NCBI GenBank assembly: GCA_965223265.1 | Contig: OZ244999.1 | Span: forward strand, 1,184,001 to 1,248,000 | Reading direction: 5' to 3' | Source: Planctomycetota bacterium | Lineage (GTDB): Bacteria > Planctomycetota > UBA8108 > SXIK01 | DNA: 64,000 bases | Shown: in pieces, positions 1 to 64,000 of the stretch | How the letters are laid out: the number at the start of each line of letters is the position of its first letter | Position numbering within the stretch: the stretch's first letter is position 1 | Notes under the pieces: model-generated | Seen by the model: only the letters and a program-made list of their open reading frames with translations | Databases searched by the model: none | Told to the model about the DNA's origin: nothing | Made by a program: the position numbers and the translations under genes

Positions 1-346
1 GACGACCGTGGCACCCCAGGCGCTGTTCGGCCTGAACAGTCCATCGGTGTACCGGCAAGCCAAGCAACTAGCCGGCCGCGTCGTGAAGGAGGCGGGCGGC
101 GGTCCCGACGACTGGATGGAACGACTCTGGAAGATTGCGTTGGCACGCCCGATCGCGCGTGACGAGAAGAAGGAGGCGCTCGGCCTGTTCGATTCGCTTG
201 TCGCGGCGCAAAACGAAGAGCAGATCCGAGAAACACTCCGAGAGTCTCCGGAGCACCTCGCCGCGATTCCATCGGCTCAGGCGGCGGCGCTCGTGAAGCT
301 CTGCCTCGCCGTTTACAATCTGAACGAGTTCGCATTCGTTCACTGA
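1..346 (+). CDS. DUF1553-domain (PSD1) protein, C-terminal part, truncated by the window edge
   Basis: TTVAPQALF..N motif and C-terminal 'LCLAVYNLNEFAFVH'; directly upstream of a DUF1501 gene, the usual pairing. Confidence 0.8.
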   Translation, partial: TTVAPQALFGLNSPSVYRQAKQLAGRVVKEAGGGPDDWMERLWKIALARPIARDEKKEALGLFDSLVAAQNEEQIRETLRESPEHLAAIPSAQAAALVKLCLAVYNLNEFAFVH

Positions 347-368
347 ATCCGAGGGAGAATCCCACACG

Positions 369-1769
369 ATGGAAACGAGCTGCTGCCGAGGCTTTACACC
401 GGTGCGATCTCGTCGCGATTTTCTGAGAACCTTTGGTCTCGGGCTCGGCTCCATGGCGCTCGGAGATCTCCTGCTTCGCGACCGCCGGGCTCTCGGGGAG
501 AGTTCGCCGCCGGCGACAGCAAAGAGCGTCATCTTCCTCTTCATGCAGGGCGGGCCGAGTCACCTCGAGACCTTCGATCCCAAGCCAGAAATGAGGAAGT
601 ACGACGGACAGTTGCTTCCCGAGAGCCTGCGCGATTACGACCTGGCTCAGATCAATACGGCCGACGCGAAGATCATGGCACCGAGCTTTCCATTCAAGCG
701 GTATGGAGAATCAGGCGTCGCGGTCTCGAGTATCTTCCCCGAACTGTCGAGGCACGCCGACAAACTGGCTGTGATCCGATCGTGCTATCACGACCTGTTC
801 ATCCACGGTTCAGCCTTGACCCTGATGCATTCGGGAACCCAGCTGATGGGTCATCCGAGTGTCGGTTCGTGGGTCGTCTACGGTCTGGGTTCCGAGACTG
901 ACGAGCTGCCGGCCTACATCGCTATGACCGATGGGATCTTCCGCAACGGGACGACAACCTTCAGTTCGGGTTTCTTGCCGGCGGTCTATCAGGGGACTTA
1001 CGTCCGCAGCGAAGGTGTGCCGATCCAGAACCTCCAGCGCCCTGCCGGGCTAGACGCAACGCAACAGCGGTTGATCCTGGACCAGATCAACCGCTGGAAT
1101 CGCCGCTATCGCGGCGGAGCACCCGGCGATAGCCGGCTCGATGCTCGGATCGCCAACTACGAACTTGCTTTCCGCATGCAGTCGGCGGCGCCGGAGCTCG
1201 TCGACGCGTCCGGGGAGACGAACGCGACGCGGGAGCTGTATGGTTTAACACAGGAACCTTCTCGAACGTTCGGAAGCATGTGCTTGCTTGCGCGACGGAT
1301 GGTGGAGCGTGGCGTGCGCTACATCCACTTGGTCAGTAACGGCTGGGACGCGCACGGCGGTTGCAAGCGAAACCACGAAGCGCGCGCCAGTAAGGTCGAC
1401 CGACCGATCGCTGGCCTGATCGCAGACTTGGAGCAGCGTGGTCTCCTGGACAGTACACTTCTCGTTTGGGGGGGCGAGTTCGGACGCACGCCGATTAGAC
1501 AGGGCAGTGATGGACGGGACCATCATCCGTACGGCTTCAGCATGTGGATGGCCGGCGGCGGGATCAAGGGTGGCCAGGTCATTGGCGCCACCGACGACTT
1601 CGGCTTCCACGCCGTCGAAGACAAGGTGCACGTCAATGACGTGCATGCGACGATGTTGTCACTGCTCGGACTGGACCACGAGAAGCTCACCTATCTGTTC
1701 GAAGGCCGCGAACGCCGGCTGACCGACGTCGGCGGCGGCAATGATCTGTCGGAGCGTCTGACGACATAG
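369..1769 (+). CDS. DUF1501 family protein (sulfatase-like, Tat signal)
   Basis: SRRDFL Tat-like motif; 'VIFLFMQGGPSHLETFDPKP', 'CLLARRMVERGVR', 'WGGEFGRTP' motifs. Confidence 0.92.
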   Translation: METSCCRGFTPVRSRRDFLRTFGLGLGSMALGDLLLRDRRALGESSPPATAKSVIFLFMQGGPSHLETFDPKPEMRKYDGQLLPESLRDYDLAQINTADAKIMAPSFPFKRYGESGVAVSSIFPELSRHADKLAVIRSCYHDLFIHGSALTLMHSGTQLMGHPSVGSWVVYGLGSETDELPAYIAMTDGIFRNGTTTFSSGFLPAVYQGTYVRSEGVPIQNLQRPAGLDATQQRLILDQINRWNRRYRGGAPGDSRLDARIANYELAFRMQSAAPELVDASGETNATRELYGLTQEPSRTFGSMCLLARRMVERGVRYIHLVSNGWDAHGGCKRNHEARASKVDRPIAGLIADLEQRGLLDSTLLVWGGEFGRTPIRQGSDGRDHHPYGFSMWMAGGGIKGGQVIGATDDFGFHAVEDKVHVNDVHATMLSLLGLDHEKLTYLFEGRERRLTDVGGGNDLSERLTT

Positions 1770-1818
1770 CCCTGTAGGCGGGTCCCTCACCGACCAGAAC
1801 AACCCACGGAGATATGAC

Positions 1819-4800
1819 GTGAAGAACGTCGTTGTGCTCGCGCTCCTCTGCGTGAGCTTTTTTTTCTCTGCACTCACATCCAGTGTTTCCGGCGTTGAAG
1901 CCGCGGAGCGCGCCCCGGTCCGTGCACTCTTTCTGGGGGACAATCGCAGCCACCGTCCGCGCGAGCGGGCCGACCAGCTTCTCCCCGTGCTTCAAGCGCG
2001 TGGGATCGACGTGACGTACACCGAGAGCCTTGGCGCTCTCCGTCCGAAGAGACTCGCCGGCTACGACTGCCTCATCGTCTTCGCCAACCACCCCGAGATT
2101 ACGCCGGCGCAAGAAGATGCGCTGCTCGACTATGTGGCGAGTGGTGGGGGATTCGTGCCGATCCACTGCGCCTCGTATTGCTTTCTCAACTCGCCTCGAT
2201 ACATCGCGCTCGTCGGTGGCCAGTTCAAGAGTCACGGCAGAGAGGTCTTTCGCGCCGAGATCATCGCGCCTGAGCATCCCGTGATGAAAGGTTTTCGCGA
2301 GTTCGAGACGTGGGATGAGTCCTATGTCCACACCAAGCACAACGAGGATCGCGTCGTCCTCATGGAGCGACCGAAGGGCGATCACCGCGAGCCGTACACG
2401 TGGGTCCGCACCCATGGGAAGGGGCGTGTGTTCTATACGGCTTACGGTCACGACCATCGCACATGGTCTCACCCAGCGTTCCACCAACTCATCGAGCGCG
2501 GCATCCGCTGGGTCGTCGAGTCGAAACGCTCGCTCGAGCCGCCGCCGGCAGGGCTGCCATCGTTCGAATACAAGGAAGAGAAGATCGCCTTCTATCCGCC
2601 CGGCCAAGGGCGACGGGGAGACGGCGTCTGGAATCGCATGCAGCTGCCTCTCGAGCCGCTCGCGTCGCAGCGACACCTGCGGCTTCCACCCGGGTTTCGC
2701 GCCGAGCTCTTTACGTCCGAGCCGGACATCGTCAAACCGATGGCGATGGCCTGGGACGCCCGCGGGCGACTGTGGATCTGCGAATCCACTGACTACCCGA
2801 ACGACTTGCAGCGCCGGGGCGAAGGCAACGATCGCATCAAGATCTGTGAAGATCGCGACGGTGACGGCGTCGCCGAGACCTTCACGACGTTCGCCGACAA
2901 GCTCAGCATCCCGACGAGTCTGACGTTCTCTAACGGCGGTGTGCTCGTGGCGCAGCCTCCCGACATGCTGTTTCTCGCGGACACCGACGGCGACGATCGG
3001 GCTGACGTGCGCAGGGTCTTGTTCACGGGCTTTCGGGTGTACGACACGCACGCCGGTCCGAACAACCTGCGTTGGGGGCCCGACAACTGGATCTGGGGCA
3101 CGATTGGCTACGCAGGCTTTGACGGAGAGGTCGGCGGCGAAAAGCTGGACTTTCGCAATGGCTTCTTTCGGATGCGACCGGACGGCTCGAAGCTCGAGTT
3201 TCTGCGCTCGACGACTAACAATACGTGGGGGTTTGGGTTCAGCGAAGAGGGCTTCGCGTTCGCGTCGACCGCGAACAACGATCCTTCCGTCTTCCTGCCC
3301 ATCGTGAACCGGTACTACGACGCAGTCGAGGGGATGACGCCGCAGCGTCTCCAGTCCATCGCCGACGACCTGTCGTTCTATCCGGTCACGGACAAAGTGC
3401 GACAGGTAGACTGGCACGGCCGCTACACGGCGGCCGCGGGTCACGCACTCTACACCGCCAGGAGCTTTCCCCCGGAGTATTGGAACCGCGCGGCGTTCGT
3501 CACCGGCCCGACCGGTCACCTTGTCGGCGAGTTCGTGCTCGAGCGTCGCGGTAGCGAGTTCGTTGCTCGCAATCGAGAGAGTTTTCTGGCGAGCGACGAT
3601 GAGTGGACTGCGCCGATCATGGCGGAAGTCGGCCCGGACGGCGCGCTATGGGTCATCGATTGGTACAACTACATCGTCCAGCACAACCCAACCCCCTACG
3701 GCTACGAGCGGGGGAAAGGGAGGGCATACGTGACGCCGCTTCGCGACAAACAGCGAGGTCGAATCTATCGCGTCGTGCACGAAAACGCTGAGAGGTACGA
3801 ACCCGCGAGTCTTGAGGGGGCGTCGAGCGCTGAGCTCGTCGCGGCGCTGTCCCACGACAACCAGCTGTGGCGCATGACGGCTCAGCGCCTACTCGTCGAG
3901 CGCGGAGATGCCGCGTTCGCTGGAGCCCTGGCCGAGCGCGTCCGCAATCGCGACGTCGATGCCACTGGACTGAACGTCGGCGCGATGCACTCACTTTGGG
4001 CGCTTCAGGGTCTTGGTCTACTCGGCGGGCAGCACCCGGAAGCAAACGCCGTCGCCGTGGAAGCGCTCTCGCATCCCGCCGCCGGCGTTCGCCGAGCTGC
4101 CGTTCAAGTGCTGCCGCGCACCGAGTTCGGTCTGGGCGCGCTCCTCGCAGCGAAGAAACTGGACGATTCGGACGCACACGTCCGCCTCGAGACATTTCTG
4201 GCGCTCTCGGAGATGCCGACGACCGTGGGCGTGGGCCCGGCGATTTTCGCTGCCCTCAACGAGCGCCGAAACTTCGACGATCGTTGGATCCCAGACGCTG
4301 GAACGTCCGCTGCGCTCCGCCACGCGCGTGGGTTTCTCGACGCCACGCTCGCAGGAGACGCAGCGCACCCGTCTCTCGCCACCGTCGTTCGTCTGGTCAC
4401 GGCCAACTACATTCGTGAGGCTCGGTTCGAAGACGCGATCGTTCTCCTTGAGACGATGACGGATGCCGACGATGCCATCCGCGGCGCCGTTTTCGATGGA
4501 CTTGCTCTTGGATGGCCACGCGAGCGGCACGTCCGACTCACCGAGTCGCACCTCGAGATCCTCGAGAAGCTTTTCGCGGATCTGCCGACGTCCGGGCGTG
4601 ATTACGTGATCGCCTTCGCGCGGGCCGTGGGGAATCGCGAACTCTTCGGCGACGCGATCTCTGACTCGAGGAAATACCTCGCCTCGATCATCGCCGATCC
4701 CAAGCTCGAGAACGCATCGCGGATCGAAGCGGCGGCTCGAATGATCCGTGCGGATGACAGCACCGATTCAATCCGCACGATTCTTGAGCAAGTGGGGCCA

Positions 4801-5568
4801 CAGGTACCACCGCGTCTCGCACGCGGTATCTTCCAGGAGATCGGCGACAGCCGGCTCGCGGAGACGGGGGCGATCATCACTGAGCATTGGGATCGCGTCA
4901 CGCCACGGACCCGCAGCACGGCGATCTCGATCTTGCTACGGCGACCGGCGTGGACAGGCGCGCTCTTGAGGGCGACCGAGCAAGGTGCGCTCGACAAGAG
5001 CGACATCGGCGATAGCGCCTGGCAGCGGATTCTCGATCACCCCGACGAAGAGATCCGCGACCTCGGAAAGAAACTCGTCGGTCGAGAAGGCATCCCAGAT
5101 CCGGATCGAGACAAGGTGTATCGTGAGCTCCTTCCGGTCGTCGGTCTGCCGGGAGACATCGCCAAGGGAAAGGAAATCTTCCACACCAAGTGTTCGCCGT
5201 GTCACAAGGTCAAGGGCGAAGGAGGGAGCGCCGGTCCTGATCTGACGAATGTCAACGGGCGGTCGAGCAAGGATGTGCTCCTCGAGATCATCGATCCGAA
5301 CCGCTCCGTCGAGGGCAACTACCGTCAATGGACAGCGATCACTCGCGACGGCGCGATCCTGAACGGCCTCTTGGCATCCGAGACGAGGACGACGGTCGAG
5401 ATCATCGATGCGACGGGGCAGCGTCATGCGATCGAACGCCGGCGGATCGAGCAGCTCGTGTCGTCGAAGCTTTCGCTCATGCCGATCGGACTCGAGAAGG
5501 ACCTCTCGCGGGAGGATTTGGCGTCGCTCCTCGAGTACCTGGCGAGCATGGAGGTCGCGGACGAGTAG
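1819..5568 (+). CDS. PVC-type heme-binding CxxCH protein: ThuA-like domain, putative membrane-bound dehydrogenase beta-propeller, HEAT repeats, cytochrome c
   Basis: Signal peptide; ThuA-like 'GKGRVFYTAYGHD'; 'GPDGALWVIDWY'; C-terminal CSPCH..GPDL..'SLMPIGLE'. Confidence 0.88.
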   Translation: MKNVVVLALLCVSFFFSALTSSVSGVEAAERAPVRALFLGDNRSHRPRERADQLLPVLQARGIDVTYTESLGALRPKRLAGYDCLIVFANHPEITPAQEDALLDYVASGGGFVPIHCASYCFLNSPRYIALVGGQFKSHGREVFRAEIIAPEHPVMKGFREFETWDESYVHTKHNEDRVVLMERPKGDHREPYTWVRTHGKGRVFYTAYGHDHRTWSHPAFHQLIERGIRWVVESKRSLEPPPAGLPSFEYKEEKIAFYPPGQGRRGDGVWNRMQLPLEPLASQRHLRLPPGFRAELFTSEPDIVKPMAMAWDARGRLWICESTDYPNDLQRRGEGNDRIKICEDRDGDGVAETFTTFADKLSIPTSLTFSNGGVLVAQPPDMLFLADTDGDDRADVRRVLFTGFRVYDTHAGPNNLRWGPDNWIWGTIGYAGFDGEVGGEKLDFRNGFFRMRPDGSKLEFLRSTTNNTWGFGFSEEGFAFASTANNDPSVFLPIVNRYYDAVEGMTPQRLQSIADDLSFYPVTDKVRQVDWHGRYTAAAGHALYTARSFPPEYWNRAAFVTGPTGHLVGEFVLERRGSEFVARNRESFLASDDEWTAPIMAEVGPDGALWVIDWYNYIVQHNPTPYGYERGKGRAYVTPLRDKQRGRIYRVVHENAERYEPASLEGASSAELVAALSHDNQLWRMTAQRLLVERGDAAFAGALAERVRNRDVDATGLNVGAMHSLWALQGLGLLGGQHPEANAVAVEALSHPAAGVRRAAVQVLPRTEFGLGALLAAKKLDDSDAHVRLETFLALSEMPTTVGVGPAIFAALNERRNFDDRWIPDAGTSAALRHARGFLDATLAGDAAHPSLATVVRLVTANYIREARFEDAIVLLETMTDADDAIRGAVFDGLALGWPRERHVRLTESHLEILEKLFADLPTSGRDYVIAFARAVGNRELFGDAISDSRKYLASIIADPKLENASRIEAAARMIRADDSTDSIRTILEQVGPQVPPRLARGIFQEIGDSRLAETGAIITEHWDRVTPRTRSTAISILLRRPAWTGALLRATEQGALDKSDIGDSAWQRILDHPDEEIRDLGKKLVGREGIPDPDRDKVYRELLPVVGLPGDIAKGKEIFHTKCSPCHKVKGEGGSAGPDLTNVNGRSSKDVLLEIIDPNRSVEGNYRQWTAITRDGAILNGLLASETRTTVEIIDATGQRHAIERRRIEQLVSSKLSLMPIGLEKDLSREDLASLLEYLASMEVADE

Positions 5569-5840
5569 GCGCGCACTCACTCCGTCGTTGTGAGGTGACG
5601 CGTCCTCGTCTCACGGTACTACGGGCTTCCCTGCCTGGAACGTGACGTCGCTCAGGAGTTTTCCGTCTGCCCCCGAGCGTCGCGTTCGGCCTTCGCACTT
5701 GTGATGGCGCCAGGTGGATTCGGTCTTCTTGTGACCCTCGCTCCAGACGTGGCTCCCATCCTCGGAGCGTCACGCTGTTCTTCGCTGCCACCGCAAGAAT
5801 CGGGTGGGAACGCGGCAGGGACATCGAGAAGAATGGGCGC

Positions 5841-6734
5841 ATGAGCGACTTCGAACGAATTGCGAGCGTGATCCGCTACCTCGACGAGCACCATGTCGAA
5901 CAGCCGAGTCTGTCATATCTCGCTGAACAGGTTGGATTGAGTCAGTTCCACTTCCAGCGACTCTTCAAGCATTGGGCAGGAGTCACTCCAAAGGACTTTC
6001 TCAAGTGCTTGACTCTGTCCGAAGCGAAGAGGGCTTTGCGCGCTGGTAGGAGCGTGCTCGACGCGGCATTGGATGTGGGACTCTCCGGACCGGGGCGCTT
6101 GCATGATCTGTGCGTCACCATGGAAGCGGCTTCTCCCGGCGAGGTGCGAACTCGCGGCGACGGGTGGACGATCAAAGCCGGCCTTGCCGAGAGCCCGTTC
6201 GGAAAGTGTCTCATCGGCGAAAGCCCGCGAGGGATTTGTCACTTGTCGTTCGTCGAGTCGGAAGATCGCGAGGCTCACGCGAGCGTGATTCAAACGGATT
6301 GGCCGCTCGCTCGAGTCGAATGGACGCGAGATGTCGCAGACGTCGTCGCGACTCTTTTTGATCACTCCGCCAACGCGAGTCCGCGGTCTTCCCTTCGGGT
6401 TTTTGTTCGTGGAACGAAGTTTCAAGTGCGTGTTTGGCGAGCTTTGCTGCGAGTCCCCAGGGGTACGTTAACGAGCTATGGGCGGATCGCCGAATCGCTT
6501 GGAGATCGTAGGTCGTCACGGGCTGTGGGCTCTGCCGTCGGGCAGAATCGGTTGGCGTACCTCATTCCATGCCATCGTGTGATCCGCGAGACGGGGATGT
6601 TCGGCGAGTACCGCTGGGGAACGACGCGCAAGAAGGCTATGATTGCTTGGGAACGCGCCGGTGGATCGACGCACATTGAGGAGGCGGCGTCCGCCGGTTC
6701 ACTGGAAGGCGTAGCTTCGCGCCGACGGAAATGA
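5841..6734 (+). CDS. AraC-HTH plus O6-methylguanine-DNA methyltransferase (Ada/Ogt-like)
   Basis: 'LSQFHFQRLFKHWAGVTPK' HTH, 'RLHDL', active site 'IPCHRVI'. Confidence 0.9.
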   Translation: MSDFERIASVIRYLDEHHVEQPSLSYLAEQVGLSQFHFQRLFKHWAGVTPKDFLKCLTLSEAKRALRAGRSVLDAALDVGLSGPGRLHDLCVTMEAASPGEVRTRGDGWTIKAGLAESPFGKCLIGESPRGICHLSFVESEDREAHASVIQTDWPLARVEWTRDVADVVATLFDHSANASPRSSLRVFVRGTKFQVRVWRALLRVPRGTLTSYGRIAESLGDRRSSRAVGSAVGQNRLAYLIPCHRVIRETGMFGEYRWGTTRKKAMIAWERAGGSTHIEEAASAGSLEGVASRRRK

Positions 6735-6737
6735 CGC

Positions 6738-6986
6738 ATGACAACGAAGGCCCGCGTCGCGCTCGCTGACTTTCTCGATCGCGTCTTGCATTCCGAGACG
6801 CGACCGGAGGATTTCGACGTGCAGTGGGGCTCACTCGAGCTTTCAGAACCGCTCGACAGACTGTACGCCGTGCTCCCGCACTACCTCAGTGACTACCGCA
6901 TTCGTGCGCGTGATCCATGGTATCGAGAGATGCAAGAGCACGAACTGAAGAAGATGATTTGTCTCCTGCGGGAAGAGGCCCAATGA
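6738..6986 (+). CDS. Hypothetical protein, possibly frameshifted near its 3' end
   Basis: 82-aa ORF with plausible composition; an overlapping frame from 6983 continues MSAIERISFLQY. Confidence 0.45.
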   Translation: MTTKARVALADFLDRVLHSETRPEDFDVQWGSLELSEPLDRLYAVLPHYLSDYRIRARDPWYREMQEHELKKMICLLREEAQ

Positions 6987-7320
6987 GCGCGATCGAGCGG
7001 ATCTCGTTCCTCCAGTATACGAAGGATCAGCCATAGCACGCTCCTGGCATGTCTCTGGAGTTGCTCGCTTCTCGCGGAGTGATTGTTGGGCGAGGCGCTA
7101 ACCTTTGGAGCTGTGGGACAAGGCCTGGCCACTGCAGCGAACCCTGGCGCCGCGCGCTCAAGCGTTTTCGGTTGGCGGCGGTATGGATCACCTTGATCCA
7201 AGATCTACCGGCCGATTTCGCGATGGGTCGCCGTTAGGAAAGGAGGTGTGACGGTGAAGTTTTCTCGTTTACGATGCGCCGTTCAGGCCCGTTGCGGCAT
7301 CCTTCACCCGAACCTGCGTC

Positions 7321-7659
7321 ATGGATAAACCGGAGGATCGTTATTTGAAACACCCAGTCACTTTCGTAGCCGCGCTAGTCTTCGGCTTCGCCGCGTTGGT
7401 TCCGGGCTGTACGCAGGCGTTGTCGGAGCCGCCGCAGTCCACCATCGAAGCTGTCGCCGCTTCGCCCGGATCGATCACCGGGAGGTTTCAAGTGACCTTC
7501 AAGTATCGTACCTCCCCGACGAGCACCTCCGGGGGAGCGAGAGCGGCGACGCGTATCGATTTTTACGAGAGCTACGTTGTCATGCACAACGAAGACCGCA
7601 CGGGGCAGCTATTCCCGTTGCGGTTGATCGAAGAGTTCCGTTGGGAAACCGAGAAGTAG
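7321..7659 (+). CDS. Hypothetical secreted protein or lipoprotein
   Basis: Hydrophobic N-terminus ending in a lipobox-like VPGC. Confidence 0.55.
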   Translation: MDKPEDRYLKHPVTFVAALVFGFAALVPGCTQALSEPPQSTIEAVAASPGSITGRFQVTFKYRTSPTSTSGGARAATRIDFYESYVVMHNEDRTGQLFPLRLIEEFRWETEK

Positions 7660-7670
7660 TCTGCACGAAC

Positions 7671-7967
7671 ATGAAGAAGCGAATCAAGATCACGGAAAAT
7701 ACTCCGGTTCCAGTTCACCTGAGCGCCAGGGCGCGAGAGTTGATCGAAGAGGTTCTTCCCGGCTCCCCGTCGGTGAAGCAGTTTTCGTTGGCGCTGCCGG
7801 GGAAAGACTTCACAGCAAACTACACACTCTACGACATTGAAGAGATTATGGGTTTCGTTGCCGTGGAGGCCAACCACACGACGAACCGAAAGAGGCAACG
7901 GGAGCTTGACAACCTTCGAGTTTTTCTCGACGGCGAGATGCAGAAATACGATGACGGCAATTGGTAG
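7671..7967 (+). CDS. Hypothetical protein
   Basis: ATG at 7671 (MKKRIKIT), 11 nt after the previous stop; natural-looking composition. Confidence 0.55.
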   Translation: MKKRIKITENTPVPVHLSARARELIEEVLPGSPSVKQFSLALPGKDFTANYTLYDIEEIMGFVAVEANHTTNRKRQRELDNLRVFLDGEMQKYDDGNW

Positions 7968-8015
7968 ATCATCCACTGACCATCGGAATGGTGCCTGCTG
8001 GACTTGGTCGGCACG

Positions 8016-8813
8016 ATGAGCACCGTCCGCATCGCCCTCGCAAACATCCGCGTGCCGACGACACCGGAAGAGTCGGTCCTCTTGGCGACATCGGCAGTCG
8101 CTGAGGCGGGCGGGCAGGGTGCGGCGGTGGTCTGCTTTCCCGAGTGCTTCGTCCCCGGGTACCGATGGCCGGACACGACACTGCCGTCGCCTGACCCGGC
8201 GTTTCTCGAACGGGCTTGGACTGATGTGGCCGCTGCTGCCAAGGCTGCTCAGATCACAGTCATACTAGGCACGGAACGAGTGACCGCGAGTGTTCTCCAG
8301 ATCACTGCCTGCGTGATCAACCCCGACGGCACCGTCGCCGGGTGGCAAGACAAAGCACAGCTCGACCCGTCGGAGGAATCCACCTATCCGGCGTTCTCGA
8401 CCGAACGTCGGACTTTCACCGCCGGGCCGCTGACCTTCGGTGTGGTGATTTGCCACGAGGGGTGGCGGTATCCGGAGACCGTGCGGTGGGCCGCGCGACG
8501 AGGCGCGCAGGTCGTGTTTCATCCACACGTCCATGTTGCTGAACCCGGAAGCTATCGCCCCGTCACATTTGCCGACCCCGCGAACACGTTCCACGAAAAG
8601 GCGATCCTTTGTCGAGCGGCCGAGAACACCTGCTACTTCGCGTCAGTGAACTGCGCGAGCGAAGGTTCCGGCACGACGTCGGCGATTGCACGCCCCGACG
8701 GTACGCTGCACTGCTTTCAGCCATATGGACAAGAAGGGTTGCTCGTCGCGGACTTGGACCTCAGTCTAGCGACCAGATCCCTCGCCACGCGATGCCGGAC
8801 GTCGCCGATGTAA
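8016..8813 (+). CDS. Carbon-nitrogen hydrolase (nitrilase superfamily)
   Basis: Catalytic triad contexts 'CFPEC', 'QDKAQL', 'ICHEG'. Confidence 0.9.
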   Translation: MSTVRIALANIRVPTTPEESVLLATSAVAEAGGQGAAVVCFPECFVPGYRWPDTTLPSPDPAFLERAWTDVAAAAKAAQITVILGTERVTASVLQITACVINPDGTVAGWQDKAQLDPSEESTYPAFSTERRTFTAGPLTFGVVICHEGWRYPETVRWAARRGAQVVFHPHVHVAEPGSYRPVTFADPANTFHEKAILCRAAENTCYFASVNCASEGSGTTSAIARPDGTLHCFQPYGQEGLLVADLDLSLATRSLATRCRTSPM

Positions 8814-8948
8814 CGACGAGTTGCGAGGCAGCTTCAGTTCGGTATCTGTCTCGACGAATCTAAGAAAGTCCCACGACCCGCCTGGCTGTCTGAGACTGAT
8901 CCGCGGCCAGAAGATCTGAGGCCGGTCATGACAAGGTCCTGGTGGGAG

Positions 8949-9039
8949 GCGAACGGCTTTCCCAACTCGTGGGCGAGTTCCGTGAACTTGTTCCATGAAG
9001 GTTCACCATGAGCATGTAACCGACATACCGCTTAAGGTT
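8949..9039 (-). pseudogene. About 90-bp remnant paralogous to the Gfo/Idh/MocA gene at 11896-11988
   Basis: Direct nucleotide similarity; encodes YVGYML..WNKFTELAHELGKPFA versus YVGYIL..WSKFTEIAHDLGKPLA, with a 1-nt deletion. Confidence 0.75.
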
Positions 9040-9140
9040 TCCAGATGAAAGAGTTCGAGCACCTGGCCTGCAATGACTCGCCCTCGACGCTCCGTGCACG
9101 GCCGCGCGTCAAGGTCGTGACGTTAGTTGGGCGCCAGATT

Positions 9141-10361
9141 TCAACCGGCTGGTTCCCTGCGCCTTTCGGCAACTCTCTGGAACGCTGTGAGAATCCTGAG
9201 TGTTCTGTGCGCCGCTGTGCGTCCTTCGTTGATTTTCAGATCAGGACGCGCTCGCAACTCATCAGGCACATTCCACGGTACAGAATTCGACTTCAAAACC
9301 AGCGAGCGTAGCTTCTTGAGTCGAAGTAGCGGCGACAGGTCATTGGCACGTCCGCACCGACCCAAGGAGAGACTCTCCAGCTCACTCAGTTCACCGAGCA
9401 CTACGAGATCCGAAGGCGAAAGGTTCCAGATTTCTAAGTGCCGAAGCGCAGGAAGTTGCCCGAGCACACGAAGATCCGTGACGTACGGTAGGTTGTACAG
9501 CTGCAAGTCTCGAAGTCGGGTCAGTGCGTCGAGTGGCGCAATGGACTCGACACGAGGAAAATCGCGTTTCGCCAGCTCTGGTGGAGCAAATCGCAGGAAG
9601 AAACGCGCGAGCCGATGACGACCGGCCCTACGATAGATTTCACGAATCGTGTCGACATCGAGATCGTTCGGACTCGCGAGAAGGCGCATCGTTATGCCCC
9701 CTCGAGCCTCACCTCCGAAGGTCAGCTTCTCAAGACGTGTCAGTGATCGAAAGACGTTTAGATCGATGGCCTCGCGACAGTCCCGAAGCTCGAGATTTTG
9801 GAGATAAAGGCAACCCTCCAGTGGCATAAGATTCTTCAAACGCCAGCAGCCTTCTATCGATGCTTCCTGGAGTCCTTCCGAACCCGCCAGTCCTGAGAGA
9901 TCACGAAGGAATTCGGCGTCCCGAACGCGTAGCTTCTGCAGCTCGACGAAGTCTCCCGTGAGTCGCTCCAAAAGCTTGCAGCGCTCGACAGTAAGGGTCA
10001 GAAGTTTGCGTAAACTCGCACCCGCGTGGATTTGCCGAAAGAATGGGCAACGATCGACGCGGACATGCCGCAGCCAAGGTAGCACCGGGAGATCGCGAAG
10101 ATCACGCAGTTTCGAAATCCCGCGAAACGTAAGATGACGTAGAGCCGGAAGCTGCTGTAGAGGGGCGAGATCGGGGCACCGTGCGTAGTCCTCGAAGCTA
10201 ACGGCACGCAACTTGGGAAGCCGTGTCAACGTTGATACGTTCGAGATGCGTCGGAGCTTGATCGCCGTGACCTCGCCGAGAGCTTCGTGGGTCAGCTCTT
10301 TGTCTTTCAGCTGCTCCCGGACGGCGGCTTCGATACCAGGGTCGAGTGTGGACGCGTCCAC
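9141..10361 (-). CDS. Leucine-rich repeat protein (internalin-like)
   Basis: Repeated LxxLxxLxxLxL motifs such as 'DLSPLLRLKKLRSLVL'; GGGAGGA upstream of the GTG start. Confidence 0.8.
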   Translation of the reverse strand: MDASTLDPGIEAAVREQLKDKELTHEALGEVTAIKLRRISNVSTLTRLPKLRAVSFEDYARCPDLAPLQQLPALRHLTFRGISKLRDLRDLPVLPWLRHVRVDRCPFFRQIHAGASLRKLLTLTVERCKLLERLTGDFVELQKLRVRDAEFLRDLSGLAGSEGLQEASIEGCWRLKNLMPLEGCLYLQNLELRDCREAIDLNVFRSLTRLEKLTFGGEARGGITMRLLASPNDLDVDTIREIYRRAGRHRLARFFLRFAPPELAKRDFPRVESIAPLDALTRLRDLQLYNLPYVTDLRVLGQLPALRHLEIWNLSPSDLVVLGELSELESLSLGRCGRANDLSPLLRLKKLRSLVLKSNSVPWNVPDELRARPDLKINEGRTAAHRTLRILTAFQRVAERRREPAG

Positions 10362-10367
10362 AGCGTA

Positions 10368-11198
10368 TCATTCCTCCCGGAAGCAAACGCCCGCCTGGGG
10401 CGTCGCCGTGCAATCAGTGGTTTCAAAAATCAATGGAAACGAGGTCGTCGACCACCGCAGCTCGTAGAACTTTCCGTCGCGTCCCGTGAGTGGCCAGGAC
10501 TCGTAGGTGTCTTCAAATCGACGTGGCGCATCGGGCATCAGCGTTACATCCTCCAGCGGTTCTTCGACGCGCTGCACCTGCAAACGATTCGGCCAGAGAA
10601 CGTTAGAAAAAGAAAAGCCCCGAAAAAGCGGTTGGCCGGGAGCGAGATGCACGCCCGTTGCTGAATAGAGGTCGTGAAAGATTGTCACACCTGCGGCGTT
10701 ACGGTAGACATTGATCGTCGCTGCAAAGTATTTCCGTCGCACCAAGGAGAAGAGATAGGGTCCCGGACTGTCGCCCACTCCGCACTCCTCGTGTGGCTTC
10801 ATTCGCCATCGAATCAGTTGATCTTCTCGATCGTCGACGAAGTAGTTCACGTCGCTGACGATGACGTCCAGATCATCAACGGTTTGGCCTGCGCCAAAAA
10901 AGTCACGTTCCGAGCTCAGAACGTTGCTGGTAAGTTGCTGCCATAGGGTGTGAGCCGAGACGTAGGTAGTCAGGCGGTGCACGACTCCGTCTGTATCGGG
11001 CACCAGGTACTCCACACGAAGGACGTCGGCGCCCTCCGAATCTTCTGCGGAGAATCTCTCAGCGCGAACCCAATCGGTAAGACTCTGAGTCTCAACGAAC
11101 AACTCTCCGCCGTTCGCGTGACCGAACGCTGTACCCTTTCTGGGAAGAGGTATGTGGACTTTGAAAAGTCCCGCTAACGTATCACTCGGTGCGCCCAT
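10368..11198 (-). CDS. Hypothetical protein
   Basis: 276-aa ORF with natural composition, no recognisable motif. Confidence 0.6.
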   Translation of the reverse strand: MGAPSDTLAGLFKVHIPLPRKGTAFGHANGGELFVETQSLTDWVRAERFSAEDSEGADVLRVEYLVPDTDGVVHRLTTYVSAHTLWQQLTSNVLSSERDFFGAGQTVDDLDVIVSDVNYFVDDREDQLIRWRMKPHEECGVGDSPGPYLFSLVRRKYFAATINVYRNAAGVTIFHDLYSATGVHLAPGQPLFRGFSFSNVLWPNRLQVQRVEEPLEDVTLMPDAPRRFEDTYESWPLTGRDGKFYELRWSTTSFPLIFETTDCTATPQAGVCFREE

Positions 11199-11276
11199 GT
11201 CGGCGAGTATAACCGGTTCTCATGCCCGCAATTCTCTACGGAGGTCAGTGCTCCGTGGGATCCTGAAGAATCCCTA

Positions 11277-12338
11277 CTACGTGAGTTCCACGACCTGCTT
11301 GGCTTTCTGAGATTGATCCGCGGCGAAAACAATCTTGAGACTGGTCATGACCCGATCTTGGTGCGAGGACATGTCGGAGTCGTTGCGGATGCAGTCGACA
11401 AAAGCTCTCTGTTCGAGCAGTGCGAGTCCATCATGGTCAGGCTCGTCCACCGTGATCACATCGTCTTCGCGGACGAACTCCTTCGCCTTTTGCTCGGCGT
11501 AGTGCCGGATGATGGTGTTCGCCTCCACGTGGTGGTCCTTGTCATCGGAGCGCCCTTTGGCCGGGACGATGCTGGCAGCGCCTCCCGGTCCGACGACGTC
11601 TTTAACGAAGTAAGCCGTCTCGCTCATCATCGGTCCCCACCCCGCCTCATACCAGCCCACCGAGCCGTCCTCGAATTCCACCTGCAGTTGGCCGTAGTTG
11701 CAGATGTGCTCCGGAACCAGATCCCAGTTGCGACACCCGATGGCATGCACTCTCACCGGCCGGCACTGGGCCATTTGATACATGATGTCGACGTAGTGAA
11801 CTCCGCAGTCAACGATCGGCGACTGCACCTGCATGATATTGTACAGCGTGTCGTAGAACTCACCTTTGGCCTGTTGGTTCAGGTTCATCCGCATGGCGAG
11901 CGGCTTTCCCAAATCGTGGGCGATTTCGGTGAACTTGCTCCACGAGGGGTGCGTCATGAGTATGTATCCGACATACAGCTTACGGTTCAGCCGGTTGGCC
12001 AGATCGAACAGTTCCTGGGATTCCTCCATGGTTTCCGCGAGCGGTTTCTCCACGAAGACGTGCAATCCGCGGTTCAGAGCGGTCGACACATAGTGGTAGT
12101 GGGAATCGGTATAGGTGCTGATGGCCACGGCGTCGGGGGACGTTTTTTTGAGAGCTTCCTCGAAGTCTGTGAAGCGAGGCACGTCGCCGGTCAGGATGTC
12201 GGCCAGCTTTTCCGAGCTGCTGAGATTCCTCGTGACGATTCCGACGTTCTGAACTCCGTCGATCTGTTCGTAGGCTTTAGCGTGCAGGGTCCCCATGAAC
12301 CCGGCACCCACGCTCAACACTTTGATTGCATCGCTCAT
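11277..12338 (-). CDS. Gfo/Idh/MocA family oxidoreductase
   Basis: 'VGAGFMGTLH', 'HVFVEKPLA', 'DCGVHYVD'; start overlaps the upstream stop (ATGA). Confidence 0.92.
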   Translation of the reverse strand: MSDAIKVLSVGAGFMGTLHAKAYEQIDGVQNVGIVTRNLSSSEKLADILTGDVPRFTDFEEALKKTSPDAVAISTYTDSHYHYVSTALNRGLHVFVEKPLAETMEESQELFDLANRLNRKLYVGYILMTHPSWSKFTEIAHDLGKPLAMRMNLNQQAKGEFYDTLYNIMQVQSPIVDCGVHYVDIMYQMAQCRPVRVHAIGCRNWDLVPEHICNYGQLQVEFEDGSVGWYEAGWGPMMSETAYFVKDVVGPGGAASIVPAKGRSDDKDHHVEANTIIRHYAEQKAKEFVREDDVITVDEPDHDGLALLEQRAFVDCIRNDSDMSSHQDRVMTSLKIVFAADQSQKAKQVVELT

Positions 12339-13174
12339 GGTATAGATTCCTTTCTCCATGACGACTCCGTGTGGAAATCTTCCAGGAATCGTTCGAGGCA
12401 CGCCTCCTTGGTTCCCTTGAAGAGGTAGATCTTGCCGCGGATTTCGCGGGTTTCTCCTCGTCGCAGCGGGCCGACCCGGATCGACAGATGCATGCACTCC
12501 CAGGGATTGTGCCCTTGTGCGGAGAGAAAGTCTTCCCATGCGATTCCGGTGACCCACTGGCCGTCAGTTGACTCTCGGATCAGAATCCCCCGAGTGGCGT
12601 TGACCTCGGAGGTCGGCCACTTGTGGGAGAACGCAAATTCTCCGTTCGGTGAGACCGCCCCCAATTGGGGGCGCAGCTCGGCGTTGAAGTGGATCTCACG
12701 TTTTTGCTGCCTATGAAGCCCGGCCTCCGAGAGAAAGTAGGTGCGGGTGTTGGCGAGCTGACGGTTGCGCTCGTCTTTCGGGCCGGGATTGAAACAAGGA
12801 ATGATCGCCGCAAGCGGCGGCCAGTCATGATCAGAGCGGTTCGATATCGCGAGCTGCAGCTCCACGCCGTCCGAGACGGTCTGAAGACTCAGGCGGATCG
12901 CGTCCGAACTCACGGTGGCAGCGTCTTTGCCGGGACTGACTTCTCTTTTGAAGCCATCAAAGCCGCCGGCGGTATGCTCCCCTTTTTCGACAGCGTCGAA
13001 CATGTGCCACTCGTAGAACCACAAATACATCGCCATGGTCCCATGCTCGCGCGGGGCGACGGCGATGCCGCGCTCCCACTCTGACAACGCGAGCGTCCCT
13101 TGGTGGGAAGCGCATCCTATGCTCGTGAGGAAGCACAGCGTCAGAGCCGTGAGTTGCAGACTACGCCTTGGCAT
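12335..13174 (-). CDS. Hypothetical secreted protein or lipoprotein
   Basis: Signal-like MPRRSLQLTALTLCFLTSIGC; translationally coupled to the Gfo gene. Confidence 0.65.
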   Translation of the reverse strand: MPRRSLQLTALTLCFLTSIGCASHQGTLALSEWERGIAVAPREHGTMAMYLWFYEWHMFDAVEKGEHTAGGFDGFKREVSPGKDAATVSSDAIRLSLQTVSDGVELQLAISNRSDHDWPPLAAIIPCFNPGPKDERNRQLANTRTYFLSEAGLHRQQKREIHFNAELRPQLGAVSPNGEFAFSHKWPTSEVNATRGILIRESTDGQWVTGIAWEDFLSAQGHNPWECMHLSIRVGPLRRGETREIRGKIYLFKGTKEACLERFLEDFHTESSWRKESIP

Positions 13175-13421
13175 GGTTCCGTCCTGAGTGAAACGCACGG
13201 GAGTGCCGGAGGATGGACGTCGTGAAGGCAAGATACCAAAACACCCCGACATCGCCAGACGAAAGAACTCGAGCGACCGCCCAGTGACAAAAAATCGATC
13301 GGACACGGGTGGGATTAGTAGCGTCGTACCGACGTCATCGGTGTTGGAGAGTTCAACGACTCTGTTGGTCTTTTAGACTGATCAAGATCTGCGGCTGAGT
13401 CCCGTTTGAGATCACTCGACC

Positions 13422-15210
13422 TCACTCGGAGTGTTCACACAGGCGCACCGACTCCCGCGCGTCTTCCAGTTTATCGGTGACCCAGCCCACCCACGCGCTG
13501 TTCGGGATCCGTGCGTCCTTTTTCAACATTTCTCGCCACCGTTCGTCGGCCTCGGCCAAGACTTTTCTGGCCTCTTCGCATCGCTTGGCAGCGGCAAGAC
13601 GACTTGCCAGCTGAACGGTATAAACCGGGGTGCTCGACATACTGCTGGCCGCCCGTAGCAAAACAATGGCGCCACCGAGGTCCCCTCGCGCCTCATAACT
13701 CTCCGAGATGCTTGCCAGATCGTAGGCACTCCCGTCGATCGCCAGAGAGATGAACGCTCCACGTTCCCCTTCGAGCCCCAGTGTGGAGAGACCCATGTCT
13801 CCGATCACTCTCACCATGAGATAGCCAAGCACAGTCAGCAAGAGGATCGCGTAAAACGTTACCCGCGACCGAAATCTCGACGGCGGCTTAGCAGCCTGTT
13901 GAAAAAGTGCTTCGAGCCGAAAACTGGTCTCTTCGCGTCCAGATCGGCCGCGGCAAACGCAGGTAATCTCCGAGATTTTCGAGTATTGACGCGGTCGAGC
14001 TGGGCGTGAAGAGGCCGGTTTCTCGGCCGAATGACTTTTTCAACGGGCTGTTAGGCCGGGGATAGTCTGGTTGAACTCCCGTAGCGATGAGTCGATCGTA
14101 GAGTTCCGGATGAGTTTGTCTTTTCTGGCCCAGGACCGCAGGTGTGAGGTTGTACTCATAAATGCGTTCCAACGCGCTGGCGTAGATGCCAGCGTCCTCG
14201 TGGCTCTCTTGACCGACGCGGTCGGCTCTCGTTTCCATTCGCTGCGACAACCGACTGAACAGTAGCGACACGGCCGTGTATCCAAGTAGAGCCCCAACGA
14301 AGGCCTCAAGTCCGAATTGCCGCGGAATCAGGGGGGCCGCTGCTACCGGTAGAAACATAAGATGCGCCGCGAAACGCAGACGTCGAATGCGACGCGGTTC
14401 GTCGAGGTGGGCGAGTTCGTGCGCGCAAATCGCTGCGAGCTCACGATCGTTAAGGATTCGCAGCGCGACATCGCTGAAGGCGACCACGCGAGCGTGCACA
14501 AACGCGAACGCCTGCGCATCGTTGTAGGTGAGCTCAAGCACGCCTTGTGGTTCAATGTCCACTCGTTCGCTTACGTCCCGGACGATGCGTTGTACGTGCT
14601 CTGGCGCCGGTCGGGCCAGCCCGAGTGCACGCGCTACAGCGAGGGATCGATCGTGGACGGCCGCGACTGTCAGCACGAGCGCTAACGCCAGGAGAAACAC
14701 TGGAGCGATTCCAAACTCCTTCGGCATGACGAACGCGAAAATCAAAGGGATGGCAAAATGTGGCAGCATAACCACAGTGAAGCAAGTGGTTCCGGCTAGC
14801 ATCGATCGCAGCGGTCGTGGTTCTTCGACAAGTCGATTATGGAGTCTGGCGTGATTCATGTAGGCGCCGAGGAACGCACACAGCGCAAGGACCGGCACCG
14901 GAACTTTCCAGAGCGTTTTGGTGCTCGCTGCGGCGACTGTGGCGATGACGGGGAAGAACCACAAACAACTCGCCGAAAACCTCTGCGCCGGAAACGACCG
15001 CCGTGCGCGATCCACCCAGGAAGCCGCGGGAGCTCTTCGCAGAGGACGAAGCAAATACGCGGTCCCCATGCGCGAGAGCAAGTAAGCTCCAAAAGCCGCA
15101 AACAGACTGTAGTAGATTGTCCTCATCCATGGGATCCACGCGGGAAGCAGATCGCGTGCCGCTTCCAGAGCCGCTTCCTGCTCTGGAGTGAACGACACGG
15201 CCATGAACAT
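13422..15210 (-). pseudogene. M48-family membrane zinc metalloprotease interrupted by a MITE
   Basis: HELAH, 'ETRAD', 'THPEL..RL'; removing 13892-14054 joins PDYPRP-KPPSRFRSRVTFYAILLLTVLGY in frame with ORF 13422-13841. Confidence 0.85.
13892..14050. mobile_element. 159-bp MITE, copy 1 (IS5/IS1182-like ends)
   Basis: 17-bp TIRs CAGCCTGTTGAAAAAGT / CAGCCCGTTGAAAAAGT; 4-bp target duplication TTAG at 13888-13891 and 14051-14054; identical to 41670-41828. Confidence 0.93.
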
Positions 15211-15564
15211 GGACTAACCTCGAAGCGGAGAGTTGTTTAAAGGAACGCCCGAATCACGCGCACGCCTCCATAGCCTATACGCGAACCGTGTCGTTCGAAA
15301 CAGCATCGATGCGTCGTCTATGCCGCAGCGCGACGGATTGCACGTACTCCTGACCTGTGGGATGAAGTCTATGGCGAGCTCGACTCATGCCGGGCGATAA
15401 GACGTTTGATCAAGCTCGCGATGGTGCCAATCAGCAGAGACGCTCATCTAGCGTAGGAGAGTACAGCTTCAGTTGCGGCGGTGGCTTCGCGGTAGAAAGT
15501 TCGCAGTTTGCCAAAGAGCTCGACGAGCTGTTCCAGCTCGTCGTCGGATTCGTCTCCTTCGTAC

Positions 15565-17052
15565 GGGTGCAGATGTCGCATAACGTCGGTTTCGTAGGGA
15601 TTTACGAAGGCGTAGCAGCTTGACACGGCACGAAAAAAGTCCTTTCTCTTCGAATTGGAAAGTCAGTGAAGAGAAAGGACATGACAATGCTGGAGAAGAT
15701 CGACGATTTGCTTGGAGAGTTCAAGCGTCAGCTCTGTGAAACGCTCGGGGATTTCGAGTCGGCGGGCTTGAGCCCGCGGTCATTGTCGGCTTTCGAGCGG
15801 TCGCTGTTCGAACAGCTCGGGGAGCTTGGGCGAACGATCGAACGGACGGTTCTTGAAGAGAGCGACGTTGACGAACCGCACCTCGACATCGATGGCGAAC
15901 GGCACTACCGCAAGTACCGCGGCCCCAAGGAGTATCAGTGCTTTCTTGGGAAAATCGAAGTGAAGCGGACGGTCTATCAGGCCAACGGGGCGAGGGCTCG
16001 CACCATGTGTCCGTTGGAGCGCAATGCAGGCATTTTGCACCACGGCATGACACCGCTGGCCGCCGAATTCGTGAGCTACTCGACGGCATTGTCAGTCCCC
16101 GCGGAAGTCGAAGAGTTCTGTCGGCGCTGGCACTTTCTTCGTCCATGCGCGACGGTGATCAAGCACGTAGCAAGCGAAGTCGGCGAGCTAGGAGAGGATC
16201 TCTCTGAGATCTATTTCGAGCACGCTGTGTCCACCGAAGACGAAGCCGAGTCGGCTAAGGTCGCCGCCGTGAGTCGAGACGGCACCATGGTGAACGTTCG
16301 CGGCGAGGGCTGGCGTCAGGCGGAGGTCGGCACGATTGCGCTCTACGACAAAGCTGGTGAACGACTCTCAACAAAGTACGTCGCTGAAATGCCCGATGGA
16401 AGCGTGGAAGGTTTGAACGAGAAGCTCGACCGAGAGGTCCGAGCTGTCAAGGGCAGCCTTCCTCGGGGCGCGAAGTTGGTCTTTCTCGCCGACGGAGCGC
16501 TCTCGAACTGGACGTATCAGTCTGAGCATCCGATCCTCAAGCGCGCCACAGGCATCCTCGATTTCTTTCACGCTGCCGAGAAGCTGCGCGAAGCTTCCGA
16601 AGCTCTGTTTGGTCCCGGGAACCCGGAAGCGACAACGTGGTTCCGAGAGCAACGTGCGAAGCTTCTCGAGCAGAAGGACGGGGTCGAACGCGTACTTCAG
16701 TCCCTACGCAACCGTCGCACGCGGCGAGGTATCACGTCAGGGAAACGAGCGAAGACTCTTCACGAAACCGAACGATACTACGACCGAAAACGTGAACACA
16801 TGCGCTACTCGACCTATCTCACCAAGGGACTGCCGATTGGCAGCGGTGTCGTCGAAGCTGCGTGCAAGACCGTCGTCGGACACCGTCTCAAACGATCCGG
16901 CATGCGGTGGTCCTCTCGCGGCGGTCAGCAGATCTTGAATCTACGTTGCGCCGTCTTGAGTCGACGGTGGGATTCGTTCTGGGGCGCTCATGAGCAAATA
17001 CTCGGCGAGATGAAGATCGCGGCCTGATCCGCGTTATGCTGCGACTGCACCC
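15565..17052 (+). mobile_element. Insertion sequence, ISKra4-like (prokaryotic Mutator-type), 1488 bp
   Basis: Imperfect TIRs GGGTGCAG(N5)GCATAACG at both ends; 8-bp target duplication CTTCGTAC at 15557-15564 and 17053-17060. Confidence 0.9.
15666..17027 (+). CDS. ISKra4/UPF0236-like DDE transposase
   Basis: 'SRDGTMV', 'LADGA', 'LDFFHA.E.L', 'LPIGSGVVEAACK..V..RLKRSGMRWS'. Confidence 0.92.
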   Translation: MKRKDMTMLEKIDDLLGEFKRQLCETLGDFESAGLSPRSLSAFERSLFEQLGELGRTIERTVLEESDVDEPHLDIDGERHYRKYRGPKEYQCFLGKIEVKRTVYQANGARARTMCPLERNAGILHHGMTPLAAEFVSYSTALSVPAEVEEFCRRWHFLRPCATVIKHVASEVGELGEDLSEIYFEHAVSTEDEAESAKVAAVSRDGTMVNVRGEGWRQAEVGTIALYDKAGERLSTKYVAEMPDGSVEGLNEKLDREVRAVKGSLPRGAKLVFLADGALSNWTYQSEHPILKRATGILDFFHAAEKLREASEALFGPGNPEATTWFREQRAKLLEQKDGVERVLQSLRNRRTRRGITSGKRAKTLHETERYYDRKREHMRYSTYLTKGLPIGSGVVEAACKTVVGHRLKRSGMRWSSRGGQQILNLRCAVLSRRWDSFWGAHEQILGEMKIAA

Positions 17053-17480
17053 CTTCGTACTTATAGACGCGAGATCCTCGCCGCCGCAGCGCAGGAAAAC
17101 GTGATCGGATTTGCTCTTCAGTGACTTGCTCCAGTGCGGCGGAAACGCGGGCCACGTCGATCGGTTGCTGGTACGCAACTGGATCGATCGTCCGGTGCCG
17201 AACTTCCTTGCCGCCGAATACAGCATCTGCAAGCGGTGACGGACCACCCCGTAGTTCACCCGTCAACAGAAAGTGGAGAGCTTGCCAATCCGCGCCCACA
17301 TCGACTGCACGCGCGTGCTCAGCTTCCTCTCCATCGGGAAAGAGAAAGTCTACGATCGACGACGGGTCGTCCAGAAGAGACTCCAGCTGAGTCGCGGGTA
17401 TTGCGACTAGGTTCACGTACATCGTCATCGATCACTCTCCGAAGGGGCTCATCTCGACATCCGGCGTCGAGTCACTCGTG

Positions 17481-18308
17481 CTATGCTCTCGCCACGAGCA
17501 CGAACAGTTCTCCGTCGCTTTCTGAACCATCGCCGGTGAGTGCCGCGTGGCGCTCGACGTTCTCGAGTCCGACCTCACGCAGAAGCGCGGTGTAATCGGA
17601 ATCTGAGTACGCTTGTAGCGTGTCGACGTAGCTGGCGTCGCATCCGATCACGAAGTGCTGCTCGGTAGCGGCACGGCACTCAGGGTGCCACAAGCAGGTT
17701 CGGAGACAAAGGTGGGGTTCGTCCGCGAAGACGCTCCGTAGGGACGTGAACCAACGATCACTCCGTTCGCCCACCGAGCGTACATATTCTTCTGAGTGAA
17801 CTTCCAACACCAACACGCCCGAGGGCGCCAGCGCACGCCGAGCACGAATCAGGATCTCCTTAGCGTCTCGAGGTGAAAACGTGTTCAGCTCCCCGAAACA
17901 GAAAAGGACCAAGTGAAAGCCAGCGCCGAAGTCGGACTGACGCAGATCTTCGAGGCGGTACTCGCATGGGAGAGATAGCCTCTTTGCCTTGGATTCAGCG
18001 TATGCAATCGCAGCGGGAGAGAAATCAATTCCAACGCACGTGTGCCCGTGTCGGGCGAGACCGGTGGTGTAGAAACCGGGCCCACAGCCAAGGTCCAAGA
18101 CATGTCCCGAACTGCCATCGAGAATCGTCTGATGGAGCCACGAGACATGTCGGTCGATGGTTTCCAACGGACGGCTGGCACGATCATGTTGCTGCGAGAG
18201 GTGCTCGCGGAGCATGCGGGCACTGAAGTCGGCATCGTGCCACGGGATCTTCCCGTCGTCGGCCCACGGGACTACAGGTGTTCTGGCAATCAAGTCGGCA
18301 AGATTCAC
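17481..18308 (-). CDS. Class I SAM-dependent methyltransferase (start approximate)
   Basis: 'VLDLGCGPGFY', 'GIDFSP'. Confidence 0.88.
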   Translation of the reverse strand: MNLADLIARTPVVPWADDGKIPWHDADFSARMLREHLSQQHDRASRPLETIDRHVSWLHQTILDGSSGHVLDLGCGPGFYTTGLARHGHTCVGIDFSPAAIAYAESKAKRLSLPCEYRLEDLRQSDFGAGFHLVLFCFGELNTFSPRDAKEILIRARRALAPSGVLVLEVHSEEYVRSVGERSDRWFTSLRSVFADEPHLCLRTCLWHPECRAATEQHFVIGCDASYVDTLQAYSDSDYTALLREVGLENVERHAALTGDGSESDGELFVLVARA

Positions 18309-18460
18309 AAGGGCTATTCTCCCAGACGACGGTTCGCCGTCCAGCGAGCGGATCGGCAACTCGAAGACCACACGGGATCACCTGATTCACTTCCAACAGC
18401 ATAGGTCAGAACCCGGTTTCCTCGATACAGTCGCCGTAAAGGTTTCACATAACACTTGTA

Positions 18461-18501
18461 TCTACGATAAACATCGTAGATACTACGACGAACATCGTAG
18501 A
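18461..18501. promoter_or_regulatory. Tandem palindromic operator, probable BlaI-family binding sites
   Basis: TCTACGAT-AAAC-ATCGTAGA (perfect 8-bp arms) then ACTACGAC-GAAC-ATCGTAGA at 21-bp spacing, 30 nt upstream of the blaI-like start. Confidence 0.75.
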
Positions 18502-18531
18502 AACGGTGAGCCCTATGTCCGGAGAGTTGGC

Positions 18532-18915
18532 ATGGTTAAGCGCGTTCCTCCACGTCCCACCAAAGCTGAGTTGGCTATCTTAAGCGTCCTTTGGGAGCAT
18601 GGCCCGAGCACTGTCCGTCAGGTGCATGAGGAGCTGCGTCGATCCCAGCCCACGGGATACACGACGACGCTCAAGCAAATGCAGGTGATGGCGGAGAAGG
18701 GCCTTTTGTCACGCGGCGAGGCAGGTCGGGCGCATGTGTACCGCCCGACCCGCACGGAAGAGCGAACCTTACGCGCGGTGACGCGCGACCTGTTGCAGCG
18801 AGCTTATCGCGGGTCTGCGGAGAAGCTGGTGTTGCATGCTCTTCAGGCGAAGAAAGTTTCGTCCGACGAGCTCGCGAAGATTCGCCAGCTGCTCGATGAG
18901 TTGGAGAATCGCTAA
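18532..18915 (+). CDS. BlaI/MecI/CopY family transcriptional repressor
   Basis: 'PTKAELAILSVLWEHGPSTVRQVHE..GYTTTLKQMQVM.EKGL'. Confidence 0.93.
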   Translation: MVKRVPPRPTKAELAILSVLWEHGPSTVRQVHEELRRSQPTGYTTTLKQMQVMAEKGLLSRGEAGRAHVYRPTRTEERTLRAVTRDLLQRAYRGSAEKLVLHALQAKKVSSDELAKIRQLLDELENR

Positions 18916-21900
18916 TGGGGGAACTTCACGATCTTCTCTCTCGACCGGTTTTCCAGCGTGTCGGCTGGGCACTCGTTCACTTCCTGTGGCAGGGAGCGGT
19001 ACTGGGATCCCTGGTGGCGTTTGGACTGCTGTGTCTTCGGCAACGGTCGGCGAACTTGCGCTATCTTGTAGCTTGCGCGGGATTGCTGGTGGCGGCCGTC
19101 TGTCCCGTCGTCACGATGATGTGCGTCGATCCTCGGCCTGCTCCAGCGAATGTCGAGGAGCTACCGCTACCGATCGCAGGGAGCGATCCGTTCGGGGAGC
19201 CGTTTAGCCTCACAACCGTAGGGGGGCGGTCTTCAGTCGTTCGGTCGAAGGAAACTTCGGTGGAACCTCAACCCGGCCTCTCGCCCTCGGCGCCGGTGCC
19301 GACCCATTCCGCCGCGGCGACTCCTCCGCCGCGGAAAGATTGGCGCCTAGCCATCGACAGGGTCCTCCGCACGAATCTCCCGTGGTTTGTCGTTGTGTGG
19401 TTTCTAGGGGTCCTCGTGCTCGCGGTGCGTTTACTCGCGGGATGGTTGGAGATTCGGCGCATTGCGCGCACCGCTACGCTGACTGGGTGCGAACCTTGGC
19501 TACCGGTCGTCCGACGGTTGTCCAAGCAGCTCGGTGTTAGCCGTCCCGTCCGCCTGGTGAAGACGACGGCTGCCGCTGTGCCCATGGTGGTGGGGTGGTT
19601 GCGTCCGGTGATTTTGCTTCCGGTAGCCGTTCTCTCAGGACTTGCGCCGACGCAGTTGGAACTCATCCTCGCACATGAATTGGCGCACGTGCGCCGCCAC
19701 GACTACGTAGTGAACTTGCTGCAGGTGGTGATGGAGACGCTGCTTTTTTATCACCCCGCCGTGCACTGGTTGTCGCGGCAGATTCGCATCGAGCGCGAAA
19801 ATTGTTGTGACGATGTGGCCGTAGCGGCATGCGGCAGCGCGAAGGGTTACGCTCGCGCCCTGGCCGAACTCGCCGATTTGGCTTCTAACGGCGCCGAACC
19901 GAACACCGGGGCTGCGGTCGCAGCCACCGACGGATCGCTTCTCGATCGCACCCGACGCCTACTTGGGTTGCGGGCAGACGATCGCAAGACAAGGGTGTGG
20001 CGCGGCGCCGGCGCTGTGGCTTTGCTTCTCGTCAGTGTGCTCGTCGCCGGAATCGTATTGACCGCCGAAGGCGAGGGTGTTCCGGGACGCGTCTCGGGAG
20101 ATCCGTCAACGATCATCTTGCAGGGCGTGCGTGCCGACGGCGACGCCCAGCTGTATGACCCAGGCGGAATGCCGATCGAGGCGCGGCGCGATGTCTGGTC
20201 CGGGCCGGTGATCTTCGCACCGTCGAGCTGGGACGTCGACGAACAGCGACGGGATTTCTTGTTCCAGGTCTCCACGAGCGACGAACCGATTTCTTTTCTG
20301 CCCTGGGCACGAGTCTACGCTGCGGGAACCGAGTCGCGTGTCGGCGGCGGTTGGCGACCACAATTTGGCGCTGGCGACGGCGGTGCCAAGATGGTGCTTC
20401 CATGCATCATCGATCGAACGTTCACGAAGCGCATCGCGACGATTCCTCTTCGGGGCGAGTCCGTTGACGTCGAGGTTCCGGTCCAGCGGGTCGATGTGAC
20501 CCTGCGCTACTATCAAGGCCCACCCGACCCAGCCGCTATTCGGTTCGCGGGGCCTTTTCGCGCAGGGGTCGTGACACGGCCGGTAGATGGATCGGCCTAC
20601 GAGTTCACGCCCCAGCCGCAGCGACCCTGGATGGACAAATCGGTGAGGTTTCACCTCTCTACGAAGCTAGCATTCGATTCCAAAACGGTGGTGCTCGTCT
20701 ACGATACGTCCGGTCAGCGCCATCTCCTAGAATCAGCTGGTGGTAGTTTCGGGGATCGAGGTGCAGAGTGCGGCTTCAAAACGGAAGAGCTGCCTCTGGA
20801 CAGTATCGCGTTCGTCACCATCGGGGAGGAGCCGCGCGAGAGGACGTTTCATGATGTCGTGATCACGTACTCGGATCGACCGGCGTCCGAGTTTGCTCCG
20901 CACCTCGAGGCAATGGCCGAGCGCCTTGGTCGGACGAATCTCACCGCACAGCAGCTGGCCGAGAATGAAATTCGATCCGCGCGGGAGGCGCTCCAAGTGA
21001 TCGACCTCGTCCGCGGGTCAGAGATCTGGCACTCGGCGCAGACCATTCTCAATCCGCACGGGATCGACCTCGACAACCTGGAGCCCGAGGTGGAGGAACG
21101 CCTCCGTCGCACGTGTCGGGCTTGGCTGCAAGCGGACGATCCGGTCGTACGTAGCTGCGGAGTCGCGATCGGACTACGAAGGAATTGGCCTGAGTTCGTT
21201 GCTCCTGCGGTGGAGCTCTTGCGTCACCCGAGCGAACGGGCCCGCGGCAAATCAGCCGAGGAGCTCTACCGCTACAGGCAGCCACTGGCTGCGGAGGAAA
21301 TCTGCGAACTTGCTGACGTCCTCCTGGCGAACAAGGACCCGCAGGTGCACGGGCCCGCCCTGCGCCACCTGTTGTCTCGGAAGACGCCCGCGTCCACTGC
21401 CGCTTGCTGGGAACTAGCGCGAACCGCCGACCACCAAGCCTGGTTGTGGTTGCCAGCGATCCGGAAACTGAATTCCTGGGGTGAGCTGAAGAAAGCGCCG
21501 CTCAGCGAGCAGCTGCGAATCCGGCGCGATTTGGCGTTCCGAGTCAACAGCTCCGAATCGCTCGGAGATGAGAAAACTCGCGCGTTACTCCTCAAGCTTC
21601 TGACACCCGATTTGCAGGCTATCGACCAGAGCGTGTGGAGCAGTATCCTTCACGTCGCTGTTCAAGAAATCGATCGAAAGCGCGTGACCGCCGCGATGAT
21701 CGACTTCTTGCGCGGTGTCACAAACTACAAGCGCGCCTGGCGGGCTATCGATCGAATTGCTCGACAGATCAACCTGTGGCATGACGTCGACATCGGTCAT
21801 CTCGGAAAGGATGTCTCCAGGGAGACCTTGGATCTGAACCTGCCGTGGCCGACGATCGCGGCCGACGCGGTTCAATGGTACGAGACCGCACCTCGCCCGG

Positions 21901-21986
21901 ACGAGGCTGGCGCGCATCGCACCGGCGGACAAAGGGGTCGTCGCGGAGATACGGCTTCGCCTCCTCGAGGCAGCGTTAAAGAGTGA
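18915..21986 (+). CDS. M56 (BlaR1-like) membrane metallopeptidase with a long unrecognised C-terminal region
   Basis: 'GWALVHFLWQG', 'HELAHVRRHDY', 'FYHPAVHW', 'ERENCCDD'; coupled to blaI. Confidence 0.9.
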   Translation: MGELHDLLSRPVFQRVGWALVHFLWQGAVLGSLVAFGLLCLRQRSANLRYLVACAGLLVAAVCPVVTMMCVDPRPAPANVEELPLPIAGSDPFGEPFSLTTVGGRSSVVRSKETSVEPQPGLSPSAPVPTHSAAATPPPRKDWRLAIDRVLRTNLPWFVVVWFLGVLVLAVRLLAGWLEIRRIARTATLTGCEPWLPVVRRLSKQLGVSRPVRLVKTTAAAVPMVVGWLRPVILLPVAVLSGLAPTQLELILAHELAHVRRHDYVVNLLQVVMETLLFYHPAVHWLSRQIRIERENCCDDVAVAACGSAKGYARALAELADLASNGAEPNTGAAVAATDGSLLDRTRRLLGLRADDRKTRVWRGAGAVALLLVSVLVAGIVLTAEGEGVPGRVSGDPSTIILQGVRADGDAQLYDPGGMPIEARRDVWSGPVIFAPSSWDVDEQRRDFLFQVSTSDEPISFLPWARVYAAGTESRVGGGWRPQFGAGDGGAKMVLPCIIDRTFTKRIATIPLRGESVDVEVPVQRVDVTLRYYQGPPDPAAIRFAGPFRAGVVTRPVDGSAYEFTPQPQRPWMDKSVRFHLSTKLAFDSKTVVLVYDTSGQRHLLESAGGSFGDRGAECGFKTEELPLDSIAFVTIGEEPRERTFHDVVITYSDRPASEFAPHLEAMAERLGRTNLTAQQLAENEIRSAREALQVIDLVRGSEIWHSAQTILNPHGIDLDNLEPEVEERLRRTCRAWLQADDPVVRSCGVAIGLRRNWPEFVAPAVELLRHPSERARGKSAEELYRYRQPLAAEEICELADVLLANKDPQVHGPALRHLLSRKTPASTAACWELARTADHQAWLWLPAIRKLNSWGELKKAPLSEQLRIRRDLAFRVNSSESLGDEKTRALLLKLLTPDLQAIDQSVWSSILHVAVQEIDRKRVTAAMIDFLRGVTNYKRAWRAIDRIARQINLWHDVDIGHLGKDVSRETLDLNLPWPTIAADAVQWYETAPRPDEAGAHRTGGQRGRRGDTASPPRGSVKE

Positions 21987-22050
21987 CAACCCACGGTAGG
22001 CCTCTATGGGCCATGGACGCATTGCGCGCCCCGTGGCTCCGTCCGCGCAA

Positions 22051-23394
22051 TCAGCCGACGAGATCCAGACGGCCGGTGCTGTCTCCCAACTGGTCGGTGG
22101 GAGCGCCGACGCGGTCCAACATCGACAGGTAGAGGTTGGTCAGCGGTGTACCTTGTTCATAGCGCACGTGCCGACCCGTGTTGATGGTGCCGCCAGCGTT
22201 GCCCGCAACCAAAATCGGCAAGTCCATGGGATCGTGAGCGTTGCCATCACCGAAGGCGCATCCGTACAGGATCATCGAGTTGTCAAGCAACGTGGCGTCC
22301 GCTTCCTGGACTGACTTTAGCTTCTTGAGGAAGTACGCCAGGTTCGTCATGAAGTGGCGGTTGATGCGGCTGAGCTTGGCGTGCTTCTTCGTGTCGCCGA
22401 TGTGATGCGACAGGTTGTGGTGTCCCTCGGAAATGCCGATCTGCGGATAGGGCCGATTGTCACTGCCGTTACCGATCATGAACGAGATCGTGCGCGTCGA
22501 ATCCGTCTGAAACGCCAGCACCATCATGTCCATCATGAGGCGAACGTGTTCATCCGAATCCCCTGGCACACCAGCTGGGCGAATGGAATCGACACTGCTC
22601 TCGATTTCACCGGACTCTTCCAACTTCGCCACTCGGCGTTCGATCTCACGCACGGCATATAGGTACTCGTCCAGCTTGCGCCGGTCGTTGATTCCCAGGC
22701 GGCGGTGCAGAGCTCGGCCTTCCTCGGCGACGAAGTCCAGAAGGCTCTGTTTTCTCTGGTCGCGTTTGTAGCCGCTCTCACGCTCCTCTCGCTTGATGCG
22801 ATTGCCGAACAAGCGATCGAACACGGCTCGCGGGTTGACCGCCTTGGGCAGCGGCGATGTTTCGGTCCGCCACGAGATGTGCGTTGTGTACACGCAGCTG
22901 AACCCTGCGTCGCAGTCGCCCGAGTACTTGCTGGGGATACAGCCGAGCTCGAGCGACGGAAAGCGAGTGTGGTGGCCGATTTCGCGCGCGGCGACTTGGT
23001 CGACCGATACGCCGTTACGTAGATCCGTGCCCAAGGTCCGTCTCGGCAAAGTGCCCGTGAGAAACTGACCAACCGTGCAGGAGTGCCCACCGCAGCCTTG
23101 CGCCTTGGCAGTCGTCAGCGCCAGACCGCTGGGCAAAAAGATGTCCGACTTGAAAGCATCGAGCGGTTCAAGGATCGGAGGTAATTTGTCAAGGCGCCCT
23201 TCGTCCTGCGGTGTCCAGTGCGGCATGTGTTTGCCGTTCGGAGCAAAGACGAAAGCCATCCGGACCGGCGGCTTATCGTCGGAGGTCTTGGCCGCAGCGC
23301 GCGCAACGCGAGGCATCATACTCTCGAGGAGCGGAAGCGCCATCGCAGTGCCCAATCCCCGTAAGACGGCTCGCCGAGAGATTTGCTGATTCAC
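22051..23394 (-). CDS. DUF1552 family protein
   Basis: 'SRRAVLRGLG..LPLLESM', 'SVDQVAA', 'SLELG', 'HHNLSHH'; downstream of a DUF1592 gene. Confidence 0.9.
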   Translation of the reverse strand: MNQQISRRAVLRGLGTAMALPLLESMMPRVARAAAKTSDDKPPVRMAFVFAPNGKHMPHWTPQDEGRLDKLPPILEPLDAFKSDIFLPSGLALTTAKAQGCGGHSCTVGQFLTGTLPRRTLGTDLRNGVSVDQVAAREIGHHTRFPSLELGCIPSKYSGDCDAGFSCVYTTHISWRTETSPLPKAVNPRAVFDRLFGNRIKREERESGYKRDQRKQSLLDFVAEEGRALHRRLGINDRRKLDEYLYAVREIERRVAKLEESGEIESSVDSIRPAGVPGDSDEHVRLMMDMMVLAFQTDSTRTISFMIGNGSDNRPYPQIGISEGHHNLSHHIGDTKKHAKLSRINRHFMTNLAYFLKKLKSVQEADATLLDNSMILYGCAFGDGNAHDPMDLPILVAGNAGGTINTGRHVRYEQGTPLTNLYLSMLDRVGAPTDQLGDSTGRLDLVG

Positions 23395-26210
23395 GAGTCG
23401 CTCCTTTGCCGGCCACGGCGTTTTTGGAAGGGGGCGCTCTCTACGATCTCAGTAACGAGGATCGAAAACTTGTAGTCGTGTTCCGACAGCGTCTTTGAGA
23501 GCTGTTCTACGGTACAGCGGTCGAAGTACTCGAGCTCGCGGCCCAGCGCATAGCTTAGCATTTTTTCGACAAGACAGACAACGAACCTATCCCTGCGGTG
23601 TGTACTGAGGACGGTTTTGAGCTCCCCGGGACCCTGAAACGAATGCCCGTCCGGCAGCACGCCCGATGGGTCAATGGGGAACTTCCCCTCGTGCGTCCGC
23701 CAGCGTCCGATCGCATCGAAGTTCTCGAGCGCAAATCCGAGGCTGTCCATCTGCTCGTGACACACCGCGCACCTCGGGTTCTCACGGTGTTGCTCCATCC
23801 GCTTTCGTAGCGACTCAGATGTCGCAGACTTGCGGTCTTCCACAAGCTCTGACACACCGGGCGGCGGCGCCGGCGGCGGTGTTCCCAGGATGTTTTCCAT
23901 GATCCACTTGCCACGTTTCACCGGTGAAGTGCGATCCGGATTGGAGGTCAGGGTGAGCACGCTCGCCTGCGTGATGACACCGCCGCGGTGCGCTGCGCCA
24001 AGAGACACGCGCGCGAACTCGCTGCCGCGGAACTCGGGAAGGACGATGTCAGGACTACCCCCTTCGACGAGACCGGCGAGATCATAGTGACGCGCCAGAC
24101 GGTCGTTGACGAACGTGAAGTCTGCATCGATGAACTGCAAGACACTGCGATCTTCTTGCAGGATCGCCGCGAAGAATAGCTCCGATTCGGTCCTCATCGC
24201 CTGGCGGAGTTCGTCATCGAATTCCGGGAAGAGTTGTTGGTCGGGCGCGATCGTTTGCAGCTTCGGGAGCTGTAGCCAAACGTGCCCGCCGAAGTCTTCA
24301 ACGAGAGCCTGGGACTTCGGATCCTTGAGCATCCTGGCCACCTGGCTCTGGATGTTCTCTCGCAGTGTTTCCTGCCGCGCATGTTCGAGGAGCTCTTGGT
24401 CGGGCATGCTGCTCCACAGGAAGTAGCTCATACGTGTGGCGAGTTCGTACTCGTTCAGCGATCGCACGGCCGCGGGGTCGTTCGGCTTCGGGTCCGCTTC
24501 CACTTTGAACAGAAAGTGCGGTGAGACGAGGATGACCTGGAGCGCGAGTTCGATCGTCTCGTCGAAGCTGCTACCCTGCTCGTGCGCTCGGTCGACGACG
24601 AGCCGTAGAATCCGCTCCAGTTCCAAATCGGAGGCGGGGCGTCGAAAGGCTCGAAGCATCAGCTTCTCAATGATCTCGCGGGCCGCCTCTCCGCGGGACA
24701 CTTGTTCGTTCGGTCGCGTGACGAAGACTCGAGGAGAACCATCGCGTGCGCCGCGCTGATCGTTGGCGAGCGCCTTGCTCGCGATCTCTTCTGCTGCGTC
24801 GAGATAATTCTCCATCAGCAGCGGCGGGAGCGAGAGCGCATCGCCGGTGGCACCCGTGTCGTCGGCGGGGAAATCGTCGGCCGCCTTGAAGTCAACTCCC
24901 AGGAGATCGCGAACGGTATTCTTGTATTCGCTTCGCGTCAACCGGCGGAGGGGTTCATGCCCCGGGTCGCTTGGGCCGCTGCAGTCGAGCTCTGAGAGCG
25001 TTGAGTCGATCCACTGGGTGAGGAACTCGACTTCGGCGTCTTCGGGCTGTTTTTCGTCTTCGGGAGGCATGGCGCGAGCCACCAACTGGCCCCAGATGCG
25101 CTTCCACTCAGGGCGTCCCGTCGTCGTGACCTGTGAGAGATGCTCGAACCGATCGATGGCCAGATCTCCCGCCGGTGCCTCACCGCCATGACACTCGACG
25201 CAATAGGTCGCAAGCAGCGGCCGCACTTGAGTCTGAAACGCGATTTCTCTCTCGCTCAGTTCCTTCTCGACCTCGCTTGCTGAAGCTTCCGTCTTCTCCG
25301 CCCTCTTCGCGATCGGGTCTGATCCAGCTTGTCGCATGACCACCCGGAAACCGCGGCTTTGGTAGCGACGCACCGGCAGCACGTTGTAGCGGTACCTTGA
25401 GCGGCAATTCATCGCATCGCTTCCCCAACTGCCACCGCGGACGACGCGGTCGCTGCTGCCTGCCACGTCAAAAGGATCGTCCGTCGGTGAGCCTTTGTAG
25501 TAGTCTCCGTGGTACCAATCGCCACACCATTCCCAGACGTTTCCGTGCATGTCGAACAGGCCGAAAGCGTTTGGTTCGTAGGATCCCACCTCGGTCGGCC
25601 GTCCCACAAACGGCCCTTTGTCAGCGCCCGGCGAGGGAAACTGGCCGTTGAAGTTGGCCTGGGCCGATGACAGTGAGTTCCCAAAGTGAAAGACCGTCGT
25701 TGTGCCCGCGCGGCAGGCGTACTCCCACTCGGCCTCCGTCGGCAATCGGTAGACGCGCCCTTCTGTTTTCTCGCGCGGTAGGGATGACAGTTTCTTGCAA
25801 AAGGCATCTGCGTCTTCCCAGCGGATGTACTCGACAGGGAAGCGCTTCGTATCGAGGCCGACCACCTCCTCCGCTGCTCTGCCTTTCGCGGAGAAGTAAC
25901 TGGGGTTGACCCCCATGACTTTCTCGTACTCTTCCTGGGTGACTTCATAGACACCGATGTGGAAAGGCTCGGTGATGTTCACCCGGTGCTGAGGCTTCTC
26001 ATCGTCGTTGGCCTCCGCGTCGCTTTCGGGCGAACCCATGAGAAACTCGCCTGCCGGAATTGCGGCCAACTTCATACCGATCGAGTTTGTCATGATCGCC
26101 GCGGGCGTGATCGCAGGAGCCTCCTCCGCGCGTGCTGGATCGTGACAGACAGCGATCGACAGCGCGAACAGCGTCGCGGTGAGCCCTAGCGATCGACGGG
26201 TGTTGTTCAT
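23391..26210 (-). CDS. Fusion of an FGE-sulfatase (SUMF1) domain with a cytochrome c / DUF1587-1595-1592-1588-1585 protein
   Basis: 'RLPTEAEWEYACRAG', 'DMHGNVWEWC'; CVECH; 'RRLTRSEY', 'SYFLWSSMPD', 'RTSPVKRGKW', CAVCH. Confidence 0.88.
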   Translation of the reverse strand: MNNTRRSLGLTATLFALSIAVCHDPARAEEAPAITPAAIMTNSIGMKLAAIPAGEFLMGSPESDAEANDDEKPQHRVNITEPFHIGVYEVTQEEYEKVMGVNPSYFSAKGRAAEEVVGLDTKRFPVEYIRWEDADAFCKKLSSLPREKTEGRVYRLPTEAEWEYACRAGTTTVFHFGNSLSSAQANFNGQFPSPGADKGPFVGRPTEVGSYEPNAFGLFDMHGNVWEWCGDWYHGDYYKGSPTDDPFDVAGSSDRVVRGGSWGSDAMNCRSRYRYNVLPVRRYQSRGFRVVMRQAGSDPIAKRAEKTEASASEVEKELSEREIAFQTQVRPLLATYCVECHGGEAPAGDLAIDRFEHLSQVTTTGRPEWKRIWGQLVARAMPPEDEKQPEDAEVEFLTQWIDSTLSELDCSGPSDPGHEPLRRLTRSEYKNTVRDLLGVDFKAADDFPADDTGATGDALSLPPLLMENYLDAAEEIASKALANDQRGARDGSPRVFVTRPNEQVSRGEAAREIIEKLMLRAFRRPASDLELERILRLVVDRAHEQGSSFDETIELALQVILVSPHFLFKVEADPKPNDPAAVRSLNEYELATRMSYFLWSSMPDQELLEHARQETLRENIQSQVARMLKDPKSQALVEDFGGHVWLQLPKLQTIAPDQQLFPEFDDELRQAMRTESELFFAAILQEDRSVLQFIDADFTFVNDRLARHYDLAGLVEGGSPDIVLPEFRGSEFARVSLGAAHRGGVITQASVLTLTSNPDRTSPVKRGKWIMENILGTPPPAPPPGVSELVEDRKSATSESLRKRMEQHRENPRCAVCHEQMDSLGFALENFDAIGRWRTHEGKFPIDPSGVLPDGHSFQGPGELKTVLSTHRRDRFVVCLVEKMLSYALGRELEYFDRCTVEQLSKTLSEHDYKFSILVTEIVESAPFQKRRGRQRSDS

Positions 26211-26435
26211 GGCCGGCTCCAGAGAAACGATGAAATCTCCGACCAGTATACCCAGGCTGCACGGGCAGGAGTATGCTGCTTCACGGCTTGAGCGTCGGCG
26301 TCCCGTTCCGTGCGTTGGCGTTTGGAATCTGGTGACGCGAAGCACTCCAGATCGCCCTGCCTCGACTGCACGGATTGCTCTCCTACCTCGCCTGCGAAGC
26401 CGCGCCGATCATCGTTTCGCTACTGTTGCCCAACA

Positions 26436-29400
26436 CTATTTCCCGGCTTGAACTCCATCGTCTGAGGGTCGGATCTCGATGGCAGAGACGCTCGCCAGCC
26501 AGTTCGCGGGCCGAAGTACGATGTTGAGTGATCCGTCGTCGACCTCGACTCGATACGTCTTTGTATGAGCGACACGCATTCCCGCTGACAGCGGCTCGTA
26601 GGCTGCCTCGACGATCTTGCCTTCGAGCTCGATGTCGAAACGACACGGATGCGGATTCAAACCCGTTTCCAGGAAATAGAGAGACACGTCATACTCGCCG
26701 CAGGGCAGCGGGATGCGGTAGCCGGGCTTCAACCAGTAGTCTTGGAAGAAAAACCGCAAGCTCGCAAAGAGCCAGGGATCTTCCGTTCCCTCAATCGGCG
26801 GAAAGAAGCGCCAGTCACTCCGCCCGCCGTCCGCGAAGCCGTCTCCGCGTTCCCAGATGCGGCCCTCGGAGTCTTCGTACCTTCCGCGTCCACAGTTGAG
26901 GCGGAGAGCCCCATCCTCTCTGAGCTTGTTCAGAATCCTCTCGACCTCGCGCGCAGAGGCGCTCTTATGTTCCGCGGCCAAGATCGGACGCCTTAAGAGT
27001 GCTTCGGCGGACCAGGTGCGATCCGCTGTGGCGGTCGCAAGCCATGTCTCCCAGACGACCAAAGACTCCTTCGGGTGCTTCAGGACGTAGCGCTCAAGAC
27101 ACGCGAGCGCCTCATCGCCGCGGCCAGCTTTCATAAGAACTTTAGCCAGTCGGACGTGTGCTGCTTCATCTTCAAGGTCGAACTCGTCGAGGAGAGTCTC
27201 GAGCTGTTTGCCGGCCGCGACGACGTTCCCGGCCTGCTCGAGAAGACGAGCTTCAAGGTACGCCGTCAAGTGCGGATCCTGCAGGGTGAGGCTTTCACGG
27301 ACTTCTCTGAACGCGTGACTCCTTGGCGCGAGGGCGAGCCTGTCGACAAAGGCGTCGACGGATCGGCAGGAGGCCATTCGGGGGAACAGCGCTATTCGGT
27401 AGGTGGTCAGTTGTTCAGAAAGTCCTCGGTGGCGCTGGCCGCACTCTAGCCCCGACTCGACGGCGCGCACGGCTTCCGAAAGTTCACCTCGTGCGAAGTG
27501 CACTTCGGCTAAGCGACTGAACGCTTCAGCTCTGTAACTGAGGGGCGATCGGTCCACTGCCGCCCGGGCGAGCTCCAGCGCCTCGTCCAGATCCGGTTGC
27601 CGCCGGTAGAGCGCTGCCAGCGCGTGGAATCCAAGCCCGCGGCTGCGAATCACTCCACGATTCGCCGCAAGCTGAAACGTCTCGCTCAGCCGATCCCAGT
27701 GCCCGGCGAAATCTTCCTTGGTCGACAGGGCATAAATCTCACTGAGAGTCCGGCCGCCGCGACCGCGGAAAAGAGCCAACGCCTCGACTGCGTCCGACAC
27801 GGCACCGTCCATGTCGTTCGTCCGTGATCGTATGAAAGCGCGTGCGTCATAGATACCTCCGTTTCGCGGACTCCTCGCGATCGCGCGGTCAAGAGAAGCG
27901 AGCGCCTCCTGAGTTTCACCGAGACGGTAGTGACACCACGCGGAGGCGATCAACGCACGTCGATCTTTGGGTTTCCGACGCACGCGAGCAAGGAGCTCTT
28001 CAAGGCGACCACGGCGGTAAGCCACTGGACCGTCTAGCAATGCAGTCAGGGCGCGGTCCCCTGGAAACTCTTGGAGGCCCTGGCGCAATAGCTGCTCCGC
28101 TTGGTCAATTCGTTGTCTTTCGATGGAAGAGAAAGCCATGGCCACATAGATCGCGGGCTCGCGGGTCCCCGCTTCCAAGGCCACACGGCCGGACTCGATG
28201 GCCTCTCTGTGTCTTCCTGCCCGGTGAAGAAACGTCGCCTCCATGCGTAACCTTGTCGATGAAGGGAGCGATGCGACGAGTGAGAGTGCGTACTCTTTGT
28301 CACCGCGCTGAAGGCACACGTCCAGCACAGCGAGAGCGTCGTTCGGCGCTGAAAACCCGGCGAGTGTCTCCTCAAGCGTACGGCGCGCCTCCTCTGGCGC
28401 TTCGAGTTGGTAGTACTGCTCGGCAACCAGGAGATGCGTCGCGATGACGTCGGGCGCCATCCTCCGCGCCTCGAGAAAGTCCTCCAGAGCCGCCAGGTGT
28501 CGGCCCAGCCGCACGCGGACTCGACCTCGCTTGAGGAGATGCTCGAAGCGGAACCCACGATAGGGTTCCACAGTCGCGCTTTGATCGAGGAGCTCACCAC
28601 AGAGACGCTCCAACTCCTCCCAGTTTGATTCGAGCGCAGTGAGGTGGCTCTCGATCCAGAGCCGCTGCCAGCGGGCGTCGACACCACGGAGAAGCGTCTC
28701 GAAAGAGTCCCGCGTCGCGTCACCCTCCACCGCACGACCAACGTGGCGCGCTTTGTGGACGAGGGCCGGAATGAAGAACGGCGAACTCTGTAGAGCATGG
28801 TCAAGCGCTGAGAGCGCAGCGTCTTCTTCGCCGAGAGTCAGCCAGCCCCGGCTGAGGTGCAGCCACGCTTCCGGACGATCTGGGCGGACCTCGGCCGCCT
28901 CCTCCAGGCGCGCGACCGCAGACTCATGAATTGAGGTCTGAGGAACCCGCTCGCCGAACCATCCGCTCAGTCGAAACGAATCAGCGAGTCCCAAAGAGAG
29001 CTTCTCCCCCTCGTCGAGCTCGCCGGGCACGCTCTCGAAGCCGATCTCCAACCCCGCCATGCCCTCAACGAGCAGACGATCGTAACGCCAGTCTCGTTCC
29101 TGCACCGCTTGCCGCCAGAACGACAGGAGAGTCGTCGCTCCGAGGACAAAGACAGCCAGGGAGAGCGCGATGAGAGTGACGCGCATGCGATTCTGAACGA
29201 AGCGTCGTCGCATGGCGTCAAATCTGGACGGCGGTCGCGCTTCAATGACATCCCCGCGCACAAACCGCTGAAGATCCTGTGTCAGCGCCTCGGCGGTACC
29301 ATACCGGTCGCGTGCACTCTTGCAGAGACACTTGAGCACGATCGTCTCGAGGTCTTTCGGTATCCCCGGACTCAACCGACTTGGGGATGTCGGTTCCCGT

Positions 29401-30704
29401 TCAGTGACGGCGTCTGCGACAGCGTGTCAGCGTGATTCTTGCCGTGAAACGGTGGATGGCCGGTCACGGTCTCGTACATCACCGCGCCGACCGAGTACAC
29501 GTCCGTACGGTGGTCGATGGGGATCCTCTTTGCCTGGGCCTGCTCCGGGCTCATGTAGGATGGCGTGCCGACGATCTCGCCGGTGATCGTTAGACTCTCC
29601 TGGCCCTCCAGTCGAGCGAGTCCGAAGTCGAGGACGCGTAGGCGGCAGCCGTGGCTTCCGGCGTCGTCCGCCTTGGCGCTGCCTCCACCTGCTTCGAGGT
29701 TCACCCTTCCGTCGAGTTCGGGATCGAGGACTATGTTGGAGGGTTTGATGTCGCGGTGGACAACACCCTTGGAGTGCGCATGCTGGAGCCCATCGCTTAC
29801 GTCGGCGAACGCCGCTGCTATGGAACGGTAGAAGCGAAGATCGTTCTTCGGACCAAACTCGGTCTCTGCGCCGGGCACCGCTTCTCGAATCGTCGTGAGG
29901 ACCTGCGCCAGCGTCTGCCCCTCGACGTACTCCATGCTGTAGTACGGTGTATCAGTTTCGACCCCCATGCCGTACACTGGAACTATATTCGCGTGACTCA
30001 GCCGGGCGGCAGTTTTTGCCTCACGCACAAAACGTGTCATGGCTTTGGTGTCCGCCGCGAAACCGGGTGGAAGTACTTTTACCGCTACCCGCCGATCCAC
30101 CGAGTTTTGCCAAGCCTCGTACACGACCCCCATGCCACCGCGTCCGACTTCACGGCGCAGTGTGTAGTCTCCCAGTCGCCCGCGAGCGGGCGGCGTAGGG
30201 CTGCTGCCCCTCGACGTACTCCATGCTGTAGTACGGTGTATCAGTTTCGACCCCCATGCCGTACACTGGAACTATATTCGCGTGACTCAGCCGGGCGGCA
30301 GTTTTTGCCTCACGCACAAAACGTGTCATGGCTTTGGTGTCCGCCGCGAAACCGGGTGGAAGTACTTTTACCGCTACCCGCCGATCCACCGAGTTTTGCC
30401 AAGCCTCGTACACGACCCCCATGCCACCGCGTCCGACTTCACGGCGCAGTGTGTAGTCTCCCAGTCGCCCGCGAGCGGGCGGCGTAGGGCTGCTTCCGTT
30501 CAAGCGCTCAAACGTTCGAAGGCGTTTGACGATCTGGGGGCCGAGGTGCGGCTCTTCTGCCAAGAGCCGTTGGTCGTCGATCGACTCTCCCGCGCTCAGA
30601 CGGTCGACGTAGACGGCGACCAACTCCGCCAGACGGCGGTCGTCCTGGCGATCGTCGATGCGACCCTCGTCCCCGGTCCCAAGAGAGGATCGCTCACTGG
30701 CCAT
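26436..30704 (-). pseudogene. Ser/Thr protein kinase + TM + TPR repeats + malectin-like domain, disrupted by a 289-bp duplication and a frameshift near 29413
   Basis: 'GRGGMGVVY', 'VAVK', 'HRDIKPSN', 'DFGLAR', 'GTPSYMSPEQ' spread over three ORFs; C-terminal 'YDVSLYFLE..RFDIELEG..VSAIEI'. Confidence 0.82.
29915..30492. repeat. Tandem duplication of 289 bp (29915-30203 and 30204-30492)
   Basis: Both copies run from CTGCCCCTCGACGTAC to GGCGTAGGGCTG; no differences seen by eye. Confidence 0.93.
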
Positions 30705-31311
30705 GGCGCTCTCCTTCCTGAACATCGAGCCGGCGGTCCGGCAAGTGTAGGCTGTCGGTATCCCCGAAGGCGTGCTTGAGCCGATCGAGAGCCCGCAGTA
30801 GCTGCTGCGACACCGCAGCCGGACTGCGGCCGGTTCGCCGCGCGATCTCCTTGACGGGGACTCGCTCGATTCTTGCCATCAGGATCACCTGGCGGTGTTC
30901 GGGGCTGAGGGCATTGAGCGCAGTCTCCAGCCGGTCGAATCGCTCCTCGCGGCGCAGCCCTTGGCTTGGCGTGGCTTGCGGCGCCGAGACTTCCTTATCC
31001 AGGTGCACTTCCCCTCTTCGTTTTCTCAGGCTGGCCGCTTCGCGGAGAACGTTGAGCGCGATCCCGCAGAGCCAACCAAAGACCGCCCTCTCGTCCTTCC
31101 ACTCGACCCGCGCGAGTCCTCTAAACGCCCGGCAAGAGGTTTCCTGGAGGACGTCGTGCGCATCGACCAGCGGCTGCAACGCTTCACCGAGGCGCGAGCG
31201 AACGAATGCGCGCAGACGCGCGTCGTACTGACCTAAGAGCTCGTCGACCGCGGCACGGTCGCCGCGCTGCGCCTTCCTGAGTAGAGCTTGCATGGGTTGC
31301 TCGGAGGTCAT
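30694..31311 (-). CDS. ECF sigma-70 factor, planctomycete type associated with a kinase
   Basis: 'DAHDVLQE', 'FGWLCGIA.N', region 4 'LSPEHRQVI..KEIA'; overlaps the kinase start. Confidence 0.9.
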   Translation of the reverse strand: MTSEQPMQALLRKAQRGDRAAVDELLGQYDARLRAFVRSRLGEALQPLVDAHDVLQETSCRAFRGLARVEWKDERAVFGWLCGIALNVLREAASLRKRRGEVHLDKEVSAPQATPSQGLRREERFDRLETALNALSPEHRQVILMARIERVPVKEIARRTGRSPAAVSQQLLRALDRLKHAFGDTDSLHLPDRRLDVQEGERHGQ

Positions 31312-31607
31312 TCTTCACGCTCCGCAAGGTAATGAAAGAGCGCCGCGACATCTAACGCGAAAAAATTGAGAGATTTGACGTCACCGATCGACTCGATGAT
31401 ATCTCGGCAGCAGCCCATCAACACGACGTTTCACGTGCTGACGGAGGCCGTAGGTCTCTCAGCTGCGGATTCCGCGAACGCTTCTTTTCGAAATGCTGCG
31501 TTGGATTCCGCCGCGCTGATTCATGACTCAGCGGAACGAAAGCCAAACATGGCTTTCGCGATGCGATCCGATGTCATTGTTTACCTGGAGACACAGGAGC
31601 CGAACCG

Positions 31608-33314
31608 TTGCTACGAGATCGAGAGTCCGCTTCACTTCGTCGATTCCGGTTTGGGCTTTTGATCGCTGCTGGAGCTTGCGTCGTCGGGTGGACCGGAGAT
31701 GGCCAAGGAGCCTCGCTGCGACGACTGACCGAGATTCCCGGTGTCGAGACGGCGTTTCCGGTGGACCAGGACTTTGGAATTGAGCCAGCATTCGTCGCCG
31801 TTGGCGAGAGACTCTTTTTCTGGGCCCTATTGGGTCCCGAAGGCGGCCACGGTAACACAGGCCTCTACGTGACCGACGGGACAAGCAAAGGCACTCAAGT
31901 CCTGCGGGAGTTCCGAGCGCCGTGGTCGTCGCCGCATGGATGGTCGACTCCCCAGGAGCTCACGGCGTTCGGCAACCGCCTGTTCTTCTCGGCCTCGGAT
32001 CCCGAGCACGGTCGGGAGCTTTGGGTGAGCGATGGAACCTCCGCTGGAACTGTGCCCCTCACAGACGCCGCCCCCGGGGATGACAGTTCCTGGCCCAGAG
32101 ATCTGACAGTTCTGGGAGAGCGTCTCTTTTTTGCGAGCCTTGGCGGACTCTGGGTGAGTGACGGGAGTGCTGAGGGAACGCATCTATTCCACGAGGCACG
32201 GATTTCACGCTGGTCTTACTTTGCCGTTCAGAATCTGACTGTCGTTGGCGATCGAATCTTCTATACGATGGTGGACGACCCCGAAGATGGCACGGGACTC
32301 TGGGTCAGCGATGGCACGGTGGAGGGGACGATCAGAGTACCCGGTGTCGACCTGGGTAACGTCAGCCGTTTTGTGGCGGTTGGCGAACGCATCTTCTTTG
32401 TGAAGAGAATCCCACAGAGGGCGGGCTACGCACTCTGGGTGAGCGATGGAACGCGAGAGGGTACCCAGGCGCTCGTAAGTCGGCGCTTTCCAGACCATTA
32501 CTGGTGGCCGGACAGTCTTACCGCTTTCACTAACCGGCTCGTTTTCTCTGCGTCCCACCCTGAACAGGGCCAAGAGCTTTGGGTGAGCGACGGAACCTCG
32601 CTGGGAACCTTTCTCCTAAAGGATATCCATCCGGGAATTGGATCTTCTCACCCTCAGGGCTTCACGGCTTTGAGTGATCGGCTTTTCTTCAGTGCCTATG
32701 AGCCGCAGCATGGCTCGGAGCTCTGGGTGAGTGATGGCACCGGCGATGGAACGGTACTTTTCAAGGACGTAGTTTTGGGCTCGTCCGGAGGAGGCCCGAA
32801 CAACTTCACGCGTGTTGGAGATCGTCTGTTCTTTTTCGTCAGTGATCCCCAGCATGGCCAGGGGTTGTGGGTGAGTGACGGCAGCTCTTTAGGGACACGC
32901 TCGATGGCCGACATCTTGCCGGGGAATGTCGATTCTCTTCCTTCCCACTTGACCTCTACCAGGAATCGACTTTTCTTCACTGCGAGAGACGGCGAGTACG
33001 GCGAGCAATTGTGGGTGCTGGATCTTGATGAGACACCGTCTGTCTTTCGTCTCGGTGAGTGCGACGACGACGGTGAGGTGAACCTCGCCGACGCCCTTTG
33101 CAGTCTGAACTGGCTGTTTTTTAGCGGCAACACTCCCGGGTGCATTGCAGCGCTGAACGTCAACGGTGACGCCGCGGTAGACATCGCCGATCCGATCGCG
33201 TTACTGAGCCTTTTGTTTGACGGCGGCCTAACGCTGGGAAGGCCCGACCGCGAGTGCTTCTCGGTCGTCGACAGCGAGCTGGCGTGCATGATCCCATTGG
33301 CGAGCTGCCAGTAG
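31608..33314 (+). CDS. ELWxxDGT repeat protein with a C-terminal dockerin-like domain
   Basis: Multiple 'ELWVSDGT'-type repeats; 'FRLGECDDDGEVNLADA..LNWLF'. Confidence 0.88.
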   Translation: MLRDRESASLRRFRFGLLIAAGACVVGWTGDGQGASLRRLTEIPGVETAFPVDQDFGIEPAFVAVGERLFFWALLGPEGGHGNTGLYVTDGTSKGTQVLREFRAPWSSPHGWSTPQELTAFGNRLFFSASDPEHGRELWVSDGTSAGTVPLTDAAPGDDSSWPRDLTVLGERLFFASLGGLWVSDGSAEGTHLFHEARISRWSYFAVQNLTVVGDRIFYTMVDDPEDGTGLWVSDGTVEGTIRVPGVDLGNVSRFVAVGERIFFVKRIPQRAGYALWVSDGTREGTQALVSRRFPDHYWWPDSLTAFTNRLVFSASHPEQGQELWVSDGTSLGTFLLKDIHPGIGSSHPQGFTALSDRLFFSAYEPQHGSELWVSDGTGDGTVLFKDVVLGSSGGGPNNFTRVGDRLFFFVSDPQHGQGLWVSDGSSLGTRSMADILPGNVDSLPSHLTSTRNRLFFTARDGEYGEQLWVLDLDETPSVFRLGECDDDGEVNLADALCSLNWLFFSGNTPGCIAALNVNGDAAVDIADPIALLSLLFDGGLTLGRPDRECFSVVDSELACMIPLASCQ

Positions 33315-33405
33315 AACGACGCAGTCTATAAGACAGGAGAGGAATACGACCAGCGAAGAGGACCGGAGCGAAGTAGCAAGTACTCACCGAGTCAGCGATA
33401 GATCA

Positions 33406-35424
33406 ATGAGCTATAGAAGACGAGCGGTCAAGATGGACCTGCGTAGGATCTCTTGGGCGGCGGTGACGATCGCGGGAGTTTTCGTCAGCGACGTTCTTTG
33501 CGCTCAGGTGCTGCGCGCCAAGGTGTCGGTCAAGGTGGTTCTTGATGAGGGTGGCCACCGGTTCACGGAGGGTTTTTACCATCAAGACTCGCAGATCATC
33601 GAATACAACGAGATCGCTAACGCAGTCCTTGCTGCCGGTGGTGCTGACTGGCGACTCGATCTCGTCGAGATCGTCGAAGTTGGAGGCATCGCGCAGTGGT
33701 ACGGCCCCGTCCCAGGTTTCTCAACCCGGGATGGCATCGAGGCGGCAGCGGCAAGCGATTCAGAGACTTACCGCTGGCGCCCTGATGCCATCAACGTCTA
33801 CATCGTCAATGAGTTGAGCGACGCCGCCGCGGTCTGTTCGTTTCCCGGGGGGCACGACGCCATTGTACTGAGCAACCTTGTTCCTCCTCCCCCGACTCAG
33901 CACACACCAGAGGAGCATGCCTTTGGAGTTGCCACGACCCTCTGGCTGCACGAGATAGGGCACTACTTTGACCTGGCGCACACGCAGGGGCGTACTTGTC
34001 TGGGCTGTGATCCAGAAAACTTCAGCGGCACTTGCCACACGACGCCCGGGGATGACGCCGTCGCAGACACGCTCCCGGATCTTGCCAGTCCATGCTGGGA
34101 TCAAGATGACATCGCTCGTTACAGTTTCGCTGTCGACTACGCAAGCCTGTCGCCGCAGGAGCAGAATCAGGTCGACGAAACCGTTTTCAACGTCATGAGC
34201 TACCACGTTTTCGAGATCCTGGCCGAGGGAGAGGCCTTCTTAACCGCGGGCCAAGTGGCACGTATGGATGTGGAGATGCATCCACTCACCGGTCGGCGAC
34301 TCGATGTCCTCAACCTACCGCGCCCGAGGATTACTGTCGGGATGGAGGAGATCGTCGAGACGCAGCTGGTTGAGTTCGACGGCAGCAGCTCGACGGTCGA
34401 TCCCGCCCACGCCGTCGCGACTTACCAGTGGGACTTCGGCGACGGCAGCACCGCTGAGGGCGAGCTGACGAGTCACACCTACACCACCCCAGGTGTGTAC
34501 ACCGTTCGGTTGACCGTCACGGACGACCAGGGACTGTGGATGATCGCCGAAGAGGAGGTGCACGTGCTTCTCGACGGGGAGCCTCCCGCTCCGTGGATCT
34601 CCCAGATCATCGGGGAGTCAACGGTCGGCGGCGGTGCAAGGGCGGAAGACGAGGGACTACTGATCCAGGGAGCTGGCGACGGTTTTCGGTCGACGAGCGA
34701 CGCTTTCCAGTTTGTTCACCAGAGGGTCATAGGCGACTTCGCTCTCACCGCCCAGATCGCGCGGTGGCAAGCCGAACAGGGTGCGCGCCTCGGTCTCATG
34801 GTGCGCGAGAGCCTCGCCGAGGGAGCGCGTCACGGGACGGTGAACCTGCTCCAGTCGTTTTCAGGTTTCCGACAGCAGTTTCGCCGGCGCGAGGTGACCG
34901 ACGGCTCGACGAGAAACGTAACAGGCAGCGCGTACGAGACACCGAGGGTTTGGCTCAGGATCGAACGGCGTGGCGATGCTATTCTCGGCAGCATTTCCGA
35001 AGATGGGAGCACCTGGACCGACCCAAAGATGATCGTCGAGCTTGCGGATTTCCGAAGTGAGGTCTACGTCGGGGTTGCGTCAGCATCCTCGAGCAATTCT
35101 CCCGGTCCGACCTTTGCTACGCTTTCCAGCCTGTCGCTCTCCCGCCCGCGGTTCATTCGCGGGGACTGTAACGGCGACGGAGGCATCGACGTCTCCGATC
35201 CGATCTCGAGCCTGAACGACCTCTTCTTCCGGCATGACTTGGAACCGCTCGATTGCCCCGACGCCTGCAACGCCAACGCCGACCCTCTCTGGGACATCGC
35301 CGATGCGATCTTCCTGCTCAACTTCCTGTTCCTTGGAGGTGCGGCTCCGGCGGCGCCGTTTCCTGAATGTGGCGGCGTCCCCGGGCCCGCGGCGAGCATC
35401 GGCTGCGGGCAGTTTGGGTGTTAG
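33406..35424 (+). CDS. Secreted metzincin (M43/ulilysin-like) + PKD + beta-sandwich + dockerin-like domain
   Basis: HEIGHYFDLAH zinc motif, Met-turn 'NVMSY', PKD 'YQWDFGDG..HTYTTPGVYTVRLTVTD', 'FIRGDCNGDG'. Confidence 0.85.
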   Translation: MSYRRRAVKMDLRRISWAAVTIAGVFVSDVLCAQVLRAKVSVKVVLDEGGHRFTEGFYHQDSQIIEYNEIANAVLAAGGADWRLDLVEIVEVGGIAQWYGPVPGFSTRDGIEAAAASDSETYRWRPDAINVYIVNELSDAAAVCSFPGGHDAIVLSNLVPPPPTQHTPEEHAFGVATTLWLHEIGHYFDLAHTQGRTCLGCDPENFSGTCHTTPGDDAVADTLPDLASPCWDQDDIARYSFAVDYASLSPQEQNQVDETVFNVMSYHVFEILAEGEAFLTAGQVARMDVEMHPLTGRRLDVLNLPRPRITVGMEEIVETQLVEFDGSSSTVDPAHAVATYQWDFGDGSTAEGELTSHTYTTPGVYTVRLTVTDDQGLWMIAEEEVHVLLDGEPPAPWISQIIGESTVGGGARAEDEGLLIQGAGDGFRSTSDAFQFVHQRVIGDFALTAQIARWQAEQGARLGLMVRESLAEGARHGTVNLLQSFSGFRQQFRRREVTDGSTRNVTGSAYETPRVWLRIERRGDAILGSISEDGSTWTDPKMIVELADFRSEVYVGVASASSSNSPGPTFATLSSLSLSRPRFIRGDCNGDGGIDVSDPISSLNDLFFRHDLEPLDCPDACNANADPLWDIADAIFLLNFLFLGGAAPAAPFPECGGVPGPAASIGCGQFGC

Positions 35425-35679
35425 TGAAAGCACTCAGCTCTTTCTGTCGCTGGTGCAAGACACACCAGTTTCAGCCATCGTGCCTCACTCTTCTTTCATT
35501 TCCTGTCTTCTCTGCGCTCCGCTCGACGCGCTGAAAGTGTCCAGGGCGACCGGTTGGCCGTGAGGTCGTCTGTTGGTCTCAGTCTGGCGTCTTGGATACA
35601 GCGCGTCACCGTCATCGCGCCTACCCCCTGGAAAAACCCACGATTTCCTTCGCGATCCGGTTCTTGTACGATGGCACGA

Positions 35680-38193
35680 ATGAGCACGCGAAAACTGTCT
35701 TGCTTGGTTGTGTTGAGCGTCGCCGCGTGCGGCACGCCGTCGACTGACGAGCTCGCCGAACAGAGGACGGAGGCGCGAGCCGAGACGCGCGCCGACGCGC
35801 GGCACGTGTTCGCGCTTGTTCGGGACTACTGCGTTCGCTGTCACAACGACGAAAGGACGTCCGGTGACCTCAACCTGCACGCGCTGGATCGTCCGGGTCT
35901 GGGAACGTTCGACGAGAGTCGAGAGGCGTGGGAACGGGTCGTCTCGAAGCTCGAGACCGGCGAAATGCCGCCTGAAAAAGCAAGGCAACCCGCGGTCGAA
36001 GAGGTCGCCCGAGTGACTGAGTGGCTGGAAGCGGAGTTTGCCCGGCAAGATCGGGCCATCGAGCCGGAGCCCGGTCGGGTGAGTGCGCGGCGGCTGAACC
36101 GGACCGAATACGGCAACACGATGCGCGACCTTCTTGGCGTCGACATTCGCGCGGCGGCGGATTTTCCGCCAGACCAGGCGGCGTTTGGCTTCGACAACAT
36201 CAGCGATGCCTTGCGGCTCTCACCCGTCCTTATGGAGAAGTACCTGAACGCCGCCGAGCGTTCTGTGCGCACCGCGATGTTTGGTCCGGCCAAACTCGAA
36301 CCCGCGATCACCCACTATCCATTGCCGGTCCGCATCAACTTGCTGCGCGATCAGCAAGCGTTGCCGGAGAACTTGTTCCATTACGACTACAGTGGACTGA
36401 GCATGGTCTACTCGGCGCACGTCGCGCATTACTTTCCGGTCGACGGCGAGTACAGCTTTCGGATCGTGCTCAACGGCCACCGGCCGAACCAATCGGAGCC
36501 CGCCCGCCCGGCGCTCTTCATCGACGGTGTTTTGGCCGAAGAGTTTGAGGTCGACGCCACGGACCTGGAAGGCCAGTTCGTGGAGACGCGTCTCCAGGTC
36601 GCGGCTGGCGAACGGCTGCTGTCGGTCGCGTACCTGAAGGTGTTCCACGGACTTCCGCCGCAGTATGGCGGCCCCGAACCATCCAAACGGGATCCGAAAG
36701 CGCTGCTCAGCAACAACGCTGAAGGTGAGTTGACAAAGGAAGACATCGAGGTCTTGCGCAAACTCGGTACGAAGATCAAAACGGACCGCGTCGAAACGCG
36801 GGTCGACAACCGCTTTGAATCGATCGCCATCGGTGGGCCGTTCAACCAACGAACCGAGCCACTACGGGAGAGTCTGAAGAAGGTGTTCGTCTGCGGCCAT
36901 CCTTCCGGAGAACACGGTCCGGAAGGACACACGGACACTTGCACTCAGACGATCCTCACCGATTTTTCCAGCCGCGCGTACCGCCGTCCCTCAAAGGCTC
37001 AGGAAGTTGAGGACTTGCTGCGTTTGGTGGATTTGGTTCAGGCGCAGGGCGACTCGTGGGAAGAAGGCATCGCGACGGCCCTGCAAGCGATTCTGGTTTC
37101 CCCTCACTTCTTGTTCCGAATTGAGCAGGAACCGGACACTACAAATGGAACGGAGTCGGCACCAGTGACCGACTCCGAGCTCGCTTCGCGGCTGTCGTAT
37201 TTCATTTGGAGTAGCACGCCGGACGCTGAGTTGCTCGAGCTGGCGAAGGAACGGCGGTTGAGGCAGCCCGAAGTGCTGGCTGCCCAGGTGCGCCGCATGC
37301 TCAAGGACGTGAGATCTCGGGCGCTGGTTGAGAACTTCGCGGGTCAGTGGCTGCAGTTCAAGAACATGGATGTCGTCCGCCCGGACGTGCGGCGGTTTCC
37401 CGAATTCGAGGACAGTCTGCGCCGCTCGATGCGCCGTGAGACTGAGCGGTTCCTCGAGGAGATCGTTCAGGAAGACCGTAGTGTCCTTGAGATTCTCGAT
37501 GCGGACTACACGTTCGTTGACGAGCGCCTCGCCCGGTTCTACGGGATCGAGGGAGTCGAAGGCCCTGAGCTGCGCAAGGTCGATGTCGGTGGTACAAAGC
37601 GCGGCGGCGGCGTCCTTTCGCATGCGAGTGTTCTGACGATTTCTTCGTACTCAACGAGAACTTCGCCTGTGCTGCGCGGTAAGTGGATCCTTGAGAATTT
37701 GCTCGACGCACCACCTCCGCCTCCTCCTCCATCGGTCGCGCCGCTTGACGAAGAGAAGGCGGAGCAGCCGGCCTCCTTGCGCGAGCAGCTGGAGGTGCAT
37801 CGGAAGAACACCGCGTGCGCTGGGTGCCACGCGCGGTTGGATCCGCTTGGATTCGGTCTGGAGAACTTCAACGCCGTCGGCGCCTGGCGCGAGTCGGACG
37901 GGGAGCCGGTGGACGCCTCCGGGATACTACCGTCGGGGCAGTCTTTCCGTGGTCACCAGGAGCTCAAACAGATCTTGCTCGAACAGCGCGAGGCGTTCGT
38001 TCGGTGTCTGTCTGAAAAACTACTGATCTACGCGCTGGGACGCGGCTTGGAACGCTATGATCGGCCGGCCCTCGCCGAGATCACCACGCGGCTCCGTGAG
38101 GGAGACCATCGCTTTTCAGAGCTGGTTTTGGGTATCGTGGAAAGCATGCCGTTTCAAATGCGAGGCGCCGCCCGAGCCGAGGTTTCGCCATGA
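35680..38193 (+). CDS. DUF1592-domain cytochrome c protein, possible lipoprotein
   Basis: VAAC lipobox; CVRCH; 'RRLNRTEY', 'SYFIWSSTPD', 'RTSPVLRGKW', CAGCH. Confidence 0.9.
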   Translation: MSTRKLSCLVVLSVAACGTPSTDELAEQRTEARAETRADARHVFALVRDYCVRCHNDERTSGDLNLHALDRPGLGTFDESREAWERVVSKLETGEMPPEKARQPAVEEVARVTEWLEAEFARQDRAIEPEPGRVSARRLNRTEYGNTMRDLLGVDIRAAADFPPDQAAFGFDNISDALRLSPVLMEKYLNAAERSVRTAMFGPAKLEPAITHYPLPVRINLLRDQQALPENLFHYDYSGLSMVYSAHVAHYFPVDGEYSFRIVLNGHRPNQSEPARPALFIDGVLAEEFEVDATDLEGQFVETRLQVAAGERLLSVAYLKVFHGLPPQYGGPEPSKRDPKALLSNNAEGELTKEDIEVLRKLGTKIKTDRVETRVDNRFESIAIGGPFNQRTEPLRESLKKVFVCGHPSGEHGPEGHTDTCTQTILTDFSSRAYRRPSKAQEVEDLLRLVDLVQAQGDSWEEGIATALQAILVSPHFLFRIEQEPDTTNGTESAPVTDSELASRLSYFIWSSTPDAELLELAKERRLRQPEVLAAQVRRMLKDVRSRALVENFAGQWLQFKNMDVVRPDVRRFPEFEDSLRRSMRRETERFLEEIVQEDRSVLEILDADYTFVDERLARFYGIEGVEGPELRKVDVGGTKRGGGVLSHASVLTISSYSTRTSPVLRGKWILENLLDAPPPPPPPSVAPLDEEKAEQPASLREQLEVHRKNTACAGCHARLDPLGFGLENFNAVGAWRESDGEPVDASGILPSGQSFRGHQELKQILLEQREAFVRCLSEKLLIYALGRGLERYDRPALAEITTRLREGDHRFSELVLGIVESMPFQMRGAARAEVSP

Positions 38194-39527
38194 CGTCGAT
38201 CATCACAAGCAAACCCCTTTCTCGCCGCGCGCTGCTGAAAGGCGCCGGAGCGGCGATTGCACTGCCGGTGCTCGACGCGATGCGGCCCGTCTTTGCGGCT
38301 GCGGCCGAAGAGTCGTCCGTGCACGGCATGCCGATCCACCGCGTGGCCGTGGTGTATGTCCCCAACGGGATCGTCATGAAGGAGTGGCTCCCCGACCAGC
38401 CGGGTACGCAGTTCAAGTTGCCTCGTATCCTGCAGCCGTTGGAGCCGTTTCGCGATCACATCACGGTGATTTCGGGTCTTGAAAATACGGCAACAAGAAA
38501 GGCGAAGGGCGGCGCGCATGCGAAGGCGTCCGGCAGCTTTCTTTCGGGCATGCCGCCAAAGTTCACCGCTGGGCCGGATGTCCGCGCTGGGATCACGTTC
38601 GATCAGGTGGCGGCTCGTAAGTGGGCATCGCAGACGCGCGTGCCGTCGCTGCAGCTGGGCCTGGAGGATTCCCGCATGGTGGGCAACTGCGATTCGGGAT
38701 CCAGCTGCGCGTACACAAACTGCCTTTCTTGGAAGGACGCCGAAACACCGCTCGGTGTTGACGTCAATCCTCGATCCGTCTTCGAGCGTCTGTTTGGATC
38801 CGAGGACTTGAGCCTCTCGCCGGAGACGCGCGCGCGGCGAGCGCTCTACCGGAAGAGCATTCTTGACCTGGTCCGCCAGAGCACGAGGGAACTCGTCAGC
38901 ACGCTGGGTGCTGGGGACCGGCGCAAGATGGACGAGTACTTGACGTCGATCCGCGAAGTAGAACAGCGCATCACGGCTGCGGAAAAGGACCCCCGCGTTC
39001 CGACGATCGACAAGCCGTCGGGAATTCCATTCGAGTTTCCCGAGTACGCGCGACTCATGTTGGATCTGCAAGTTATCGCGTTCCAATCGGATCTGAGTCG
39101 CGTGTCGACGATCATGTTCGGCCGCGAAGGTAGCGTGCGAACGTACCCCGAGATCGGCGTCCACGATCCACACCACCCGCTCACGCATCACCGAGGTCAT
39201 CCCGACTTCATTGAACGCGTGACGCAGATCAACCGCCTGCACGCCGAGTTGTTCGCGTACTTCCTCGAGCGGCTCGAGTCAACCCACGATGGAGCGGGGC
39301 CGCTGCTTGACCAATCGGTCATTCTGTACGGCAGCGCTCTCAGTGATGGCAACAGTCATTCAAGCACCAATCTGCCGCTGCTCGTCGCCGGTGGGGGACG
39401 CGGTGGACGCCACGTCGCGGCCGAGAAGCAACCCGTCACCAACCTGTTCGTCGATCTCCTCAACCGCGTGGACATCCCAACCGAATCGTTCGGCGACAGC
39501 ACGGCGCGACTCGACACGGGCGCATAG
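38190..39527 (+). CDS. DUF1552 family protein
   Basis: 'SRRALLKGAG..LPVLDAM', 'FDQVAA', 'HHPLTHH'; ATGA overlap with the upstream gene. Confidence 0.9.
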   Translation: MTSIITSKPLSRRALLKGAGAAIALPVLDAMRPVFAAAAEESSVHGMPIHRVAVVYVPNGIVMKEWLPDQPGTQFKLPRILQPLEPFRDHITVISGLENTATRKAKGGAHAKASGSFLSGMPPKFTAGPDVRAGITFDQVAARKWASQTRVPSLQLGLEDSRMVGNCDSGSSCAYTNCLSWKDAETPLGVDVNPRSVFERLFGSEDLSLSPETRARRALYRKSILDLVRQSTRELVSTLGAGDRRKMDEYLTSIREVEQRITAAEKDPRVPTIDKPSGIPFEFPEYARLMLDLQVIAFQSDLSRVSTIMFGREGSVRTYPEIGVHDPHHPLTHHRGHPDFIERVTQINRLHAELFAYFLERLESTHDGAGPLLDQSVILYGSALSDGNSHSSTNLPLLVAGGGRGGRHVAAEKQPVTNLFVDLLNRVDIPTESFGDSTARLDTGA

Positions 39528-39732
39528 CTGAGTGCTGAGACTGCGGCGTCCGCTCGCCACCTGGCTCTTCGACCCATGCGCGGACGGGTTCCGTGCCGAA
39601 GATTTCGGCGTGTCTTGAGCCCGTTCCAGAAGAGTGCTGGGTGCCGAGCGCCTGAGAGCGTCCTATGAGTTCGCGTTGCGGAGTTTGACGATTGGTCCTT
39701 CGCATCGAAAGAAACCGACCTGACGTCCGCCT

Positions 39733-39933
39733 TCAAGTCTTGTTTGTCAACGTGAGGCAGAGAAGAACGACGACGCCAACGATCAAAAAGCGGAGATACG
39801 GTAGGGGAATGAACAGGCTCAACGCACATCCGACGAAGGTGATTCCAAACCAGGTGACCCCTGATCGATTGGACGCGGCTGCAATTCGAAACATGATCAC
39901 GCACAGACCAATGCCGACAGCGAGTTCAAGCAT
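39733..39933 (-). CDS. Small membrane protein
   Basis: 66 aa with 2-3 hydrophobic segments. Confidence 0.5.
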   Translation of the reverse strand: MLELAVGIGLCVIMFRIAAASNRSGVTWFGITFVGCALSLFIPLPYLRFLIVGVVVLLCLTLTNKT

Positions 39934-40060
39934 CGTAGGCTCCGAAAGCTCATGTGAGAAGGCACACTCCTGATACGTTTCTTCGAGAACCGATGAATTC
40001 GTCAGAGTATTCGGTTTTGTAAGAGAATCAACGGACGACACACATCCGACTCAGCGAGTT

Positions 40061-41002
40061 CTAAGGCATATCTTCCCCGTTCGAATCGGCCGGTTTTGAG
40101 TTCTCATGGCGGCGGCGATAGAGGAGCGTCGCAAGAACGGCGATCAGGACCACCTCAAGCACGGTGGCACTGAGCGATCCCTCGAGCCCGAACGGGCCAC
40201 CGGTGAGGAGCACGCTGGCGTTCGAGACCGGCTGGAGATCGATCCAACCACCTATGTCGACGCCACTGATGGGGAGTCCGAAAATCGGTCCCTGGCACGC
40301 ATTCCAGCCGAAATGAAGCGCGGTCGGGAACCAAATGTTGCCGCTGAGCAAATACGCCAGCGCTAGAAGGATCCCAGCGAGGAAGAGGTTGACGCTGATG
40401 ATGGGGGTCGCCCAGGCCCCTGGGTTGATCGAGTGGAAGAGCCAAAAGAGGACTGAAGAGATGATGACGCCGAGGATCGGACGCCGCACCTCCACCAGGT
40501 TCTGTAAAACGTAGCCACGTGCTACGAGCTCCTCCGTGAACGCGGCGAAGGGAAGAGTGCAGAGGAGAAAGAGAACCGTCCCCGAGATGCTGTGGATGCT
40601 ACCGGTCAGCTCGCCCGCGGCGATGAGGATGCCCGTCAAGGTGGCTAACGGAACGATCCCAAGCGCCAGCCCTGCCCACACCGATGCAGTCCAGCGGCGT
40701 TCCGGCCGGCGCATCCCCAAACTGGCAAGGTCGCGCCGATCAATGTAGCGGCGGAAAATCCAGACGTAGCCGATGGTGAACAGAGTTGTCGGGGGTGCGA
40801 ACGCAGCGCCGACCATCGCCAAATCCCCCTGCAGCCAGTCGACGACCTCGCGCCCTTTTCCGACGCCCGCGCCCACAAGATAGACAGCGAGACCACACGC
40901 GATCGAGAACAGTAACACACCGATCACGTAGCCGACGCAGAAGATCGCAAGGCGCCAAAAGGTCCTGAGTCGGCGCTCGGAGTCAAGGAACCATTTCGAC
41001 AT
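40061..41002 (-). CDS. CPBP (CAAX protease/Abi) intramembrane metalloprotease
   Basis: 'EELVARGY', 'FWLFH', 'ALHFGWN', 'GGPFGLEGS'. Confidence 0.9.
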   Translation of the reverse strand: MSKWFLDSERRLRTFWRLAIFCVGYVIGVLLFSIACGLAVYLVGAGVGKGREVVDWLQGDLAMVGAAFAPPTTLFTIGYVWIFRRYIDRRDLASLGMRRPERRWTASVWAGLALGIVPLATLTGILIAAGELTGSIHSISGTVLFLLCTLPFAAFTEELVARGYVLQNLVEVRRPILGVIISSVLFWLFHSINPGAWATPIISVNLFLAGILLALAYLLSGNIWFPTALHFGWNACQGPIFGLPISGVDIGGWIDLQPVSNASVLLTGGPFGLEGSLSATVLEVVLIAVLATLLYRRRHENSKPADSNGEDMP

Positions 41003-41192
41003 GGTGGAGACTCTCCCCAGATACTTCCCGAAGCCTCGAGATTTCGGTGCAACACTTCCGCCGTACACGACGGGGCAGGTCCAGCCTACGGAGTAAGAGG
41101 TCTGTGACGCGAAGCACCCTCCGCTCACGACTTTCGGGGCACGCTCATTCTCCAGTCCGATCTCGCCCTCGTGAGTGTTTGGTCTACGCCCT

Positions 41193-42164
41193 TTACATGT
41201 TTCCAATTGCCCCATGCGCTGTCAGGTGGTTGACCATGTCGCTACGCCTCCTGTCTTGCGCATAATCCAAAGGCGTCCAATTGCGATCATCCGAACAGTT
41301 GATATCGCCTCCCGCTTCCAGAATCAAATCCACCAGCTTTAGGCAGATCGGCGGTCCCCACTCGGCAGCGTGGTGTAACGGTGTCATACCCGCTTCGTCT
41401 TCGTCGCGATCGTTAACGTCGGCACCGGCATCAAGTAGTGCTTTACAAATGTTCGGCGCCTCCGAAAAGTTCCTTCTTGGACGAACCGCCCAGTTGAGTG
41501 AAGTAGATCCCTGGCAGCGTTTCGAGACGAAGTGCGGGCTCCGCTCCAGCTCCCGGAAGACGATATCGGGTATACAAAGGGTGGAGGCTGTGAAGGCATC
41601 GACAGCCGCTCCCTCCGCAATGAGAAAATCGGCTACCTCCTCGCACTCCTGACAGACGCCATAGACTAACAGCCTGTTGAAAAAGTGCTTCGAGCCGAAA
41701 ACTGGTCTCTTCGCGTCCAGATCGGCCGCGGCAAACGCAGGTAATCTCCGAGATTTTCGAGTATTGACGCGGTCGAGCTGGGCGTGAAGAGGCCGGTTTC
41801 TCGGCCGAATGACTTTTTCAACGGGCTGCTAAGCTAAGGCCGCCCTCTGAAGCGACGTCCGCTCACTAGGGTCCGCAGCGTTCAAAAGATCGGGTCTTTC
41901 AGCAAGAAGCCTCTTCACGTGACCGACAAGCCCGGCCCGTGCCGCCGTCCACAGATCGCAAGGCGCGCCAAGTTCGACGACGAGCTTGATGGACTCGCGA
42001 TAGTTCGGCCGGTGAAAAACCACGCGTTCTGCCGCGCGGATCACGGCAGAGCGTACTTCCTCATCGGCTAAAACGCTCTGATCCACGTCGGACGTGCACA
42101 ATGACTTCAGCCTCTCGGCGTCGCCAGTATCGAGAGCTTTTGTCAATTGTGACTTGTCGACCAT
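41193..42164 (-). pseudogene. Ankyrin repeat protein interrupted by a MITE
   Basis: 'LLDAGADVN..GMTPLHHAAEW', 'NWTPLDYA'; removing 168 bp restores RAAL-VYGVCQECEEVADFLIAEGA. Confidence 0.85.
41670..41828. mobile_element. 159-bp MITE, copy 2
   Basis: Identical to 13892-14050; flanked by CTAA at 41666-41669 and 41829-41832. Confidence 0.93.
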
Positions 42165-42481
42165 CGCTTGGTTTGCTCAACCGTTTGTAGCGTATGAATC
42201 GATGAATCTATCATACAAAAAAGTCGTTCGCCTGAGGAATAAACCTCTTCACTTCGCTCGGACGCGTCACACTAAACTACCTGATCACGCCAACCGATGC
42301 ACGACCCGAGAGTTGTCAGAGACGATACCGTTTTTCCTCGAAGACACATAGATCGTCGGCGGCGATGCGGTCAACGCACCTTCTCCGTAGCGGGGCGCGA
42401 CGCGAGTCGCACGGGCTCGGAGACGTCGCGGGTGTCGACGAGATCCTCCTTTGATGAGCCAAAGCGTTTCCTCAATCCGCA

Positions 42482-45400
42482 GTGCAGGGATTAGTATGGA
42501 CCGACTTGCACGGGGTTCGATCTTCGCGCGCGGAAACGAAGGCCAAAGTGACACCCTCGAGATCAACTCGTTCGACCTTTTTTGGACAACGCCGGCTGTT
42601 TAGCCCGTTCACGTCGCGGCGTTTCGTTTTCTACTGCCTGTGCTGCTTCGTCGTCATCGTCTCGGGCAAGATCCCCGTGGCGCTGACGACTCCCGTTTTC
42701 GCCGCAGATTGTAACGGCAACGGTGTCGTCGACCAGGACGACGTCCTTTCTCAGGCGAGCGACGACTGTAACGACAACATGGTCCCGGATGAATGCGAGT
42801 TCGCGCCCATTGAACTCGGTCTCGGGCCGGAGAAATATCCTCTCGAGTCGCTCACTCTCATGTTCGTTGCCGGCGATTTCAACTCAGACGAGCTCCGAGA
42901 TGTCGTCGTTGTTCAGTGGCAGTGGGAAGATCAGGACAACGTGCTCGAGGTGTTTCTCGGCCGGCAGGACAGAACGCTCGAGCGCCAAACGATCGCGCAC
43001 CTTGGAATCCATCGGCGCTTGAGAATCCTGGCGCCTGCCGACTTCGATGGAGATGGAGACACCGACATCGTCGCTTACGCCGGAGCGTCTCAGATCGTCG
43101 TGGTGGAGTGCCTCGGTGCGGGTGACTTCGCCCCACCTCGGATCCACCAGGGATCGGTCACGAACGGATTGGCGGTCGGCGACGTCAACGGCGACGGTCG
43201 CCCCGATGTCGTAACGACAAACCGGCTTCAGCAAACGATCGACGTCTTCGTCCAAACCGGCGACGGCTCGCTCGCGGAGGCTGGAGCGTTTCCAGTGAGC
43301 GGCAAGGCTCCAGCCTCGATCGCCGTCGGAGATTTGGACGGTGACCGCGCCCTCGATGTGGTCACCCTCGACAGGGGCACACAATCGTTGTCGCTCCTCA
43401 TCAATCAAGGGGGTGGAGATTTCAGCGACGCGATGCGCGTTGACGTCGGCGCGGACTTCGCGTCGTGGGTTCGCGTCGCCGACATCGACGACGACGGCGA
43501 CCTCGACATTCTTGTACGATTCGACGACAGGTTGGTCGTCTACGCGAATCGCGGCAACGCCGAGATGGAACCGCCGCGTTCGATCGACATCGACCAGATC
43601 GAAACCGTTCTGACTGACATCGACTCAGACGGCGATCTCGACGTGATCGTCGCCGATCCCGATCGTCGCATCGGAATTTTCGCGAATGTGGGCGGCGGTG
43701 TCCTTGTTCGCGGGTCAGCGATTCCCGCCGAAGCCCAGTTCGTCGCCCCGGGAGATTTTGATGGAGATGGCGAGGTCGACCTTGCTGTGGTCTCTGACGA
43801 CCCTGGTCGCGTCGAAGTCCTCTATCATGGCCTGACCGATCGCGTCCAGTTTGATTTCGTGACGACTCCACTCTCGAGTCGATCCAGACCTCATCAAATC
43901 GCTCTTGGGGATTTCGATGGCGACGGGCTTGCCGACGTCGTCGCTGCCAATAGCAATCTCTCGGATGCCTACACCGTGGCTTTCAATCGGGGCGATGGCA
44001 GTTTCGGTCCGATTCTGCACATCCCGTTGCCGGTGAATGGCGTCTCGCGTACTGTGGACACCGGAGATCTCGATGGCGATGGTGATATTGACATATTTCT
44101 CGGAGATATCGGCAGGTCCCATCCCATCGGCAGCAACGTCGCGGTGATGGAAAACCTCGGCGAGCGGAAGTTTGCCGCCGCCGTTCAGTACCCGGTTGGA
44201 GCGGGTAACGCTACGCACAACGTCGATGTTGCCGACATGGACGGCGACGGCGACCTCGACGCCCTGGCTGTCTCCGAGAGTGGTTTCGTGTTCACGTGGC
44301 GCAACGACGGCAGTGGCGTGTTGACAGATTTCACTGAGATACCCGTCGGTGTTGGTCCGTATTGGGGAGAGACTGCGGATCTGGATCGGGACGGTGACCT
44401 GGACTACGCCGTCTCGGACCGCAAGGGCTTCGCGCTACACGTTCTCTCGAACCGCGGCGACGGCGTCTTCGACCAGATCGACCGCTATGCCTTGCCCGCC
44501 AATCCGCGCATCCTCGTCGCTTCCGATCTCGATCGGGACGGGGACGTGGATCTCTTGGTGCCCAACGGCATGGCGGTTTCGATTCTGAGAAACCGAGGCG
44601 ATGGAAAGTTCGACGCACCCGTGTCGCACAACATCGAGCGCGAACCCTATTCGGCGGTCGCCCTTGATTTCGACGGCGACGGCATCCTCGACATTGGCAC
44701 AGCCAACGAGTTCTCCGGCAGCATCAGCATCCTCACAGGGCGCCGAGACGGCGGCTACAACCCTCCCTTTCACCTCCCGGCCGGACAAGGAGTGCGACAT
44801 GCGATCGCCGAAGACATGGACCTCGATGGCGACGTCGACATCGTCGTCGGCAATCGCCCGGTCAACTCGCTCACAGTTCTCTTGAACCCCGCGTCCGACA
44901 CGACGACAAACAGTGTCGGCGATTTCCGTGAGGCGATTTGCACGCCGCGCGATTTCCATGACCTCTCGATACGATCGAGCTTCGCCCCAGTTGAACGTGC
45001 GCTCAAGTTTCTGGCGCCCGCGACGGACGACCCGGCGCTCCTTCCCACCGTTTACCAAAATACGAATCGTTTCCGTCTCCATCAGGATTTTCTCGCCGCC
45101 GCGTTTCCAGAACGCTTTCCGTCACTCACAACCGAAGAGTACGGCGATCTCGTCAACCGTCGAGCCCTGCGGCAGTACTACGCCGGAGTGATCAACCTCG
45201 TACGAACGGAGGACGGTCTGGCCTACGGGTTCAACGTCCTCGTGGACTCATCGGACGTCAGCGAGCTTCTCGTCGAAAGCGAAGTCGCCGCCGTCTATGA
45301 GACGCTGCGAGCATCGTTCGCCCTGGAACCACTCGGCTACTTTCCGCAGACGAATCTCGAACGCGAACTCGCCTCGACCTGGGCAAACCCCGCGTTCCCG

Positions 45401-48088
45401 ATCTTCACCGACACCGGTCCCACGGGAACCTATCAGCCCTACACTCGGGGCGTGGCCTTCGGTCGTGTCCGATTGCTTGACCGAGACGCCTTCGACCGTC
45501 GCAACGAACGCGGCCAGTTCACCTTTCAGGACATTCTCGTTCTCGATCACGCACCGCGGGACGTCGAGGCAGTGGTCGCAGCACTCCTCACAAGCGAACC
45601 GCAAACGGAGAATAGTCACACCTTTCTGCGCATGGCGATTCGGAGCACTCCCAACGCCTTTGTTGCCGATGCCCTCGCCGCTCTGGCTCCCTACGGCGAC
45701 AAGCTCGTCCGCTTGGAGGTTCGGGAGACGGAGTTCATGGTCAGGGAGGCTGACCTGGAGGAAGCCCAGGCCTTTTGGCAGGTCAATCGACCGAGCCTTG
45801 AGAAGTCGCCCGGCCTCGACGTCAGCTTCACGGAGCTTTCGAGTCTCGAGGACATCGCCAGAATGGAGCTCGCGGGTGACACGACGCTCGTCGCTCGCTT
45901 CGGTGGCAAAGCCACCAATCTCGCCAGGCTGCAATCGGTCCTCGACGCGCCTGAGTATCGCCACTATCAGGAAAAGGGCTTCGCGATTCCCATGCACTCC
46001 TACGTCGAGTTCATGCGTTCCAATCGAGCGCCGTCAGCACTCGACCCGCAGCGAATGGTCAGCTACGAAGCGTATCTGGATGAACTCTTCGATGACCCGG
46101 AGTTTCAAACCGACTCCGACTTTCGTTTCACAGCGCTCGAGAATCTTCGTGACCGCATACGCGACGAGGGCGTCGTCTCACCCGAGCTGATCTCTCGGAT
46201 CGCCGCGCGTATCGTCGAAGTCATGGGTACGCCCTCGACGACGCGCGTGCGCTTCCGCTCTTCGTCCAACATCGAGGACGACATTCAGTTCAACGGTGCG
46301 GGGCTCTACGACTCGACGTCGGGGTGTCCAGAGGACGACCTCGACACCGACACGTTCGGTCCGTCGCACTGCGATGCGACGCGCGACGAAGAACGTACGA
46401 TCGCCCGTGCTCTCAAACGTGTGTGGCGAAGTTTGTGGAACTTTAAGGCCTACGAAGAGCGCGCGTTTTTCGGCGTTGATCAAAGGGTCGCTGCGATGGC
46501 TGTCCTCGTCAATCGTACGTTTGTCGATGAGGCTTCCAACGGCGTCGCTTTCACCGGCAACGTCACCAATCCTCAGGACCGCCGTTACGTGATTACGGCT
46601 CAGGTCGGTGAGGAAAGCGTTGTCAGTCCTGAGCCCGGTGTGCGAGCCGAGAAGAATCTACTGACGGTTGCCGGCGGCGTGGTTGAAGAGATTCTTCGCG
46701 CCGCGAGCTCGACTCTGCTTGAGCCGGGCCGCGTCGTGCTCACGAACGATCAACTTCACGAGCTCGGCAGTCTCATGTGGCACATCGATCAGAACTTTCC
46801 CGTCGAGTTGGGAAACTTTAGCCGCGACCAGGTTCTTCTCGACATGGAGTTCAAGTTCATGCCCGACGGAGAGCTCGCTATCAAACAGGTCCGCCCGTTT
46901 CTCCTCAGCGTGACGCCGCTTCCCACACCTGAGTTCGAGCTCGAGATCCCTTCCGGCACCGAGGTGTGCAGTGTCTACGTCCCGTTTCGTCAACCGGCCG
47001 ACGCCTACGCTGCCAAGAGCACACTGCGACTGACCGCAGGACTCACTACTCTGCAGAGCAGTGCGGAACGCGTCGAGGCAACTCTGATCGAAGAGCTCGT
47101 GTTCGGGCCTGATCAGGAAACGGCAGTCGCCGCCGGCGATGGCGAGCTCAGGCTTCAGCGCGTTGCCGCGGCCGATGACGTCACGTCCTATATCTTTACC
47201 TACTCGCAGTCCTTCTCTCTCGCCGACGGCTCCCGTCTCGAGGTTTCCAGTCGCCTGCGCTTCCGCGCCCGCGGCGACGAGGTGCTCGACGGCGGTCGAC
47301 TCGTTTTGGACGACGCTTTTTTCACAGCGGAACCTGGAAACGAGGCTTTCCTCGCCAGCGTTAACGGCGTCCCGACGATCCGCTACGGCTCCTGTGATCT
47401 CCAGGGGCTGCGAACGATCGAGGTCTTCGCCGAGTTCGCAGACGGCACCCGCCTCGAACTCATCGAGCGCATCGCCGACGAAGACGACCAGTCCTTTTTT
47501 GCCGCCCCGGCCACGCTCAGCCATGCTCAAGCGACCTTCAGCGATGGCCAGACGCGTCAAACCAGCAGTTACTGGCAACTCGTCTACGCCGCTGAAAACC
47601 ACAACGATCCGGTCGACTACTGGCTCGTCTTGGACGTACCAGAGCCGCTTCCAGGTATCGACGGCGACGTCTTTGCTCTTGAGTTCAGAGCGCCCCCGAC
47701 CTTTCGAGAGACACCGGGCGGCCGTGCCGGCGAGCTTGTCTATTTGGGTGCAGATCTGTCGCCTCTCAAGCGAGCCCAACTGACAGCGTTCTCGCGTGCC
47801 GAGCGCATGGAAACTCTCTTTCGGCGCGGCGACGTTGAGGCGGACGGCGCCATAGGCATCGACGATCCGCTCTACCTACTCAACTGGCTCTTTCGCCGCG
47901 GCCCCGCTCCACCTTGCGAGCGAGCCGCCGATGTGAACGACGACGGCCGACTCAACCTCAGCGATGCCGTCGTCCTTCTGCTCCACCTCTTCCGCGGCTT
48001 ATCGCTGCCAGAGCCTGCGGAGATCTGTGGCGTCGGAGGTGAGAGTTCACTGAGCTGCGAGGCTTTCCCAAGTTGTACGAATCGGTGA
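42482..48088 (+). CDS. Large secreted protein: FG-GAP/VCBS repeats + PEP/pyruvate-binding (PPDK_N, ATP-grasp) domain + dockerin-like domain (start uncertain)
   Basis: Many 'GDxDGDGDxD' repeats; 'FGGKATNL', 'RFRSSSNIEDD..FNGAGLYDS', 'DMEFK..IKQVRP'; 'FRRGD..DVNDDGRLNLSDAV'. Confidence 0.85.
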   Translation: MQGLVWTDLHGVRSSRAETKAKVTPSRSTRSTFFGQRRLFSPFTSRRFVFYCLCCFVVIVSGKIPVALTTPVFAADCNGNGVVDQDDVLSQASDDCNDNMVPDECEFAPIELGLGPEKYPLESLTLMFVAGDFNSDELRDVVVVQWQWEDQDNVLEVFLGRQDRTLERQTIAHLGIHRRLRILAPADFDGDGDTDIVAYAGASQIVVVECLGAGDFAPPRIHQGSVTNGLAVGDVNGDGRPDVVTTNRLQQTIDVFVQTGDGSLAEAGAFPVSGKAPASIAVGDLDGDRALDVVTLDRGTQSLSLLINQGGGDFSDAMRVDVGADFASWVRVADIDDDGDLDILVRFDDRLVVYANRGNAEMEPPRSIDIDQIETVLTDIDSDGDLDVIVADPDRRIGIFANVGGGVLVRGSAIPAEAQFVAPGDFDGDGEVDLAVVSDDPGRVEVLYHGLTDRVQFDFVTTPLSSRSRPHQIALGDFDGDGLADVVAANSNLSDAYTVAFNRGDGSFGPILHIPLPVNGVSRTVDTGDLDGDGDIDIFLGDIGRSHPIGSNVAVMENLGERKFAAAVQYPVGAGNATHNVDVADMDGDGDLDALAVSESGFVFTWRNDGSGVLTDFTEIPVGVGPYWGETADLDRDGDLDYAVSDRKGFALHVLSNRGDGVFDQIDRYALPANPRILVASDLDRDGDVDLLVPNGMAVSILRNRGDGKFDAPVSHNIEREPYSAVALDFDGDGILDIGTANEFSGSISILTGRRDGGYNPPFHLPAGQGVRHAIAEDMDLDGDVDIVVGNRPVNSLTVLLNPASDTTTNSVGDFREAICTPRDFHDLSIRSSFAPVERALKFLAPATDDPALLPTVYQNTNRFRLHQDFLAAAFPERFPSLTTEEYGDLVNRRALRQYYAGVINLVRTEDGLAYGFNVLVDSSDVSELLVESEVAAVYETLRASFALEPLGYFPQTNLERELASTWANPAFPIFTDTGPTGTYQPYTRGVAFGRVRLLDRDAFDRRNERGQFTFQDILVLDHAPRDVEAVVAALLTSEPQTENSHTFLRMAIRSTPNAFVADALAALAPYGDKLVRLEVRETEFMVREADLEEAQAFWQVNRPSLEKSPGLDVSFTELSSLEDIARMELAGDTTLVARFGGKATNLARLQSVLDAPEYRHYQEKGFAIPMHSYVEFMRSNRAPSALDPQRMVSYEAYLDELFDDPEFQTDSDFRFTALENLRDRIRDEGVVSPELISRIAARIVEVMGTPSTTRVRFRSSSNIEDDIQFNGAGLYDSTSGCPEDDLDTDTFGPSHCDATRDEERTIARALKRVWRSLWNFKAYEERAFFGVDQRVAAMAVLVNRTFVDEASNGVAFTGNVTNPQDRRYVITAQVGEESVVSPEPGVRAEKNLLTVAGGVVEEILRAASSTLLEPGRVVLTNDQLHELGSLMWHIDQNFPVELGNFSRDQVLLDMEFKFMPDGELAIKQVRPFLLSVTPLPTPEFELEIPSGTEVCSVYVPFRQPADAYAAKSTLRLTAGLTTLQSSAERVEATLIEELVFGPDQETAVAAGDGELRLQRVAAADDVTSYIFTYSQSFSLADGSRLEVSSRLRFRARGDEVLDGGRLVLDDAFFTAEPGNEAFLASVNGVPTIRYGSCDLQGLRTIEVFAEFADGTRLELIERIADEDDQSFFAAPATLSHAQATFSDGQTRQTSSYWQLVYAAENHNDPVDYWLVLDVPEPLPGIDGDVFALEFRAPPTFRETPGGRAGELVYLGADLSPLKRAQLTAFSRAERMETLFRRGDVEADGAIGIDDPLYLLNWLFRRGPAPPCERAADVNDDGRLNLSDAVVLLLHLFRGLSLPEPAEICGVGGESSLSCEAFPSCTNR

Positions 48089-48232
48089 CTCACCGGCGGC
48101 GCCACCTATCGCTCCTCCCAGAAAGAAAAACGACTCGAAGTGTGTGTCGTTCAAAGCTCAAAGGGATGCAAAGGCTTTCGTTTTGTCCGCTCGCCTGAGA
48201 AACTTATGTATTCAAGAACTGGTGTCTGGAAG

Positions 48233-48290
48233 AGTAGCAGGCACACTCCGTGTGCCGTAGTCTGGAAAAAAGGTAGACGGCGGCACACGG
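48233..48290. repeat. Palindromic intergenic repeat, partial copy
   Basis: AGTAGCAGGCACACTCCGTGTGCCGT...CGGCACACGG; related to the copies at 51661 and 59121. Confidence 0.75.
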
Positions 48291-48339
48291 CCACCTTGGT
48301 GTACCGACAATCAATCGAACCTGAGAAGGAAGACATCCC

Positions 48340-49617
48340 ATGGCCCAGCGAAACGCGTCTTTGACTCGACGACAGTTCGTTAAGAAGGCAGTCGGAGCAG
48401 GCGCTGTCTTAGCCGCACCTTGCATCGTCCCTGGGTCTGCTCTGGGCCTCCGCGGCGCGGTTCCCCCGAGTGAGCGCATCACGGTGGCGGGACTCGGGAT
48501 CGGTCCTCGTGGCCAGCGTGTCCAGAGAGATTTTCTTTCGCAAGGAGACGTTCAGTTCGTCGCGGTCTGTGACGTGCGCTCCGTTCGGCGGAAAGCCATC
48601 AAAGACGTCACCGATCAGCACTACGGCAGTCAGGACTGCGTCACCTATCGCGACATGTTCGAGCTGCTGGACCGAAAGGATATCGATGCGGTGCTGATCG
48701 CAACGGGAGACCGTTGGCACACGATGGCCTCGGTCTTGGCAGCGAAAGCCGGGAAAGACATCTACTGTGAAAAGCCGTGCTCGATGACGATCGCCGAGAG
48801 TCGAGAACTCTCCGACACGATCCGCCGAACGGGAGTCATCTATCAGGCGGGGACGCAGCGGCGTAACGTCGCCAACTTCGTCTTTGCGATCGAACTGGCG
48901 CACAGCGGCAAGCTCGGTAATCTTCACACCGTGCACGCTAATACGCTCAACCCACCGACGAAGCAAGACTGGCTGCCGGCCGAAAAGCAACCGCCCGTCG
49001 ACGAGGTGGATTGGGATCGTTGGCTCGGCCCCTGTCCCTGGCGTCCCTACAACTCGCAGTACGTGCGCGGCGGTTGGCGCGGCTTCTTTGACTTCCACGG
49101 CGGCGGCATCCTCGAGTGGGGTTCGCACACAGTCGATCTCTGTCAGTGGGCGAATCAAGCGGACGACACTGCTCCGGTCGAGTACGAACCGCGTGGCGAC
49201 GGCCTTGTCGCTCGCTATGCCAATGGCGTGAAGCTCGTTATGCGCACGGGCGGCTGGCTCGGCCTTGGAACCTGTAGCGTGCGCTTCGAGGGTGACGAGG
49301 GCTGGGTCGAGGCCGGGGACACCGGCAGGCTCGCGCTCCACCCGGCATCGCTTCGCCTCAAAAAGCCGATCGTTTCAGGCCGGGGCACCGCGCCAGGCGA
49401 TCACGTCCGCGAGTTTCTCGACTGCGTGAAATCGAGAAAGCTCCCGCGCGCATACGCGAGCGTGGCAGCGCAATCCCATGTCGCTTGTCACGCGGCTTAT
49501 ATCTCCTGGCAGCTCGGAAGAAAACTGACGTTCGATCCGGTCAAGGAAGAGTTTGCCGGTGACGAAGAGGCCAACCGCATGCGCTCACGTGCCAAGCGCG
49601 AGCCTTGGCGCGTTTGA
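48340..49617 (+). CDS. Tat-exported Gfo/Idh/MocA oxidoreductase
   Basis: 'TRRQFVK', 'IATGDRWH', 'KDIYCEKP', 'WDRWLGP'. Confidence 0.92.
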   Translation: MAQRNASLTRRQFVKKAVGAGAVLAAPCIVPGSALGLRGAVPPSERITVAGLGIGPRGQRVQRDFLSQGDVQFVAVCDVRSVRRKAIKDVTDQHYGSQDCVTYRDMFELLDRKDIDAVLIATGDRWHTMASVLAAKAGKDIYCEKPCSMTIAESRELSDTIRRTGVIYQAGTQRRNVANFVFAIELAHSGKLGNLHTVHANTLNPPTKQDWLPAEKQPPVDEVDWDRWLGPCPWRPYNSQYVRGGWRGFFDFHGGGILEWGSHTVDLCQWANQADDTAPVEYEPRGDGLVARYANGVKLVMRTGGWLGLGTCSVRFEGDEGWVEAGDTGRLALHPASLRLKKPIVSGRGTAPGDHVREFLDCVKSRKLPRAYASVAAQSHVACHAAYISWQLGRKLTFDPVKEEFAGDEEANRMRSRAKREPWRV

Positions 49618-49632
49618 GGGACGGAGAGACAA

Positions 49633-51621
49633 ATGAATCAGATCAACACCATGTCGAGATGCTCGCTCTCTTCAAGTTTGCGCGTGCCGCTTGCCTTGAC
49701 GGTTCTGCTGTTCGCGGCGTCGTCCGCAGCGCTGCGTGCTGAGAATACCGCGACCGAGAACGACGAGTCGAAACTTATCGCGGTTTTGGCATCCGATGCC
49801 GGAGTCTTCGACAAGGCTAAGGCATGTCAGCGTCTTGCTGTAGTCGGTGGCAAGGAGGCAGTTCCGGCGCTCGCGAAGCTCCTCGGTGACAGCAGCCTGG
49901 CGCACTACGCACGTTTCGGCCTTGAGCCGAACCCGGATCCCTCGGCCGCTGAGGCGCTCCGAGCGGCGCTCGCGAGACTTGGGGGCGATCTTCGCATCGG
50001 CGTCATCAACTCGATCGGTGCACGGCGCGATTCCGAGGCGCTCGGCGAGCTATCGAGCCTTCTTGGAGATTCTGACGCACGAGTCTCTGCGGCCGCAGCG
50101 ACCGCACTCGGCCGCATCGGCACGCCGGAGTCGGCCGGAGCCCTGCGGGCTGCGCTCGGGAAGGCCGCGGGTCAGCGGCGCGCGGCGATCGCTCGCGCTT
50201 GCCTCAGCTGTTCGGAAGCGCTTCTCAAGGACGGCAAGGCCGAGCCTGCCGTTGCAACCTACGAGGCGGCGCGCCAAGCGGACGGCATCCCAGAGCGCAT
50301 TCGGATGGCCGCGCTCCGCGGTTCCCTCCTCGCGCGCGGCGCGACGGGCTTGCCTATGCTTGAGAAGACGCTACGGGCGAAGAACGAGGCGGCGTTCGAC
50401 ATGGCGCTCGTCGCGGTCCGGGAAGTGCCGGGGCGCACCGTAACTGAGGCCGTGGTTGCCTCGCTGGATGGCCTCTCGCCGACGCGAAAGGCGAAACTGC
50501 TCAGCGCCCTCGGCGAGCGCGATGACCGCGCCGCTTTGCCTGCCGTGCTCGAGGCAAGTCAAAGCGGCGAGGCGAGAGTGCGCGCTGCAGCGATCAGCGC
50601 GCTTGGATCCCTGGGAGATGTCTCCGCAGTCCCGGTACTCCTCGCGGTGGCGGCCAAATTCGACGCAGAGACCGCCAAGCTTGCGCGGACGACACTGGGG
50701 AGCCTGCCGGGAGACGACATCGATGAGGCACTTTTGAAAAGACTCACCGATGGGGGCGAGACGAAACTCCGCGCCTCGCTTCTCGACGCCGTGGGCGAAC
50801 GCGGACTTCACGCGGCGGTGCCGACGCTCTCGAAGGCGGTGGTTGACGGTGACGCTCGGGTGCGGCTTGCAGCCATTCGCTCGCTGGGACTTACTGTGGT
50901 TCTCGACGAGCTCACGCTCCTCACTGATGCACTGGCCCGGGCAAAGACTCCCAAGGAGAAGGATGCGGTCATCCGCGCGCTCCAGTCAGCCGCACGGCGG
51001 ATGCCCGACGCGGATGCGTGCGCGGCCAAGCTTGCCGGTGCCCTGTCGCATGCCACGGTTGAGGACAAGACTCTCCTTCTCGGCGTCTTCTCCCAGCTTG
51101 AAGGCGAGAGCGCACTCGATGCGGTGTCCGGTATCGCTCGCGATGCCAACCCCGAGATCCGTGCGGCCGCGACCACGGCTCTCGGCGGTTGGCAAAATGA
51201 GAAGGCGGCCTACCGCCTCTTGAGCCTGCTCGAGGCATCGGAAGACATGGGGGACCGCACGCGCGTGCTCGAGGCCTTCAGCGGTCTCGTCCGCAGACTC
51301 GGGTTTCCGAGGCACGAGCGCATCGGCGTTTGTGAGAAGGCGATGGCGCTTTCGCGTGACGACTCCGAGCGCAAGATCGTCATCCACGCGCTTGCAGGAA
51401 TCCCAGCCACCGAGACGCTCGAGGTGCTCGCGACCTATCTTTCCAAGCCGGGCATCCGGGAGGCGGCCAGCGAGGCGGCACTCGTCATCTCAGAGCGCAT
51501 CGTTCGCGGACGCCGGGAAGCGGTCGCGAAGTGCATGAAACAGGTTCTCTCGGTAACCCAAAACGCCGACACAAAGAAGCGTGCGGACACGCTGCTGAAG
51601 CAGGCGGAGGGTAAACTTTAG
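49633..51621 (+). CDS. HEAT-repeat protein, secreted
   Basis: Signal peptide; repeats such as 'VRAAAISALGSLGD'. Confidence 0.85.
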   Translation: MNQINTMSRCSLSSSLRVPLALTVLLFAASSAALRAENTATENDESKLIAVLASDAGVFDKAKACQRLAVVGGKEAVPALAKLLGDSSLAHYARFGLEPNPDPSAAEALRAALARLGGDLRIGVINSIGARRDSEALGELSSLLGDSDARVSAAAATALGRIGTPESAGALRAALGKAAGQRRAAIARACLSCSEALLKDGKAEPAVATYEAARQADGIPERIRMAALRGSLLARGATGLPMLEKTLRAKNEAAFDMALVAVREVPGRTVTEAVVASLDGLSPTRKAKLLSALGERDDRAALPAVLEASQSGEARVRAAAISALGSLGDVSAVPVLLAVAAKFDAETAKLARTTLGSLPGDDIDEALLKRLTDGGETKLRASLLDAVGERGLHAAVPTLSKAVVDGDARVRLAAIRSLGLTVVLDELTLLTDALARAKTPKEKDAVIRALQSAARRMPDADACAAKLAGALSHATVEDKTLLLGVFSQLEGESALDAVSGIARDANPEIRAAATTALGGWQNEKAAYRLLSLLEASEDMGDRTRVLEAFSGLVRRLGFPRHERIGVCEKAMALSRDDSERKIVIHALAGIPATETLEVLATYLSKPGIREAASEAALVISERIVRGRREAVAKCMKQVLSVTQNADTKKRADTLLKQAEGKL

Positions 51622-51660
51622 CGCGAAAGCTCTAGCGTCGAGTTTGTGCATTGGCCAGTA

Positions 51661-51891
51661 AAGTGGCAGGCACACGTGTGCCGTCGCTCTCTTTGGGTCC
51701 CCTCGCCCCATCGCGAGCTGCGCAGGCTTGGCGTGAGTTTCTTCCGTTCACGCAGAGTTCGCCGAGCTCGCAAAGGAAGACGCGAGACACAACGACAGAG
51801 AGGTGGGGCACGTCAGAAGATTCACAGGCTTCTCCGCGCGCCGTCGCCAGAAGTCGAGACCGGACGGCACACAGGAGTGTGCCTGCTACTT
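51661..51891. repeat. Palindromic intergenic repeat with arms about 180 bp apart
   Basis: AAGTGGCAGGCACACGTGTGCCGTC ... GACGGCACACAGGAGTGTGCCTGCTACTT. Confidence 0.75.
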
Positions 51892-51930
51892 CTCCGGACA
51901 GGCAAGTTGAGGTTTAAGGAGATCGTTTTC

Positions 51931-53196
51931 ATGAGAGCTTTTCAGCGGACATTGATCGGAACATTGCTGGTCGCGGTTGCATTGGCACCCTATTGTGCCA
52001 ACGCTAGCGAGTCCTCGCCGCTTGCTCTTGTGAGCGTCGAAGCGGGCGATCGCGATCGCATGGACACTCCCGTCGCCGTCACCCTTCCTCAGACGCTCCG
52101 CGCTTTCGGCGACTTGTGTCTGATCGAGACCACGAACGCTTCCCGCACGTTGGTACCGCTGCAGATCGAAGCCAGTGAGCCGCCGAAGCTGTGGTTTGTC
52201 CTTCGTGGAAAGACCAAGGCGAACTCGGCGCGCCGCTTCGAGCTCTGCCGCGGCCCGGGAATCACGACGGCCGGTGTGCGCATGCAGCTGACTCCGAAGA
52301 CGCTCGACGTGACGATGGGGGGCGAGCGGTTGTTCAGCTACAATCACCGCCACGTGGTTCCGCCCAAGGGGATCAAGCCGGACTACATCCGCAGTGGTTA
52401 CATTCACCCGATGTTCAGCCCGTCCGGCGAGCTCGTCACTGAAGACTTCCCAGACGATCACCTACACCACAAGGGGATTTGGTTCCCCTGGACAAAGACT
52501 GAGTTCGACGGCCATGAAGTGGACTTTTGGAATCTCGGTAAGAATCAGGGCACGGTCCAATTCGCCGGCTTCGAAGGATTCGAAAACGGTCCCGTCTACG
52601 CTCGCTTCCGCGCGAAGCACCAGTTCGTCGATTTGACCCAGGGCCCCAGCGGCAAAGTCGCGCTGAACGAGATCTGGGACGTCCGCGTCTGGAACGTGGG
52701 AGGGCCGGCGCCGTCCGGCAAGGGATATTGGCTGTGGGACATCACGAGCCAGCAAAGCTGCGCCTCGGACAGCCCGCTTCACCTCAAAGCCTATCGCTAT
52801 GGAGGCTTCGCCTTCCGTGGTGCCGAGGAGTGGGACGGTGACAACTATGTCCTGCTCACCTCGGAAGGAAAGACGAAAGAGAACGGTCACACCACCCGCG
52901 CGAAATGGTGCGCGCACAGTGGCGCGGTGGAAGAAAAGTGGTCGACGGTGGTGATCCTCTGCCACCCGAAGAACGAGCGTTTCCCGGAGCCGATGCGGAT
53001 TTGGGCCAAGGGAGGCGCCTTCTTCAACTACACACCGATCCAGCAGCAGCCGCTCGACCTCAAACCTGGCGAGGTGCATCGGTTCCGCTACCGTCTTTTC
53101 GTGCACACCGGGCCGATCGACAAGGCCGCGGCTGAAAGCGTCTGGCAGGACTTTGCGGCTCCGCCGGTGGCGACGCTGAAGGTCGTCGGGTCGTAG
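51931..53196 (+). CDS. 'PmoA family'/DUF6807 protein (not a methane monooxygenase)
   Basis: 'YIHP..SPSG..VTEDFPDDHLHHKGIW', 'YGGFAFR', 'HPKN'; signal peptide. Confidence 0.75.
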   Translation: MRAFQRTLIGTLLVAVALAPYCANASESSPLALVSVEAGDRDRMDTPVAVTLPQTLRAFGDLCLIETTNASRTLVPLQIEASEPPKLWFVLRGKTKANSARRFELCRGPGITTAGVRMQLTPKTLDVTMGGERLFSYNHRHVVPPKGIKPDYIRSGYIHPMFSPSGELVTEDFPDDHLHHKGIWFPWTKTEFDGHEVDFWNLGKNQGTVQFAGFEGFENGPVYARFRAKHQFVDLTQGPSGKVALNEIWDVRVWNVGGPAPSGKGYWLWDITSQQSCASDSPLHLKAYRYGGFAFRGAEEWDGDNYVLLTSEGKTKENGHTTRAKWCAHSGAVEEKWSTVVILCHPKNERFPEPMRIWAKGGAFFNYTPIQQQPLDLKPGEVHRFRYRLFVHTGPIDKAAAESVWQDFAAPPVATLKVVGS

Positions 53197-53592
53197 AGAT
53201 GATGCCGAACGCGTGGAAACGCAGGGGTGGACGGCGGTTGTAAGTTACCTAACGGGACACGTTCTTCTGCGGGCGTTTTTCGCTTTCCACACAGGTGGGA
53301 GACGTCTTGACCGGCGACGATCAAGATCCCGCGCTTGCGTTCTAATTGGTGTCGATGAGTCGCTGATCTTCGCGCGTCGTTTGGCGGGTTCGGCGCGGCT
53401 TGAGCCGACGGTCTTCCAGCTGACGGTGTCACCGACTCTCACAACCGTCGAGTCGAGCCCGCGCGGGAAAGACGGACGGCGGGATGTCCAAGATCTGAAG
53501 TAGTCGAGCTGGCGACCGCGCGGTAACATTGCGGGAGAAGGCTTTGGTCGGCCTTATGGTTAGGTTTTAACGAGGACAATCGGCGCACTGCT

Positions 53593-56172
53593 ATGTGCGG
53601 AAACTCCTTCTTACGCTTGGCTGTCGGCGTGGGGCTACTGGGATTCTCTGCCCTCGTTCCGAACGTTCAAGCTGACGAGTCCTATGGCCACGCTCCCGGA
53701 ACCGTGCCGTACGACTTCTCGGACAGGTTCTACAGGGCCCACGGCATCGATCCGGCCGGGCTCACCCTCCGCGTGACCGAACGAGGCGGCGGCGCGGGTG
53801 CCGTGATCGAAGGCAAGGCGCCTGATCCAACCCGCAGCAAAGTTCGCATCATCGCCACCAACGGCGGGTTCGACGCCGGTGGCGCGCTTCTTTTCTATCC
53901 GGATCCCCCCGCCTTCATCACGGAGGCCGCCTTCATGGACAACGCTGCGGGGCGTCACGCCCGGCAGCTCGCTGACCAGTTCCGCGCCTACATCTTTCCG
54001 CTGAAGGACGGCGATCCCTTCTCCCCGGCGCCGCCCAACCGTCGCCAGGACAACCTTTTCGATACCGGCCTCGGCTACCTGACTCACAACCCCCTCGGGC
54101 TGTGGACCCTGCAGTTCGTTGAATACACGGACGCAGCGCTCAACGGCGGCACATCCGAGCAGGATGCGCTCATGGCTGAGATGGAGGCCCGCAACGGCCT
54201 TGATCTTGACGGGACACCGGTGATACGGCGCAAGCATGAAGTCTTCGCGCTCGAGGAGGCAGGGCTGATCCATCTGTACACACGTGACAAGGAGACGTTC
54301 GAGAACGGACCGCCATGGGTCGTCTGACCGACTCTCATCGACCCCCGTGAGGGGTCAGTAGCCGCCGACGCGTTCTTGGTCCCGACCATTGATCAAGAGG
54401 TCATTGATAACTTTAACTGCCTGCAGGCGACCGGCGACTTCTGCGACTCGCGGCGCATTGAGTTGCAGCCGTTCGTGATGCAGCTGCCGCGGCTCGTGGA
54501 TGCCGATACCGCGACGGACCGGTTCGGCAACTCGATCCGAGTCGATGCGCTCCCGAACATGCCGTTTTCCAACTCGGGTCGGCCACACCAGCGCTTCGAA
54601 GAGTTTGCTCCGCAGAAGCTCTATGAGGTGCATGTTCGCCCGATGCCGTGGCGGTTTCACCCTGATCTCGCACCGAGCATGATCTGGGGTTACTCCGACT
54701 TGTCGCCTGGACCACTTTACAAGGCACGCTACGGTGCGCCGATCGTTGTGCGTCAGTACAACGACCTCAATCCCGGTGGCGACGGCACTGGTTTCGGTCG
54801 TCCCGAGACGATCACCCACCTGCACAACGCGCACACAGCTTCGGAATCCGACGGTTTTCCTGGCGATTTCTATCCGGGGCTGGAAAGCACAAACACCGAT
54901 GCCGGTCCTGACGCTCTCATGGGAACCGCTGACGACATCGACGTGGGAGCCGTCCACCCCGGTGAGGACTACATCATGGGGAATGAGGACGACTACCTGA
55001 CGGGAGCTGTCGGGGAGTTCCACGACTACCACTACGCAAACGTATTGGCCGGCGGCGATCCGAACGAAGCGCTCAACACGTTGTGGTACCACGATCACCG
55101 CGGCGACTTCACGGCCCAAAACGTCTACAAGGGCCTGATCGGGATGTATCTTCTGTTCGACGAAGTCGATTCCGGTGACGAGACAGATCCCAATCCGAAG
55201 GCACTTCGGCTACCAAGCGGCGACTACGACGTCCCGCTGGTGTTCGGCGACAAGTCGTTCGACGACACGCCCGACCACCAGTTGTTCATGGATGTGTTCA
55301 ACTTCGACGGGTTCCTCGGCAACCACGACACCGTCAACGGCGCCGTCGATCCCTACATGGAGGTCGACCGCCGCAAGTATCGCTTCCGGCTGCTGAACAC
55401 GGGACCGTCGCGATTCTATCAGTTCGTTCTCTCAAACGGTGAGCCGCTGGTGATGGTTGCCAATGACGGCAATCTTCTCAAACACCCGGTCAGAATGGAC
55501 GACGGCGTCAAAATCACCCCAGCTGAGCGCATGGACGTCATCATCGACTTCTCCGACACCGAAATCGGCGACACGATCTACCTGATCAACGTCATGGATC
55601 AGTGGCATGGCGCTGGACCGACTGGAATCGTTCTCGACGTTGACGAGGGCGATCCGGTCCTTGAGTTTCGAGTCACGGGCGACGCCCCGGATCCGAGTCG
55701 AGTGCCGAGAAAGCTTCGTGAACGCACCAAGATTCACGCCAGCGAAGTCGAACGAACGCGGCTGTTCGAGTTCGACAACCAAACGGACGGGTGGACGATC
55801 AACGGTCGACAGTTCGACGCCAATCGGGTCGATGAGGTGGTGCCACTCGGCGCGACGGAGGAATGGACCCTGCGGAACATGGCCGAGGATTGGGATCATC
55901 CCGTTCATATCCATCTCGAGGAGCATCAGATCGTCACGCGCAACGGCAAGAAGCCTCCGCAGCACGAGCGCGGTCGCAAGGATGTGACCGTCATCGGACC
56001 AGGGGAAGAAGTCGTGATCCGGATCAGGATACGCGACTGGACCGGTCGCTATCCGCTGCACTGTCACAACACAGTCCATGAGGATCACGCGATGCTCATT
56101 CGTTGGGACGTTGTCGATTTTGGTGACGGTGAAGACGACGACGGTGAGAGACGAGGAAGACGAAGTCGATGA
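53593..56172 (+). CDS. Secreted multicopper oxidase (bilirubin oxidase/CotA-like) with an N-terminal domain containing a putative selenocysteine (TGA 54325-54327, codon 245); 859 aa with readthrough
   Basis: ORFs 53593-54327 and 54376-56172 share a frame with only one TGA between them (GPPWVV-U-PTLIDPREG); Cu motifs HLH, WYHDH, HPVHIH, HCHNTVHEDHAM; SECIS-like hairpin downstream. Confidence 0.75.
54340..54356 (+). promoter_or_regulatory. Putative bacterial SECIS hairpin 1
   Basis: GACCCC-CGTGA-GGGGTC, stem begins after a 12-nt spacer from the TGA; loop G at +20. Confidence 0.72.
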
Positions 56173-56948
56173 GCACGACAGAGTCGTTCAGCGTTTCGAG
56201 CTTCCATGTCCGCGTCGCGATGTTCGGGCTTGTGGCACTGCTTGGAACGACGGTAGCGGCACTGTTCTCTTCCTGTACGCGCGTGTCGACAGCCGACAAC
56301 CCGTCGGAGACTTTGGGCGCGACAACTGAACTTGACCCGGCGGCCTACTACGATCCGCCCACTGTCGATGCGAAGCTTCCGAAGACGTTCACCCGCAGCA
56401 GAGCGGCGCCCGACTTTCCCAACGTCACGCTCATCGATCAGGATGGGAAGGAGGTGAAGTTCTACGATGACCTCGTCAAGGACAAGATCGTCGTCATTAA
56501 CTTCATGTTTGCGACCTGCCAGGGGACGTGACCTCTGACCACCGCGAACCTCGTGAAGGTTCGAGACAATTTGGGGGATCGATTCGGTGAAGACTTCTTC
56601 TTCGTATCGATCACGCTCCTTCCCTCAGAGGATTCGCCGGCGGTCCTCCGCCGATTCGCCGAGCGCTACGGGATTCCGGACAAGCCCGGTTGGACCTTCG
56701 TCACGGGTCGCCCGAGAGATATCGAGCTGTTGCGAAAACGTCTCGGCTTTTCCTACGTCGATCGGAAGCTCGATGCCGATCGCACCAATCACATCCGACT
56801 CGTCCTTGTGGGCAACGAACCCTACCGCTGGTGGGGGACGCTTCCTGGCGCGGATATGTCATCGAATCAGATCACGCAGTACCTCAAGTGGATGGACCCC
56901 GGGGTGTCGGGCATGAAGACGCCGCAGACGATCTCCCGGCGAGAGTAG
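56169..56948 (+). CDS. SCO1/SenC family copper chaperone, putative selenoprotein (CxxxU; TGA 56529-56531, codon 121); 259 aa
   Basis: 'FPNVTLIDQDGKEVKFYDDLVKDKIVVINFMFATCQGT-U-PLTTANL', then in frame 'FVSITL', 'GWTFVTG' and the conserved His in 'TNHI'. Confidence 0.88.
56545..56563 (+). promoter_or_regulatory. Putative bacterial SECIS hairpin 2
   Basis: CGAACCT-CGTGA-AGGTTCG, stem begins after a 13-nt spacer from the TGA; loop G at +22; same loop as hairpin 1. Confidence 0.8.
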
Positions 56949-56955
56949 ACGCGTC

Positions 56956-57660
56956 ATGCCTATTCTGATCAACAAAAAGTCCTGGTTGGGAGTGGGAGCG
57001 TTGGCGGCGCTAGCGCTCTGGTTCTGGCTCACTCCGGGTGCCGACCATAGTGAAAGCACCCGCGTGAATGAAGCCGCGCCGGATGCAGCAGGCGCACTGC
57101 GGCACGCAGAATCTGCAGAGAGCACGGTGACGGAGATCGCATCGACCGAGGCGCCGAACGAGCGTGGGAGCGACCCGGCGTGGAATCCCGGGGGCCCGAG
57201 CGAACCCACCGTCGAGGACGTTCAGCAGTGGGGATGGCTCGTGGATGACCTTGACCGGTTGATCGACGAGACCCGCCCCAAGGCACGCAGACGCCTCGAC
57301 GCCGGTGACTTCGCCAGGAAGTACCTACGGGCTAGCCTCGAGTACTTGAAGCTCGACGAAGAGGAAGGAGTGCGATTCGAGACGGCCGTGCGAGAGGGCT
57401 TGAAGGCCATCGAAGAGGCACGAGAAGAAATGCACAACGTTCGAGCGGCGACGGCGTACGAAGAAGCCCAGCCCCGTTCGATTCAGGTGTGGAAGGACAG
57501 CCAGGGTGAGTTCCTAAGACGGCAGAAGGAGGCGGCGCATCGCATCGTCGCATCCCTGCCCGTTCGGCCTCGCACGACTCTGATGCGGGAACAGGCGCTC
57601 AGGTGGATTCTCCGCTGCGACTTCGGAATCCGGCACGCAAGTCGCCCGCCGCGCCTTTAG
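56956..57660 (+). CDS. Hypothetical membrane-anchored helical protein, third gene of the MCO-SCO operon
   Basis: Starts 7 nt after the SCO stop; N-terminal TM 'WLGVGALAALALWFWL'. Confidence 0.65.
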   Translation: MPILINKKSWLGVGALAALALWFWLTPGADHSESTRVNEAAPDAAGALRHAESAESTVTEIASTEAPNERGSDPAWNPGGPSEPTVEDVQQWGWLVDDLDRLIDETRPKARRRLDAGDFARKYLRASLEYLKLDEEEGVRFETAVREGLKAIEEAREEMHNVRAATAYEEAQPRSIQVWKDSQGEFLRRQKEAAHRIVASLPVRPRTTLMREQALRWILRCDFGIRHASRPPRL

Positions 57661-57687
57661 GAGGCGTACCCTTGCTCCCCCGACAGA

Positions 57688-57873
57688 TCAGGCGGAGGCT
57701 CCACCGTCCACTGCGAGCGTCGCTCCGGAGACAGACGCCACACCAAGGGCGACGTTCTCGCCCTCGTTGGCGAAGAGAATCGCCGTGGCGCGTCCGATCC
57801 CCGAAGCTGCGCCAGTGACGCGGGCCGCCTGACCGTGTAGACGACCTTGATCGTTGGATTGGGCGTTGTTCAT
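57688..57873 (-). pseudogene. Short-chain dehydrogenase remnant with a large internal deletion
   Basis: 'VTGAASGIGRATAILFANEG' joined directly to the C-terminal 'SGATLAVDGG'. Confidence 0.75.
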
Positions 57874-58147
57874 CGAAGTTCCTGGAAGCTGGCTTGCGTC
57901 TCCTCGGCTGCGGGGAGAGCGCTGTGTCTATATCCCCATATTTCGCATCCTACCCTGGCGAAAGCACCACTATCCAGTCGCTGGAGTCTCACTTGCAAAC
58001 GTCTGACGCTGCTCTATGTTGTAGAGATTCAACAGACAACCGCTGGGCTGCTTTCGGGCTGTTTAATGTACGCTCCTCTCCCTACGGCCCGCCCGCCGCG
58101 GGGGAGCCTCTGCGAGAGTTACCGCCAATGGACAACGGAGAAACTCT

Positions 58148-59011
58148 ATGAGAACGCACATTCTATTGCTGGCAATCGCGATCGGTGGTTTTTCGCTGGG
58201 CACCCAAGCCGTTGTCCACGGCGACGACGCACTGAACGCACGGGTTGCGGCCGCATTGCCGACGGTTGAGGCAGTCGCCAAGGCGGCGAAGGCGGAGAAG
58301 ACCTATCTCGAAGTCGACGGTCGCCCTGCGTTTCTGATGCGTCCTCGAGGGAAGAAGCCATCGGCGCCGATGCCGTGGGTGTGGTACGCCCCGACGATCG
58401 GCGGACAGCCGAGGCCTGCCCACGTCTGGATGTTTCGGCGGTTCCTGGCCAAGGGCATCGCCATCGCCGGCATCGACGTCGGCGAATCGATGGGCAACCC
58501 CAAGGGCCGAGCTGTCTACAGCGCATTTCACAAGTTGCTCACCGAAAAGCACGGATTCGCGAAGAAGGCGAACCTCATGCCCCAAAGTCGCGGCGGGCTG
58601 ATGCTCTACAACTGGGCCGCCGAGAATCCTGACCACGTCGCGTGCCTCGCCGGCATCTACACCGTTTGCGACATGAGCGTTTGGCCAGGGCTCAAGCGCG
58701 CCGGGGTCGCGTACGAGATGAGTGAGAAGGAGCTCGCCGCGGTTTTGTCGAAGCACAATCCCATTGACCGACTGGCGCCTTTGGCCGAGGCCGGCGTCCC
58801 GATCCTGCACATCCATGGAGACAGCGACCGGCCCGTCCCCATCGAGCGAAACGCAGCCGAGTTGGTCAGGCGCTATCGAAAGCTAGGCGGCAAGGCCGAG
58901 CTCATCGTGGTCCCCGGCAAAGGACACGAAGAGGCAACGGAGATCTTCCAGCGCCAAGAGGTCGTTGACTTTGTGATCAAAAATGCACGGCGGGGCGAAG
59001 AGAAACGTTGA
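58148..59011 (+). CDS. Secreted alpha/beta hydrolase (S9-like)
   Basis: 'QSRGGL' nucleophile, 'HIHGDSD..VP', 'GKGH'. Confidence 0.85.
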   Translation: MRTHILLLAIAIGGFSLGTQAVVHGDDALNARVAAALPTVEAVAKAAKAEKTYLEVDGRPAFLMRPRGKKPSAPMPWVWYAPTIGGQPRPAHVWMFRRFLAKGIAIAGIDVGESMGNPKGRAVYSAFHKLLTEKHGFAKKANLMPQSRGGLMLYNWAAENPDHVACLAGIYTVCDMSVWPGLKRAGVAYEMSEKELAAVLSKHNPIDRLAPLAEAGVPILHIHGDSDRPVPIERNAAELVRRYRKLGGKAELIVVPGKGHEEATEIFQRQEVVDFVIKNARRGEEKR

Positions 59012-59120
59012 AGCGGAGATGGTACTTCGTGAGTCGACCAGTCCACCTTTAGCAGTCCGCTTTCTCGGCCGAATGACGTTTGAGCAGGCTGCTAGCCCGC
59101 GTAGGGCCATTCGGTCCACC

Positions 59121-59193
59121 AAAGTAGCAGGCACACGCCGTGTGCCGTGGCCTGACAAAAGCATGAACGGCACACGGCGTGTGCCTGCTATTT
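59121..59193. repeat. Palindromic intergenic repeat, complete copy
   Basis: AAAGTAGCAGGCACACGCCGTGTGCCGT-N18-ACGGCACACGGCGTGTGCCTGCTATTT. Confidence 0.85.
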
Positions 59194-59377
59194 TTGGGAC
59201 AGGAGTGCTTACGAGGATTCTCTAAGGTAGAAGAAAACGCCCAAAAGACCTCCCGGCAAACTCGTCCGGGCCAGGTCGACGCGAAGTGGCCATTTGTCCA
59301 CACGGCGCCGGTTTTCCATCCGATCTGGAGGTCAAAAGTGATCGACTTTCGATCTGCGATCGCCTTGCGTCGGTCGC

Positions 59378-60289
59378 ATGGTCGCGGAGGCTAAGTCGAC
59401 TCGCGTGAAGCATCGGTTTTATCTAACGATCGGAGCGATCTTCCGCGACGAGAATCCTTATTTTCGGGAGTGGATCGCCTTCCACCAATCGGTTGGTGTC
59501 GACCATTTTGTCCTCTACAACAACTGCAGTACGGACGCATCGCTCGAAACACTCAGGCCCTACGTTGACGCCGGCCTGGTAGAGATCGTCGACTGGCCAA
59601 TCCCGTTTCATCAGCGTGCGGTTGTCAAATCGTACGCTGACTGTCTCGACCGCGTCCGCGGAACGACCCGCTGGTTGGCTCTGATTGATCTCGACGAATT
59701 TCTCTTTTCCCCCAGCGACGGTACGTTGCCATCGGTGCTCGCCGAGTTCGAATTCGCGCCGGGAATCGTGGTCAACTGGCAGAATTACGGATCGGCTGGT
59801 CACGAGCGGATGACAGACGAGCCAGTGACGTCTCGATTTCAATGGCGCGCTCACACGAATTGGATTCGAAACCAGCGCGTCAAATCTATCTTTGATCCCG
59901 AACGCACCGTCGCGCCCATCAACGGTCATGTGTTTCGCTTCGAAGATGATGCGTTGGCAGTCAACGAACTGAAGCAGCGTATGCGAACCACTCGCTATCC
60001 GACGGTAAAGAAGCGGCTATTTCCTCTCATGCGGCTCCTTGGTCCCTGCCTAAGATGCGTCGACCCTTACGGCACCCAAGGGGTGGCAAGTCGTTGCGTC
60101 TCGGTTGACCGCTTGCGAATCAATCACTATCCGATCAAATCACGCCAAGAGTTTGATCGCAAAGCCAAATTGAAACAGGAGCTGCAAAGGTATCGGTTTG
60201 TCGATTACTTTGCCTACCATGATCGAAACGACGTGTTCGATCCGATTCTCGCCGAGTGGAGCGCCGTGCAGGTGGTGAGCGACGACTAA
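59378..60289 (+). CDS. Glycosyltransferase family 92 / DUF23-like protein
   Basis: 'AIFRDENPYFREWIAFH..GVDHFVLYNN.STD', 'DLDEF', 'INHY'. Confidence 0.85.
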   Translation: MVAEAKSTRVKHRFYLTIGAIFRDENPYFREWIAFHQSVGVDHFVLYNNCSTDASLETLRPYVDAGLVEIVDWPIPFHQRAVVKSYADCLDRVRGTTRWLALIDLDEFLFSPSDGTLPSVLAEFEFAPGIVVNWQNYGSAGHERMTDEPVTSRFQWRAHTNWIRNQRVKSIFDPERTVAPINGHVFRFEDDALAVNELKQRMRTTRYPTVKKRLFPLMRLLGPCLRCVDPYGTQGVASRCVSVDRLRINHYPIKSRQEFDRKAKLKQELQRYRFVDYFAYHDRNDVFDPILAEWSAVQVVSDD

Positions 60290-60377
60290 CCGCCGACCGT
60301 TTTTGCGTCGTCGCCGAAAAGATTTCTCGCTAGTGAGAGCGATTCTGGCGCCGTGGACTCTGTCGGGCGGCGACTGA

Positions 60378-60773
60378 TTAATCTGCCGCTTTCGGATGCG
60401 GCACGTGCTGGTCGACCAGAATCGGGTTGCCGTCCGGGTCGACAACCACAAAGCTCGCCGGTCCAGTCGTCGATTCGTCGGCGCGCGTCGTGATCTCGAC
60501 GCCACTGGTTTCTAAGCGACGTTGTAGATCTCGAACGTCCTGGAATTCCTTCGGATGATTCTCGGGGTCGTTCGACCAGCCCGGGTTGAAGGTCAAAATG
60601 TTCTTTTCGAACATGCCCTGGAAAAGCCCGATCGTACTGGTCGCGTTGCGAAGAATCAGCCAGTTCTGCGCCGCGTCACCACCAATTGTCTCGAAGCCGA
60701 GCCTTTCGTAGAATGCCTGAGACGCCGCCAGGTCTTTCACCGCCAAACTCACGGAGAATGCACCTAACTCCAT
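60378..60773 (-). CDS. VOC/glyoxalase family protein
   Basis: '[19 protein letters not shown]', '[12 protein letters not shown]'. Confidence 0.9.
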
Positions 60774-60922
60774 TTTTTTGGGTCCTTTCGTCGATTGGTA
60801 TTCTCAGAGTAGGATTCACGCCTCCGGTCGAATCGCAAAGCCTTCCTTGCCACGATACGACTTACGGCTCCTCGCTACGGATTCTGGTAATGCGGGCTAG
60901 CAGGCAGGGGTTGGCGAGCAAG

Positions 60923-61471
60923 ATGAGAGATCAGAAAACTACAACTCGAGGGACTTTGAGAGTGGTGCGAGAGACAGCTGCACCGAGTCTCTCTCGTTCG
61001 CAGACGATTGTGGTTTATCAGGCTCAAGGCACTCGTGACGCAGTCGAGCAGCGTTTGCACTCGGCTCGCAGTTTGCGGGAATTCGCCGAACTGTCGCGAA
61101 CGTATGATTTCGACTCGAGGAGAGATCACTCCGCTCGCTTTCAGCTCGGTGATGAGTTCTATCTGCTGGTGGATCATAGCCGTGCTGTCAGTTGGGGATG
61201 GGTGGCTCGGGCACGTTCGTTCTACATTGAGGAGATCGATCGCACCGTAAACCTCGTAAGTACTCTCCTGTACGACTTCTTCACACCAGTCGAATTTCGC
61301 GGTAAGGGTTATTACTCGACCTTGCTGAAAGAAATGAGAAAGTGCGTGAACGATCGACGCCTCACAATCTTTGCTCTCGAGGACAACACTGCGTCGGTGA
61401 AGGGAATCCAGAGAGCGGGCTTCGGGAAGGTGGGGGACTTTCGTTGGTCGTCAGGTGCTTTCGTTCTCTGA
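60923..61471 (+). CDS. GNAT-like acetyltransferase (start approximate)
   Basis: 'TPVEFRGKGYY', 'NTASVKGIQRAGF'. Confidence 0.7.
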   Translation: MRDQKTTTRGTLRVVRETAAPSLSRSQTIVVYQAQGTRDAVEQRLHSARSLREFAELSRTYDFDSRRDHSARFQLGDEFYLLVDHSRAVSWGWVARARSFYIEEIDRTVNLVSTLLYDFFTPVEFRGKGYYSTLLKEMRKCVNDRRLTIFALEDNTASVKGIQRAGFGKVGDFRWSSGAFVL

Positions 61472-61542
61472 TCGTGGTATCGGCTGCTATTTCGCTGCGC
61501 TCTGATGATCCACCGTCCGCGTTCGCAGTTAGCAGGCCGAAT

Positions 61543-62454
61543 TCAGCGTGCCGCGAGTAGCTTGGTAGCCAACCCCACGTTCCGCAGTGAGAACGGTGAC
61601 GCCCGAAAGGCAGACCAGGCGTGCTTGCGAGCCACCTCGATATTTCCGGCACGCAGTGCCATGCTCGCCCACGTGCGGAGCGTGCTATCCCAAGACTCGT
61701 TGAAGGGGCCTGGCATTTGAAAGTCGCTGGGAAGCGATTTGCCGCAGCGACGATACGCGTCACTCACGGCGCGCCGTGAGCAGGAGAGCTGAAGTTCGCG
61801 TCGGCGGATGGTAGTGGATTTGCCGTGAACGCGACATCGCAGAAGCTGATCGTCAACGTTCGCTAACTGCCCGATTTCAGAAAGGCGAAGCCACAGATCG
61901 AGATCTTGAGCGCAAATGAACTCTTCTCGATAGGCGCCGACGCTGCGGAGCGACTGCGCACGCAACATAGCAGAGGGGTGCGGTATCGCGCCGCAACCGG
62001 TGAAGAGTTCAGCGACGATGTCATCATGAGACTGGGGAGGTTTGTGCTCGGCGAGCGGATCGCCGTCGGCGTCGATGAGCAGAAGTCTCGAACCGAGCGC
62101 GACGCACGTTGGGTGCTCGTGCATGAATTTGAGCTGAATTTTGAAACGGTGCCGTTCGGCGATGTCATCTGCATCCATCCGGGCGACAAACTCACCCCGC
62201 GCGAGGCTGACGCCTCGATTCAGAGAGTACGTCAGCCCTTTGTGTTTCTGGTCGATGAGCTGGATGCGTCGGTCCTGAGCCGCATACGAGCGACAGATTT
62301 TCAACGAGTCGTCAGTTGAGCCGTCGTTGACGATGATCCACTCGAAGTCTCTGTAAGATTGACAGAGAATACTCTCGACCGCTTCGGACAAATAGCGTGC
62401 GCCGTTAAAAACTGACATGACGACGCTGATCGAAGGTGCAGGTTTGGGCGTCAT
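61543..62454 (-). CDS. Glycosyltransferase family 2
   Basis: 'ISVVMSVFNG', 'VNDGSTD', 'ARMDADD', 'QDLDLW'. Confidence 0.92.
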   Translation of the reverse strand: MTPKPAPSISVVMSVFNGARYLSEAVESILCQSYRDFEWIIVNDGSTDDSLKICRSYAAQDRRIQLIDQKHKGLTYSLNRGVSLARGEFVARMDADDIAERHRFKIQLKFMHEHPTCVALGSRLLLIDADGDPLAEHKPPQSHDDIVAELFTGCGAIPHPSAMLRAQSLRSVGAYREEFICAQDLDLWLRLSEIGQLANVDDQLLRCRVHGKSTTIRRRELQLSCSRRAVSDAYRRCGKSLPSDFQMPGPFNESWDSTLRTWASMALRAGNIEVARKHAWSAFRASPFSLRNVGLATKLLAAR

Positions 62455-62512
62455 CTCGCTTCCCTTGACGATCAGTTCGGTTTCGCGCGTGCTGCGGTGC
62501 TGCCCAGGGACG

Positions 62513-63802
62513 CTACGGCAAGAGCTCTGCGATGGGCCTTGCCGATGCGTCGACCAGCGGCATGGGACGTGCTCCGGGGGCGAGGAATTCCTGCTGGATG
62601 TCGATGCCGAGAGCCGTGCAGATCGTGGCGATGAAGTCGGGTGAAGTGACGGGGCGGTCGACGATTTCCGCTCCAGGGTTCTTGCCTTCGCTCGTCTTGC
62701 CGACGACTTGGCCGGTCCTGATGCCACCGCCCGCCAAGACCGCACTCCAGGCCTTCGAGAAGTGATCCCTTCCTGCGCCGGGCGAACGCCCGAACTCGCC
62801 CATCCAGACAATCAGCGTGTCGTCGAGCATGCCGCGAACCTTGAGGTCGCGGATCAACGTCGCCATGGCGCTATCCATCCAGGGGGCCCTCTGAGCGATG
62901 GGCCCCGCGGCTCCTTCGTGATCGTCCCAGCCGCGGTGCACGACTTCCACGAACGAAACTCCCGTTTCGACCAGTCGCCTGGCGAGCAGACACGATTGGC
63001 CGAACTTGTGATCGCCGTAAGCCTCACGCAGATGGGGAGGTTCGCTGTCCAGGTCAAACGCTTGGGACCTCTTGGACCGCATTAAACGCACCGCTCTATC
63101 GAACGCAGCCTGCTTCGCCCGGACCGCCGGGAGTGCAAATCGCTGTGCGAATCGGTTCTCGCTTTGCAGAAGAAGTTGCAGGCGATTGTCTAAGTCGCGA
63201 CCGGTCGTGGCCAAATTCTCCAGTCCTTTGCGTGGATCATTGACGGCCAGCGGGGCGTGTTGCGGTCCTAAGTACGCCGGCACGCTGCGATAGAGTCGGC
63301 CGCCGTCGTTACGAATGTCCCAGCCTGCGTCGATCGTCACGAAGCCCGGCATGTCCTCGTCTCTAGGTCCGACTTGCGACGAGGCGAGACAACCGATCGC
63401 TGGATGTTCGAACTCCGTTGTTCGTTTGTACCCCGTGTGCAAGAAGTACTTGGCGTCGTAGTGACCGTTGATTTCGGTCGTCATCGATCGCACGATGGCC
63501 ATGTCTTGCATACACCGCGCGAGCTTTGGCAACTGCTCAACAATCTGAATGCCAGGCACTGACGTCGAGATCGTTTTGAACTCACCACCAGGCTTTGGAT
63601 CGAAGGTGTGCTGCTGGCTCGGTCCACCGTCCATCCACAGTAGGATGCATGCCTTCTTCCTGCGCGTCTGCGCAGTGGCCGCATGCGCCAGCGACTCGAA
63701 CCACGGCACGCTACCTCCAGATAAGACCCCTGCGGCGGAGAGTTTGAGCAGATCGCGGCGTTTGATGGTTCGGTCAGAAGTGTTCATTTGATTTCGCTTC
63801 AC
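62513..63802 (-). CDS. DUF1501 family protein
   Basis: 'RRDLLK', 'LWMDGGPSQQHTFDPKP', 'CLLARRLVE.GV', 'MGEFGRSP'. Confidence 0.92.
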   Translation of the reverse strand: MKRNQMNTSDRTIKRRDLLKLSAAGVLSGGSVPWFESLAHAATAQTRRKKACILLWMDGGPSQQHTFDPKPGGEFKTISTSVPGIQIVEQLPKLARCMQDMAIVRSMTTEINGHYDAKYFLHTGYKRTTEFEHPAIGCLASSQVGPRDEDMPGFVTIDAGWDIRNDGGRLYRSVPAYLGPQHAPLAVNDPRKGLENLATTGRDLDNRLQLLLQSENRFAQRFALPAVRAKQAAFDRAVRLMRSKRSQAFDLDSEPPHLREAYGDHKFGQSCLLARRLVETGVSFVEVVHRGWDDHEGAAGPIAQRAPWMDSAMATLIRDLKVRGMLDDTLIVWMGEFGRSPGAGRDHFSKAWSAVLAGGGIRTGQVVGKTSEGKNPGAEIVDRPVTSPDFIATICTALGIDIQQEFLAPGARPMPLVDASARPIAELLP

Positions 63803-63850
63803 TGAGTCGTGTCGGCAGGTCGTCGTCAGCAGTCTTTCCCTGCCCTCGGC

Positions 63851-64000
63851 TCATTGTACCAAAACGTATTCGCTCCGATTCACCAACATCCACAACACTC
63901 CAGTCAGCGCGACCCGATGATCTGACAGCTGGCGAGCGTACTGTATCGCTTCCGCGGCTTCGTTCTCGGTCGGTCGGCGCGAGAGCGTGCTTAGGTACAA
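63851..64000 (-). CDS. DUF1553-domain protein, C-terminal end, truncated by the window edge
   Basis: Reverse translation 'LYLSTLSRRPT..LWMLVNRSEYVLVQ*', upstream of DUF1501. Confidence 0.75.
   Translation of the reverse strand: MYLSTLSRRPTENEAAEAIQYARQLSDHRVALTGVLWMLVNRSEYVLVQ

Follow-up and report, generated by a model that had tools for sequence, protein, structure and literature searches.

We analysed a window of 64,000 nucleotides from a Planctomycetota bacterium (positions 1,184,001 to 1,248,000 of contig OZ244999.1), in which three consecutive genes very probably constitute a periplasmic copper-oxidase module with two selenocysteines (Sec, U). The features of this locus, in window positions, are the following.

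53593..56172, + strand: gene 1, signal peptide, Sec-bearing N-terminal domain and three-domain multicopper oxidase; 859 codons, one predicted Sec codon, stop TGA 56170-56172
53593..53673, + strand: putative Sec-type signal peptide of gene 1, about 27 aa; read by eye (hydrophobic core, ...VQA/DE, no twin-arginine)
53674..54460, + strand: N-terminal domain of gene 1 (aa 28 to about 290); from homologs and the AF2 model
54325..54327, + strand: predicted Sec codon 1 (U245, gene 1); TGA/Cys at the aligned position in homologous loci
54340..54356, + strand: predicted SECIS hairpin 1, GACCCC / CGUGA / GGGGUC, within the D-P-R-E-G codons
54600..56169, + strand: multicopper oxidase part of gene 1 (CotA / bilirubin-oxidase type); from copper motifs and Foldseek
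56169..56948, + strand: gene 2, membrane-anchored SCO1/SenC-type protein; 259 codons, predicted site C117-Q-G-T-U121 plus H208
56529..56531, + strand: predicted Sec codon 2 (U121, gene 2); replaces the second Cys of CxxxC
56545..56563, + strand: predicted SECIS hairpin 2, CGAACCU / CGUGA / AGGUUCG, within the A-N-L-V-K-V-R codons
56956..57660, + strand: gene 3, 234-aa protein with a single N-terminal hydrophobic segment; no Pfam or NCBIfam match

Two in-frame TGA codons and their predicted decoding

Table-11 gene calls on the locus gave four ORFs. The ORFs 53593..54327 and 54376..56172 belong to one frame split only by the TGA at 54325-54327, and read-through yields 859 aa; likewise, 56169..56531 and 56553..56948 form one frame split by the TGA at 56529-56531, with a read-through product of 259 aa. 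The gene 1 stop (56170-56172) and the SCO start (56169-56171) overlap as ATGA. A Pro codon directly follows each TGA (CCG at 54328-30 in site 1, CCT at 56532-34 in site 2), and the hairpins, both with the loop CGTGA, begin 12 nt past TGA 1 and 13 nt past TGA 2. The original prediction had described this arrangement of two ATGA-coupled genes, each with one in-frame TGA, a Pro codon and a CGUGA-loop hairpin, and direct reading confirmed it.

The host genome was searched for the selA, selB, selD and tRNA-Sec genes that had been proposed as a check, and the complete set was found: SelA (548 bits), SelB (324 bits) and SelD (309 bits), each above its curated cut-off, and a tRNA-Sec of 70.3 bits with the anticodon TCA (UCA). 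An FdhA-like frame with a single in-frame TGA was also located elsewhere in this genome. A bacterial SECIS is a stem-loop that lies a short distance 3' of the UGA and has G/U in its apical loop. At the sequence level, both UGAs are shown as predicted targets of decoding by SelB and tRNA-Sec via a short G+C hairpin, with its onset 12-14 nt downstream, inside conserved codons.

The aligned codons pointed in the same direction. Across 80 species loci, site 1 was TGA in 53 and Cys (TGC/TGT) in 27, and the 70 distinct SCO sites comprised 38 TGA, 20 TGC and 11 TGT at site 2, where the sole exception (L099) has its TGA displaced by a local frameshift. TGA or Cys was therefore found in 80/80 loci and 69/70 sites, a recurrence beyond chance and the outcome of the proposed homolog check. 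The G+C hairpins were present in all TGA forms at both sites and missing from Cys forms. In hairpin 1, the Pro codon was CCC in 50/53 TGA forms, whereas 27/27 Cys forms used CCG, and the Gly codon was GGG in 45/53 TGA forms but in 1/27 Cys forms; two loci (L085 and L092) have the stem GAU...AUC, and the majority GAC...GUC. The AACC...GGTT arms of hairpin 2 occurred in 38/38 TGA forms and in 0/20 Cys forms sharing the N-L..V residues. The synonymous codons that build the hairpins were thus restricted to TGA forms; where Cys forms encode the same residues, they do so without a hairpin. Since the stems are nearly invariant, classical compensatory covariation was almost absent. Relatedness partly confounds the difference in codons between TGA and Cys forms, as many Cys forms are Pyrinomonadaceae.

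From this TGA/Cys distribution and the hairpin-building codons, we conclude that both TGAs are very probably selenocysteine codons, U245 in gene 1 and U121 in the SCO protein. The original claim of two selenoproteins was supported by the Sec machinery, the Sec/Cys pairs in many genomes and the conserved hairpins. That the TGAs are instead read as Trp, Cys or Gly, via a suppressor or an altered code, is very improbable. Trp stands at site 1 in three database proteins (P0103, P0157 and P0175), which we take to be source translations rendering TGA as W; TGA, however, terminates ordinary genes at this locus, gene 1 included, the full Sec machinery has a tRNA-Sec(UCA), Cys is the replacement residue in homologs, a hallmark of Sec sites, and a hairpin at SECIS distance stands behind TGA forms only.

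The whole stretch, including both TGAs, showed 0 differences in the contigs of four public runs (2 samples, 1 study), an agreement that gives no independent support, as these runs may be the source of the assembly itself. Nonsense mutations or sequencing/assembly errors, which would leave four fragments or pseudogenes and would fit the four table-11 ORFs and the 244-aa fragment deposited as a protein in public databases (P0003), have a negligible probability, given the recurrence of TGA or otherwise Cys at the same positions, the conserved residues continuing immediately past each TGA in the homolog alignments, the conserved hairpins and the four runs without variant.

The gene calls are affected accordingly in other genomes. 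Among 120 listed database homologs of the N-terminal domain, 107 end precisely at the residue preceding the Sec position and eight continue with Cys, which bears out the expectation that annotation would split the genes. Judged from these sequences, the N-domain and the putative Sec-SCO families are widespread and their public gene calls are cut at the TGA. As U245 precedes the entire oxidase in gene 1, the gene layout implies that the oxidase cannot be made without Sec insertion.

The N-terminal domain, the oxidase and their recurrence

Residues 1-340 of gene 1 had no Pfam or NCBIfam match, and no family was common to more than two of 35 Cys-form N-domain members at E <= 1. The AF2 model of the domain (pLDDT 90.7, pTM 0.88) was compared with the PDB; Foldseek returned no fold match (best E 0.5), and none of the 48,161 chains compared by VIA-align reached Z >= 2. 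The U245 domain (about 260 aa), with neither a Pfam family nor a PDB fold match, is an undescribed family, with 125 homologs and 429 cluster representatives in a wider search. Its motifs are NRRQDN (54037-54054), W-V-V-U-P-x3-D-P-R-x-G and C-LQATGDF-C (54418-54444). The domain has one conserved soft ligand only; neither His nor Met is conserved in it, and the remaining conserved residues (N-R-R-Q-D-N, D-P-R) are atypical of Cu(I) sites. In the best 150 representatives of the wider family (146 new ones scored jointly with four seen before), site 1 was Cys in 55, Ala in 24, Ser in nine and Gly in four.

The oxidase carries the copper motifs HLHNAH (54817-54834), WYHDH (55084-55098), HPVHIH (55897-55914) and HCHNTVHEDHAM (56059-56094), and all four motif positions were invariant across 40 homologs. 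Cu-oxidase_2 (4.2e-21) and Cu-oxidase (1.7e-5) matched above the Pfam cut-off, and Cu-oxidase_3 fell just below it (20.5 vs 21). Foldseek recovered a three-domain cupredoxin fold, with CotA at E 7e-48 and TM(target) 0.82, and targets of the CotA / bilirubin oxidase type ranging from E 7e-48 to 1e-41 and TM 0.77-0.82. The NCBIfam equivalogs PhsA, CueO, FtsP and CopA scored 159 vs 950, 153 vs 525, 134 vs 581 and 29 vs 479 bits, all below their curated cut-offs, and the oxidase belongs to none of these four. It resembles CotA, bilirubin oxidase and phenoxazinone synthase in fold and in having all four copper motifs, the axial T1 ligand being Met; however, gene 1 adds an N-terminal extension of about 300 aa with the Sec-bearing domain lacking a fold match, and a 42-residue acidic disordered insert within domain 1 of the oxidase. 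Its putative signal peptide is of the Sec type, whereas an unfused oxidase homolog in locus L117 has a Tat signal. The original prediction of a Sec-containing multicopper oxidase stood as to the Sec in gene 1, but not as to its place, because U245 lies outside the cupredoxin domains and copper motifs, in the separate N-terminal domain.

In 24 loci, the N-domain and the oxidase are fused; 21 of these also show the SCO site, and 20 have an SCO with TGA. N-domain, oxidase and SCO occur as separate neighbouring genes in 24 further loci, the N-domain being a free-standing protein adjoining the oxidase in other genomes. In family f6, the N-domain was found in 0/28 genomes, though Sec-SCO and oxidase occur there. 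The three-protein module exists naturally with Sec throughout, with Cys throughout and in mixed versions, and by these gene neighbourhoods it appears as a recurring module across phyla. Of the 24 loci with the fusion, 12 gave a tblastn homolog of gene 3 just 3' of SCO; the original inclusion of a third gene in the operon holds to that extent, and its possible functional membership draws on this conservation.

It is rather unlikely that the N-domain is an independent enzyme or binding module whose Sec acts as nucleophile on a substrate other than a metal, with the oxidase merely re-oxidising the domain or the fusion being incidental to the Sec chemistry. The conserved polar and charged motifs (NRRQDN, DPR) without His or Met, the new fold and the many relatives lacking Cys/Sec agree with such a module, as do 32 of 80 loci in which oxidase and SCO are both missing within 5 kb of the N-domain, some of them at contig ends. 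Fusion or adjacency to the oxidase in 48/80 loci of several phyla speaks against it, and so does the full-length AF2 model of gene 1 (pLDDT 89.4, pTM 0.89), whose pTM suggests a fixed packing of the N-domain on the oxidase.

The SCO protein and its modelled docking on the oxidase

Gene 2 had been described as a Sec-containing SCO protein, of a family that loads Cu through CxxxC plus His, and the SCO assignment was upheld. It matched SCO1-SenC (PF02630) at 9.8e-15 and 55.1 bits (cut-off 22.8), and solved Sco proteins in the PDB (3ME7, 4HDE and 1XZO; E 4.6e-11 to 2e-4), in which U121 aligns to the second Cys of CxxxC. In the SCO alignment (n=71), C117 was kept in 70/71, position 121 was U in 41 and C in 30, and P122 and H208 were each found in 71/71. 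The position of the copper motif is kept, as C-x3-U plus an invariant His, with Se predicted to replace S. An SCO match at E <= 2e-32 with exactly one TGA was present in 25 of 61 related genomes, the host included, and in 22/28 of family f6. The host genome has a second SCO match, of the Cys type, elsewhere (G000:C1:5038900).

Gene 2 shares PF02630, a predicted thioredoxin-like fold, the N-terminal membrane anchor, the place of the C-x3-C-P motif and the His ligand downstream of it with the SCO1/SenC/PrrC copper chaperones (B. subtilis Sco 1XZO/1ON4, B. anthracis 4HDE, Aquifex 3ME7, Thermus 2K6V). It differs in that its second Cys is a predicted selenocysteine and its neighbour is a multicopper oxidase, not cytochrome oxidase genes. 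Known thioredoxin-fold selenoproteins (Prx-like, TlpA-like UGC, Redoxin UxxC, DsbA-like) are similar in that Sec replaces a redox- or metal-active Cys and in the bacterial SECIS (Table 1 of PMC13188914); however, they carry UxxC, CxxU or UGC, whereas the C-x3-U of gene 2 with a His as third ligand is a predicted metal site and no dithiol redox pair.

Docking of SCO against the rest was modelled with ESMFold2 for the trio of locus L117, a natural set of Cys-form homologs and not the window's own proteins. The score was 0.81 and that of the best of three controls 0.00; this mark was reached by 58/80 solved complexes and 2/110 mismatched pairs, counts that apply only roughly here because of the author-made alignments and the three chains. 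Contact agreement between runs was at least 88%, with partner pLDDT of at least 83. The modelled SCO contacted the oxidase only, at residues beside the HxH, HPxHxH and HCH...H...M motifs, through the loop bearing its His ligand; it had no N-domain contact, and its CxxxC residues lay outside the confident contacts. The model supports docking of SCO onto the copper-motif face of the oxidase.

An unlikely alternative for gene 2 is a TlpA-like selenol/thiol oxidoreductase that donates no copper and keeps the Cys/Sec of its partners reduced, or an electron-donating substrate docked at the oxidase T1. The modelled SCO sits above the loops flanking the T1 ligands, the substrate-binding place of such oxidases, CotA included. 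Weak Pfam AhpC-TSA and Redoxin matches were also obtained. Sec is typical of redox-active Trx-fold proteins (PMC13188914), and Thermus Sco1 has been suggested to act as a reductase (PMC7558416). Conversely, the copper-ligand His invariant in the alignment would be superfluous for a pure reductase, and the spacing is the C-x3-C of SCO proteins, not CxxC.

Proposed role and significance

Gene 1 would be exported through its Sec-type signal peptide as an oxidase with complete T1, T2 and T3 copper motifs, to which the N-domain would contribute a single reactive residue, U245. The Sec-SCO would dock at the oxidase face where the copper motifs surround the T1 site, and would hand copper to the oxidase, which would reach the periplasm unfolded; holding the oxidase ligands reduced would be a less likely role. 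We infer that SCO is probably the oxidase's own partner. The N-domain would offer its selenolate to the oxidase, tentatively as a Cu(I)-binding site or, just as tentatively, as a redox-active residue. The "Cu-loading or redox" role first put forward remains an inference.

Accessory proteins are known for other bacterial multicopper oxidases. The oxidase MnxG of the Bacillus Mn oxidase Mnx is accompanied by the Sco-like MnxC and the small subunits MnxE/F. CutF (CutF/CopG) of Rhodobacter, comparable to the SCO here, is a small periplasmic CxxxC protein encoded alongside the oxidase CutO and required for its activity (PMC7558416). CutF, CopG and MnxE/F are likened by role and gene context alone; the partners here are a Sec SCO-family protein and a 260-aa domain often fused to the oxidase.

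A joint reading of both sites goes further and is doubtful. Selenium would then be a copper ligand in nature: with its Cys-x3-Sec-His, SCO would be the first metallochaperone to have a natural Se-Cu centre, serving a selenium-gated oxidase, and the N-domain would be a selenolate relay of Cu(I) or electrons into T1. The whole would form a Se-dependent, O2-reducing periplasmic oxidase system, which gene transfer would have carried through Planctomycetota, Acidobacteriota, Gemmatimonadota and Myxococcota and which current annotation would miss.

A 2026 table of 119 prokaryotic selenoprotein families includes neither the N-domain nor the Sec-SCO family (PMC13188914). The prokaryotic selenoproteome would gain two copper-linked families, one without a PDB fold match. 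Gene callers systematically lose selenoproteins, and the gene calls treat the oxidase behind U245 as a fragment of something else. The natural Sec-metal bonds known so far involve Mo/W and Ni, and we know of no natural Sec ligand to copper. Because the module exists in Sec, mixed and Cys versions, the use of Sec over Cys can be put to a concrete test: the versions could be compared in their affinity for copper, in how fast they transfer it and in how well they resist over-oxidation beside an O2-reducing enzyme. The locus further suggests that multicopper oxidases have SCO proteins as dedicated partners.

Layout and reading frames of the operon

Four large open reading frames (ORFs; translation table 11) and a fifth at 56956-57660, all on the forward strand, occupy positions 53593-57660 of the window. 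The frames form three genes, as follows.

Features of the operon (window positions)
53593-56172, + strand: gene 1 (signal peptide, N-terminal domain, multicopper oxidase); ORFs 53593..54327 and 54376..56172 in a common frame with a single TGA at 54325-54327 (site 1); 859 aa, U245
54340-54356, + strand: hairpin 1, GACCCC-CGTGA-GGGGTC, downstream of the site 1 TGA and a Pro codon
56169-56172, + strand: ATGA overlap of gene 1 stop and gene 2 start
56169-56948, + strand: gene 2 (SCO protein); ORFs 56169..56531 and 56553..56948 in a common frame with a TGA at 56529-56531 (site 2); 259 aa, U121
56545-56563, + strand: hairpin 2, CGAACCT-CGTGA-AGGTTCG, downstream of the site 2 TGA and a Pro codon
56956-57660, + strand: gene 3, 234 aa, starting 7 nt past gene 2

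The original prediction of two ATGA-coupled genes, each with one in-frame TGA followed by a Pro codon and a CGUGA-loop hairpin, agreed with the sequence throughout. Gene 3 matched no Pfam or NCBIfam family. The promoter scan returned no sigma-70-like site, and one terminator-like site (53259-53276) lies past the upstream DUF6807 gene. The neighbors in the window (GFO/IDH/MocA, HEAT repeats, DUF6807, a hydrolase, and glycosyltransferases) have no copper or selenium link. An ORF of 1868 aa lies upstream of the operon region (42482-48088, +). Downstream, a 61-aa ORF (57688-57873, -) joins the N-terminal TGAASGIG motif of short-chain dehydrogenases to a C-terminal ...LAVDGG... end; its Pfam adh_short match (4.7e-5) is under the cut-off, and it looks like a remnant that has undergone an internal deletion.

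Probable selenocysteine at both TGA codons

The selenocysteine (Sec) machinery was sought in the window's genome, a single contig of 9.18 Mb, and all four components were found: SelA (548 bits), SelB (324 bits), and SelD (309 bits), all above curated cut-offs, and a tRNA-Sec of 70.3 bits with anticodon TCA. The SelD match (locus L011, G000:C1:3460739-3461653) lies within a 790-aa open frame that far exceeds the 311-position model, so this SelD is probably fused to another domain. Elsewhere in the genome, a 933-aa formate-dehydrogenase-alpha-like frame is interrupted by one in-frame TGA, and another match, a weak one, also has a TGA (the pair lies at G000:C1:8399739-8401184 and G000:C1:1633038-1633334 (-)); both are candidate selenoproteins.

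Among 61 related genomes, one other carried the fused gene with TGA at site 1, and one had a free-standing N-terminal domain (N-domain) with Cys. We then scanned one genome per species with 12 closer N-domain sequences as query, which resulted in 105 loci. Of the 80 best, 52 have TGA at site 1, 25 have TGC, and 2 have TGT; in L140, the one locus left, the alignment is off because of an insertion, and a single in-frame TGA is likewise present (…GPPFVV-U-PILIDPR). For the SCO gene, a match at E <= 2e-32 that contains a single TGA was present in 25 of the 61 related genomes (the window's own included), among them 22 of the 28 of family f6. From 70 distinct site 2 positions over all fetched loci, 38 were TGA, 20 TGC, and 11 TGT, and the TGA of locus L099 was offset. 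Homologs thus carry TGA or a Cys codon in the site 1 loci and at nearly all site 2 positions. Contigs from four sequencing runs, on two samples of a single study, covered the operon stretch with 0 differences, although the assembly itself may derive from these runs.

The hairpin stems are nearly invariant and their pairs thus uninformative for covariation, so the contrast between synonymous codons was used. Hairpin 1 is made of the codons of D-P-R-x-G. The site 1 comparison set 53 TGA forms (52 loci and the window, L140 excluded) against 27 Cys forms. For Pro, 50 of the 53 TGA forms use CCC and all 27 Cys forms use CCG. The Gly codon was GGG (45) or GGA (8) in the TGA forms and GGG in 1/27 Cys forms. 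The best uninterrupted hairpin had 5-6 G-C pairs in 46/53 TGA forms and 3-4 in 24/27 Cys forms; L085 and L092 have GAU…AUC versus GAC…GUC in most loci. At site 2, the arms AACC…GGTT (AAC encoding Asn, GTT encoding Val) occurred in 38/38 TGA forms and in none of 20 Cys forms with the same N-L..V residues (AAC in 11/20, GTT in 3/20). The TGA and Cys groups are partly clades, and the contrast overstates their independence; even so, identical amino acids have different codons just where a SECIS element is needed.

Decoding as selenocysteine is very likely, and we hold with strong confidence that both TGA codons specify it. Recoding of the TGAs as something other than selenocysteine, set beside the machinery found in the same genome, has a very small probability. 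An equally slight chance is given to nonsense mutations, set beside the recurrence of TGA and Cys codons at both sites.

The N-domain, the oxidase, and the SCO protein

The N-domain spans residues 28 to ~290 of gene 1, with U245 within. It had no Pfam or NCBIfam match, and a Pfam search at E <= 1 with 35 natural Cys-form N-domains gave nothing beyond scattered chance matches. Modeled alone with AlphaFold2 (69 sequences), it reached a pLDDT of 90.7 and a pTM of 0.88. The best Foldseek match to the PDB had an E of 0.5, and VIA-align scored none at Z >= 2 among 48,161 chains, neither of which by itself proves a new fold. The prediction of a selenocysteine-containing multicopper oxidase is supported with a refinement: gene 1 does contain the codon, but U245 is located in this separate novel domain, outside the oxidase part.

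A protein search with the N-domain returned 125 homologs. Among the 120 listed, 107 stop one residue short of the Sec position (…PW[VI][VI] or …PPFVV); 8 continue through it with Cys, 3 with Ala, and 1 with Trp, and 1 more is the downstream oxidase fragment. The family comprised 429 representatives at E <= 1e-3, and in the best 150 the position held Cys in 55, Ala in 24, Ser in 9, and Gly in 4, while 15 end there. Three public proteins (P0103, P0157, and P0175) have Trp at exactly this position, apparently TGA translated as W by the sources; two of these records (701 and 786 aa) extend beyond the N-domain. U/C245 is the sole conserved soft ligand of the domain, the other conserved residues (NRRQDN, DPR) being polar.

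A three-domain multicopper oxidase makes up the C-terminal ~520 residues of gene 1 (Pfam Cu-oxidase_2, 4.2e-21; Cu-oxidase, 1.7e-5), with a full set of four copper motifs (HLHNAH, WYHDH, HPVHIH, and HCHNTVHEDHAM). Its predicted T1 site consists of H769, C824, H829, and M834. The full-length AlphaFold2 model (pLDDT 89.4, pTM 0.89) matched CotA laccase and bilirubin oxidases with an E of ~1e-47 and a TM of 0.8 to the target. The oxidase reached none of the NCBIfam cut-offs for PhsA, CueO, FtsP, and CopA. The first two copper motifs are separated by an acidic insert, ~42 residues long and rich in Gly and Asp (window ~54885-55010, mature residues 405-446); it is predicted to be disordered (pLDDT < 50), is found in the closest homologs (L068 and L070), and is missing from more distant fused homologs. 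Other loci have a long (SD)n repeat within the oxidase linker (L140:5001-7748) or an Arg/Glu/His-rich, highly charged insert in domain 2 (L079 and L080). Gene 1 has, by eye, a Sec-type signal peptide, whereas the unfused oxidase of locus L117 (L117:5911-6324), the only unfused example read, has a twin-arginine signal (…SRREMLKMGLL…), so the export route differs by architecture.

Gene 2 encodes a SCO1/SenC protein (PF02630, 9.8e-15). In the alignment to solved Sco proteins, U121 replaces the second Cys of their CxxxC. An alignment of 71 relatives shows C117 in 70, either U (41) or C (30) at position 121, and both P122 and H208 in all 71. A second, Cys-type SCO match is located elsewhere in the window's genome. 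In L099, a Thermoanaerobaculia MAG locus, the SCO gene lacks 2 nt within the hairpin of its SECIS element (gaacctcgaaggttc, around 8078-8110); the resulting frameshift reflects an error of assembly or a gene in decay.

A recurring module and its proposed function

From the best 80 of the 105 loci, 24 carry a fusion of N-domain and oxidase, in every case with TGA in the N-domain. Where the SCO site can be seen (21 of these), it has TGA in 20 (including L099) and Cys in 1 (L073), and a gene 3 homolog occurs in 12 of the 24. Nine loci have the oxidase, a Cys-form SCO, and a Sec-form N-domain as separate genes, with a SCO of different subtype in 2. In 15 loci, a Cys-form N-domain precedes the oxidase, and a Cys-form SCO follows in 13; the contig ends earlier in the other 2. 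The window, L090, and L117 are examples of an all-Sec, a mixed, and an all-Cys module, respectively. In the remaining 32, neither oxidase nor SCO lies within 5 kb, and several of these loci sit at the end of a contig. The neighbor scan found no general recurrent partner for these lone loci. Their neighbors include a Crp-like regulator (7 loci), a Rieske/FAD protein (5 loci, each from Pyrinomonadaceae and at a contig end), and a multihaem cytochrome (4 loci). In these last 4, all Acidobacteriota (L095, L102, L127, and L138), the free-standing Sec N-domain adjoins a multihaem c-type cytochrome of ~825 aa with several CxxCH motifs, which stands in place of oxidase and SCO.

The locus records are MAGs labeled Planctomycetota, Gemmatimonadota, Acidobacteriota (Blastocatellia, Pyrinomonadaceae, Thermoanaerobaculia, and Vicinamibacterales), Myxococcota, Methylomirabilis, Armatimonadota, and others. 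The N-domain HMM was present in 3 of the 61 related genomes, and the closest copies (82-75% identity) are in MAGs with other labels, which suggests, from sequence comparison, that the operon may have moved by transfer. Family f6 has the oxidase beside the Sec-form SCO and the N-domain in 0 of 28 genomes; the N-domain is therefore dispensable for this pair, and the Sec-form SCO goes with the oxidase rather than with the N-domain.

By its layout alone, the TGA at codon 245, ahead of the oxidase, means no oxidase translation without selenocysteine insertion. We propose that the fused protein would be exported unfolded and its four coppers loaded in the periplasm. Given the Sec-type signal, the coppers would have to be received there, which the adjacent SCO fits (Sco roles, PMC7558416); the SCO would supply copper to the exported oxidase. 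The natural Cys-form trio of L117, modeled as a complex with ESMFold2, scored 0.81 for SCO against the other two chains (best of 3 controls, 0.00). In the calibration, which applies only roughly here (own alignments, three chains), 58 of the 80 solved complexes attained this mark, as did 2 of the 110 mismatched pairs. Contact agreement between runs was at least 88% and partner pLDDT at least 83. The confident SCO contacts are on the oxidase only: residues 63-72, 137-138, 409-410, and 478-480 flank the HxH, WxHxH, HPxHxH, and H-C-H…H…M motifs (invariant positions), and further contacts involve domain-2 and domain-3 loops. On the SCO side, they cover 130-152, including the His-ligand loop (H147), and 158-179. 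The model supports SCO-oxidase binding in the Cys forms, and is compatible alike with copper delivery and redox contact. A copper-module function is plausible and has partial support from this model. Least secure is the part played by the N-domain; a selenolate that presents Cu(I) and a relay of electrons to T1 have equal odds, and a role apart from the oxidase's chemistry is possible.

A 2026 review of prokaryotic selenoproteomes (PMC13188914) covers 119 families with motifs. Among these, the ones linked to copper comprise CopZ-like 2Fe-2S proteins and an SO_0444-type efflux transporter, and its family table holds no SCO1/SenC (PF02630), C-x3-U motif, or multicopper oxidase. Term searches of the selenoproteome papers PMC2398784, PMC13326102, PMC12013277, PMC9312934, PMC9402790, and PMC5029168, whose supplements may list more, and literature searches on the topic brought up no selenocysteine-containing SCO or multicopper oxidase, although the BSepDB, deep-Sep, and metagenome survey lists may hold these families. 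No NCBIfam release 20 model matched the Sec region of gene 1 or gene 2. On the main texts, we rate both as new families among SECIS-decoded bacterial selenoproteins: the N-domain family is one without a described relative, and the gene 2 family is a selenocysteine variant of the well-known copper chaperone SCO.

Follow-up and report, generated by a model that had tools for sequence, protein, structure and literature searches.

The TGA triplet at positions 54325-54327 of the window (the whole 64,000-nucleotide stretch of a Planctomycetota bacterium contig analyzed here) is very probably a selenocysteine (Sec) codon, placed within a domain that is fused to a multicopper oxidase (MCO). Sec read-through had been proposed in a preliminary description of this DNA, and it is supported by the exchange of TGA and TGC at one alignment column, by the Cys-containing homologue P0002, by hairpins downstream of the TGA, and by a complete Sec machinery in the genome. 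The features to which we refer are as follows.

53593..54327, + strand: ORF of 244 codons, from the ATG at 53593 to the TGA at 54325-54327
53593..53673, + strand: start codon and predicted signal peptide (residues 1-27, cleavage after VQA), from the translation
53674..54447, + strand: N-terminal domain, residues 28-285, with the putative Sec and a CX7C pair (C276, C284), from AlphaFold2, profile and fold searches
54325..54327, + strand: in-frame TGA, read as Sec (U245) in the motif PWVV-U-P, from the TGA/TGC column and Cys homologues
54340..54356, + strand: SECIS-like hairpin GACCCC-CGUGA-GGGGUC, 12 nt after the UGA
54376..56172, + strand: downstream ORF, from a TTG at 54376 to a TGA stop at 56170-56172
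54448..56172, + strand: linker and three-domain MCO with four copper-ligand motifs (HLH, HDH, HPVHIH and HCHNTVHEDHAM)
56169..56948, + strand: Sco1/SenC-like gene, 259 aa, Pfam SCO1-SenC, with an in-frame TGA at 56529-56531
56545..56563, + strand: SECIS-like hairpin CGAACCU-CGUGA-AGGUUCG, 13 nt after the Sco UGA
56956..57660, + strand: conserved downstream ORF, 234 aa, with an N-terminal hydrophobic segment

One reading frame runs through the TGA

The N-terminal ORF and the MCO ORF share a frame (54376 - 53593 = 783 = 261 x 3), and the TGA at 54325-54327 is all that separates them. When this TGA is taken as Sec, a single 859-aa protein (P0001) results, so the TGA-interrupted frame reported earlier, which continues to 56172, is real. 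Residues 1-27 (MCGNSFLRLAVGVGLLGFSALVPNVQA, read from the translation) resemble a signal peptide, and a charged-then-hydrophobic leader is also found at the N terminus of seven of seven close homologues. The TTG-initiated product begins with MVPTIDQEVIDNF and has no hydrophobic stretch, in agreement with the claim that the only export signal lies at 53593. Since the oxidase part lacks its own signal peptide and the in-frame fusion recurs in 25 of 60 related loci, it is reasonable to infer that export of the oxidase would require read-through. The mature sequence before the TGA is Cys-free, as had been noted (residues 28-244 have none, and Cys2 sits in the signal peptide), and the coding sequence described as natural past the TGA is present in the motif PPWVV-TGA-PTLIDPREGS.

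The genome contains a tRNA-Sec (70 bits, anticodon tca) together with selB (324 bits), selA (548 bits) and selD (309 bits), all above curated cut-offs. We also observed selA above its cut-off in five of the six other Sec-form genomes tested, the exception being an 84%-complete MAG. Since selA is present in genomes with Cys forms too, the presence of Sec machinery does not tell Sec forms from Cys forms. TGA terminates 15 of the 32 long ORFs in the window and is the commonest stop there; it is therefore not reassigned, and a global change of the genetic code was rejected. The fused protein is single copy, with no paralogue in the same genome.

TGA and Cys codons alternate at one alignment column

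Sixty-nine loci were scanned, 68 of which have the domain covering the TGA column. These homologous loci belong to many phyla, and at the column 64 of them have TGA and four (L024, L074, L080 and L083) have TGC; neither TAA nor TAG, which the preliminary description had named as contrary evidence, occurs there. Removing identical copies leaves 62 distinct sequences, 58 with TGA and 4 with TGC. The one other locus, L030 (G172; E = 8e-4), has a TAA inside and no HMM match, and was discarded as unrelated.

Similarity does not stop at the TGA: coding conservation runs through it in the pattern PWV[VI]-U-P...DPRxG...DAF...CX7C, and residues just past the putative Sec (P246, D250, P251, R252, G254, S255, D259, A260 and F261) are among the most conserved of the protein. 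Homologues with WVVCP-like motifs, which would be expected of a selenoprotein family, were found. P0002 is a natural full-length fused protein that reads PWVVCP, P0007 and P0008 are further natural Cys homologues, and in alignment A5 the column holds Cys in P0002 and 28 other natural proteins. More distant family members in the same alignment have Ala, Ser or Gly (34 of 83 residues), and the fold therefore has a selenol-independent role. Three fused homologues have neither Sec nor Cys but Trp or a gap at the column. The anticipated entries that stop at the TGA despite conserved downstream coding also exist, with at least 11 gene calls among the best 150 library matches ending exactly at the residue before Sec, and the oxidase gene calls P0003 and P0004 open just past it.

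Hairpins follow the UGA

A perfect stem of at least 5 bp starting 8-15 nt past the UGA is present in 58 of 58 distinct TGA loci versus one of the four Cys loci. The hairpins are G+C-rich and are retained across lineages although the stem register shifts; the stem reaches at least 6 bp in 46 of the 58 distinct TGA loci, and GU lies within or adjoins the loop in 43. In synonymous-codon resampling of these loci, which are related and not independent, a stem of this length turns up with a median per-sequence frequency of 0.12, since a hairpin is already favored by the conserved peptide DPRxG. We used this position-specific test in place of whole-segment minimum free energy, which shows a weak shift relative to synonymous resampling (mean z = -0.96; p <= 0.05 in 15 of 58). 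The 91-nt fold around the TGA of the window has an unexceptional energy (z = 0.1), and an Rfam scan of the whole window matched no family.

The adjacent Sco gene is a predicted second selenoprotein gene

The ATG of the Sco gene overlaps the MCO stop codon. Its product scores 55.1 bits with Pfam SCO1-SenC (PF02630; cut-off 22.8) and also matches solved Sco proteins in the PDB (E = 5e-11 to 1e-8); no NCBIfam model names it. The TGA at 56529-56531 gives C117-Q-G-T-U121-P, a C-x-x-x-U motif; in the alignment with CRAAC and CQTVC of the solved proteins, C117 takes the position of the first Cys and U121 that of the second Cys of CxxxC. In 31 neighboring Sco genes, the codon at this position is TGA in 21, TGC in 5 and TGT in 5. 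The copper-ligand His is invariant (32 of 32), and the Cys/Sec/His copper triad is retained in 31-32 of 32 Sco sequences. A hairpin with a stem of at least 6 bp accompanies 23 of 23 Sec forms versus 0 of 10 Cys forms, and many of the hairpin-less Cys forms encode the identical NLVKV peptide. On this sequence evidence, the downstream Sco1/SenC protein is a predicted second selenoprotein of the operon. A Sec-containing Sco beside a Sec-containing MCO would therefore link selenium and copper biology in one operon.

The 234-aa ORF probably represents a third gene of this operon. Neither Pfam nor NCBIfam matches it, and no terminator-like site lies between the genes. By tblastn, 12 of the 60 loci L031-L090 have it 3' of the Sco gene, and all 12 belong to the 25 fused loci.

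The oxidase and its gene neighborhoods

The MCO part matches Pfam Cu-oxidase_2 (4e-21), Cu-oxidase and, weakly, Cu-oxidase_3. Its partial NCBIfam matches to PhsA, CueO and FtsP fall far under the cut-offs (PhsA, 159 against an equivalog cut-off of 950; CueO, 153 against 525). Foldseek finds structural matches in 8z59, CotA and bilirubin oxidase (E about 1e-29), with domain 1 of the MCO at low confidence in the full-length model. The motifs HxH, HxH, HxxHxH and HCHxxxHxxxxM are all present, and the copper ligands are invariant among functional homologues (H409/H411, H500/H502, H769/H772/H774, H823/C824/H825/H829/M834). The three fused homologues without Sec or Cys, which may be a single lineage, are also without nearly all copper ligands.

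Fusions, gene order and Sco genes were counted over the 60 related loci L031-L090. In addition to the 25 in-frame fusions, the gene order MCO, Sco, N-terminal domain (Sec) is seen in 9 loci, and a Sco gene is present in 32. In other loci the domain is a stand-alone selenoprotein, encoded beside MCO and Sco genes or beside multihaem cytochrome c genes; in 10 loci, a multihaem cytochrome c-TPR gene comes after the gene for a stand-alone Sec domain. TlpA-like CxxC redoxins are found nearby, and one locus pairs the Sec domain with a GMC flavoenzyme. Comparison of the loci shows the N-terminal domain, MCO and Sco to be a conserved module.

The N-terminal domain matches no described family

The preliminary description had given a domain of about 270 aa with a PWVV-U-P motif. 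The domain does not stop at the TGA: it spans about residues 28-285, about 40 residues past Sec, and Sec therefore lies inside the domain and not at its end. The mature domain has no Cys before Sec, and two conserved Cys come after it. These, C276 and C284, are nearly invariant (CX7C), and stand-alone homologues terminate just past them; the pair is probably structural. No conserved His or Met that could complete a copper site is present in the domain.

AlphaFold2 models the domain with a pLDDT of 92.7 and a pTM of 0.90. Pfam assigns no family to it in 90 of 90 members, and NCBIfam gives no match. The best E values are 0.67 for a PDB profile search, 1.1 for Foldseek against the PDB, and 1.2 for a BFVD search. 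VIA-align found no chain at Z >= 2 among 48,161, a zero-match outcome that is unusual and may be technical. A search of the ESM Atlas with the Cys homologue P0007 returned unnamed clusters only, at 0.81. In the parts of the literature covered by our search, we found no description of this domain or of a Sec-Sco family, no Sec-containing Sco, and no Sec-containing MCO. The earlier suggestion of a new family whose lone Sec lies outside a CxxU motif agrees with the absence of Pfam, NCBIfam and PDB matches and with the lack of mention in the portions of selenoprotein reviews searched. These observations support the view that the domain represents a previously undescribed secreted selenoprotein family. 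Judged from database titles, its hosts are mostly aerobic soil or water phyla.

How the TGA is read

We propose that, when selenium is present, SelB with Sec-tRNA(Sec) would recognize the hairpin 12 nt downstream of the UGA, and the ribosome would then yield one exported 859-aa protein comprising the signal peptide, the N-terminal domain of about 255 aa and the three-domain MCO. In the absence of Sec insertion, only a 244-aa fragment and no oxidase would be made. If so, it follows logically that synthesis of the oxidase would be selenium dependent. The copper-binding CxxxC motif of Sco would be recoded as CxxxU through its own hairpin.

An ordinary stop at the TGA would instead leave a 244-aa secreted protein and an oxidase begun at TTG 54376 or elsewhere. 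This is how table-11 gene callers split the gene and how public databases present it, with calls that end at the TGA (P0005, P0006 and others) or that begin just past it (P0003 and P0004), and the window uses TGA more often than either of the other stop codons. However, the 16 codons from the TGA to the TTG are strongly conserved as protein, the frame is maintained in 25 of 25 fused loci, natural homologues have Cys in place of the stop, stand-alone forms run 40-66 codons past the TGA to the conserved CX7C, and the oxidase part lacks a signal peptide. Taken together, these points make termination extremely unlikely. We consider it very unlikely as well that the UGA is read through without Sec, by near-cognate Trp or Cys or by regulated leaky termination, to give a full-length non-selenoprotein. 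In the close subfamily, Cys is the only sense codon at the column, as is characteristic of Sec/Cys exchange; the Sec system of the genome is complete; and in the Sco gene the TGA coincides with the codon of a copper-ligand Cys, the hairpin there being confined to TGA forms. These features weigh against Sec-free read-through even though the downstream hairpin, unexceptional in energy, could stimulate generic read-through too and Trp or a gap occupies the column in three degenerate homologues.

What the selenol might do

For the Sec codon reading, we considered what the residue could contribute. With a little less than an even chance, the selenol would belong to a carrier or substrate-binding domain and act there as a redox-active nucleophile, within a relay. 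In this scheme, a one-electron oxidase partner, which would be the fused MCO here and a multihaem cytochrome c in other lineages, would oxidize the selenol, and a thioredoxin-fold partner (Sco-like or TlpA-like) would reduce or exchange with Sec. An alternative that we regard as less likely is that Sec is a Cu(I) ligand, which would capture a Cu(I) substrate as in a CueO-like cuprous oxidase or relay copper from Sec-Sco to the oxidase. The tight linkage to MCO and to Sco with its Cys/Sec/His triad favors copper handling, as do the nearby TlpA-like reductases (TlpA maintains Sco reduced for copper binding) and the joint loss of Sec/Cys and copper ligands in the three homologues that may be a single lineage. 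It is also consistent with the leader of the window protein, which has no twin-arginine motif, so that copper insertion would occur outside the cytoplasm. Yet without a conserved His, Met or second free Cys close by in the sequence, a single Sec makes a poor copper site on its own; in ten loci, the Sec domain is found with multihaem cytochromes and no MCO or Sco is within reach, and in one it accompanies a GMC flavoenzyme. The probability that is left falls to a role other than redox nucleophile or Cu(I) handling.

Tentatively, then, the N-terminal domain may be a new fold through which a single selenol is offered to one-electron oxidases outside the cytoplasm and which a thioredoxin-fold partner resets. 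The domain would be fused to, or encoded next to, an MCO in some phyla and matched with multihaem cytochromes in others. Together with Sec-Sco, which would be the first selenocysteine-containing Sco copper chaperone, it would form a selenium-dependent periplasmic redox/copper module, widespread in Planctomycetota, Acidobacteriota and further phyla of soil and water.

Implications and comparison with known systems

Standard pipelines split or shorten such genes, and the oxidase then looks free of an export signal. Because public gene calls stop at or start after the TGA, two widespread putative selenoprotein families would be largely invisible. If our reading is right, mostly aerobic environmental phyla have a link between Sec and extracytoplasmic copper enzymes and copper trafficking, with Sec occupying a copper-ligand position in Sco and sitting in a domain of unmatched fold. 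Heterologous expression of the oxidase would fail unless the TGA were recoded or Sec insertion provided.

Selenoprotein genes of the E. coli fdhF type have a SelB-binding SECIS hairpin just past the UGA. The gene described here resembles them in its in-frame UGA, a hairpin that begins about 11-14 nt downstream, apical-loop G/U, Cys homologues and selABCD, but differs in its apparently new family and fold, its lone Sec outside CxxU/UxxC, and its exported product. With CotA, CueO, bilirubin oxidase and PhsA, the window protein shares three cupredoxin domains and four His/Cys motifs in the C-terminal ~560 residues, to which it adds a Sec domain of ~255 aa from an unmatched family at the N terminus. 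The Sco protein is like Sco/YpmQ of B. subtilis (PDB 1xzo, 1on4) in its first Cys, its distal His ligands and its alignable sequence. It departs from Sco1/SenC in that the second Cys of CxxxC is read as Sec in 21 of 31 neighboring genes, each with a dedicated hairpin, and in that these genes adjoin MCO genes, not cytochrome oxidase genes, in the loci seen. In the SoxY system, substrate is conjugated oxidatively to a carrier Cys with the SoxAX cytochrome. By analogy only, the N-terminal domain is likewise a small secreted protein with one reactive chalcogen residue near its C terminus, and its genetic partners are one-electron oxidases (c-type cytochromes in 10 loci, MCO in 35). There is no sequence or fold relation and no Sox genes were seen, so this likeness frames a hypothesis about the domain and not its membership in that system.

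TGA as a probable selenocysteine codon at a locus in the window

The genes and hairpins of the locus, in window coordinates, are as follows.

53593-54327, N-terminal ORF, ATG start, 244 aa, ending in TGA
54340-54356, hairpin GACCCC-CGUGA-GGGGUC, beginning 12 nt after the UGA
54376-56172, oxidase ORF, TTG start, 598 aa, in frame with the N-terminal ORF
56169-56948, Sco1/SenC gene, its ATG (56169) overlapping the oxidase stop, with an in-frame TGA at 56529-56531
56545-56563, hairpin after the TGA of the Sco gene
56956-57660, conserved downstream ORF, 234 aa, hydrophobic segment at the N terminus, unmatched in Pfam and NCBIfam

When the first TGA is translated as a residue (Sec245), the two leading ORFs become a single 859-aa protein. 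Judged from the translation, residues 1-27 are a predicted signal peptide, in which a twin-arginine motif is absent. As the preliminary description had stated, the mature domain contains no Cys before the TGA (residues 28-244), and the oxidase part lacks a hydrophobic leader that could serve as its own export signal. Genome-wide reassignment of TGA was ruled out, as 15 of the window's 32 long ORFs, the oxidase ORF among them, end in TGA. Upstream of the fused gene lies a 396-nt noncoding gap (53197-53592); a terminator-like site follows the upstream DUF6807 gene (53259-53276), and a simple scan of the gap found no sigma-70-like promoter.

The genome, a single 9.18-Mb contig, carries tRNA-Sec (70 bits with Rfam; called SeC with anticodon tca by ARAGORN), selB (324 bits), selA (548 bits), and selD (309 bits), all above curated cutoffs. 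The match to selD at one locus of this genome (L019, C1:3460739-3461653) falls within an open frame of 790 aa, suggesting that SelD is part of a fusion protein there. selA also exceeded its cutoff in five of six other genomes tested that carry the Sec form, the missing one being an 84%-complete MAG; this check does not discriminate, because genomes with the Cys form carry selA too.

Homologues support the readthrough that had been proposed for this UGA. A word-indexed search with residues 1-300 recovered the natural Cys homologue that had been sought, P0002, a fused protein of 809 aa (GSPWVVCPLMHDPRAGSI) that has its Cys on the TGA column itself, and two oxidase gene calls that start a few residues past that column. 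Genome searches that read through stops gave matches in 3 of 21 genomes of the same order, the window's own included, and in 7 of 401 genomes of a phylum sample; the latter count includes one match (G172, E 8e-4) later discarded as unrelated. The TGA lies within PWV[VT]-TGA-P in all seven close loci. A profile scan of one genome per species yielded 101 pattern matches, from which 60 loci were confirmed, belonging by record title to Planctomycetota, Acidobacteriota, Gemmatimonadota, Myxococcota, Armatimonadota, Binatia, Methylomirabilis, and others. An HMM of the N-terminal domain, applied to six-frame translations of 69 loci, located the Sec column in 68: 64 have TGA and 4 have TGC, with no other codon observed (58 and 4 among the 62 distinct sequences). 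Coding is conserved past the TGA, with P246, D250, P251, R252, G254, S255, D259, A260, and F261 invariant in close homologues. When 1.84 billion representatives were searched exhaustively with a profile, 313 matches had E ≤ 1e-3; as anticipated for database entries truncated at this codon, at least 11 gene calls among the best 150 of the 313 stop precisely at the residue preceding the Sec column.

Putative recoding hairpins

Each of the 58 distinct TGA loci has a perfect stem of at least 5 bp that starts 8 to 15 nt past the UGA (at least 6 bp in 46 of them), but only one of the four Cys loci has one. The register and loop of the stem vary by lineage (CGUGC, GUG, GGUCA, GGUUC, and so on) in a reading frame free of indels, so what is conserved is the hairpin structure and not its nucleotide string; GU occurs inside or adjoining the loop in 43 of 58. 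We regard this evidence as supportive of recoding and not decisive. Synonymous resampling produced a stem of equal length at a median frequency of 0.12, since the peptide DPRxG favors such stems, folding energies of the whole segment around the TGA are only mildly low, and Rfam contained no family matching the hairpin. The Sco gene provides a cleaner control: its hairpin of at least 6 bp (GAACCU-loop-AGGUUC) is present in 23 of 23 TGA forms versus 0 of 10 Cys forms, many of which encode the same NLVKV peptide.

The downstream Sco1/SenC gene

The product of this gene matches Pfam Sco1/SenC at 55 bits (cutoff, 22.8). The CxxxC of solved Sco proteins aligns to its C117...U121, and all 32 homologues keep the distal His ligand. 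The gene is a second selenoprotein gene of the same operon, with CxxxU in place of CxxxC. The 234-aa ORF that follows is present in 12 of 25 fused loci and is probably a third operon gene; no terminator-like site was found inside the three-gene unit.

The N-terminal domain

Stand-alone homologues of about 280 to 300 aa cross the Sec column and terminate just past a CX7C pair (C276/C284). The domain therefore spans approximately residues 28 to 285, with Sec some 40 residues before its end. In a 91-row alignment, C276 and C284 are Cys in 76 and 77 rows, respectively, and this high conservation suggests a structural disulfide. The Sec column contains Cys in 42 rows (13 of these being TGA read as Cys), Ala in 21, Ser in 8, Gly in 4, other residues in 8, and gaps in 8. 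Having Sec or Cys at this column marks a single subfamily (W-x-x-[U/C]-P); the fold does not require it.

The suggestion of a new family held in Pfam, NCBIfam, and the PDB. Pfam assigned no family to the first 244 residues of the window protein or to any of 90 members of the domain family; NCBIfam, which normally carries the Haft group's models, had no model in release 20.0 for this domain or for the Sco protein; and the best PDB sequence match had an E value of 0.67. An AlphaFold2 model of residues 28-290, built from a 90-row alignment (pLDDT 92.7, pTM 0.90), had no Foldseek match in the PDB (best E 1.1) or BFVD. With VIA-align (model m6668a290f186), none of 48,161 chains reached Z ≥ 2; the best is usually 7 to 8 and zero is unusual, reflecting either a very unusual fold or a technical problem. 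A query of the ESM Atlas with P0007, a natural Cys homologue, gave unnamed clusters only, at 0.81. Members are named "hypothetical protein" at source, apart from a generic oxidase name for one degenerate fused form.

The oxidase and its gene neighborhoods

Pfam places three multicopper oxidase (MCO) domains in the C-terminal part only, where all copper ligands are kept; NCBIfam gave only PhsA, CueO, and FtsP matches for the window protein, all far under threshold. A model of the full-length protein matches solved MCOs (Sulfurimonas MCO, CotA, bilirubin oxidase) at E about 1e-29, with the first cupredoxin domain poorly modeled. At its C terminus (56110-56169), the oxidase has the acidic tail DFGDGEDDDGE and then RRGRRSR. 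Long tails of poly-Asp or Asp-Ser are seen in homologues (C termini of the L031 and L033 oxidases and of P0003), as are inserts: a DS repeat in L078 and an Arg/His-rich segment inside the oxidase in L041, L043, and L045. In three fused homologues (P0018, P0025, and P0116), the Sec column holds Trp or a gap, and nearly all of the eleven copper-ligand positions are lost along with part of the CX7C pair; from their sequences, they look like catalytically dead paralogues.

Among the 60 loci, the domain is fused to the MCO in 25, is encoded separately in the order MCO, Sco, N-terminal domain (Sec) in 9, has the MCO on the other strand in 1, and has no MCO within reach in 25. Sco lies next to the fusion in 23 of the 25 fused loci, and the other two contigs end too early. 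The fusion together with the gene-order variant argues that the domain, MCO, and Sco act together. In 10 mostly acidobacterial loci (L055, L060, L061, L066, L073, L077, L084, L086, L088, and L089), a stand-alone Sec domain is directly followed by a gene for a multiheme cytochrome c-TPR protein of about 770 to 840 aa, starting 130 to 360 nt after the TGA; L084 additionally has the order MCO, Sco, N-terminal domain. At L048, a GMC oxidoreductase, a flavoenzyme, takes the place of the cytochrome. TlpA-like CxxC redoxins recur near these loci, including some of the cytochrome-paired ones.

Possible role of Sec245

A Sec/Cys column, a positioned hairpin, the Sec machinery, and a module of N-terminal domain, MCO, and Sco are established at the level of sequence comparison. 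In the mechanism we propose, SelB would direct Sec insertion at the UGA, the whole protein would be exported through its single N-terminal leader, copper would be loaded outside the cytoplasm with the aid of the Sec-containing Sco, and oxidase synthesis would be selenium dependent. We tentatively favor a redox role for Sec245, in which its selenol, borne by a substrate-binding or carrier domain, is oxidized by a one-electron partner, because this role fits MCO, cytochrome, and flavoenzyme partners alike and the recurring thioredoxin-fold neighbor. Its main rival, Cu(I) handling by Sec245, seems to us somewhat less likely. Two observations weigh against both roles: the domain lacks a conserved second ligand residue, and the Cys is missing from distant members of the domain family.

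Relation to known selenoproteins

Our literature search found no selenoprotein family that combines Sec with a multicopper oxidase, SenC/Sco1, or CxxxU. The available portions of two cuproprotein/metalloprotein papers contain nothing relevant, and those of the 2026 and 2022 prokaryotic selenoproteome reviews, the GOS study, BSepDB, and deep-Sep mention no MCO, Sco1/SenC, or CxxxU selenoprotein, although their supplementary lists (e.g., the 111 BSepDB families) could contain them. The recoding mechanism itself is classical; what appears to be undescribed is the Sec-bearing N-terminal domain, the joining of this domain to an MCO, and the Sco with CxxxU.
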